DNA of 38,992 nucleotides from a virus (Duplodnaviria > Caudoviricetes), in IMG/VR virus record IMGVR_UViG_3300048598_000484, positions 1 to 38,992 of that record; one strand, written 5' to 3'. Position 1 is the first letter of the stretch. The number at the start of each line of letters is the position of its first letter. Shown piece by piece: positions 1 to 38,992 of the stretch. The position numbers and the translations under genes were made by a program. The notes beneath the pieces were generated by a model. It made no database searches and was not told where the DNA came from. It worked only from the letters and a program-made list of their open reading frames with translations.

Positions 1-1380
1 TCAACGAGTGTATTCGCTTTGTTTGACGATATTCTCCAACACCTCCGCCGCCTTCTCATCCGCCGTCCTGATCGCATGCGAGTAGATGTTCGCTGTTGTC
101 GAAGTTTGTGCATGCCCTGCTCGATAACTCACCGTCTTCAGCGGAATCCCTGATGCAAGCAAGAGCGTGATGTTCGTATGCCTCAAGGAGTGAATCGAAA
201 TCTGCGGCAAATCCGTACGCGAGATGAAATCGTGAAACCAACCGGTAATGCTGTCCGGGTGAACCGGTGTACCGTCATCCTGAGTAAAAATTCGGTCGCT
301 GTCGACCCACCGGTCCCCCATCGCAATGCGCTTCTTCCGCTGCCATTTTCGATGCTCTTTCAATAGTTCGAACGCCTGTTCTGGCAACTTAATTGTGCGC
401 ACAGAAGAATCGGTTTTCGTGCCTTTCGTGAAGATGCCCATATCCGGTAGATACTGCGATGTCCGGCAAACCGTGATCATGTTGTTCTTGAAGTCGATGT
501 CCTTCCATTCAAGTCCACATAATTCTCCGCGCCGTACACCGCTGAGCAGGAAGAATCGAATCATCACCTGATTCTGGTATGGTTCATTGTCCAGCAATCG
601 CAGAAGCGTCGCGGTCTGCTCTTCATCAAGATACTTCGCTTCTTTGCGCTCGAACTTGGGCGGTTTCACACGTCGTGAAGGATTGTCAGGAATCACCTGC
701 CAGAACACCGCTTGATTGAGAATTGACGAGATTAGCCGGTGATGGTGGTTGATCGTCTTCCCCGCCAGCTGATGCACCGGTTTTGTCGATTCAATGCCTT
801 CCTCGAAGGAAATTCCAAGTATGTCGCAGGCAGCCTGCGCAATGCGAACGTCAACACCCTGTCCCCGAATCAGGCGGTACATCGTATTCACATGGCACTC
901 CGCTTCATCCGCCAGTGCCTGTCGCGTCATGCCGGATTTTTGAAACATAGAAAGCAAGCGGGGCGTCGCCTTAAACGACACCCCGCTTTGATTTTTCGTA
1001 TTCTGTAGACTAGCGTAGAACGCCATCAGATGATGTGGTTGCAGCTTGTCCAGCCGGATATACCCGATCGCCGGGAGGATGCGTCTGAGCAGTTCCTCAT
1101 ATCGAACGAGCGTCTTGGGCGCAAGATTCGGCTCAGCGTAATCGCGTTTCCAACGCTCGACGAATTCTGCAAACGTCACATGCCCATCCAGCACCTGACC
1201 CGTGCGCACCCTGCGTTCGAACAGCACCGCTTGTGTGTTCAGCGCTTCCTTAATCTGCCGCTTGGTCATGCCGGGATCGGGTCTCCATGTCATGGTTTTG
1301 CGCTTTTGCCGTCCATCAAGGCCGTACCCCTCGCTGACCATGATCATGTAGCCACCGTTTCGTTCCAGTATGGTTGCCAT
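1..1380 (-). CDS. int: Tyrosine recombinase/integrase with an internal XRE-like HTH insertion
   Basis: GVRRGE, HSLRH, AGH and IYSH catalytic motifs; GGGAGG RBS. Confidence 0.95.
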   Translation of the reverse strand: MATILERNGGYMIMVSEGYGLDGRQKRKTMTWRPDPGMTKRQIKEALNTQAVLFERRVRTGQVLDGHVTFAEFVERWKRDYAEPNLAPKTLVRYEELLRRILPAIGYIRLDKLQPHHLMAFYASLQNTKNQSGVSFKATPRLLSMFQKSGMTRQALADEAECHVNTMYRLIRGQGVDVRIAQAACDILGISFEEGIESTKPVHQLAGKTINHHHRLISSILNQAVFWQVIPDNPSRRVKPPKFERKEAKYLDEEQTATLLRLLDNEPYQNQVMIRFFLLSGVRRGELCGLEWKDIDFKNNMITVCRTSQYLPDMGIFTKGTKTDSSVRTIKLPEQAFELLKEHRKWQRKKRIAMGDRWVDSDRIFTQDDGTPVHPDSITGWFHDFISRTDLPQISIHSLRHTNITLLLASGIPLKTVSYRAGHAQTSTTANIYSHAIRTADEKAAEVLENIVKQSEYTR

Positions 1381-1387
1381 TTTGCAT

Positions 1388-1440
1388 CCTCCCTTCGTTT
1401 CGTAGTCTGTATATTCGCTCAGGTCGAACCGACTATCAAG
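1388..1440 (-). promoter_or_regulatory. Putative integrase promoter; motif shared with 23119-23173
   Basis: CTTGATAnTC-N9-TGAnCnA-N7-GACTACnAAA directly upstream of the RBS. Confidence 0.55.
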
Positions 1441-1468
1441 TCTTATTTTTGATGTTTACGAAGAAATA

Positions 1469-1693
1469 TCAGGCGTTGCCCTGAGCAACTTTTCTCAGGT
1501 GCTCAATGAGTAAATCAACATCGACCAGATATTTCTTGCCGCACTTCATGCGCGGTACTGCGCCCGAAACGATCAAGCATCGCACATAGTTGGCAGAGAT
1601 CGCTGTTTTTGGATCCGCTTCCTTGATGCAGGCATACGCTTCCGTCAAGGTTCTCATCCGCGGTAAACGGAGAACCGCTCCATGTTCCTCCAT
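1469..1693 (-). CDS. Excisionase-like small DNA-binding protein
   Basis: 74 aa; winged-HTH-like pattern (SGAVPRMKCGKKYLVDVD); directly upstream of the integrase. Confidence 0.75.
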   Translation of the reverse strand: MEEHGAVLRLPRMRTLTEAYACIKEADPKTAISANYVRCLIVSGAVPRMKCGKKYLVDVDLLIEHLRKVAQGNA

Positions 1694-1696
1694 GGA

Positions 1697-2182
1697 CTAA
1701 TCCTCCTTCATTTGACCAATCAGATGCTCCGCCGTACCTGTAATGAGCGCGGAGATATCCACCTGCGCGGCGGTCAAAACATCCATCGCGGATGCGGACA
1801 GCTTCGCGGTGGTCTTCTCGAAGAGCAGTTGTCCAAGCTTTGCGATCTCATCCGTAGTCAGTTTACCGTCCTTGCTCGCGGCCTTCATGCCATCAACCAC
1901 AGTTTGTTTGAGCTCACCGACTGTGATTTGTGCGAGCTTAATCAGCTCCTGCTGCGCATGGTTCACGGTGTCCAGTTGCGTTGCCTTGCCAAGCTTCGCG
2001 GTCAGCCATGCACCAAACACGCCGATCAGGGCAATAAAAAATGCCGCTGCAATGTTCACGGCATTCTCTATCAGGATTTGGGCGACGGTAGCGTCTGTGT
2101 TTCCGCCGGTGTCCGCCAGCGCGACGACGGGCAGCGTGAGCAACAGGAACGCGAGTAGTACCAGAATCAGTTTCTTTTTCAT
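1697..2182 (-). CDS. Holin-like membrane protein
   Basis: N-terminal hydrophobic/signal segment plus a second TM helix; lysis-module position; start set at MKKKLIL after a GGAG RBS. Confidence 0.65.
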   Translation of the reverse strand: MKKKLILVLLAFLLLTLPVVALADTGGNTDATVAQILIENAVNIAAAFFIALIGVFGAWLTAKLGKATQLDTVNHAQQELIKLAQITVGELKQTVVDGMKAASKDGKLTTDEIAKLGQLLFEKTTAKLSASAMDVLTAAQVDISALITGTAEHLIGQMKED

Positions 2183-2198
2183 TTTGTTTTCTCCTTTT

Positions 2199-2501
2199 TT
2201 AGATAGATGTAGCCTGCTCCGAAGCAAGCTCGTGGACAAAATCTTCGTATTCCTCTTGCGCGGTCTTCGCTTTGTCCCGCGCGGTCTTCATTTCGCCGTT
2301 TGTTTCGCCACGCTCCACGGCGATACAAGTCGCCAACGAAAGCGATAGGCTCGCATCCTGCATCTTCATGGCGAGCTTTGATTCCTTTGCGCGAATAGCG
2401 GCGCGTTTCTCCGTCTGTTTTCGGTCGCGTGTCATACGCACCTGCAGCCAAACGACTAGCAACGCGAACACGCCCGATATGATCTCACCGATGTATTCCA
2501 T
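2199..2501 (-). CDS. Small single-TM plus coiled-coil lysis-module protein (holin-like)
   Basis: N-terminal TM helix; lies between the endolysin and the holin-like gene. Confidence 0.55.
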   Translation of the reverse strand: MEYIGEIISGVFALLVVWLQVRMTRDRKQTEKRAAIRAKESKLAMKMQDASLSLSLATCIAVERGETNGEMKTARDKAKTAQEEYEDFVHELASEQATSI

Positions 2502-2518
2502 ATCCGCTCCTCTCCGTT

Positions 2519-3271
2519 TTATTTATATAGAAGCTTGCAGCGGCCGCACTTATGCCAATACCCGCTGCCGCCTTGATTGATTCCCTCCACAACGACACCT
2601 ACGTCACGCCCTTTCGCGTGGATGACCATGCCACGGCCCAGATAAAGCCCCACATGCGTTTCATCGCTGGCATTCGTCGTGCTGTTTCGGAACAGGAAAT
2701 CACCGGCGATCAGTTCATTGCGCGCGACCACGTCACACAGCGCCCAAAGTCCATCGCAGTTCTTTCGATCGTCCCAAATGCCCGTCTCACGCATGAGCCA
2801 GGAAAGAAAGCCAGAGCAGTCATGTGCCATGAGGTCGGCGAATCCAGCTTTATACTGACTTTCGCGAAACGTGATCGCGCGCGCGAACTCGTCGTCCATT
2901 ACCTTGATCTTGGCGTCAGAAAGATCGGTTAAAGCGGAAGCGCCCCAAACATACAGGTCGCCAATCCTTGTCAGCGCCAACGCACAGATCGCTTTCGCCT
3001 TATCTGCTACTGCCGGTTTCGTGATCGGCTCCGTCTCCGTAATCGTGCCGTCAATCAGAGCCGCCCACGTTTCTTTCCCAATCACTCCATCGACAGTCAG
3101 CGCAGCTTGTGCCTGAAACCGTCTCACGGCTTCCAACGTGTCTGCGCCGAACGTCTTCCTCGACACCGTTGTAATATGATCGCCATAGAACCCAAGCTCT
3201 AGGAGCTTTTGTTTACAAAAAAGCACGTCCTCGCCGGACGTACCTTTTTTCAAATTGCGCGTAAATTCCAT
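2519..3271 (-). CDS. Endolysin: peptidoglycan-binding domain plus NlpC/P60 peptidase
   Basis: FGADTLEAVRRFQ...VDGVIGKETW PG-binding motif; YVWGA, DCSGF, HVGLY and IHA NlpC/P60 motifs. Confidence 0.9.
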   Translation of the reverse strand: MEFTRNLKKGTSGEDVLFCKQKLLELGFYGDHITTVSRKTFGADTLEAVRRFQAQAALTVDGVIGKETWAALIDGTITETEPITKPAVADKAKAICALALTRIGDLYVWGASALTDLSDAKIKVMDDEFARAITFRESQYKAGFADLMAHDCSGFLSWLMRETGIWDDRKNCDGLWALCDVVARNELIAGDFLFRNSTTNASDETHVGLYLGRGMVIHAKGRDVGVVVEGINQGGSGYWHKCGRCKLLYK

Positions 3272-3426
3272 TCGGTTACTCCTATTATTAATTTCCTTAT
3301 CTGTAATGGTTTTGAGTTGCTCTATTCATAAATGTCTGTTATGGTAAACATGTGTGACTTGCATGGCCTTAACGCGTTGAACTTTTCTTTCCTCCCTTCA
3401 TTCAGCACTTTGGCCCTGCAATACTA

Positions 3427-3450
3427 AGGGCGCTTCGTGAGAAGCGCCCT
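3427..3450. terminator. Perfect 10-bp hairpin, probable terminator
   Basis: AGGGCGCTTC-GTGA-GAAGCGCCCT. Confidence 0.55.
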
Positions 3451-3528
3451 AGCCATACATTTGATCGAGTGATTTTTGCAACAATCTAAAGGCTTTTTAT
3501 GTCTAAAAATGCAATTACATTTTGAATC

Positions 3529-3537
3529 TGTTATAAT
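3529..3537 (+). promoter_or_regulatory. Extended -10 promoter of the small moron
   Basis: TGTTATAAT upstream of a GGAGGTG RBS. Confidence 0.6.
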
Positions 3538-3565
3538 GAAAGCATCAAACGTGGAGGTGAAAAAG

Positions 3566-3760
3566 ATGGCAACAGTCGAACAATTGGTAAAACAGTATGA
3601 GACCGACAAAGCCCTGCAAGCCGAAGTAGCAGCTATTGTTGCGGACGGCAAGGTATCCATGATGGAATTCCTGTCGTTTGCAAAAAAGCATGATGTCGCA
3701 ATTTCACTTGAAGACCTTCCCAAGTACCTCGAACAAGCGAAAAAACTCGGATTCATGTAA
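3566..3760 (+). CDS. 64-aa moron protein resembling a Nif11-type leader
   Basis: Strong RBS, own promoter and terminator; pattern VEQLVKQYETDKALQ...FAKKHDVAISLEDL. Confidence 0.7.
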   Translation: MATVEQLVKQYETDKALQAEVAAIVADGKVSMMEFLSFAKKHDVAISLEDLPKYLEQAKKLGFM

Positions 3761-3776
3761 TACGCATTCATCCATG

Positions 3777-3800
3777 AAGCCCGGCTATATGCCGGGCTTT
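3777..3800 (+). terminator. Intrinsic terminator
   Basis: AAGCCCGGC-TATAT-GCCGGGCTT plus T. Confidence 0.7.
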
Positions 3801-5877
3801 ATGCTGTCCTTTTCCAGAAATAACAAGTGATGTAGGGCTGCAGGTTGTTGTGCGCTGCGCCGCTGCCGTTACTGCCAACCGAGCCAGAAACGGAACCCGT
3901 ATGGTCATGCGACCCGCCGGAACCAGTCGTCTGTCCGCTGGTGCTTCCGCCGTTGGTCATATAGTAATAGGTAGAGCCGGAACCGCTTCCGACCTTATAC
4001 GATCCCGCCGACGCTTGGTGGGTATGCGCGCCATTGGTGTTCACCGTCACGGAGCCGCTGAACGAGTGATTATGTGACGGCAACTCCGCTGTCGCAAGTG
4101 TATGCGTGTTCGTACCACCTGTCTTCTCCACCGAGTTGAAGTTCGTGTCGGACGTGTTCACGCCCACCGGCACGCGGCCCGTTCCCCAGCGTACCCAAGT
4201 GCCGCCCAGAAACGTGCTTTCATCCGCGGCCGATACCGTCATGCGAATGCTTCCTACCGGGAAGATCAGGTTCGCCAGCCACATGACGCTTGAAAACGTT
4301 ACTGCATCGTCAAACTGCACGTTCTCGCGAAACCGCGCCGGCCAGCCAACATCGAAGCTGTCCTCCTCGGCGACCTTACCGACCGCCAATCCCATACCGG
4401 TGCTGCGCACGGAAAGGATGACTTCCGCCGTACTCAGGTCAATATATCCGTATGCTTCACTGAAATAGTCGCCGAGCGTTACGCGAATGTCGTAGGTATA
4501 CTGATTCGAGAGGCTTCCGCCGATGCGATAACTGCCATTGACAGCATACGTGGGCAGCGTGAACGTCGTATCCGTGTAGTACGTTTCGCTTTTGCGCTTA
4601 TACCCAATTTTGAGTACACGCGTATTTTTGTTGTTCACAGAGGAGATCGCACCTGCGACCGCGACCATGGCGTATGTTCCCGTGTTGCTGGCGTTTCCCA
4701 CAGCGTCGCACCGAAAGACTGAAACGGTCTGCACCGAGGGCGAGTCATATGCCACAACCTCAAAAGTTCCAGTCAGCACCGTCGTTCGTCCCCGGCTATC
4801 CGTGATCATCGTGCGTATCGTGTTCGATCCGACTGTTGCTAGTTCGTTCGTTGTGAAAGAGCTACCCGAGTACGTTGCTCCGTTTACCGTGGTCGAAATC
4901 GACGAGATGGACGAACCGTAGACACCGGAAGCAGAAATACTGACGCTTAATTTGCTCTTTCGCTGAACAAAGCACCCGAATAGCGTCGCCAATTCTCCCT
5001 CCGCCTCGGAGAACCAGATCGACCCCGCTGGCGCAACGGAAGTGGGAATCGCTGCGGTAATGCTGACCTGTGTCGTGCCAAGAAGAACACCGTCGGAGTA
5101 GGTATCGCAATACAACGTTCCCGCTACGCTCGTCGCATTCGGCGCAGTGTTGGCTTCGTCCAATGAAGGTGTCCACGAAATGTTTGTTGCAGCGGTTAGC
5201 GCCGCGATCGTTGTCTCCGCGCGCGAGCCAAACTTCGCACGCAGCGTGTGTAAGAACGCGCTCGATGCGGGTGTCAGCGAAATCGTCGACGCGCTGCCGA
5301 GCGTCACGGCTGAGTTGATGGGCGTCGTAATGCGCGGGATCGCCGGCAACGATAGGACAACGCTGCCGTTTGCCGTTCCAATCGATGCGGAGTAGGTGCA
5401 ATTCGCTGTAAAAGCCAAGGTGATCTGCTTTGTTCCATCCGAGTTGTGGGGGACCGTGCATTCTCCATATGCTTCGCTCTCTGTGCTCGCGTTATCGGTT
5501 AGGATCATGAGGTATTGGTAGCCCAGCGCCGTATCATATGGCTCCTGATACTGCGTAATATACTCGTTGCGGTAAGGAATCCGCGAGATCGCGAAGCCTC
5601 TCCCGATACGGTTGTACACGGAGCTTCCATCGACCGATACGCTCATCGCGCCGCGCGCATTTGAATCGATGTTATTGCAATAGACATCGAACTGCGAGGT
5701 GTTGCCCGAGGTCGCCAGAAACACATAGAATCGGATGGTAGACGTGTTGTTAGCAACAGACTGCGAAACGATCTTGTATTCCAGCCAACAGGAAACCTTG
5801 CTTGCCGCGGTTCCAGAAAGAGAACCGTTGACGATCGTGTATCCGTCATGAATCGACTCATAAGGCCAATTTGCCAT
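3799..5877 (-). CDS. Minor tail/tail fibre protein (DUF859-like) with C-terminal baseplate/fibre domain
   Basis: S/T/G-rich beta protein; IFPVGSI...GGTW...GRVPVGV and HNNLQPYITCYFWKRTA; repeated HxH motifs. Confidence 0.8.
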   Translation of the reverse strand: MANWPYESIHDGYTIVNGSLSGTAASKVSCWLEYKIVSQSVANNTSTIRFYVFLATSGNTSQFDVYCNNIDSNARGAMSVSVDGSSVYNRIGRGFAISRIPYRNEYITQYQEPYDTALGYQYLMILTDNASTESEAYGECTVPHNSDGTKQITLAFTANCTYSASIGTANGSVVLSLPAIPRITTPINSAVTLGSASTISLTPASSAFLHTLRAKFGSRAETTIAALTAATNISWTPSLDEANTAPNATSVAGTLYCDTYSDGVLLGTTQVSITAAIPTSVAPAGSIWFSEAEGELATLFGCFVQRKSKLSVSISASGVYGSSISSISTTVNGATYSGSSFTTNELATVGSNTIRTMITDSRGRTTVLTGTFEVVAYDSPSVQTVSVFRCDAVGNASNTGTYAMVAVAGAISSVNNKNTRVLKIGYKRKSETYYTDTTFTLPTYAVNGSYRIGGSLSNQYTYDIRVTLGDYFSEAYGYIDLSTAEVILSVRSTGMGLAVGKVAEEDSFDVGWPARFRENVQFDDAVTFSSVMWLANLIFPVGSIRMTVSAADESTFLGGTWVRWGTGRVPVGVNTSDTNFNSVEKTGGTNTHTLATAELPSHNHSFSGSVTVNTNGAHTHQASAGSYKVGSGSGSTYYYMTNGGSTSGQTTGSGGSHDHTGSVSGSVGSNGSGAAHNNLQPYITCYFWKRTA

Positions 5878-5881
5878 TGTC

Positions 5882-7525
5882 TCACCCCGCGATCTTTTTA
5901 AAGTTCAAATTGCCGCTCTCGGGCACCCATGCATATCCGCCGATTCGCAGCGAAGAAAGCACCTGCACGTCGTTGACGTACAGCTTGCCGGAAGAGAAAT
6001 AGGCGATCGCGCTATCGGTGGTAACGCTATCCTCGCTGCCGGAGAAGAAATAAAGCACATCGTTTTCCAGCTTCAGCTTGATTGCGGACGTGCTCTTTCC
6101 GATCACAATGCCGGATGAAATCAACCGAATGAAACTGCGCACCGACTCGAACTGCTGCGACGTTTCACCGTTCAGTGTTGAAATGCGGCTTGCCGTCTCA
6201 GTAAAGTTCGCTTCGATCGTCCCCGCCATAATGGAGAATGAGGTCTGAACCGTATTCTGCAGCGCGTTGAAATCCTGCGTCCGGACATAGTCTTCCAGAG
6301 CGGTCATGATAATCTGCTGCGCGGATTGCAGGATCGAGGTGTTCTGGGACATCTGCTCCTGCACGATTTCCTTGATCTCTCCGTGCGTCGTGTAGTCCGC
6401 CTCGATCGTTTCGATACGGTTCTTCACCGAAGCATTCTGTCGGATCTCCTCCCCGATCAAAGACGGGCGTGAGTCCCCAAGCACTATGCCGGTGCTCGCT
6501 GGATTGTTCAGCGGAATCGTCAACTCGGACAGTACATACATCTCTTCCGGGCAGAGCGTGCCGCAGGAGAAGATCACTTTATCCAAGAATTGGAAAGATT
6601 CGACGTTCGCATCGGCATTGTGCAGGTCGACCGCCGAGAGCTTGATTGTCTGTTTGAACCGCGCGCCGGATCCGCTCAGCCAGTCGCGACCTCGGTTCAT
6701 GAGGATCGTCGCGTCGGAAACATCGTCCCATGTGGTCAGTCCAGATGGCGCAAAGATAACGCCGTAATCAGCCGAAAGTACAGAATCGATCTGGTAATCC
6801 CGCCCTTCGTTCACGCTCGTGATCGTCAGCCGCGCGTCGCTTTCCGATTCCGGATCGATATCCCGCAGCGCCGCGCCAAGCGGAATGCAAGCAGTATAGG
6901 TTTCAGAAGCGTTCTTACTCAAAACGAGGTCGATCAGGTTTTCACCAAACTCGATCCGCTGGGTCGATGTGTCCGGCACATCGGCGAGATAGTCCAAGAT
7001 CGGATTTTCGTTTTCGTCAAATCTGACGATCAGGTAACCGCCGAGTGTATCAAGCAGACTGGTTTTCAGGACCTGCCACGCCGAAAGGTAATCCTTCGTC
7101 GCAATGCTGACCGAACCAGTAAGATCGCAGTTCCCTAAACCAAGCCGCTGATTCACGTTCACCTGCGAGTTGTGCTGGGTCAGGAGATATTCCCAAGCAT
7201 CCGCCGCTGTACCATCCATGACAAACGGTCGAAGAATACTGTCCAGTAAAAATGCCAATATCCCTTCTGCCATCACCTTGCGGTTTTCGTACAGATCCCG
7301 TTCGTCTTCGATCGCACGACCAATCCAGATCAGGGTATCGTCCCGATAGACCTTGATACGGCTTTTGAGCTTTTCCAGCACGCCATAGTGCGGGTGCTCC
7401 TTGGGAATCGTGAACGTCAGCTCACCCGGCTCGTTCTTTTTCTGCGTCAGCGTTGGTTCCATAACGAACAGGTCTGGAAAGCGCGGGTCATGTATTACGT
7501 AGGAATCGCAGAGGATACGGTACAT
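5882..7525 (-). CDS. Tail spike/Tal (prophage endopeptidase-type tail protein)
   Basis: Follows Dit; IEFGENLID and IPLGA motifs; C-terminal coiled coil. Confidence 0.8.
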   Translation of the reverse strand: MYRILCDSYVIHDPRFPDLFVMEPTLTQKKNEPGELTFTIPKEHPHYGVLEKLKSRIKVYRDDTLIWIGRAIEDERDLYENRKVMAEGILAFLLDSILRPFVMDGTAADAWEYLLTQHNSQVNVNQRLGLGNCDLTGSVSIATKDYLSAWQVLKTSLLDTLGGYLIVRFDENENPILDYLADVPDTSTQRIEFGENLIDLVLSKNASETYTACIPLGAALRDIDPESESDARLTITSVNEGRDYQIDSVLSADYGVIFAPSGLTTWDDVSDATILMNRGRDWLSGSGARFKQTIKLSAVDLHNADANVESFQFLDKVIFSCGTLCPEEMYVLSELTIPLNNPASTGIVLGDSRPSLIGEEIRQNASVKNRIETIEADYTTHGEIKEIVQEQMSQNTSILQSAQQIIMTALEDYVRTQDFNALQNTVQTSFSIMAGTIEANFTETASRISTLNGETSQQFESVRSFIRLISSGIVIGKSTSAIKLKLENDVLYFFSGSEDSVTTDSAIAYFSSGKLYVNDVQVLSSLRIGGYAWVPESGNLNFKKIAG

Positions 7526-8166
7526 CAGAGCGCTCCTTTCCGGTAGGTGAACGTGATCGAGCCAGATCCTGTGATCTCAACTTCCGTATCGCCCTCCATG
7601 AGAACAAGCGAAGGCATGACATGAGATCCAGCAGCGAGGCTGATCGAATATGACACTCCTGCGATCGCGAACACAAGCGTCATCTCAGCGGATACGGCAA
7701 TTGTCGGCACGACCGGCATGCGCGTGTTCGTCAGCGTCACAGTTGCGCTGCCCGTTGGAAGAACCGTGATCGCAGTCTCGAAGTGCTCCAGCTTGTATGG
7801 TTTCGCGCGGCATTTCAGCGATAGTTCGCAATATCCTGCGTGCCGTTCGACATCCTCAAGTGTAACCCGGGCATCATAGTAGTAGGTCGGGTCGCGATCA
7901 AAGATCACGTTCATGCGACGCCCGTGTGCATCCGCCGCGAATGTGGAGATCAGCGTGTCAAACGGCGCGCGGGTATATAGTGTCAACGGAATGATCCTGT
8001 CAGTGTAACGTACCGTACCAAACGCCTCCGAAAGGTCGAGCGCACCGTCGCGCCCTGGGATCTCCACGAAGCTCGTCTGCGGCTCCGGCATGGGGATGGC
8101 GTAGGGCGCGACGATCAGGCCGTAGTCCGCGTGCGCCCATTTCGTTCCGAATCGAATATCGCTCAC
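7525..8166 (-). CDS. Distal tail protein (Dit)
   Basis: VEIPGRDGALDLSE motif; follows the tape measure gene. Confidence 0.8.
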   Translation of the reverse strand: MSDIRFGTKWAHADYGLIVAPYAIPMPEPQTSFVEIPGRDGALDLSEAFGTVRYTDRIIPLTLYTRAPFDTLISTFAADAHGRRMNVIFDRDPTYYYDARVTLEDVERHAGYCELSLKCRAKPYKLEHFETAITVLPTGSATVTLTNTRMPVVPTIAVSAEMTLVFAIAGVSYSISLAAGSHVMPSLVLMEGDTEVEITGSGSITFTYRKGAL

Positions 8167-10502
8167 ACCAGCCGCTCCTTTCGCCTGCGAATCGCGCCGA
8201 GTGCGTCGTCCATAGCCGGCGCAAGCCAGCCGATCGTTGCCCCGGTGTCTGCGACCAGCTGCATCCCGGCAAGTTGCGGCAGATACCGCCGCACTTCACT
8301 GATCAGCACATCCAGCTTCTGAGACAGTAAGTCGCTCGTGCCACTGATACCAACGCTATTCGGTAGGTTCGTCAGAACATCGATCGCGCCTACGTTCACG
8401 CTGGTTGGAATCGCACTCTGAATCTGCTTGTTCACGTCCTCCATGGCATCCGTGAATCCAACGCCTACGCCTTGGCCCATGTTCTCGCCGATTCCGGCGA
8501 ACACCTTGGAGGGCGACGCGATACCGAGCGCTTTCTTCGCGCTTTTCACGATGTTGGAGAAGAAATCACGCACTTTCGAAGCCAGCCAAGAAGCCATGCT
8601 CTTGATGCCTTCCCAAAGACCGCTGACGATGTTCTTGCCGATCTCTACTACGGAGGATACCGACGACCCGAAACCATTTAGAATTGCGGAAACGATTTGT
8701 GGTAATGCCGCGATCAGTTGCGGGAGAGCTTTGATCAGGCCAATCGAAAGCTGAACCGTAAATTCGATGCCCATAGCCATGAGGGTCGGGAGATTGTTCA
8801 TGAAGAAGTTGATGATCCCCGTGATCAGCTTCGGCAGCGCTTCGATCAGCTTGGGCAGCGCGCGGATGATGCCCTCGGCTAAGCCTTTCACGATCGAAAA
8901 CGCCGCATCCAGTATCTTGTCCATGTTGTCGAACAGTGTTTCGCAAATCAGGAGCACCGCCTCGATGATCGCGGGAATCAGCGTCGGAAGCGCATCGCCT
9001 ATACCTTGTTCGAGCGATGCGACCATCTGAATCGCCGCCTCCACCAATGCTGGCAGCATGTCGACAATCCCCTGTGCGAGGGTGGTGATCAGCTGCACCG
9101 CACCGTCCGTAAACTGCGGAAGTGCCGTGATTATACCCTGCAGCAACGTCATTACGATGCCGGAAGCGGCGGTGATCAGCGTGGGTAGATTCGCCGACAA
9201 AGCACCGCCGATCGCGCTCACAATGCTCATACCAACCTGCACAAATTGCGGTAGGCTGCCAAGAATCAGGTTGGCGATTCCGCCGACCGTCTCTCCGAGC
9301 ACGACGGTGATCTTGTCGAAATCACCACCCGCCTCGGCAAGCCCCGAGGTGAAATTGCCAAGTAGTGATACGCCGTCGTCCGCGAGCGTCTGCAGCTGCG
9401 GGAGCAGTACCGTGCCCATGACCCTCTGAGCCGCCTCCGAGCCTTGTTTTAGGCGCTGTACGGAATCATCGAACGCGCCGAATTTTGCGATTGTGTCCTC
9501 GCTCAGCACCGCGCCCATGCGCTTGGCTTCATCGGTCAGCGCCGCGATGCCCTCGCTGCCCTGTGCGATCAACGGATTGAGATCCTGCGCGCTCTTGCCA
9601 AAGAGCTGCATGGCCAGCGCGTCGCGCTCCGTTTCGTTCGACACCCGTCCGAGCGCGTCGATGGCGTCCCAGTAAACATCTTCGCTATCGCGAAGCGATC
9701 CGTCTGCATTGGTCACAGATACGCCTAGACGATCGTAAGCCTTGGCGAACTGCTCGCTCCCACCGGCGGCGCTAGACATGGATTTCACGTTCTTCGCCAT
9801 GGAACCGGTCATGGTCTCCAGTGACACATCCACGAGGTCGGCGGCATAGGAATACGCCTGTAGCCGTTCCACGCTCATGCCAGTGATCGAACTCTGCGTC
9901 AGCATTTCATCCGCATACGCCGCCGTGTTAACGGTCATATCGATCAGCGCTTTGCCAGCGGCCACTGCCGCAGTACCGATTGCCAAGATAGCCGCGCCGA
10001 GCGCGACGCCGATGCCCTTCACAACCGAACCGAGCTTGTCGAATCGACCGCCAGCGTCATCCGCTTGATCGGCTGATTGCTTGATCTCGTCGCCGAATTC
10101 GTCCGCCTGCTTACCGGCAGAATTTAGCCCGCTCGCCGTGCTCTCCAGCGCGGTTTCGTTCGCGCCAAGCTCACGCTCCATACCGTTGAGAGCTGCTTTG
10201 GCGTTGTTGAGCTGAACCTGCCATGCCTGCGTGCGCTTATCGTTCTCCCCAAAAGAAGAAGCCGCGTTCTGCAACGCGGCTTCGAGGGTTTCGACCTTAT
10301 CTTTTTGAGCGTCAATCTCTTTTCGCAGGACTTGGTTTCGGGAGGTCAGCGCGCCGACCGATTTGTCCTGTTTGTCGAACTGGGAGGTGACGAGGTTCAT
10401 TTCGCTCCCGAGCACCTTAAACGAGTGGTTAATCTCGGAGAGAGCTTTCTTGAACTCTTTCTCGCCCTCTATCCCAATCTTGAGTCCGAAGTCGGACGAC
10501 AT
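8163..10502 (-). CDS. Tail tape measure protein
   Basis: FGLKIGIEGEKEFK N-terminus, coiled coil, amphipathic repeats, LGIASPSKVF; GGAGGTG RBS. Confidence 0.93.
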   Translation of the reverse strand: MSSDFGLKIGIEGEKEFKKALSEINHSFKVLGSEMNLVTSQFDKQDKSVGALTSRNQVLRKEIDAQKDKVETLEAALQNAASSFGENDKRTQAWQVQLNNAKAALNGMERELGANETALESTASGLNSAGKQADEFGDEIKQSADQADDAGGRFDKLGSVVKGIGVALGAAILAIGTAAVAAGKALIDMTVNTAAYADEMLTQSSITGMSVERLQAYSYAADLVDVSLETMTGSMAKNVKSMSSAAGGSEQFAKAYDRLGVSVTNADGSLRDSEDVYWDAIDALGRVSNETERDALAMQLFGKSAQDLNPLIAQGSEGIAALTDEAKRMGAVLSEDTIAKFGAFDDSVQRLKQGSEAAQRVMGTVLLPQLQTLADDGVSLLGNFTSGLAEAGGDFDKITVVLGETVGGIANLILGSLPQFVQVGMSIVSAIGGALSANLPTLITAASGIVMTLLQGIITALPQFTDGAVQLITTLAQGIVDMLPALVEAAIQMVASLEQGIGDALPTLIPAIIEAVLLICETLFDNMDKILDAAFSIVKGLAEGIIRALPKLIEALPKLITGIINFFMNNLPTLMAMGIEFTVQLSIGLIKALPQLIAALPQIVSAILNGFGSSVSSVVEIGKNIVSGLWEGIKSMASWLASKVRDFFSNIVKSAKKALGIASPSKVFAGIGENMGQGVGVGFTDAMEDVNKQIQSAIPTSVNVGAIDVLTNLPNSVGISGTSDLLSQKLDVLISEVRRYLPQLAGMQLVADTGATIGWLAPAMDDALGAIRRRKERLV

Positions 10503-10527
10503 TTCATCACCTCCATATGAGAAAATC

Positions 10528-10560
10528 GGCATAAAAAAGAACGACCCGACGGCCCTTTTG
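10528..10560 (+). repeat. Degenerate direct-repeat copy of the 11975-12006 terminator
   Basis: GGCATAAAAAAGAACGACCCGACGGCCCTTTTG vs GGCATAAAAAAACGACCCGAAGGTCGTTTTTG. Confidence 0.7.
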
Positions 10561-10685
10561 CTCACGTCTGTTTCAGAAGCCGCTAGTGATATATCGGCAC
10601 ATGGTTTTGCCTAATATTTGCAGTAACATCGTTTGAAGATATTTGCGGAAATTCAATGTGCGAATTTTCAAATTCACATTTAATA

Positions 10686-10723
10686 TTGAATTTCATTCCT
10701 TATTGGTATATAATACTAATAAG
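10686..10723 (+). promoter_or_regulatory. Sigma-A promoter overlapped by an AT-rich palindrome (probable Fur/PerR-type operator)
   Basis: TTGAAT-N17-TATAAT; CTTATTGGTAT-ATA-ATACTAATAAG (10/11 inverted) covers the -10. Confidence 0.7.
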
Positions 10724-10748
10724 AATGTGAAGAATATTAGGATTGACT

Positions 10749-11141
10749 ATGAAAAGACGACATACCATCCAATGCGCTCTGGTGCTTGATGCAGTCAATA
10801 TGCTTGCTTCTCACGCAACAGCAGATGAAATATACCATGCCATCGTTAAGGAACACCCCCATATCAGCAGAGGAACGGTGTATCGAAACCTCCAGAGATT
10901 ATCCGATATGGGCGAAATACGAAAACGGGAGTTCCCTGGTGGCGCTGATCGATTTGACCATATCTGCAGCAATCATTACCATGCCAAGTGTGTGAAGTGT
11001 GGCCGTGTTTTTGATGTGGACATGGAGTATAAAACAGATTTGGAAAAATCGATCAAGGATACACAAGGTTTCTTATTCACCGGACATGATATTGTGTTTA
11101 AAGGTATCTGCTCGGAATGTGAACGTAACCCGAAAATATAA
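10749..11141 (+). CDS. Fur-family regulator, PerR-like
   Basis: HATADEIY, SRGTVYRNL, RFD...HYHAKCVKCGRVFD and C-terminal CSEC. Confidence 0.9.
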   Translation: MKRRHTIQCALVLDAVNMLASHATADEIYHAIVKEHPHISRGTVYRNLQRLSDMGEIRKREFPGGADRFDHICSNHYHAKCVKCGRVFDVDMEYKTDLEKSIKDTQGFLFTGHDIVFKGICSECERNPKI

Positions 11142-11225
11142 TGGAATACTTCGGATAAATTCGATCTAGTGCGCATACGGGAGCATTGAAATACCCCGTA
11201 AATAATCTATATAAGGAGAAAAACT

Positions 11226-11789
11226 ATGAGAAGTATCACAACACTGGACCTGCAGTACGCACACAGATTCTACGGATTCAAAGGCGAAGCTCAGTACTTA
11301 CATGGACACACCGGCATACTGACGATCGAGGTGGAAGACTCTATTAATACCGGCGTAAATATGGTTTTCCCCTGCAACGAAATCCAGAAGACCGCTTGGG
11401 ATTTGCTGAGAAACTTCGATCATGCTCTGATCCTCCGGGAAGACGACCCCCTGTTACCTGCAATTCTCGATGTATATGAGAAACAGGGGATCAAAGATGG
11501 CGCCCCAACCAACAAAATGAAAGGTCCCGCTTTCAAAACCGAGCTTGCCACCGCTTATCCGGATTGCCGTTTGGTTGTGACCAAAGAGACCATGACCGTC
11601 GAAGGCATGATCAAAATTGTTTATGATCTGCTGAAGGACAAACTGAACATTGCAAAGCTGACTTTTACCAGCGGCGTTAACGCGGCTTCTGAAGAATTTG
11701 ATACACACAACAACATCGACCGTTGCCCATTGTGCGGTATTGCACTAAATGAGAATGGCGCATGCCCCAAGTGCGGGTATAAGAAGTAA
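11226..11789 (+). CDS. QueD/PTPS-like T-fold protein with atypical active site and C-terminal zinc ribbon
   Basis: AHRF...LHGH, FDHALIL and TVE motifs; CPLCG...CPKCG tail. Confidence 0.8.
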   Translation: MRSITTLDLQYAHRFYGFKGEAQYLHGHTGILTIEVEDSINTGVNMVFPCNEIQKTAWDLLRNFDHALILREDDPLLPAILDVYEKQGIKDGAPTNKMKGPAFKTELATAYPDCRLVVTKETMTVEGMIKIVYDLLKDKLNIAKLTFTSGVNAASEEFDTHNNIDRCPLCGIALNENGACPKCGYKK

Positions 11790-11842
11790 TATCAAGATTC
11801 CCGCGTCCTGTAATCTGAAGGGAAATCCTGGTCAAGTCTCTC

Positions 11843-11870
11843 TAGGAGCAATCGAAAGATTGCTCCTTTT
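11843..11870 (+). terminator. Intrinsic terminator of the perR-like/queD-like unit
   Basis: AGGAGCAATC-GAAA-GATTGCTCCT-TTTT. Confidence 0.85.
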
Positions 11871-11974
11871 TCATGCTCAATGGATCGCAGGAAGCGGCTT
11901 TGGAGGATTGATACGTGCTCAAGGCTGATGGTGAGTCGAACATTGCTAAGCAGAAGCACATCTCATTTAAAAAT

Positions 11975-12006
11975 GGCATAAAAAAACGACCCGAAGGTCG
12001 TTTTTG
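11975..12006 (-). terminator. Bidirectional intrinsic terminator after the TspO-like gene
   Basis: AAAAACGACC-CGAA-GGTCGTTTTT with A/T tracts on both sides. Confidence 0.8.
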
Positions 12007-12061
12007 AACTGTTTTATTTGTTGATTGCAAGAGTTGAATCGGGGTACTAATTTGCTCGTTA

Positions 12062-12835
12062 TCAATAGGCCTTTTTCGTGATCGCAATCACTTCCGCGAC
12101 GACAACCAAAACCATTGCCGCAATTGTGGTGATCAGAACAGCGGGATACATGCCGTTAAATCCTGATGCGGAATTATGCTTAATTACGATTCCGGCATAG
12201 GCCCATAGGATTACAAGACCGTAAGCATAGTCCTTATTGCGCAGGATCGTGATAATACCGATGACTGCGCCGATTGCAATGATAGCAATCGCCCAAACGG
12301 TTTGCGACAGTCCAAATCCGTTCCAACCCACACTCACCAAAAGCGTCGTCAAGTTCGCGATGGTCGCAACGGTGATCCAACCGAAATAAACACTGAAGGG
12401 CAACTTGACGAATACCTTTTCTTTCGTACTCAGCGTTTCTTTGCGAATCGCGCTGACAATGATGGCGAGACACACGAGGATCAAGAGCATGAGTACCATC
12501 GAAAGGGCGATGATCCGGTAATGCCATGAGAAAATCCAAACCGTATTCGCGATCGACGATATGGAAAAAACCACTCCGACTTTATTCATGAGCGCATTGC
12601 TCATGGTTCTGTTCTTTTTGAACAACCCGAGCTGAAAGACCGTATATGCGGCAAGCAACAAATAGATGACTCCCCAGATCGCGAAGGTAATGCCGGCGGG
12701 CGCAAACAGATTAGGGTATGAGTCTGACACAGCTCCCGTACCGATACCGTTGATTGGCAGAATGTTTGCAAGTGCATTCACAACAACCATGAGGATAAAG
12801 GTTACTGCAGCCAAAGCTTGAATCGTCTTCTTCAT
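12062..12835 (-). CDS. TspO/MBR-like (tryptophan-rich sensory) multi-pass membrane protein
   Basis: About 8 TM segments; YPNLFAPAGITFAIWGVIY and SVYFGWITVATIAN. Confidence 0.75.
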   Translation of the reverse strand: MKKTIQALAAVTFILMVVVNALANILPINGIGTGAVSDSYPNLFAPAGITFAIWGVIYLLLAAYTVFQLGLFKKNRTMSNALMNKVGVVFSISSIANTVWIFSWHYRIIALSMVLMLLILVCLAIIVSAIRKETLSTKEKVFVKLPFSVYFGWITVATIANLTTLLVSVGWNGFGLSQTVWAIAIIAIGAVIGIITILRNKDYAYGLVILWAYAGIVIKHNSASGFNGMYPAVLITTIAAMVLVVVAEVIAITKKAY

Positions 12836-12899
12836 GTATATACCCCCTTTTTCGTCATTATAACATAACTACTGTAGGTATTATATTAATATGAGAAAT

Positions 12900-13109
12900 C
12901 TAGAGGAACGATGGTGCAATATCTTCGATAAAGCACTCCGTTTTTACACGAACAATCCCATGAAACTGCCGGTACACCTCCCACTGATCTAAGAGAGCGC
13001 CTAGCGGCATGAGCCAAACCTCGCGCTCCGGTCGCCCCAGTAGAGTCGCTCCGTAAAAGATCAGTCGGGCAAACAGCTCTTCGTCGCTTGCCCGACCAAC
13101 ACGTTTTTT
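12900..13109 (-). CDS. Tail assembly chaperone C-terminal extension (G-T type), reached by a -1 frameshift
   Basis: The -1 frame after AAAAAAC reads RVGRASDEELFARLIFYG...EVWLMPLGALLDQWEVYRQFHG...PSFL* to TAG at 12900. Confidence 0.75.
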   Translation of the reverse strand, partial: KKRVGRASDEELFARLIFYGATLLGRPEREVWLMPLGALLDQWEVYRQFHGIVRVKTECFIEDIAPSFL

Positions 13110-13474
13110 GAGGGATCCTCCTCGCTCTCGACATAGCGTTTGGTGCCCTTGACCATCGCTTCCATGATCGCAGTCTTGTAACCGGAGAGATCCAATGGTG
13201 TGGTGAGCAGCTCGACTGCTTCCTCGGTTAAAAGCTCACGCTTATTATCCGGCTCAAGAAGGTTGTGCACGAGCGTGCTCTGATTGGCGAGCAGCGTGAT
13301 CAGCCACACTACCTCGTCCAACGCGAGCTCAAAGTTCTCCGCTTTCATGAGCTTGTCGCCAAGGTGCTCCAACCCACCGTATCGCTTCGCGATTTCTTTG
13401 GTCGCACGCGTGGTTAGGAGCATTTCATACTCCCGATTGCCGATCTGGATCATTGCGCCTCTGTCGTTTTCCAT
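13061..13474 (-). CDS. Tail assembly chaperone (gpG-like)
   Basis: Follows the major tail gene; LLTTRATKEIAKRYGGLE. Confidence 0.8.
   Translation of the reverse strand: MENDRGAMIQIGNREYEMLLTTRATKEIAKRYGGLEHLGDKLMKAENFELALDEVVWLITLLANQSTLVHNLLEPDNKRELLTEEAVELLTTPLDLSGYKTAIMEAMVKGTKRYVESEEDPSKNVLVGQATKSCLPD
13103..13109 (-). other. Programmed -1 frameshift slippery site A AAA AAC
   Basis: In-frame tcA AAA AAC near the 3' end of the chaperone gene; open -1 frame follows. Confidence 0.75.
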
Positions 13475-13477
13475 GTG

Positions 13478-14068
13478 TTAACCCTCCGCCGCAAATGTCG
13501 GCTCGTAGACCTGCGTGTACCAGCCCGAGATCGTCGCCGCCGGCACGCTCGTATCATCCTCGTTTACCTCCGCTTTCCACGGATGCTTGCCCTGCCCGTC
13601 CAGCCTATTGCGCCGGATGATCGTTCCCTCGATCGACGGGGTCGAGAACGTGATATTGTCGCCCTTCGTCTGCAGGTTCGTCGAGGGAATACCGAACACG
13701 ACACGATAGAGCCAGAAGTAGCGGTACTTGCCGTTACTCTTCTTCGCGCGGAATCCGATCGCGACAGGCTGTCCGCCATTCTCGCTCTGGGAAACCAGCA
13801 CCTTGTTATCGTCGATCTGTGACCCGGTCAGATCGCTCGCGACCGCCGCGCCGATGTTGTCGATTCCCAGCGTGAGCGTACCGCTCTTGAACTCCTTGAC
13901 CACCTCGGCCGCGCCATCGTCGGCGTAGAGCGTCGCTTCATTGATATCGATCTTCAGTTCCGCAGACATCGCCTTGGCGAGCGAAACGGGTGCGGCGTAA
14001 GTCTCGTCGCCGTTCGCGCCTTCGGTGATCTTCGCGTAATATAGTTTATCCAATCCGATGGTTGCCAT
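13478..14068 (-). CDS. Major tail protein (phi13-like family)
   Basis: MATIGLDKLYYA, LYADDG and VAIGFRAKKSNGKYRYFWLY. Confidence 0.92.
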   Translation of the reverse strand: MATIGLDKLYYAKITEGANGDETYAAPVSLAKAMSAELKIDINEATLYADDGAAEVVKEFKSGTLTLGIDNIGAAVASDLTGSQIDDNKVLVSQSENGGQPVAIGFRAKKSNGKYRYFWLYRVVFGIPSTNLQTKGDNITFSTPSIEGTIIRRNRLDGQGKHPWKAEVNEDDTSVPAATISGWYTQVYEPTFAAEG

Positions 14069-14410
14069 CTATTCTTCCTCCATGTACTCCTTCGCCACGT
14101 CGATAGCGAAGTGGTGATAACCCGTGTCTTCTTCCAGCCCAATATATCTGCGTTCCGATACCAGAAATCCCGCCGAGAGCAGCAGTCGAACGAGCAGTCG
14201 TTTTCTCGCGCCATAATTCCCCTTCGAAAAGAGCGATAACCGCGCTTCTTCAATGTTCATGCTCGGCGCGTTGTCCGAAAACAGCTCGAAATGCTCCGAG
14301 ATCGGCGTAATCACAACGTACTCGTCCGGCGCTGTGGTAGAGAAAACGCCGGTCTCCAGAGGAAGTCCGGCGCTTGTAACGATCATATTCAGCTCTTCCA
14401 GCATGCTCAT
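14069..14410 (-). CDS. Tail terminator/completion protein
   Basis: Position and EDTGYHHFAIDV motif. Confidence 0.7.
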   Translation of the reverse strand: MSMLEELNMIVTSAGLPLETGVFSTTAPDEYVVITPISEHFELFSDNAPSMNIEEARLSLFSKGNYGARKRLLVRLLLSAGFLVSERRYIGLEEDTGYHHFAIDVAKEYMEEE

Positions 14411-14835
14411 GGCAGGTTCAGCTCCTCTTTCAAAACGCGCTGCATCTCATTGATACACGGCTTTCTGCTCGAGGACTTTGTCTGCTTCAGAAACGGCTTC
14501 GGCGGCTGACCATGCTTGCCGTATTCCAGAAGGTTCGCGAGCATAGCATTACTGACGTCGCCGCGCCCTTCTGAAAACCCGACCTTCACATCCAAATTTT
14601 CGTCGCGATCCAGCTTCGCCGGTGATACGCCGAGCGATGCGGCAAGCTTGCCGGTCGAGCGCGATTTGATCTTCGTGCCACGCCCGATCGCCGCTTGCAG
14701 ATTCGATTTCATCTTTGCCATGACGACCTTACCGCCTGCCGCGAGCGCTTTGGGAATCGCCGTATCGAGCGCGTTACCCATACCGGCGACTTGATCCATG
14801 AAGCCACTTGGCATCTCGATTTTCACTTTAGCCAC
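14407..14835 (-). CDS. HK97 gp10-family neck protein
   Basis: STGKLAASL, LEYG...QPPKPFLK. Confidence 0.85.
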   Translation of the reverse strand: MAKVKIEMPSGFMDQVAGMGNALDTAIPKALAAGGKVVMAKMKSNLQAAIGRGTKIKSRSTGKLAASLGVSPAKLDRDENLDVKVGFSEGRGDVSNAMLANLLEYGKHGQPPKPFLKQTKSSSRKPCINEMQRVLKEELNLP

Positions 14836-15160
14836 CTGGTGTCACCTTCTTTGCCAGAACTTCAAAATACATACCTCTGCCCTTCACATCCTCGACGGAT
14901 GTGATTTCATAACGATCATCACCGCAAAGGATCACGTGCGCCGTGGTTACGGATAGCCCCGGTATAACACGAAATTGGAACGAATCCGTTGCCTCCGAAA
15001 AGGAGGCACGGTTGACCCATTTCTGAGAACCGTGCCGCACCTCGCGATATGCGCGGATGGATTTGAGGACGTTGTCCGTCTTAATCGCAAACCCCTCCGC
15101 ATCCTTCGTTACCGTTTCCACGGCGATGGAAATATGCGTGTTCATTTTTCCGAAACTCAT
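14828..15160 (-). CDS. Head closure/head-tail adaptor (SPP1 gp16-like)
   Basis: KDAEGF and YEITSVEDVKGRGMYFEVLA; position. Confidence 0.85.
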   Translation of the reverse strand: MSFGKMNTHISIAVETVTKDAEGFAIKTDNVLKSIRAYREVRHGSQKWVNRASFSEATDSFQFRVIPGLSVTTAHVILCGDDRYEITSVEDVKGRGMYFEVLAKKVTPGG

Positions 15161-15474
15161 ACGCCAAATACCCAAAGACGATCTAGGCGAAGTAGCGTGT
15201 TTACCGTGTCCCATGTCTGTTGCCCCGCCTGCACATTGTCCGCAAAGAAGCCGCCCGTGCTGCCGTCCCGGCTCTCATAGAAATGAGATGCCAACATGAT
15301 CACCGCCGCCTCGGTTGTTGGCGGCATAGCCGCTGCTTCATAGGTTCCGGCGGTCAGGTGCTGATAGCTCTCGGCATATGCAACAGCAGCATCGATTAAC
15401 CGTTGAAGCAGTTCATCGTCGGCATCATGTTCTAGGATCACGTTCGCCTTGACCTTAGTTAGCAGCGTCGTCAT
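15157..15474 (-). CDS. Head-tail connector (HK97 gp6-like)
   Basis: VKANVILEHDADDELL, AVIMLASHFYESR. Confidence 0.88.
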   Translation of the reverse strand: MTTLLTKVKANVILEHDADDELLQRLIDAAVAYAESYQHLTAGTYEAAAMPPTTEAAVIMLASHFYESRDGSTGGFFADNVQAGQQTWDTVNTLLRLDRLWVFGV

Positions 15475-15475
15475 C

Positions 15476-15772
15476 TCACATCGAACCCGGCTGGTCTGCC
15501 GCCATGATCCCGGCATCCTTGAGCTTCTGCATCAGAGCGTTGAAATCGCTCGTGAGGTCGGAGATTGTTGTTGCGGCGCTCGCAGCTTGATTCATCGCCT
15601 GATATACGCTGCCAGCGGTTTGCTCAGTTGCATATCCCGATTGCAAGCCGGTGACGGTGGCGGTATCCAGCACCTCCAGAGTACCGCCAATCACCAACCG
15701 ATCTCCGCCGTCGGTTAGGTAGTTTTTACAGTTGCGGGTCATATCTCCCGCCGGAGTCTCAATGATCTCCAT
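15476..15772 (-). CDS. Head fibre/decoration protein
   Basis: KNY..GGDRLVIGGTLEV and DFNALMQKLKDAGIM; follows the capsid gene. Confidence 0.75.
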   Translation of the reverse strand: MEIIETPAGDMTRNCKNYLTDGGDRLVIGGTLEVLDTATVTGLQSGYATEQTAGSVYQAMNQAASAATTISDLTSDFNALMQKLKDAGIMAADQPGSM

Positions 15773-15782
15773 ATACCCTCCA

Positions 15783-16982
15783 TTACGCTTTCTGCTGCAG
15801 GACCTTGATCGCTTCGGGCAGAATCAGCTTACCGTCGAGCCGCTGCGATGCGAGGAAACCGATCTGACCGGTGGTTGCGTACAGCTCGTTCAGACGTTTG
15901 AAGGTGCGGCCCTGACGGTCGGCGATCCAGTAGTAGGAGAAGTCGCCGAACGCGATGGATTTATTGCCCGCGCTAACGCCCGGCATGAACTCGCTGGTGA
16001 CGATCCGGTGACCCAGAATCGTGTCCGGCGCATTTTCCGTAATGCCCGGACGCCAGAGATACTGACCGTCACCGTCTTTGAGTTTGCGCAGCAGCTTCAC
16101 GGTCGTATCGTTGAGCACGAACACCGCGCTCTTGCGGTACGGTGCACGGAGCGAGTACACAAGGTCGATCAGCTCATCGCCCGTGATTGCAGCCGCACCC
16201 GCCGTGGTCACACCGACTTCCGCGCCACCGGTCGTGTGCAGAATGCCGATGGGTTTGCTCACACCGTTGCCGGTGAGGAACGCATCCTCTTCCTTGTCAC
16301 CGATGCGCTTGCCGAACTGCTCGGAAACATACCCTTCGATATCGAAGATGCTGTCGGAGAGAAGCTCTTCGGAGACCTTGATCATGGTCGCAAGCTTATA
16401 CGCGCCGAGAACAACCTGCGAGAAGGTGTCGTCCGAGAGCGGGTAGGTACCCTCTTCGTCGACCCAGTCAGCGGTACCCTTCGACGCAACCACAGGGATC
16501 TTTCGATCGCCGAAGCTGGTCTGGATCACATGGCAGAGCGGACGCAGCACATTTGCAGCTGTTAGCTTTTGCACGAGCGTACGCTCGAACTCGTCGGGAA
16601 CTAGGTAACCACCCTCGCTGTCAGTGCCTTCGACCAGAGAGTTCAGAATCTCAGGTCTCGGGTTCTTGGAGCGGATCGCGTTCCAGAATGCCTTTTTGTA
16701 TGCGTCCGATGCGCGACCCGTTTTCTGGTCAACGGCTGCAAGCGCCGGTTTACTCGTCAGCGGGTCGGCGGTGGGTTTGTTTAGCTCAGCGTCAAGCGCA
16801 GCCTGCCGTTCCAACCGATCGATCTCCTTGCCGAGGTTGACGACGTCGGCTTCCATCTTTTCGTAGGTTGTGACGTCCTCGGCGGCGAGAAGTCCGTCCG
16901 AACCACGTTTGGTGTCGAGAAATGCTTTCGCTGCGTCCCACGCTTTTGCACGCTTTTCGCGAAGTTCCTGAATCTGGTTCAT
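15783..16982 (-). CDS. Major capsid protein, HK97 family
   Basis: N-terminal coiled delta domain; GGYLVPDEF, LKDGDGQYLW, FGDFSYY. Confidence 0.96.
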   Translation of the reverse strand: MNQIQELREKRAKAWDAAKAFLDTKRGSDGLLAAEDVTTYEKMEADVVNLGKEIDRLERQAALDAELNKPTADPLTSKPALAAVDQKTGRASDAYKKAFWNAIRSKNPRPEILNSLVEGTDSEGGYLVPDEFERTLVQKLTAANVLRPLCHVIQTSFGDRKIPVVASKGTADWVDEEGTYPLSDDTFSQVVLGAYKLATMIKVSEELLSDSIFDIEGYVSEQFGKRIGDKEEDAFLTGNGVSKPIGILHTTGGAEVGVTTAGAAAITGDELIDLVYSLRAPYRKSAVFVLNDTTVKLLRKLKDGDGQYLWRPGITENAPDTILGHRIVTSEFMPGVSAGNKSIAFGDFSYYWIADRQGRTFKRLNELYATTGQIGFLASQRLDGKLILPEAIKVLQQKA

Positions 16983-16995
16983 GTATTTCTCTCCT

Positions 16996-17685
16996 TTATT
17001 TCTTCAAAAGATTGAGCCGCTGATACAGCGGCTCAGAAGGTTGCTTGTGTGCTGTATTCGGGATTTTGCTCAGGAGCGAATTCGTCACGGCACGGCGGCT
17101 GAACTGGTAGCTGTTGATCGGGATACCGTCCGGCGCACCCGTGTCGCGTGTCAAGATACCGTCAGCGAACCTGAGCTCGATCGCTTTGTTTGCGTTCATC
17201 CACGTTTCTGCGTCCATGAGGTGCGCAATCTTCGCGCGGGACATGCCCGTCTTCAGCTCATATGCGTTGATGATGCTTTCCTTCACCTCGTCCAGCATGG
17301 CGATCGCTTTTTGCATCTCTTCGCTATCGCCGATGGCTACCGTCAGCGGGTTATGGATCATGAGCAAGCTGGTCGGGGCCATGAGCACTTCGGTGCCGGC
17401 CATGGCGATCACCGACGCGGCGCTTGCCGCGATACCGTCGATCTTGACGGTCACCCGGCCCTTGTACTCCATGAGCATGGTGTAGATCTGACTTGCTGCG
17501 ACGCAATCGCCACCTGGGCTATTGACCCAAATCACGATGTCGCCCGTGCCAGCGTTTAGCTGCTCCCGAAACAGTTTCGGCGTGACGTCGTCGTCAAACC
17601 AGCTCTCTTCGGCAATCACGCCGTCGATGGTCAATGTGCGGATGCCGTCTTCATTACGCACCCAATTCCAAAATTGTCGTTTCAA
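16996..17685 (-). CDS. ClpP-type head maturation protease
   Basis: NSPGGD, DGIAASAASVIAMAG, MIHNP, ETWM. Confidence 0.95.
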   Translation of the reverse strand: MKRQFWNWVRNEDGIRTLTIDGVIAEESWFDDDVTPKLFREQLNAGTGDIVIWVNSPGGDCVAASQIYTMLMEYKGRVTVKIDGIAASAASVIAMAGTEVLMAPTSLLMIHNPLTVAIGDSEEMQKAIAMLDEVKESIINAYELKTGMSRAKIAHLMDAETWMNANKAIELRFADGILTRDTGAPDGIPINSYQFSRRAVTNSLLSKIPNTAHKQPSEPLYQRLNLLKK

Positions 17686-18941
17686 GAAGAATCCTCCTTT
17701 TTCTGCTGTGCTTCCCCGAACAACCCTGCGTCCTCCAGCTTTGTCATGGCTCCGTTGATGAGATACAAATCACCGCCGAGCTCCGGCGCGATGCGATCGA
17801 GGTTTTCCAGCTCGCGGATATCGTTTGTGCTCATCCATCCGTTTTGACGCGCGGTGGCATACCCGCTCATGCGCGAGGCATAGTCGCCGCGGAGAAGACC
17901 GTCGACATTGAACCGAATGAAGTACGTCGGTTTTTCGCTCTCGCTGAATAACGCCCGGCACATGCTCTGTTCCCAGCGCACGACCCAGGGATCGAGGGTG
18001 TACTTTACATATTCGAGCGACTGCTGCTCAATGTTGCTGAACGACGATTTCTCCAAGTCGGCCAGCATGTGCGGCGGCACGCGAAAGATCCGCGCGATCT
18101 CGTTGATCTGGAACTTGCGTGTCTCCAGAAACTGCGCCTGCTCCGGCGCGATTCCGATCGCTGTATACTTCATGCCCTCTTCGAGCACCGCGATCTTGTG
18201 GGAATTCGCGCTGCCCTGATACGCTGAGTTCCAGCTTTCCTTCACCCGCAACGGGTCTTTTATCGTTCCGGGGTGTTCCAGCACGCCGGAAGGGGCCGCG
18301 CCGTTGGCGAAGAACTTCGCGCCGTACTCCTCGGTGGCGATCGCCAATCCAATCGCGTTCTTCGCCATGGCGATCGGCGAGTAACCGATCAAGCCGTCGA
18401 AGCCGAGTCCGGGAATGTGCAACACGTCAGATGGCGAAAGGGGCACTTGTGTCGATTTGCCGAGTGTGCTCGGATCCTCCAACCCGCGCTGATACAAATA
18501 AAAAAGCCGGCCGTTCTGATCACGGTCGACTGTCATTTTGTTCGGCATGAGCGGGTAGAGCGCGACTACTTCGCCTCTGGCGTTTCGGATGATCTGCGCG
18601 TAGGCGTTACCCCACAACAGCAGGTGGCTCATGAGCGTCTCCCGAAACGCGAAACTAGTCATCTCGGGGTTAGGCTCATCGTGCAGCAACCGGTAAAGCG
18701 GGTGTTTAAACGCCTTCTCTTTCCCACCGCTATCGTTGTACTTGTAGACGTTCAGTGGCAGCCCCGCAACGGTTTCCGACAGAATTCTCACACAGGAGTA
18801 CACTGCCGTCATCTGCATAGCGGTCGTTTCGTTCACAGGCTTCCCGCTCGATGTGCCGCCAAAGAAGAAGCTATAGCGACTGCCGTTAAGAGAATCTTTC
18901 GGTTTGTCGCGGGAGTGAAATATCGCTCGAAGTGGATTCAT
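17682..18941 (-). CDS. Portal protein, HK97 family
   Basis: AVYSCVRILSE, LLWGNAY, IARIFRVPPHM, FSNIEQQ. Confidence 0.96.
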   Translation of the reverse strand: MNPLRAIFHSRDKPKDSLNGSRYSFFFGGTSSGKPVNETTAMQMTAVYSCVRILSETVAGLPLNVYKYNDSGGKEKAFKHPLYRLLHDEPNPEMTSFAFRETLMSHLLLWGNAYAQIIRNARGEVVALYPLMPNKMTVDRDQNGRLFYLYQRGLEDPSTLGKSTQVPLSPSDVLHIPGLGFDGLIGYSPIAMAKNAIGLAIATEEYGAKFFANGAAPSGVLEHPGTIKDPLRVKESWNSAYQGSANSHKIAVLEEGMKYTAIGIAPEQAQFLETRKFQINEIARIFRVPPHMLADLEKSSFSNIEQQSLEYVKYTLDPWVVRWEQSMCRALFSESEKPTYFIRFNVDGLLRGDYASRMSGYATARQNGWMSTNDIRELENLDRIAPELGGDLYLINGAMTKLEDAGLFGEAQQKKEDSS

Positions 18942-18965
18942 GCGTTTCCTCCATGGAACATTTGA

Positions 18966-18994
18966 TTGACATACCTAGAAAAAAGCAGTACAGT
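18966..18994 (+). promoter_or_regulatory. Sigma-A promoter of the zinc-ribbon moron
   Basis: TTGACA-N17-TACAGT. Confidence 0.7.
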
Positions 18995-19047
18995 GGCACT
19001 TGTGTGGTGTATTTTCGCACCATACAATATTTTATTTGAGGTATTTG

Positions 19048-19350
19048 ATGTACAGCGACAAGACCATCGTCTGCAAAGATTGCGGACAAGAATTCACCTT
19101 TACTGCCAACGAGCAAGAGTTTTTCGCCGAAAAAGGTTTTACGAACGAACCGCAGCGTTGCAAATCCTGCCGCGTCGCTCGTAAAGGCGCACCCAGAGGC
19201 GGTTCCCGCGATGGCGGATACCGCGACAACGCACCGCGCCAGATGTATGACGCAGTTTGCTCGGAATGCGGCAAAGCCTGCCAGGTTCCCTTCCAGCCCC
19301 GTACCGACCGACCGATCCTGTGCAGCGATTGCTTCAGAAGCAACAGGTAA
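19048..19350 (+). CDS. Double zinc-ribbon protein (N-terminal CxxC ribbon plus CxxC-x17-CxxC domain), moron
   Basis: CKDCG..FTFT..EQEFF..KGF..PQRCKSCR; CSECG...CSDCF; RG-rich linker. Confidence 0.9.
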   Translation: MYSDKTIVCKDCGQEFTFTANEQEFFAEKGFTNEPQRCKSCRVARKGAPRGGSRDGGYRDNAPRQMYDAVCSECGKACQVPFQPRTDRPILCSDCFRSNR

Positions 19351-19354
19351 TTTC

Positions 19355-19385
19355 AAAGGCACATCCTTAACCGGATGTGCCTTTT
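19355..19385 (+). terminator. Intrinsic terminator, probably bidirectional
   Basis: AAAGGCACATCC-TTAACC-GGATGTGCCTTT-T. Confidence 0.85.
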
Positions 19386-20993
19386 CTAAAACACCAGCAA
19401 TCCTCGGCCATCGTATACACTGGTGCTCTCTCCGCTACCGTTCCGCAGCGCCCGGTCCAGAGCCATGATCGTTGCAACAGCACCGTCGATTTTCTCGGTG
19501 CTTTTTTCTTTGTCCGGCTTGATGTTCCCCGCCGGATCCGTACGAATGTAGATGTTGTCCATCATCCAGCGCAAAACCGGCTGACCGCCGTGCGCGATCC
19601 TCTGCTCCAGCGTCAGCTTCATGAGTTCCTTCGTCGGCGGGGACATGTCCTTGAACCCCTGGCCGAACGGAACCACTGTAAAGCCCATACCCTCAAGATT
19701 CTGTACCATCTGCACCGCACCCCAACGATCAAACGCGATCTCGCGGATGTTGTACACTTTGCCGAGCTGTTCAATGAACGTCTCGATGAACCCGTAATGC
19801 ACGACGTTGCCCTCGGTCGTCAGCAACAATCCCTGCTTCTCCCAAAGGTCATAGTTCACATGATCGCGCCGCACGCGCAGGGCGATGTTCTCCTCCGGGA
19901 TCCAGAAAAACGGTAGGATATAGTACTTGTCATCTTCATCCAGTGGCGGGAAAACAAGCACGAATGCTGTAATGTCCGTGCTGGACGAAAGGTCAAGACC
20001 GCCATAGCAGACACGCCCTTTGAGCGTTTCGGGGTCAACCGGAAACGCGCATTTATCCCACATATCCATCGGCATCCAGCGAATCGCCTGTTTGACCCAC
20101 TGGTTCAACCGAAGCTGTCGAAACGCGTTCTCTTCGGCCGGGTTCTGCTGTGCGCTTTCGCACGCGGCTTTCACTTTATCGACGCCCACCGTAATCCCGA
20201 GCGACGGATTCGCTTTCTTCCAAACTTTGGGATCAGTCCAGGAATCGTTCTCTTCGGTACCGTAGATCACGGGGTAGAATGTCGGGTCGGTCTTCCTGCC
20301 GTCGAGAATATCCTTCGCCTTCGAATGAACTTCCCAGCAGATGGAGTTGGTGTTGTCACCTGCGGTGGTGATCAGGAAATAAAGCGGCTGCATGCGCGCA
20401 TCACCGCTGCCCTTAGTCATAACGTCAAAAAGGCGACGGTTCGGCTGTGTGTGCAGCTCGTCGAAGATCACTCCGTGTGTATTGAAGCCGTGTTTATTGG
20501 CGACGTCCGCTGAGAGCACCTGATAGTAACTCCCGGTCGGCAGGTACACGATCCGCTTCTGCGACGCGAGGATCTTCACACGCTTCGCCAGCGCCGGACA
20601 CATGGTCACCATGTCCTTAGCGACCTCGAACACAATCGACGCCTGCTGGCGGTCGGCGGCGCATCCATACACTTCGGCGCGCTCTTCATTATCGCCGCAG
20701 GTTAAAAGCAGCGCGATCGCTGCAGCAAGCTCTGATTTTCCATTCTTCTTTGGTATTTCGATATACGCCGTATTGAACTGGCGGTATCCGCTGGGCTTCA
20801 GTGTGCCAAACACATCGCGGATGATCTGTTCCTGCCAGTCGATCAACAAAAACAGCTTACCCGCCCATGTACCCTTAGTGTGAGAAAGGCATTCGATAAA
20901 TGCCACAGCATGATCCGCAGCCAATTTGTCGTACACCGAGTCCTTTGCTTTGAAGGGAGTTGGCGTGTATTTCTTCAGTTTCCGTAGCATCAC
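19386..20993 (-). CDS. terL: Terminase large subunit
   Basis: PKKNGKS Walker A, IFDELH Walker B, GGLDLS and KIDGAVA nuclease motifs. Confidence 0.97.
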   Translation of the reverse strand: MMLRKLKKYTPTPFKAKDSVYDKLAADHAVAFIECLSHTKGTWAGKLFLLIDWQEQIIRDVFGTLKPSGYRQFNTAYIEIPKKNGKSELAAAIALLLTCGDNEERAEVYGCAADRQQASIVFEVAKDMVTMCPALAKRVKILASQKRIVYLPTGSYYQVLSADVANKHGFNTHGVIFDELHTQPNRRLFDVMTKGSGDARMQPLYFLITTAGDNTNSICWEVHSKAKDILDGRKTDPTFYPVIYGTEENDSWTDPKVWKKANPSLGITVGVDKVKAACESAQQNPAEENAFRQLRLNQWVKQAIRWMPMDMWDKCAFPVDPETLKGRVCYGGLDLSSSTDITAFVLVFPPLDEDDKYYILPFFWIPEENIALRVRRDHVNYDLWEKQGLLLTTEGNVVHYGFIETFIEQLGKVYNIREIAFDRWGAVQMVQNLEGMGFTVVPFGQGFKDMSPPTKELMKLTLEQRIAHGGQPVLRWMMDNIYIRTDPAGNIKPDKEKSTEKIDGAVATIMALDRALRNGSGESTSVYDGRGLLVF

Positions 20994-21046
20994 CGCCTCC
21001 TATCAAGCAAAGATTCCTTCGGGTTAATTTGTCATGATCTGATACA

Positions 21047-21074
21047 TTGCGATAATCATGAGAAAGAATATAAT
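21047..21074 (+). promoter_or_regulatory. Putative sigma-A promoter of the membrane-protein moron
   Basis: TTGCGA-N16-TATAAT. Confidence 0.55.
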
Positions 21075-21144
21075 GATATTGTGTTCTGCGTTTGGTTCAC
21101 TGTCTGAAAAGGATACTCAACCGAATTTGAAAGGAGCGTCTTGT

Positions 21145-21549
21145 ATGTTCATCGCTATTGTTCTATGGATCGTTGCATTCGCATTTGTGCTTGTTACTTC
21201 CATCAACATGATCCGACGCGCTGTTAAAACGAAACATTGCACCGCAGAAACGAATGCTGATGTGATTGAAATTAGGGAACTTGTCCGGCGAAGAAATGGC
21301 ATCTTCACAAGAGAATATCTTCCCACAATCTCATATGTTATCGATGGAACAACGTACGAGAGAAAGTACACCAAAGCCTATCGCTCGGATACGTATCACA
21401 TCGGTCAGATTCTACCCATTCTGTATAATCCGCAAAAGCCGGACGAGGTCAATACAATCGGAACCAGCAATAAGGCTGATTTGGTCATGCTCATCATCGG
21501 ACTCGTTATTGGAGTAATTGGTATCGTTTTCGTTATGCTGCAGAAGTAG
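21145..21549 (+). CDS. DUF3592-like membrane protein (TM, beta domain, TM), moron
   Basis: Y.P.ISY.IDG.TY and GQ.LPILYNPQKP pattern between two TM helices; AAGGAG RBS. Confidence 0.75.
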   Translation: MFIAIVLWIVAFAFVLVTSINMIRRAVKTKHCTAETNADVIEIRELVRRRNGIFTREYLPTISYVIDGTTYERKYTKAYRSDTYHIGQILPILYNPQKPDEVNTIGTSNKADLVMLIIGLVIGVIGIVFVMLQK

Positions 21550-21570
21550 CGACCCTCATCACCAAGCAAA

Positions 21571-21596
21571 CATGGAGGCCCGCGTGAGCCTCCGTG
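21571..21596. terminator. Hairpin between convergent genes, probable terminator
   Basis: CATGGAGGC-CCGCGTGA-GCCTCCGTG. Confidence 0.6.
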
Positions 21597-21698
21597 TCCG
21601 ATTTGGTTTGGTTATCGCGCGCCATTGGGGCAACCGCCCCAGCTGCTTCATTAACCGCTCAGTGGCTGCGACGTTCCGCAACACGGCATTGCGGCGAT

Positions 21699-22151
21699 CT
21701 ATGCACCGGATGCGTCCGTATCGCCTTCCTGTACTGTCGCTTTCAGGATATCTACGTCAAACCCCGCTACTCTGTACCCTTCCAAAAGTGTGCTGTAATA
21801 GAAAGCGCTCGGCTTGTTCTGTGGCTTTCCACTGATTAAGATGTAGATCAGAGCTTGTACCAGAGCACCGTCGCGGCGTACTTTGATCGCAGTTTTCCGA
21901 TACAGTTCCGGCACACCGATCCAGCGGTCGAGCACAGCTTCATCCTGCGGTGAAATCTCCCACAGCAGCGCGGGAACGCTACCGCCCTTCGCTTTTTCGA
22001 TCGTCGCCAATGCGCCGGCTTTACTGCCGCGAAAAGAAAGTCTGTAATTCTTCAACACCGCGGAGCCGATCAGCTTTGCGGTCGGGCAATGCTGCGACAT
22101 TTCGGTGCGGTTCAGACCAGCGCCGTACGCTGCAAAAAGTCGGCTATTCAA
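21699..22151 (-). CDS. Gamma-glutamylcyclotransferase-fold (AIG2-like) protein with degenerate motifs
   Basis: AYGAGLN..M..CPTA; LWEI...DE..LDRWIG; TTG start. Confidence 0.75.
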   Translation of the reverse strand: MNSRLFAAYGAGLNRTEMSQHCPTAKLIGSAVLKNYRLSFRGSKAGALATIEKAKGGSVPALLWEISPQDEAVLDRWIGVPELYRKTAIKVRRDGALVQALIYILISGKPQNKPSAFYYSTLLEGYRVAGFDVDILKATVQEGDTDASGA

Positions 22152-22152
22152 G

Positions 22153-22383
22153 TTAGTCCTCCTCGATCTTCACACATTCGTCCTCACCAAGAACCACACC
22201 GAGAGTGCTTCCGTTGCTCCAAGCCGTGTGAATCGTTCCAAGTGAATCGACATAAAGCACTTCCCCGATGGTGCCTACTGGTATTTGTATGTAGGGGTCG
22301 TTCATGTGTACCAGACGCACTTTTGTACCAGGCTTATAATATTCTTTGAGCTGTTTCAGCAGCTCGGGATGAATGTTCTTCAT
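22153..22383 (-). CDS. DUF4314-like protein
   Basis: YKPGTKVRLVHMNDPY...GTIGEV..VDSLGTIH..WSNGSTLG. Confidence 0.85.
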   Translation of the reverse strand: MKNIHPELLKQLKEYYKPGTKVRLVHMNDPYIQIPVGTIGEVLYVDSLGTIHTAWSNGSTLGVVLGEDECVKIEED

Positions 22384-23111
22384 TCTTCGTCACCCGCTTT
22401 CTGCGTATCGCGAAACGCTGCGTTACCGGTAAGGTTCTTCAACAGGATCTTTCGCGAGTCTTTATACTCCGCACCGATAAATCCGAGCCGGAGTAGAAAG
22501 CAGCGGAAGGCGTATTTTTCGTTTTTGACTTCCTGTTCCGACGCGCTGACGTGCTTTTGTGTGCACGCCAGTTCGTAAAGGCCCTGTACCAGTTGGTAAT
22601 AGGCTGTGATCTCCACGTGATCGTCGGTCGGCCGGAACCATCCGAATTCGATCCTGTCGGAGTGTTCTGTCATAGGAAGGCTGTTTGTGCCGAGCGCTTT
22701 CTTCAGCAGCGTCGCCTTGCTCTCAACCAGCCGTCGTAGGTTCTCCATTGCAATAAGCGTCATGCCATCCTTCGGTATCTCGACCGAAAGCCGGTCCAGG
22801 CTCGCGAGTGTAGGTGTCACGAATTCTTGCACAGGCATTCCCGCCGCTATCTGCTCGGTTGGCTTCGCCGGCCAGCCAATCCGTTCGCCGATGAAGCCGT
22901 CATGTGCCAGTTCGCGAATCAGCGTGTCGATCTGCGCCGCGTCTGCGTCGTCAGGACAGGTAACTGTTCCGTTCTTGTCGATGGTGTACTTTCCCACCAT
23001 GAAACAAAATGATGGAGCGCCAAGATAGCGAGTGGTGTCCTGCAGGGTGTCTCGCATGACCGCGACCAGCGCCTTTCTTCTGTCCCCTGTAACGTTGTAC
23101 TTGATCTGCAT
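22380..23111 (-). CDS. Conserved prophage 'virulence-related' protein with amidoligase-like C-terminus
   Basis: YLGAPSF and NEKYAFRCFLLRLGFIG.EYK..RKILLKNLTGNAAFR. Confidence 0.75.
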   Translation of the reverse strand: MQIKYNVTGDRRKALVAVMRDTLQDTTRYLGAPSFCFMVGKYTIDKNGTVTCPDDADAAQIDTLIRELAHDGFIGERIGWPAKPTEQIAAGMPVQEFVTPTLASLDRLSVEIPKDGMTLIAMENLRRLVESKATLLKKALGTNSLPMTEHSDRIEFGWFRPTDDHVEITAYYQLVQGLYELACTQKHVSASEQEVKNEKYAFRCFLLRLGFIGAEYKDSRKILLKNLTGNAAFRDTQKAGDEE

Positions 23112-23118
23112 ATGATTA

Positions 23119-23173
23119 CCATCCTTTCGATTTTGTAGTCATATACATGGATCAAACGAGTGTGAATATCAAG
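23119..23173 (-). promoter_or_regulatory. Internal promoter-like motif shared with the integrase upstream region
   Basis: CTTGATATTC-N9-TGATCCA-N7-GACTACAAAA, same spacing as 1388-1440. Confidence 0.55.
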
Positions 23174-24403
23174 CTATTTATCTGTGTTTTCGGCGATTTC
23201 TTCGTGCGAAACTCGTCCTCCGTTACGATAAATCGATTGGTCCGGAGAATTTTGATGAAATCGACGAACGATCACATCGCAGTACTTTTCATCCAACTCG
23301 ATCATACGGCAGACACGATCCGTCTGTTCGCAGGCGATCAGGGTACTGCCGCTGCCACCGAAGGGATCGAGCACGATGCAATTTGCCATACTTGAATTCA
23401 GAATCGGATACGCCAGCAGTTCCACAGGTTTCATGGTCGGATGGTCGACGTTCTGTTTGGGTTTGTCGAACTCCCAGATCGTCGTTTGCTTCCGATCAGC
23501 GTACCATTCGTGTTTGCCCTTTTTCTTCCAGCCATACAAAACAGGCTCATGCCGCCATTGATACGGACTCCGGCCTAACACCAGAGATTGTTTCTTCCAG
23601 ATACAGGTGCCGGAGAGATAGAACCCAGCTTCCGAGAATGCCTTTCGAAAGTTCAGGCCCTCCGTATCCGCATGGAACACATAGATCGACGCGTCATTCG
23701 CCATGCACGCTTCCATATTCTGAAATGAAGCAAGCAGGAAGTCGTAAAACACAGCATCGGCCATGTTGTCGTTTTTGATTTTACCGGCGCTGCCTTCATA
23801 GTTGACGTTGTACGGCGGATCCGTGACCACAAGGTTGGCCTGGCCACCGTCCATGAGCAGGTCGAACACATCTCGCTTGGTGCTGTCACCGCAGACGAGT
23901 CGGTGTTTGCCGAGGAGCCAGAGGTCGCCCAGCTTCGTGATCGCAGGCTCCTTGAGCGCGGCATCCACATCGAAATCATCGTCATGAACATCGGCGCGTT
24001 GCGCATCTTTGAAAAGTGTATCCAGCTCAGGAGCGTCGAAGCCGGTCAGAGATACGTCGAAATCCGCGCCTTGCAGGTCCGCGATCAGTAAAGAGAGTTT
24101 GTCCTTGTCCCATTCGCCGCTAATCTTGTTCAGCGCGACATTGAGCGCTTTCTCTTTCTCTTCGCCCATTTCCACGACAACACATTCGACCTCAGTTACG
24201 CCGGTATCGATCAGCACCTTCAAGCGCTGGTGTCCGCCGACAACGTGGCCAGTCGTCTTATTCCAGATCACCGGTTCCACATATCCGAACTCCGACAAGG
24301 ATCGCTTCAGCTTTTCATATTCGGGGTCGCCGGGCTTCAAATCTTTACGAGGATTGTAATCCGCCGGGGCGAGCTTACCGACCGACAGTGATTGAATGAC
24401 CAT
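23174..24403 (-). CDS. ParB-like domain plus N6-adenine/N4-cytosine DNA methyltransferase
   Basis: YNPRK and VGGHQR (ParB-like); TDPPYN, HPTMKP and DPFGGSGST (beta-class MTase). Confidence 0.93.
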   Translation of the reverse strand: MVIQSLSVGKLAPADYNPRKDLKPGDPEYEKLKRSLSEFGYVEPVIWNKTTGHVVGGHQRLKVLIDTGVTEVECVVVEMGEEKEKALNVALNKISGEWDKDKLSLLIADLQGADFDVSLTGFDAPELDTLFKDAQRADVHDDDFDVDAALKEPAITKLGDLWLLGKHRLVCGDSTKRDVFDLLMDGGQANLVVTDPPYNVNYEGSAGKIKNDNMADAVFYDFLLASFQNMEACMANDASIYVFHADTEGLNFRKAFSEAGFYLSGTCIWKKQSLVLGRSPYQWRHEPVLYGWKKKGKHEWYADRKQTTIWEFDKPKQNVDHPTMKPVELLAYPILNSSMANCIVLDPFGGSGSTLIACEQTDRVCRMIELDEKYCDVIVRRFHQNSPDQSIYRNGGRVSHEEIAENTDK

Positions 24404-24551
24404 TCTGCTTTCCTTTCGACACGATTTTTCGTAAACCCGCTTGCGCCGCCGGGAGATTGCCCGCGAGCGCCTGTCCGCGCAGCGTCTTGCGCTGCTGGCT
24501 GGTCAAACGATAGTATCGAAGCGATTGGATAAATACCTGCACTTCGTCCAT
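24375..24551 (-). CDS. 58-aa hypothetical phage protein (absent from the ORF track)
   Basis: MDEVQVFIQSLRYYRLTSQQRKTLRGQALAGNLPAAQAGLRKIV...; starts 2 nt after the terS stop. Confidence 0.7.
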   Translation of the reverse strand: MDEVQVFIQSLRYYRLTSQQRKTLRGQALAGNLPAAQAGLRKIVSKGKQNGHSITVGR

Positions 24552-24553
24552 AC

Positions 24554-25093
24554 TTATTTCCCCCTTCGCGCGGTCAGCAGGCGCTCCATAACGTCGTCCT
24601 GCGGATTGGAACCGGTGTAGTCGGCGGCGCAGTTTTCTTTCACAATCTGGAAGATCTCATACCAGAGCCGGTTTGTTTGCGCCATGTAGTTTTGGCTCAT
24701 AGCCACATACGGAGACTGGATCGCGTTACCCGTCGTCGGATGTTTTGCGAGGAACCCGTACTCCGTAATTGCCGCTTCACACTGAATCCAGCGCGCGGCG
24801 CTCATGGCGTATCGTTCCAGCACCTGCGGGGAGACGATGCTCGCGCAGCCACGTTCGTTCAGCCAGCTCCAGGTCCGCTCGTAGATATCCGACGCAATGA
24901 GCGGCTTGCCATCTTTCTGTACGGCGGAGAGCATCTCTTGCGGCGGTGGCATATTCACGCCATGGAAATCGCTGGCACCGGGGAATTCGACAACGGTTAG
25001 CTTTCGCTTGCCGGGGTTACCTTCCAACACTTTATCCGCCAGCGGTTTCGGCGGTCTACCGCCTTGTCCGGCCGCCGGGCCTCTTCTTCCCAT
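24554..25093 (-). CDS. terS: Terminase small subunit, P27 family
   Basis: GGRPPKP...GNPGKRKL; LERYAMSAARWIQCE; HPTTG..IQSPYV. Confidence 0.9.
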   Translation of the reverse strand: MGRRGPAAGQGGRPPKPLADKVLEGNPGKRKLTVVEFPGASDFHGVNMPPPQEMLSAVQKDGKPLIASDIYERTWSWLNERGCASIVSPQVLERYAMSAARWIQCEAAITEYGFLAKHPTTGNAIQSPYVAMSQNYMAQTNRLWYEIFQIVKENCAADYTGSNPQDDVMERLLTARRGK

Positions 25094-25119
25094 GTGCGTT
25101 TCCTCCCAAGTAAAACTTA

Positions 25120-25212
25120 TGGGGCTATTCCCCTTAAAACTTCCGCGAAAATTTACACGCGACCCGACCGCGTTGTCCAAATTGAATTGTGTTAGAGATA
25201 AATATCCCCCCA
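25120..25212 (-). other. Putative cos/packaging-initiation region
   Basis: Non-coding, directly upstream of P27 terS; GGGGGG...ATCTCT...GGACAACGCGGTCGGGTCGCGTGTAAA layout resembles cos regions of HNH-dependent phages. Confidence 0.5.
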
Positions 25213-25300
25213 TGGTCATGACGACACTCAACTTATTGTTTAAATTAGTTGAATGTTTGCTGTTCATAAGTTGAATGTCGGAATAAAACTCATATGGAAC

Positions 25301-25343
25301 TTTACTTTCACGCCCTAATCGATTATCATTAGGGCGTGAAAGT
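25301..25343 (+). promoter_or_regulatory. abiE promoter with perfect 16-bp inverted-repeat operator
   Basis: TTTACT-N17-TATCAT overlapped by ACTTTCACGCCCTAAT-N8-ATTAGGGCGTGAAAGT. Confidence 0.8.
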
Positions 25344-25354
25344 GAGGAATTGTC

Positions 25355-25948
25355 ATGAAGTCCAATGACAAACTGGCTGTATTGTTAAAAGAGAACAAAG
25401 GGTTTTTGAAAACATCTGACGCAGTAGCGGCAGGTGTTTCAAGGACCGCGCTCGGCGATTTTGTACGGCAAAACAATCTAGAGCGTGTTGCTCATGGTTT
25501 ATATATGTCGCAAGACGCATGGACAGACGGTTTGTTTGTGATCCAAGTACGATATCCGGAAGCTGTGTTTTCTCACGAAACGGCTCTCTATCTTCTGCAC
25601 CTTGCTGATCGCGAACCCGATCCCTTTTCCATTACTGTCAAAGCCGGGACAAATTCTGTCGGTTTATTGCGGCAAGGAGTGAAGGTGTATAAGGTGAAGA
25701 AGGAGCTTTTCGATGAAGGCATCGTCGAGACGAATTCACCATCCGGTCATTTCGTCAGGACATACAATGCCGAGCGGACAATTTGTGACATGTTCCGAAG
25801 TCGGAATCGCATTGAGATTCAGGACTTGCAAGCAGCAATCAAAGAGTACGTTCGTTCAAAAGAGAAGAACATTCCAAAATTATTGCGATATGCGCGTGCA
25901 TTTTCTGTTGAACGGCAAGTCCAGCAATATTTGGAGGTACTATTGTAA
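25355..25948 (+). CDS. abiEi: Type IV toxin-antitoxin antitoxin, AbiEi family
   Basis: N-terminal wHTH (LERVAHGLY); FSHETALYL and ERTICD. Confidence 0.9.
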   Translation: MKSNDKLAVLLKENKGFLKTSDAVAAGVSRTALGDFVRQNNLERVAHGLYMSQDAWTDGLFVIQVRYPEAVFSHETALYLLHLADREPDPFSITVKAGTNSVGLLRQGVKVYKVKKELFDEGIVETNSPSGHFVRTYNAERTICDMFRSRNRIEIQDLQAAIKEYVRSKEKNIPKLLRYARAFSVERQVQQYLEVLL

Positions 25949-26787
25949 TGATCCACACTTCACGACAGCTCAAGGCACTTGTCCGTAACATTGCCAAGGG
26001 TGACAGCGCGAAAGCACAAATCATCATCCGTAACTATGTGACAGAGCGGTTTCTTGAACGGCTCTCACTCTCACAATATCGAAGCAACGTGATTCTAAAG
26101 GGTGGAACTCTGATCGCAGCCATGGTTGGTTTGGATAACCGCTCCACCATGGATGTAGACACCACGTTGAAAAAACTGCCGCTGAATGAAACGACCGTGC
26201 GAACTATCGTCGATGATATCATTGCAGTTCAGCTCGAGGACGGCATGTCATTCGAAATAAAAAACGTGTCTCAGATCATGGACGATGCGGATTACCCCGG
26301 CATTCGTCTCATGCTTGATACAACTCTTGAAAACATGCATACTCCACTGAAAATCGACTTTTCCGCTAACGATGTAATTACACCTCGTGAGATGCCGTTT
26401 GCATTCCGTCTCTCTTTTGAAGAACGAACTATTCCAGTACTAGCGTATAACTTGGAAACCATTTTATCCGAGAAACTCGAAACCCTGCTTTCCAGGGGCA
26501 CCGCCAATACTCGCATGCGTGACTTTTACGATATCCATGTCCTCACCAATACACCAACGCAGCGCATTGATAACACCACGCTGAAAAAAGCGTTCAAAGG
26601 AACATGCAATAAGCGAAGTTCTCAGATTCTTTTGCCTGATATGGATCTGATTCTACAGGAGATTGCCGAAAGCGCTTCTCTGGTCGCGCTTTGGAAAAGT
26701 TATCAACGCAAGTATCAATATGCCTCAAGCGTTTCTTGGAATGACGTGATTAAGTCCGTCCGTGCCTTAGCTGAAATCGTGAAGTGA
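25948..26787 (+). CDS. abiEii: Type IV toxin-antitoxin toxin, AbiEii nucleotidyltransferase
   Basis: LKGG, RSTMDVD, SEKLE, RMRDFYDI; TAATG coupling with abiEi. Confidence 0.92.
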   Translation: MIHTSRQLKALVRNIAKGDSAKAQIIIRNYVTERFLERLSLSQYRSNVILKGGTLIAAMVGLDNRSTMDVDTTLKKLPLNETTVRTIVDDIIAVQLEDGMSFEIKNVSQIMDDADYPGIRLMLDTTLENMHTPLKIDFSANDVITPREMPFAFRLSFEERTIPVLAYNLETILSEKLETLLSRGTANTRMRDFYDIHVLTNTPTQRIDNTTLKKAFKGTCNKRSSQILLPDMDLILQEIAESASLVALWKSYQRKYQYASSVSWNDVIKSVRALAEIVK

Positions 26788-26808
26788 ATCCGCAGTGTTT
26801 TATCGCCA

Positions 26809-27168
26809 TCATAAGCGCGTTGAACGATTTGAGCTACCAATCGTAATCCTGGAATGGCAGCTCTTACAAAGCGCCATGAGGTTGCCATCGTCATTCGTAC
26901 CACCGTTTGCCAGCGGTAGAAGATGATGCACTTCCTCGGCGGCAGTGAGTCTGCCTTCGCATTTGCACTGCTCACACAAAGGATGCAGCAATAAAAATCG
27001 CGCGCGAAGTTTCTTCCACGCGCGTCCGTATCGTTTGTTGGTATCCGGGTCTCGAAGGTATCGGTTGTACTGACGATCGATGGAAAATCTGTGCTCATCA
27101 CAGTACTGACCATCGGTCAGCCTCCCGCACCCAGGGTAGGAGCACGGACGCTTGGGTTTCTTTGGCAT
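26809..27168 (-). CDS. HNH endonuclease (packaging-associated)
   Basis: MPKKPKRPC..PGC; PLCEQC; EVHH..PL..GGT..NLMALCKSCHS. Confidence 0.93.
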   Translation of the reverse strand: MPKKPKRPCSYPGCGRLTDGQYCDEHRFSIDRQYNRYLRDPDTNKRYGRAWKKLRARFLLLHPLCEQCKCEGRLTAAEEVHHLLPLANGGTNDDGNLMALCKSCHSRITIGSSNRSTRL

Positions 27169-27184
27169 CACAGTCCTCCAAAGG

Positions 27185-27232
27185 AAAGAAAAGAGCCTCC
27201 GCGTTTTCTTACCTGCGAAGGCTCTCTTCTTT
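27185..27232 (-). terminator. Terminator-like hairpin at the start of the packaging region
   Basis: Minus strand: AGAGCCTTCGC...GCGGAGGCTCT-TTTCTTT. Confidence 0.6.
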
Positions 27233-27288
27233 TTCATCACCATAACAATACAAAAGGAGCTAACTCTCTTTCAATCAACTTTGCTCTC

Positions 27289-27699
27289 CTATTTCAAAAA
27301 AGATCCCGCCTCCTCCAGCGCACGCTCATGCATGCGAAAAGCATATTGCATGCTGTAGTTCAAATCGATAGCGATTTCTTCCCAGCGCTTGAAACAGAGA
27401 TAACGCAGTTCCAATAGCGTCTGATACTCTGTGTTCTCTACCTGCTTGATACACGCCATAATCTCCGCTTTTAGATCGACCAGCGTATCGATATCATCGT
27501 TGATCTCGTTTTCCATGTCGACCATTTTACAGATCGTATCCTCCATGGAGTGTAGGTTCGGCGTCGCCGCTTTTGGCGTTCCGGAGAGCGTACCAGTCGC
27601 TTTACCCAACAGGGCACGAAGGGACATCACCTGTTCCAGCTTGCTGTTGATTCGCTGGTCGATGCGATATGCCTGCGATAAGTATTCTTTTGCATCCAT
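27289..27699 (-). CDS. DUF1492/ArpU/RinA-like late transcription regulator
   Basis: AKEYLSQAY; LLELRYL...WEEIA..LNYS...RMH..AL sigma-4-like HTH. Confidence 0.85.
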   Translation of the reverse strand: MDAKEYLSQAYRIDQRINSKLEQVMSLRALLGKATGTLSGTPKAATPNLHSMEDTICKMVDMENEINDDIDTLVDLKAEIMACIKQVENTEYQTLLELRYLCFKRWEEIAIDLNYSMQYAFRMHERALEEAGSFLK

Positions 27700-27716
27700 G
27701 TTTCTGACCTCCTTTG

Positions 27717-28010
27717 TTAAACTTCTATTCCTGCGTATGCCCACAGGACCGCCTTGACGTCCTCTACCGACCGAACCACATACGCATGGCCGCCGGCGAC
27801 CTTAATCCTGTGGATCGTCTGTTCCTGTAGCTTCGTCAATCTGCCTTCCGACGTCTTGACCTCGAAAGCGAAGAATCGGCCATCCAGGCAGCAGATCACG
27901 TCGGGGATTCCTGCTGATCCATACATGCCGCCATGCTCTTTCCAGGCAAAGCAGCGCGGAATTCTCTTTAGTAGCCGCATGATCGCAGCAACGATGTCTT
28001 TTTCCAACAA
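27717..28010 (-). CDS. VRR-NUC domain nuclease
   Basis: EKDI, GIPD, AFEVK, LQ, VVRSVED; TTG start after GGGGAG. Confidence 0.88.
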   Translation of the reverse strand: MLEKDIVAAIMRLLKRIPRCFAWKEHGGMYGSAGIPDVICCLDGRFFAFEVKTSEGRLTKLQEQTIHRIKVAGGHAYVVRSVEDVKAVLWAYAGIEV

Positions 28011-28080
28011 CTTGTAAATACTCCCCTTTACAGAAAAATGTGTTGAACTAATAAAACCCATGAAATATGCAGCTTTTTTG

Positions 28081-28170
28081 CCTTGTAGCACCTTGTAGCA
28101 GGTTTTTAAGTACCCTCTATAAAGAAAGCGTTTTTATACAGTACCCTTTTTACCTGCTACATCTGCTACA
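28081..28170. repeat. Tandem and inverted TGTAGCA repeats, candidate replication origin
   Basis: CCTTGTAGCA x2 (28081-28100) facing TGCTACA x2 (28155-28170) across an AT-rich spacer. Confidence 0.6.
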
Positions 28171-28176
28171 AAGACG

Positions 28177-30561
28177 TTAATCAAACGGAATCTCGCCTTG
28201 GTATTCGGTGAACTTTCCAGGCTCAAAGCGTAAGCGATAGCCGATAAAAATCGTCGTAAGCGCTCCTCCCGCATGTGGTCGTTTCCGCTCCACACGTCCG
28301 TACATCGCGAGAATTTGCTTGAAGTTTCGGGTATTCTCCGCAAAGCAACCATTCGCGTCACACCATTTCTTATACCGGTCATAGACCGCGGACGTTCGCT
28401 CTTCTGCATTTGCGATGGGCTCCATCTCATCCTCGATAAACAACCCGACCTTATCGCTCTCATGCCGGTAACGCTCGGTTGCAAAGCGCACCGATTCCGG
28501 CAACGCTAGCCCCTCGCGCTCCAACACCTGATATCCTTCCAAGAGCCAGTTCAGGATTGCGCTCTGATTAAGCGGCTCACTAAAGGTGTGCTTCAGTGTT
28601 TTATCCTGTTGGTTCTCTTCAAAATGACGCTCAAACGGTATGATCATGATCCTGCCGCTGGAAAACAGCGTCATGTCCGTCACAACCGGTAGATAGTTGG
28701 TATTCATGTAGATTTTGAACTGCGGCCGAAAGTCAAAGCTGTTTTCGTGCAGGAACCGCGCATTCAGCGTATCGTTGCCCGTCATACTCTTCACTTGGGC
28801 AACATTCAACAATAACCCTCTGCTTGGTTCCGAGATGTTCGCAAACCGAATCCCAGCCAAACGCGCGATATCCTCAGTTGGGTTCTGGCTGCTGACGTTC
28901 TGCTTCATGCTGATTGTCTCGGGCCGCACGGTGCTTCCGTAATCGCCCATGACCTTAAGTACGCTCTCCATGAGCGTCCCTTTCCCATTGCGCGTCGTTG
29001 CGCCGTAGAGTATGAACAGACACTCAAACCGCGTATCGCCGCTGAGCGAATACCCCAGTGCTCGCTGCAGAAATCTCGCTCTGGCTTGGTCACCGCTCAT
29101 GATTTCATCCACAAATGCATCGAACCGTTCGCAGCGAGCGGACGGATCGTAGACAACGTCCGATATCTTCGTGAGCTTGTCCTCAGGATCGTGTGGCCGA
29201 AAAGTCATGTTCTTCAGATGCATCGTCCCATTCTGGCAATTGAACAGAAATGGATCTGAGTCAAACGCTTCCATCGGAATCGGGTAAACTCCCTGTGCAT
29301 CCTTCAGGATCGTTTCGCGGGTCCTTCTCGTCTGCCACTTTTTACAACGATCGATGTACTCTTTCCGCAGCTGCTCGTCAGAGATATGGAACGCATATAC
29401 CATGAGCTCGTTTGCGAGTTTTTTGCACAGTTCCATCGCTTTGAGCCCGGCAATGTCCGGCTCCCAGCGTTTGCCGCTGAAAATGTACCAGAGCTTTCGC
29501 TCCGGCACATACCGAGCAACGCCGCCGTAGTAATCCGAGAAGAGTCGACTATTGCCGATGTCCGTATTGAGATAGCGCGGATTCTGCTCTGGATGCAGCG
29601 CCTGCAGCGATTCGACCTGCGGTATATGATCTTTTTCACTGCTCCGCTGCTCACGCGGCAGCTTTTTCGCCTCATCGACGCACCCTTGCACCCAAGCCCG
29701 GAACAACCCAGGGTCGTCCATGAGCAGCTCATTGGGGTCTTTATACCCTTCCGGCGTCGTCGTGCGCAAATGTGCCACTCCTTGTGCTTGGAGCTGTGTG
29801 CAGAGTTTGCCGGCAGCTTCATCGCCTGCGTTGTCCCGATCCATGCACACGATCACCGGCGGCACATTCTCGCGCGCTTTAAGCGCGTCGATCAACTTTC
29901 TGGTTCCCGTGCCGCATGTCGCAACGGCGGAACAGCCTTCCTGCATGATCGACAGTGCACAAAATGCGCTCTCGACGACGAACACCGGCGCATCATGGTC
30001 CAGCGACTCTTCGTAAAACAAAGGCTCCGGGCCTGCGTCCTCAGAGCGCGGTTTAAAGAAATGCTTATCCGATATGCTCCGCGAAATGTAATATTCCGAT
30101 TTCGTGCCGTACGGTATGACGATCGCATTTCTCTTAAGATCAAATCCGAACCGGAATGCAAGCATGCTCTCGCCGGTGAATCCTCGATGCTGCAAGTACA
30201 TCTGTGCAGCCGGCGCGACGGCAAACGCCTCGATGCATTGATCGATGTACTCCGAGATTGGAGCATGGTTAGTCACCACCGACTTTTTTTGCACCGGTGC
30301 AGACGTATGAATGTGAAACCCTTCCGTGATGCTCTGCGCTGCATCTGTCGTGCTCAGATGCTTTAGACGAGCCACTAGGTCGATCGCGTCGCCAGACGCG
30401 TCGCATCCAAAGCACTTGAACCTGCCCTCCTTGAATGACATGGAAGGTGTCTGATCGTTGTGAAACGGACACTTCGCTTTGCCGTTTTGTACTTCAATCC
30501 CCAGCCACCTCGCCACTTCCTCAATTGGGATCTCCTGACGGATTTTCTGAAAATCAGCCAT
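28177..30561 (-). CDS. P4-type primase-helicase (CHC2 zinc finger, TOPRIM, D5_N, SF3 helicase)
   Basis: CPFHND...CFGC; VVES...DRD...KDPNE; TDIGN; GATTRNGKGT Walker A. Confidence 0.92.
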   Translation of the reverse strand: MADFQKIRQEIPIEEVARWLGIEVQNGKAKCPFHNDQTPSMSFKEGRFKCFGCDASGDAIDLVARLKHLSTTDAAQSITEGFHIHTSAPVQKKSVVTNHAPISEYIDQCIEAFAVAPAAQMYLQHRGFTGESMLAFRFGFDLKRNAIVIPYGTKSEYYISRSISDKHFFKPRSEDAGPEPLFYEESLDHDAPVFVVESAFCALSIMQEGCSAVATCGTGTRKLIDALKARENVPPVIVCMDRDNAGDEAAGKLCTQLQAQGVAHLRTTTPEGYKDPNELLMDDPGLFRAWVQGCVDEAKKLPREQRSSEKDHIPQVESLQALHPEQNPRYLNTDIGNSRLFSDYYGGVARYVPERKLWYIFSGKRWEPDIAGLKAMELCKKLANELMVYAFHISDEQLRKEYIDRCKKWQTRRTRETILKDAQGVYPIPMEAFDSDPFLFNCQNGTMHLKNMTFRPHDPEDKLTKISDVVYDPSARCERFDAFVDEIMSGDQARARFLQRALGYSLSGDTRFECLFILYGATTRNGKGTLMESVLKVMGDYGSTVRPETISMKQNVSSQNPTEDIARLAGIRFANISEPSRGLLLNVAQVKSMTGNDTLNARFLHENSFDFRPQFKIYMNTNYLPVVTDMTLFSSGRIMIIPFERHFEENQQDKTLKHTFSEPLNQSAILNWLLEGYQVLEREGLALPESVRFATERYRHESDKVGLFIEDEMEPIANAEERTSAVYDRYKKWCDANGCFAENTRNFKQILAMYGRVERKRPHAGGALTTIFIGYRLRFEPGKFTEYQGEIPFD

Positions 30562-30599
30562 ACGCAACCCTCCCTTCCGACCGAAATTGCTGCTGCATA

Positions 30600-31022
30600 C
30601 TACTGCTCACGCCGCTTAACCTCTATGCAATCCCTGTCAAAGTACCGAATTGTCATGAACCGCGCTATTGCGTGTGCAATTTCGCGCTGCATGCCGGCGC
30701 TGTACCGATCTCCGAAAACCCAGAGCTCTTCACACAGATCCAGAAGTCGTAGACCCATGTCCATGCCATCCAAGCGCTCTTTCGTCTGCTTATCGTTCAG
30801 AAACTGTGGATACATCAGGTGCGGTGTGATCGGCATATAACCGCTCAAATACGCAAATCGCGAATATTGGCGCGCATTTTGAACGTTTCCTTTGATGCAG
30901 CCGGCATACGGCGAGCAGATAAATACCATAGGTCGATTCATTTTTTCGAGATACGGTATCCTTGTGAATCCGGATGATCCCATTGGGATCGCCGAGTTCG
31001 TTGCTTTTCTCATGTGGTTCAT
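30600..31022 (-). CDS. Nucleoside 2-deoxyribosyltransferase-like protein (DUF4406-type)
   Basis: VFICSPYAG; PITPHL; CEELWVFG..SAGM..EI. Confidence 0.75.
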   Translation of the reverse strand: MNHMRKATNSAIPMGSSGFTRIPYLEKMNRPMVFICSPYAGCIKGNVQNARQYSRFAYLSGYMPITPHLMYPQFLNDKQTKERLDGMDMGLRLLDLCEELWVFGDRYSAGMQREIAHAIARFMTIRYFDRDCIEVKRREQ

Positions 31023-31079
31023 CCCCCTCTCTTTTAGCAATTGGGGGAGCGGATGCCCGCTCCCCCTGCTAAATTGTTC

Positions 31080-31832
31080 TTACGATTCTACGATCTCACC
31101 TGTCACCGGATCGAACGGTGTCGGTACCTCAGTAAACTCATCCAGATCAATAGCTGTGGCCGCGGCATGCTTGGCGTACTCCTTTACCTGCTCTGCAAGC
31201 TGCGAAACGGCCGTGAGCTCTACCTCCGTGAGCGGACGGTCGATCCGGAACTGCGCTTGGGAGTAGGCGATACCGCCGGTGTTCACCGCTTTCTTGAGCG
31301 AGACGCGCGTCACAACCGAGATCGACTTCTTTCCGTGGCTCAGCAGGCGCTGGATATAGCGCGTGAACTCCTTGAGCGAACCGGTCGGTAATGAGAGTAG
31401 CAGCGGAAATACCTCGCCCTCGCGCAGGATATAGATACGGCGGCGATTCTTGCACGCTTTCCCACCGCCTTCGCCGGTGCCGAACTGGTTATATCGGCAC
31501 TTGGCGCATGCGCCGCCGGGATCGCCTTCACCGGTGATGCCGTCGAAGCTGCCGCAGTCCGGCGGTTCATTGCCGCCGGCGTATTTGTCGCGGTAATACG
31601 CAAACAGCGGATGGTGATAGAGGATGACGCCGGTGAATTCCTTCACCGTTGTGGGTTCGCTGTCGTCCTCCCCAGGCAGCTCGAACACCGTACTGCCAGC
31701 CGACGGAATTTTGATCCGCTCAAACGAGAGGCTCAGCCCCTCAAGTTCCTGAGACATCGCATCGCTCAGGTTGAAGTTGGCAAGTTCCGAGAAAGCGTTC
31801 TGCGTGGTTGCGATTCCTGTTTTTTGTGTCAT
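31080..31832 (-). CDS. Putative ssDNA-binding/replication protein
   Basis: Replication-module position; RIKIPSAG, Cys cluster (PDC...CAKC...ACK), acidic tail PFDPVTGEI. Confidence 0.55.
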   Translation of the reverse strand: MTQKTGIATTQNAFSELANFNLSDAMSQELEGLSLSFERIKIPSAGSTVFELPGEDDSEPTTVKEFTGVILYHHPLFAYYRDKYAGGNEPPDCGSFDGITGEGDPGGACAKCRYNQFGTGEGGGKACKNRRRIYILREGEVFPLLLSLPTGSLKEFTRYIQRLLSHGKKSISVVTRVSLKKAVNTGGIAYSQAQFRIDRPLTEVELTAVSQLAEQVKEYAKHAAATAIDLDEFTEVPTPFDPVTGEIVES

Positions 31833-31851
31833 GTTGTTTGCTTCCTTTCCT

Positions 31852-32268
31852 TTACCGGGCGGCTTTTCGTACGCCAACCGTTGTTGTTTCGAATACATTC
31901 ACGAGACCATCGAGCCATTGCGGCAGAACATCCTCGTTCTCCGTGGTCTGTTCTTTGACAAACGCCGAGAGTGAGTTGGCGTTGACGGTCTCGTAGACCA
32001 AATCGCCGAATCCCGCTGCGCGTAGTGCCGCGAACAGCTCATCCTTACGCCCGGCTGCCGCCGAAGCGCGCGTCGTGTTGGTCAGGCAGAACATCGTACC
32101 GTTGCGGGTGAAGTTCTGCGTTTCCGTACTGATCATGCGCTCAGCCAGCGCGGCATCCACGCGGTCGATCTCCTCCGTGATCTCTTTGAGCTCCTGCTCT
32201 GCGTATTTCTTCGTTTCTTTGAGTTCGCGCAGCTGATCCGCCAACGCGAACAGTTCTTCAGATGGCAT
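31852..32268 (-). CDS. Conserved phage replication-module protein (coiled coil)
   Basis: N-terminal coiled coil; ETVNANSLSAFVKE; GAGGAG RBS. Confidence 0.65.
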   Translation of the reverse strand: MPSEELFALADQLRELKETKKYAEQELKEITEEIDRVDAALAERMISTETQNFTRNGTMFCLTNTTRASAAAGRKDELFAALRAAGFGDLVYETVNANSLSAFVKEQTTENEDVLPQWLDGLVNVFETTTVGVRKAAR

Positions 32269-32283
32269 TGTTTTCTCCTCCTC

Positions 32284-33732
32284 TTATTTGGTTTGAAACG
32301 GGTTCTTACCCGCCCTGTATTTGTCGATCAGAATTCTTGCCAGATCGGCTTTGTCTATTAGCGCCTGAAGCACTTTTTCATCCACAGTGCCAGCGGCGAC
32401 GAGGTAGAGATAGGTGCAGGGGTTTCGTTGACCGACGCGATGGATCCGCGCTTTCGCCTGTTCGAAGTTGGACATGCTGTAATCCAGAGAGTAGAAGACC
32501 ATCGTGTCGGCGGCCGTGAGCGTGATGCCCAGCCCGGCTGTCGCGATCTGGCCAACAAACACCGTTGTGTCTGGATCCGTTTGGAATCGCCGCACCTGTT
32601 CGTCACGATCCTTGAACTCACCGGAGATGATGGAATAGCCGATCACCTTTTTCTCAAGCATTCCCAGGATCGCATCGATCTCAGGCAGAAACCGCGCGAT
32701 AATCACGAGCTTTTTCCCATCCTCTGCAGCGCTGTCCACGATGTCCGACAATGCCTTGAGTTTGGCATCGCTCACCGATACGGGCCGGTCGGAATCGTCT
32801 TGACATAGGAATCCGCCGGTCAGTTGGGACAATCGCAGCAGGCGTGTCAGCACATTTGTTGCGGTCACCTCGCCCTCGCGGAGCTGAATCATGCTGTCGT
32901 GCACCATATCGAGATATAGGTGCTGTGCCTCCGGTTCCAGCAGGACCGTTCGGACGATTTCCGTCGTTTCCGGCAGGTCCAGGCACTCGGCTTTCGTTGC
33001 GCGGAATGCGATGCTGTGGATGCGGCGCGTGAGTTCCTTCGCCATGCGCTCTTTCAACACGGGAACGTGCAGTCCGTACCCGGTCATATCGAAATAGCGA
33101 TTACGGAAAGCATAGAAGCTGTTACCGAACACCGCCGGATTCAGGAATTTGTACGGGCTGAACACGTCGATGGCCTTGTTGGTGATGATCGTGCCCGTCA
33201 GCAGCATCCGATACCGTGCCTTCGCGCCGAGCCGGTGCATGCACTTGCTCGCCGCGATATTGTGAGTCTTGATCTTGTGCCCTTCGTCGCACACAATGAG
33301 ATCTGCGTTCCATGCGGCAAGCTCGTCTTCCAGCCGCCATGCGGATTCGAAGTTGATCACTCCAACGATCAATCCGTTTGTCGATATTTGTCGAAGATTC
33401 TCGGATTTTCTCGATCCGGTTCCATTGAGAACAGCAAGCGAATACGGATAGTCCGCGAATTTCTGAAATTCCTCCTGCCAGACACCCAGGATCGACAACG
33501 GGGCCACAATGAGCATCCTCTCAATCTTATGATCGAGAAACAGCCGACCTGCGACTGCTATGGTTGTCAGTGTTTTGCCGGTTCCCATTTCCATGAGAAG
33601 CGCTATACCGCGACTTGGCGGTGGGTTGCATCCTGTCAGGCCGAACGAGCGACAGGCAAATTCATATGCCCGTTGCTGATGACCATACGGATGCGCTTTA
33701 ACCGGCATTCGGTTCGTCATGTTTTGTTCCAT
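32284..33732 (-). CDS. SNF2-family (DEAD/DEAH-like) helicase
   Basis: MEMGTGKT, CDEGH, LTGT, GLGITLT, QAKARIHRVGQ. Confidence 0.93.
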   Translation of the reverse strand: MEQNMTNRMPVKAHPYGHQQRAYEFACRSFGLTGCNPPPSRGIALLMEMGTGKTLTTIAVAGRLFLDHKIERMLIVAPLSILGVWQEEFQKFADYPYSLAVLNGTGSRKSENLRQISTNGLIVGVINFESAWRLEDELAAWNADLIVCDEGHKIKTHNIAASKCMHRLGAKARYRMLLTGTIITNKAIDVFSPYKFLNPAVFGNSFYAFRNRYFDMTGYGLHVPVLKERMAKELTRRIHSIAFRATKAECLDLPETTEIVRTVLLEPEAQHLYLDMVHDSMIQLREGEVTATNVLTRLLRLSQLTGGFLCQDDSDRPVSVSDAKLKALSDIVDSAAEDGKKLVIIARFLPEIDAILGMLEKKVIGYSIISGEFKDRDEQVRRFQTDPDTTVFVGQIATAGLGITLTAADTMVFYSLDYSMSNFEQAKARIHRVGQRNPCTYLYLVAAGTVDEKVLQALIDKADLARILIDKYRAGKNPFQTK

Positions 33733-33776
33733 CAATTCCTCTCCAACATTCTTTTGTTTCAAAAAGAGTCGTAAGC

Positions 33777-33920
33777 GCGTCAGCCGGTCGTTCTCACCCA
33801 CAGGCTCTTCGCCTCCCCGCTTCCCGCCGGGCCGTGCTCTGGGACGTTATCCTCGACTGCACGGGAGTATCTTTCAGGTGTTGACTGACGCCCCGATATT
33901 CCGTTATCAATGTGCCGTGC
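33777..33920 (-). ncRNA. Candidate structured 5' leader RNA with a boxA-like element
   Basis: 9-bp closing stem GCGUCAGUC/GGCUGACGC, nested stems, and GCACAUUGAUAACGGAAUA just upstream. Confidence 0.45.
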
Positions 33921-33979
33921 TTGGCTTTCCTGTCGGCTAACCTTGCGGGCAGAGCATATAAAAAAAGCGCTTTTTTGAC

Positions 33980-33998
33980 CCGGAAATAAAATTTCCGG
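33980..33998. promoter_or_regulatory. Palindromic operator 1
   Basis: CCGGAAAT-AAA-ATTTCCGG. Confidence 0.8.
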
Positions 33999-34079
33999 TT
34001 TTTGGCCAAAAAACGGGCTTTTTGAGCTCATTTTCGGGGTCAAAAGGCCAAAAAATCGCATAAAGTCTGGATTTTTGAA

Positions 34080-34098
34080 CCGGAAATTTTATTTCCGG
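34080..34098. promoter_or_regulatory. Palindromic operator 2, exact reverse complement of operator 1
   Basis: CCGGAAAT-TTT-ATTTCCGG, starting 100 bp after operator 1. Confidence 0.8.
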
Positions 34099-34161
34099 TT
34101 TGAGCTCATATTTTCTTCAAAAATCACCGCTTTTTTGCATGAAATGCCAGTTAACATGTCC

Positions 34162-34196
34162 AAAAAGCAAAAAACGCCTCTTCTCGAGACGTTTTT
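34162..34196 (-). terminator. Intrinsic terminator
   Basis: Minus strand: AAAAACGTCTC-GAGAA-GAGGCGTTTTT-TGCTTTTT. Confidence 0.75.
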
Positions 34197-34227
34197 AATC
34201 ATGGAATGGGTATTCTATTCTCTTCGT

Positions 34228-34257
34228 AAAAAATAGCGGCCGGTTTGATCCGGCCGC
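34228..34257 (-). terminator. Intrinsic terminator directly after the ImmA/IrrE-like gene
   Basis: Minus strand: GCGGCCGG-ATCAAA-CCGGCCGC-TATTTTTT. Confidence 0.8.
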
Positions 34258-34273
34258 CATCTTGAAAGAAAAT

Positions 34274-36004
34274 TTACTCCTCTTTACCGATTGGTTTCAG
34301 TCCAAGTATGTTCAGATATTCATTGCACTCAAAAATTGAGTGCTGCGTCATAGACAGCAGAATCATTTGATACGCCACATGATCCGACGTCTGATTGAAT
34401 TGATACCCCGCTTTCTTTACCAGATCAAATGCAAAGATCGGATGCAGTTTGAGACCTACACACAATGCTACGACACGAGGAAGTGCAACCATCTGATCGT
34501 CAATACAATACGTTCGAATTCTACGATCCGTGATCAGGCTCGATTCCGCCAGTTGTTCCTGCGTTACCCCTTTGCGCCGCATGTGTGCTTCCAGCGTCGC
34601 ACCGAAAGACTGCGGTAAACTCTGCAGAACTCGGCTGACGTCCTGTGTGGTCTTTACAAGTTGTTGAATCTCGGGCGCAGCCTCAGCAAACTGAGGAACC
34701 TTGCCTCGGTCGCGAAGCATGCCATCAATCGCCCAGCGCGCTCTTTTCTGCACGTCAAATCCAATGCAACACTCCGCCGGGTGCGCTATTGCGTATGCGG
34801 TCAGATGAAGGTTGCCATCTTCCGTCCTGCTGATGTACCGATTGTTGCGCAAGCAAAAACGTTGGTCTACATATGCATATGCGCCGGTTGCCAAGGCATC
34901 CCGAAATTTGGAGTTCTGTGCGAATTCCTGCGTCGCATCCGGGTAGTTGATCTCAAATTGCGTCGGAGCGGTATATCCGAGCTCCGCATCCGGATACCCC
35001 AGCTCGATGAGCCGGATTCTCGCCAGTGAGCGAGATACTTCATAATGACAGGAGAGTTTTTCAACGATGCGGTCCATGCGGTATTTGGGACTCAGCTTCT
35101 CCATGCGCCGGATCCATTGGTCTGTCAGCATACGTGTCGACCACTCCGGCATGAGGATCCGCGGCGCAAGCGCGTTAGCCTGCCATTCCATGCGCTCCTG
35201 GGCCGTCCATTCACGGCTTCTACCCAGAGCGGATGATCTGCGACAGGCGATCGATGTCAATTGTGGATCATTCGCCTTCTGTAGCTGATATGCCTGCCGG
35301 TGCAACATCCAGTGAACGCACTCGTGTACTATTGTGTTGTTATATATTCGGGAATCGTATCGACTGTCCAATCTGTGGTTGACGAGTATCGTTCCGCGCG
35401 CAACATTCAGAATACGGTTCATACCGCCCGGCACATCCTGTACGGCTGTCGTGCTGTCTTCAAAGAAGATCTTCCCGAGCACCTCTCCGTCCGTGTCGAT
35501 GCAAGCATACTGCACGCTGAGTCCCAGCTTGCGCGCTATCGCCGAAGCCGGAACAGGGATCGCATTTCGGAGCGCGGCCGGATACAATTCTCTCAGTATT
35601 TTTGTTGCGGTGGCTTCCAGCTGCGCTTTGGGTAAATCGGGGATCAGGGTATCCGGTATGGCTTTCTCCGCCTCATAGGTTGGCCAATTCGGGCTAATAC
35701 ACCGAATCCAGAGCTGCGAAAAACCATCCCGCATATCTAAATAGCAGTCGACGACGTAAGGGCTTTTACTCTGGCACCCCGACTCTTTGATCGTGCAATC
35801 AAAATACACGTTCGCGTAGACGATATCCCTCTCCGTACCGGTTACGATCACATCCGTCAGAACGGCTCTGCTGAGTTCGACATTTCGCAACGCTGTGCGT
35901 CTCGCAAGTTCGGCATATAGTTGATCCGAGAACCTTGAGCGAATCCAGGCAGCGAATGAAACACCTCCTACTGCCTCGTTTCTGTTTGTACATGCAGCAT
36001 TCAT
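34274..36004 (-). CDS. ImmA/IrrE-family metallopeptidase fused to a C-terminal XRE-type HTH
   Basis: TIVHECVHW (HExxH), EWQANALAPRILMP, YEVSRSLARIRL; C-terminal MRRKGVTQEQLAESSLITDRRIR. Confidence 0.85.
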   Translation of the reverse strand: MNAACTNRNEAVGGVSFAAWIRSRFSDQLYAELARRTALRNVELSRAVLTDVIVTGTERDIVYANVYFDCTIKESGCQSKSPYVVDCYLDMRDGFSQLWIRCISPNWPTYEAEKAIPDTLIPDLPKAQLEATATKILRELYPAALRNAIPVPASAIARKLGLSVQYACIDTDGEVLGKIFFEDSTTAVQDVPGGMNRILNVARGTILVNHRLDSRYDSRIYNNTIVHECVHWMLHRQAYQLQKANDPQLTSIACRRSSALGRSREWTAQERMEWQANALAPRILMPEWSTRMLTDQWIRRMEKLSPKYRMDRIVEKLSCHYEVSRSLARIRLIELGYPDAELGYTAPTQFEINYPDATQEFAQNSKFRDALATGAYAYVDQRFCLRNNRYISRTEDGNLHLTAYAIAHPAECCIGFDVQKRARWAIDGMLRDRGKVPQFAEAAPEIQQLVKTTQDVSRVLQSLPQSFGATLEAHMRRKGVTQEQLAESSLITDRRIRTYCIDDQMVALPRVVALCVGLKLHPIFAFDLVKKAGYQFNQTSDHVAYQMILLSMTQHSIFECNEYLNILGLKPIGKEE

Positions 36005-36008
36005 CCGA

Positions 36009-36257
36009 TTAACCTGCCCTCATCTCTACAAACCAGCGACCGTCTTCGTCAAACAGGTAGGTATCCCGCGCACCGATGCGTATGGTATAACGGATCCCAC
36101 ACCCACCCGCCTTTAAGCTGGCGGCCCGGCATTTATCCTTCACTTCATCGATATCATATTTCCGGCCGTCCTCCAGCAGAATCCCGAGCGGTTGGATCGA
36201 GCCGTCTCTATGGATCTGCGCCAGGATGGAAACGTATTCTTTCTTGATTTCTTGCAT
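36009..36257 (-). CDS. 82-aa protein co-transcribed with the Y-family polymerase
   Basis: YVSI.A....DG.I.P....EDGRKY.IDEV...AASLKAGGCGIRYT; GAGG RBS. Confidence 0.75.
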   Translation of the reverse strand: MQEIKKEYVSILAQIHRDGSIQPLGILLEDGRKYDIDEVKDKCRAASLKAGGCGIRYTIRIGARDTYLFDEDGRWFVEMRAG

Positions 36258-36267
36258 ATGCTTGTCC

Positions 36268-37518
36268 TCACATTGCTTTAAAGTACCCGATCGGATGAAT
36301 GGTATGATCCTCTTTGGGATTAATATGCTTGAGTGTCGGGTCGAATTCCACGACGGCGCGATAGATGGCATAATGCCCGAATCGACGTCGGATATCGTCC
36401 ACAGCTCGCTCCAGTTGCTCCAGTTTCTCTCGCTCAGCCTCGTCCTCAAACAGTTTGAGCTGTTTGGGCGTCGTTGCCGGAATCAGGTCGCAGCCCCGGA
36501 TGCCTATGCTGCGCAGCGGATTCTGCCAGCGATAGCTCATGCGCAGCAGTTCCATTGCGGTATCACACAATTCGCTGGCTAGGCATGTCGGCTCATTCAG
36601 TTTCATTTGTTTCTGATACCAGAACAACCCATTATCTCGGACGCTGATTTGTACGGTCTTTGCCAGAAATCCATGATCGCGCATTCGTTCCGCGACGCTT
36701 TCCGCGAGCATGTAAAACACGATCTTTGCGTCGAGCTCATTCATTAAGTCGCGCGGGGTCGTGGTGCTGTTGCCAATCGACTTAATGATCGTCTCATCTC
36801 CAACCGCCATAACCGGTGAGTTATCCAGACCGTTGGCAAACCAATAGAGAATCATCCCCACCTTACCAAACCATGCCTGCAACAACTCAGGATCTGTATT
36901 CGCAAGCTGGCCGATGGTTTCAATGCCGTGGTTGTAGAGCTTCCGCGTTGTCGCTCGGCCTACATAAAGCAAATCAGACGCCGGCAGCGGCCAAACATTG
37001 TCGCGATAGTTATCCCGTGTCAGAACGCTGACAGCATCTGGTTTTTTCAGGTCGGATCCGAGTTTTGCGAACACCTTGTTGTAGGAAACGCCAACCGAGA
37101 CGGTGATACCGAGCTCGCGTTTCACCCGTTCCCGGATCTCCTCGGCAATCACCGTTGAGTTGCCAAAGAGGTGCACGCTACCCGAAACGTCCAACCATGC
37201 CTCATCCAAGCCGAATGGCTCAACCTGATCAGTGTAGCTGTTATAGATCTGACGAGCCAAGGCGGAGAAGCGGAGATAGCGGTCATAGTGCGGTTTTATG
37301 ATCACAAGTTGCGGGCATTTCTGCTTTGCCTGCCAGAGCGCTTCGCCGGTGGTCACGCCATATCTCTTCGCGATCTGGTTCTTCGCCAATATAATGCCGT
37401 GCCGCGCCTCCGCATCTCCGCCCACCGCGACCGGTTTATCTCTGATCGATGGATCATATAAGCACTCGATGCTGGCATAACAGGCGTTCATATCTACATG
37501 TAAAATCGATCTATCCAA
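36268..37518 (-). CDS. dinB: Y-family translesion DNA polymerase (DinB/UmuC type)
   Basis: ILHVDMNACYAS, GIILAKN, GLDEAWLD, AKLGSDLKKPD; C-terminal AVDDIRRRFG; TTG start after AGGAGG. Confidence 0.93.
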   Translation of the reverse strand: MDRSILHVDMNACYASIECLYDPSIRDKPVAVGGDAEARHGIILAKNQIAKRYGVTTGEALWQAKQKCPQLVIIKPHYDRYLRFSALARQIYNSYTDQVEPFGLDEAWLDVSGSVHLFGNSTVIAEEIRERVKRELGITVSVGVSYNKVFAKLGSDLKKPDAVSVLTRDNYRDNVWPLPASDLLYVGRATTRKLYNHGIETIGQLANTDPELLQAWFGKVGMILYWFANGLDNSPVMAVGDETIIKSIGNSTTTPRDLMNELDAKIVFYMLAESVAERMRDHGFLAKTVQISVRDNGLFWYQKQMKLNEPTCLASELCDTAMELLRMSYRWQNPLRSIGIRGCDLIPATTPKQLKLFEDEAEREKLEQLERAVDDIRRRFGHYAIYRAVVEFDPTLKHINPKEDHTIHPIGYFKAM

Positions 37519-37577
37519 CGGTTTCTCCTCCTTTCGGTACCGCTAGTATAATCTTTGTTTTTGAGAATGTATAGTCG

Positions 37578-37589
37578 GAACATTTGTAC
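37578..37589. promoter_or_regulatory. Near-consensus Gram-positive SOS (Cheo) box
   Basis: GAAC-ATTT-GTAC vs consensus GAAC-N4-GTTC, upstream of the polymerase. Confidence 0.5.
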
Positions 37590-37607
37590 TAATTTGAGAT
37601 ATTCTTC

Positions 37608-37636
37608 TTGCGTTCGGTATCCGCCCGTAGTACAAT
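37608..37636 (+). promoter_or_regulatory. Sigma-A promoter of the repressor operon
   Basis: TTGCGT-N17-TACAAT upstream of an AAGGAGGTG RBS. Confidence 0.7.
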
Positions 37637-37662
37637 CGACACACAAGGAGGTGCTGCATGAC

Positions 37663-38364
37663 ATGTACGAACACTTAGGAAGCCCCCTCGCCGCACTACG
37701 AAAAAGCTGTCAGTTATCTCAGGCGGAGGTCGCCGAGCTTTTGACGCAGATGGGCATTCCTGTTACGAACCGGGCAATCAGCCATTGGGAGCAGGAACGG
37801 GCTCAACCGTCCTCGACGCAATTCCTCGGCCTGTGTGCTGTCTACCGGGTTCGGGACGTATTATCCGTTTTCGGCGAGTACAAACTCCCCCTGCGTGACT
37901 TCGAATTGAACCGCGAAGGTCGTGCAAAGGTGGAAGAGTTCGCCGATATTCTTGTCGCAAGCGGCAGGTTTCGCGTTCAGGACAACGTCATTCCGTTTGT
38001 TCAGCGTTCCATGCCGGTATATGATCTACCTGCCTCTGCCGGTACAGGCGTATTTCTCGACAGCAGTGAATATGAGATGGTATCGGTCGGATCCGAAGTG
38101 CCGGTCAACGCCAACTTCGGCGTTCGAGTGTCCGGTGATAGCATGGAGCCGTCCTATCAGGATCAGCAGATTGTGTGGGTTCAGCAACAGCCAACACTGA
38201 TGGATGGAGACATTGGCATCTTCGTCCTCAATGGACAAGCGTACATTAAGCAATGGCAATCCTCGTCGAAGGGCACAAGCCTGGTCTCGTTGAACCCGGC
38301 ATACTCTCCAATCCCGATTCATGAGTCAGATGAGCTGCGCACGTTTGGGAAAGTATTATCCTGA
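37663..38364 (+). CDS. XRE-HTH plus S24 autopeptidase repressor (CI/HdiR-like)
   Basis: HTH (LSQAEVAE...AISHWE); ASAG cleavage site, GDSMEP Ser, YIKQ Lys. Confidence 0.92.
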   Translation: MYEHLGSPLAALRKSCQLSQAEVAELLTQMGIPVTNRAISHWEQERAQPSSTQFLGLCAVYRVRDVLSVFGEYKLPLRDFELNREGRAKVEEFADILVASGRFRVQDNVIPFVQRSMPVYDLPASAGTGVFLDSSEYEMVSVGSEVPVNANFGVRVSGDSMEPSYQDQQIVWVQQQPTLMDGDIGIFVLNGQAYIKQWQSSSKGTSLVSLNPAYSPIPIHESDELRTFGKVLS

Positions 38365-38372
38365 AAAGGAGC

Positions 38373-38630
38373 ATGGTCGAAATGTTGAAAGAATCCTGCG
38401 TGGAACGTCCTGTGCTCACGCAAAAAGAGCGGGAAGTGCTAAGCTTCATCCGCGAATATTGGAAGAAGTATCAATTGTATCCGAGCTTTCGAGAGATTGG
38501 GGCTGGGATTGGCCTGCGGTCGGCATCCTCGGTCAATCGGTATATTCGTTCGTTGACGGAAAAAGGAGAGATTCTGCCTCACAAGGGAAAAATGCGCTGC
38601 CTTGTGTTAAAGGAGAGGAAAGAATCGTGA
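38373..38630 (+). CDS. Stand-alone LexA-type DNA-binding domain
   Basis: LTQKEREVLSFI...YPSFREIGAGIGLRSASSV..YI..L..KG.I....GKMR; no peptidase domain. Confidence 0.85.
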   Translation: MVEMLKESCVERPVLTQKEREVLSFIREYWKKYQLYPSFREIGAGIGLRSASSVNRYIRSLTEKGEILPHKGKMRCLVLKERKES

Positions 38631-38647
38631 AAGGTGAACTTGCGATC

Positions 38648-38992
38648 ATGGATTACAAGATACTGGCAGTCGACTTCGATGGAACGATTAGCCTTGGCGA
38701 CTGGCCGGAGGTTGGTCCTGCGAATGATCGTCTCATTTCCTATCTGCTTGACCGAAAACGCTATGGGGATAAACTGATTCTGTGGACCTGCCGTGCGGGA
38801 GAGGCACTGGATGCGGCAATCAATTTCTGCGCACAGTATGGCCTTCATTTTGATGCAGTGAACGATAACTTACCCGAGATAGTCGAGATATACGGCTCCA
38901 ACAGTCGAAAAATCACTTGCGATTACTACATTGATGATCGCTCGTTTACGGCGGAGTCATTATATGAGACTGGCAGTAAGGAAACCGCATGA
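38648..38992 (+). CDS. Capless HAD-superfamily hydrolase
   Basis: AVDFDGT, LWTCR, RK, YIDDR. Confidence 0.88.
   Translation: MDYKILAVDFDGTISLGDWPEVGPANDRLISYLLDRKRYGDKLILWTCRAGEALDAAINFCAQYGLHFDAVNDNLPEIVEIYGSNSRKITCDYYIDDRSFTAESLYETGSKETA

Follow-up and report, generated by a model that had tools for sequence, protein, structure and literature searches.

Antitermination can be carried out by RNA acting in cis. HK022 put and the Bacillus subtilis EAR element do so without a dedicated protein; put, which is phage-borne, consists of two stem-loops that contact RNA polymerase directly and act without a boxA. The nut sites of phage lambda follow another plan, a boxA plus hairpins. The canT RNA of the conjugative element Tn916 is cis-acting, orientation-specific and processive, and needs no other gene of the element (Wirachman and Grossman 2024, PMC11658703). 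Two alterations, numbered from orf8's stop codon, each leave less than 5% of reporter activity: canT(S3) at nt 283 (ATA) and canT(delta162), which removes nt 229–390 (PMC11658703). According to the accessible text of that paper, whose discussion names HK022 put and EAR, the authors could not tie structure to function, and neither "Rfam" nor "boxA" occurs in the main text (PMC11658703).

The window analysed here is the whole 38,992-nt stretch of a complete virus record, by gene content a temperate tailed phage. An initial annotation had drawn attention to a structured, non-coding leader RNA at the head of its long minus-strand gene run and proposed that it is an antiterminator or a switch. We recovered 55 distinct homologues of this leader in clostridial prophages, which bears out a conserved, structured RNA heading the run. 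The antiterminator idea gains support as an idea, for which sequence comparison now offers canT as a concrete model: the leader is probably a compact pemK-family RNA (RF02913) of a phage, acting in cis as a processive antiterminator.

Gene setting and predicted fold

The minus-strand genes extend from position 33732 to the left end of the window and comprise helicase, primase, VRR-NUC, DUF1492 activator, HNH, terminase, portal, capsid, tail, cell-wall hydrolase and integrase genes. The features that we refer to below are as follows.

32284..33732, minus strand: SNF2-family helicase gene, the first behind the leader, with its ATG at 33732 and a purine-rich ribosome site just 5′ of the ATG
33777..33785, minus strand: 3′ arm of P1, predicted fold
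33786..33798, minus strand: P5, a small hairpin, predicted fold
33798..33876, minus strand: Rfam pemK match, corresponding by homology to the core of canT, including GAUACU at 33866–33871
33802..33814, minus strand: P4 hairpin, three conserved pairs and a 7-nt loop, from fold and alignment
33815..33831, minus strand: P3 hairpin, 3 bp + 1×1 loop + 2 bp, from fold and alignment
33842–33845 with 33849–33852, minus strand: P2a, a hairpin inside P2, predicted fold
33859–33864 with 33832–33837, minus strand: P2, which covaries between subtypes
33883..33891, minus strand: 5′ arm of P1, the outer stem; subtype B has a different, self-consistent stem instead
33897..33915, minus strand: boxA-like word, a degenerate copy of the word that precedes 16S and 23S genes in the hosts, with three mismatches in the 11-letter core
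33913..33956, minus strand: 5′ hairpin region, found only in a window-like subgroup (8/55 relatives); contains the upstream GCACGG; predicted local pairing
33980–34000 and 34078–34098, no strand assigned: pair of 19–21-bp palindromes, candidate operators, in an AT-rich stretch where the promoter is expected
34170..34260, minus strand: two terminator-like hairpins at the end of the upstream gene, between it and the leader
27185..27225, minus strand: first strong terminator-like hairpin downstream, 6.5 kb away, between the DUF1492 activator and HNH genes; candidate read-through target

Because the leader lies between the upstream terminator-like hairpins and the helicase start, "head of the operon" is a fair label. 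The gene ended by those hairpins (34274–36004) encodes a 576-aa IrrE/ImmA-like peptidase with a helix-turn-helix (HTH), and takes the place of a sigma-70 region-4 gene found in other relatives. A sigma-70 promoter scan of 33600–34400 returned no sites. The halves of the two palindromes change together in relatives with the same upstream gene, and from this pattern they are likely operators of the 576-aa protein.

Elsewhere in the window, an AbiEi/AbiEii type IV toxin-antitoxin pair (25355–26787, plus strand) runs against the operon direction between the HNH and small terminase genes. A Y-family polymerase (ImpB/UmuC) gene diverges from an HTH and S24 repressor gene at 36268–38364, forming a mutagenesis cassette, and the tyrosine integrase (1–1380, minus strand) has an internal match to a Cro/C1-type HTH at residues 141–194.

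All motifs quoted by the initial annotation, both copies of GCACGG included, were found on the minus strand where it had placed them. The 221-nt stretch folds somewhat better than its shuffles (z = −2.05; 5/200 shuffles as good). The minimum-energy fold contains the proposed outer stem GCGUCAGUC/GGCUGACGC as well as CCGUGC/GCACGG and GGAU/GUCC, and in relatives 98–99% of the cells of these stems are paired. The CCCG/CGGG hairpin exists, but its register is better described as CCC/GGG, a G.G mismatch and GC/GC, which pairs in 56/56 sequences at four pairs and 53/56 at the fifth, whereas two pairs of the CCCG/CGGG register reach 51/56 and 54/56. The better register also removes two non-standard P3 pairs from the Rfam alignment. 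Of the proposed AGGC-GAAGA-GCCU hairpin the AGG/CCU stem stands, now with a loop of 7 nt, since only 2/15 window-like sequences have the inner C-G pair. The CACCU/GGGUG stem is missing from the full-length minimum-energy fold, which has a small GGU/ACC hairpin instead, and the CACCU word occurs in 2/15 window-like sequences. That the leader is non-coding is supported by three overlapping open reading frames without a Pfam match and by a 14-nt indel separating the two subtypes described below. We also considered an alternative register for the 5′ hairpin, which has a probability below 0.02 in the window, though it appears in the folds of 5/8 relatives.

The two copies of GCACGG (33915–33920 and 33832–33837) had been proposed to compete for the single CCGUGC; such competition would leave the box exposed or concealed. 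Although both copies are present and their pairings are mutually exclusive, a switch between them did not hold up: the alternative fold costs 8.5 kcal/mol in stability and has a probability of 7e-7 at full length and below 0.04 at all 12 transcript lengths tried. The duplicate is within chance, since a 6-mer present twice alongside a single complement turns up in 24% of 1000 dinucleotide shuffles. In 2/55 relatives the P2 arm has another possible partner, and that partner is changed in 6/8 relatives that share the 5′ region of the window. With energies, shuffles and relatives all against it, and two conserved, near-equal, exclusive folds not found, we reject a conformational switch or attenuator here and give competition between the GCACGG copies next to no credence.

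The pemK match and two leader subtypes

The pemK RNA motif is said to be one of 224 motifs described by Weinberg et al. in 2017. We did not find pemK in the main text of that paper (PMC5737381). In an Rfam scan, pemK was the sole match in the whole window, covering model positions 1–61 of 61 with 34.8 bits, equal to the gathering score, and E 0.0089. The initial annotation had placed the RNA in no named Rfam family and held that a match to a described family would tell against calling it undescribed; with the pemK match, that reading fails. Among window-like relatives the score is borderline, at 34.3–38.1 bits, and in one run 2/8 other window-like loci were over the cut-off. A weak second match, to the dinG RNA motif (RF03082; 23.3 bits, E 0.14), does not reach its cut-off of 46.9; the GAUACU-stem-GGCCC start is common to dinG and the leader.

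The pemK architecture, three stems around a junction that is closed after GAUACU, is seen in the predicted fold and the alignment. The leader has GAUACU, P2, P3 with its 1×1 loop and P4 with its 7-nt loop in model order. Unlike the model, it reads UGAAA rather than AUAAU at its 5′ letters, carries a small extra hairpin in the P2 loop, is enclosed in a subtype-specific P1, has P5 behind the core, and sits before an SNF2 helicase gene. A phage portal gene is present in 3 of another 27 viral records whose pemK RNAs score high (G012, G029, G033), which extends the occurrence of pemK RNAs in phage records beyond the leader family of the window.

To gather homologues of the leader, we scanned contigs from viruses, metagenomes and genomes for its pattern, which gave 8 + 42 + 50 loci. 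Sixty-nine matches had the family spacing, 62 of them distinct; leaving out one chance match (L268), two truncated loci (L199 and L250) and four with identical cores gave the final set of 55. A looser pattern scan of viral contigs returned 119 loci, nearly all chance, which are excluded from our counts, and blastn against phages and plasmids gave no match. Most of the named hosts are Christensenellaceae, Eubacteriales and Clostridiales bins, and one host chromosome (G001) holds four copies of the leader family.

The homologues fall into two subtypes. Subtype A is window-like (14/55). The commoner subtype B (41/55; for example L201:2433–2570 and 40 other loci) is without GAUACU, has another outer stem and matches no Rfam family: against RF02913, 0/12 loci reached the cut-off, 0/4 matched at E ≤ 1, and 0/4 contigs matched at E ≤ 0.01. 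One leader counted in B, L234:510–678 (minus strand), is a mosaic with a subtype B 5′ half and a subtype A 3′ half; its outer stem cannot form because the halves come from different subtypes.

Covariation, a check that had been suggested for the leader, was found between subtypes at P2, where compensatory differences separate A from B and three pairs have changed on both sides (56 sequences, 31 cells; 0/500 shuffles). Inside either subtype it was not above shuffles, and the P2 signal traces almost wholly to the A/B split, about one event. Pairing itself is well kept: 96% of cells are paired in each subtype (A, 15 rows; B, 33 of 41 rows aligned), compared with 27–47% in slid controls. The core is near-invariant while flanks and upstream genes are swapped among relatives, a sigma-70 region-4 gene lying upstream in 5/6 tested relatives and the 576-aa protein gene in 6/55. 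Searching from the helicase side, we found the leader at 6/79 loci; where at least 400 nt of upstream DNA was available it was present at 6/66 and missing at 60/66, some of these loci being duplicates. Contigs from three of four metatranscriptome runs span leaders of related phages, but we draw nothing from them, since contigs reveal neither the strand nor the start or level of a transcript and could derive from DNA.

In most relatives (45/55) the words GAAGGGG, on the 5′ side, and CCCCUUC, on the 3′ side next to the ribosome site, could pair and close the whole leader. GAAGGGG lies about 20 nt before the box and CCCCUUC about 15 nt before the start codon (L202, L205, L229 and others), where the ribosome site is an alternative partner for CCCCUUC. 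Leaderless relatives have a similar word pair as a short local hairpin, as if the RNA had been inserted into a hairpin loop. As a candidate switch this pair is stronger than GCACGG, though the window lacks it. It also bears on the proposal that the folded leader acts after transcription, protecting the 5′ end of the mRNA or setting translation of the helicase, with the box as a passenger. Such a role would fit both the outer pairing and the constancy with which the leader stays with the helicase gene, which begins within 210 nt behind it in 48/55 homologues. However, the window and its eight closest relatives have no outer pairing, the proposal depends on putative transcription of the 5′ GAAGGGG word, and it leaves the box and the pemK overlap with the canT mutations unexplained. 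We regard it as unlikely.

The boxA-like word and downstream terminators

In B. subtilis, boxA-like words precede the 16S and 23S genes, and NusB binds rrn boxA-like RNA (PMC13753749). Across the family, the boxA-like element noticed in the leader corresponds to the word of the hosts' rRNA operons, in the window less closely: the box is within one mismatch of it in 39/55 homologues and within two in 52/55, with the window at three. In five leader-bearing host genomes, all of which have a NusB gene, GCACCTTGAAAACT lies 163–167 nt 5′ of 10/10 16S genes (one cut by a contig end). These genomes contain 34 exact matches to the 11-letter core, compared with four for a control word; 25 are at rRNA operons, three in the leader and six elsewhere, none of the six with a leader. 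By coordinates, the 25 comprise nine before 16S, eight before 23S and eight as the complement after 23S, two having been checked by sequence. Since the complement also follows 23S, part of the role of the rRNA word may lie in a processing stem. For the phage we set such a role aside, having found the box without a complement within 400 nt in all 55 leaders; the leader box, unlike that of the rRNA operons, is followed by a folded core.

The association of box and core was also seen at other pemK loci. In an independent set chosen by the pemK 5′ word, in which 47 of 89 distinct loci were classed by Rfam, the box (at most two mismatches) lies upstream of 22/27 above-cut-off pemK loci (12/17 clusters; two below-cut-off loci left out) and downstream of 3/27, compared with 0/18 upstream of non-members. 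At the 60 related helicase loci without a leader, the box was found before none. Box and folded core thus travel together.

If the leader is an antiterminator, the boxA-like word on the nascent RNA would load host NusB:S10, by analogy with the rRNA operons. As it is transcribed, the predicted branched core would fold and stay with RNA polymerase, and the polymerase would then resist terminators along the 33-kb minus-strand gene run.

Candidate targets are present. A terminator-like hairpin lies 6.5–8.4 kb downstream in 7/7 element-bearing phages examined. Phages without the leader also carry such hairpins, and density does not differ between seven phages with the leader and 14 without (2.7 and 2.0 per 10 kb, p = 0.11). 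As the DUF1492 gene suggests, an activator-dependent promoter may serve the late genes separately, in which case the need for read-through would be smaller. Within the HNH gene is a further terminator-like hairpin (26997–27025, minus strand), at the same place in 6/7 element-bearing phages, which may reflect only the coded peptide.

Comparison with canT and other antiterminators

In the Tn916-like element of pCF10, a pemK match of 55 bits lies between the orf8-like gene and xis. Its first three positions are nt 283–285 after the orf8 stop and read ATA, the S3 site, and nt 229–390, the canT(delta162) interval, span the match. This placement presupposes that the pCF10 element is identical to Tn916 in this stretch; the agreement of the ATA speaks for that. 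The window leader and canT both match RF02913 end to end, which makes the leader homologous to the region lost in canT(delta162). P2 is paired in canT and in subtypes A and B although its sequence differs in each, and AGUC follows it every time. Beyond the common core, canT and the leader each have a box upstream and stand at the head of a long mobile-element operon; Tn916 has orf7 upstream, and most leader relatives tested likewise have a sigma-70 region-4 gene there. The box in the canT region of pCF10 is at nt 124. The active 452-bp canT fragment (PMC11658703) begins at nt 126, already two letters past the start of the box core, so that any need of canT for boxA is hypothetical.

The differences are equally plain. 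The leader is in a phage and canT in a conjugative element. The leader measures about 140 nt from the box to the end of P1, compared with 341–452 nt for active canT fragments, and a 291-nt canT fragment is inactive (PMC11658703). It is without the 5′ domains of canT, having no 140-nt stretch between box and core, and without the long P2 insert. A covariance model built on the leader family did not detect canT. Where canT has its essential ATA, the window reads TGA, two of three letters as in the inactive S3 allele TGC; the S3 change has little effect in a 400-bp canT fragment (PMC11658703). As ATA is not kept, we do not file the window RNA as canT itself.

The window copy could instead be what is left of a canT-type RNA, weakened or no longer working, that moved with its gene module. 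The S3-like letters, three box mismatches and lost inserts would suit this, as would absence of the leader from most related helicase loci and terminators that are not in excess; set against it are the pairing kept in both subtypes, the near-invariant core amid exchanged flanks and upstream genes, and the 72 bits scored by equally compact natural pemK members (L338, L378). We think a relic improbable.

The boxA-plus-hairpins plan of lambda nut recalls a further alternative, in which the leader is a platform for a phage protein, as part of an N/nut-like or ConAn1/conAn2-like two-part system, and does not act through host factors alone. A precedent is pLS20, which uses protein plus RNA (PMC11658703). 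On the other side, canT works without any other element gene (PMC11658703), and upstream genes are swapped among relatives while the RNA is kept. A protein platform therefore seems to us very unlikely.

Against antitermination by the leader we count the borderline pemK score, the family model that misses canT, TGA at the S3 site, the length of about 140 nt, the degenerate box in the window, the leader missing at 60/66 helicase loci, the terminator density and covariation amounting to about one A/B event. With these weighed, a compact cis-acting pemK-family antiterminator is still the reading that we hold probable. Only tentatively do we go further, to a protein-free antiterminator of about 140 nt in clostridial temperate phages that uses the host machinery for rRNA antitermination through a copy of boxA and would be a stripped-down canT core; canT and the whole pemK family would then load Nus factors, and the family, through subtype B, would extend beyond the reach of Rfam. 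Among chiefly openly readable papers, including main-text passages of Weinberg 2017, we found none linking pemK, canT and boxA, or pemK and antitermination.

New at this locus are the phage setting, the compact size and the sibling subtype (41/55) missed by Rfam. Were the leader merely one more pemK copy, it would be ordinary. As a natural version of about 140 nt in two subtypes, it offers a small construct with built-in variants for dissecting the parts of such RNAs and their use of Nus factors. The likeness of the leader to HK022 put and EAR is one of analogy only; if the proposed activity is correct, the orphan Rfam motif pemK would acquire a function, and HK022 put would have a counterpart in a Gram-positive phage.
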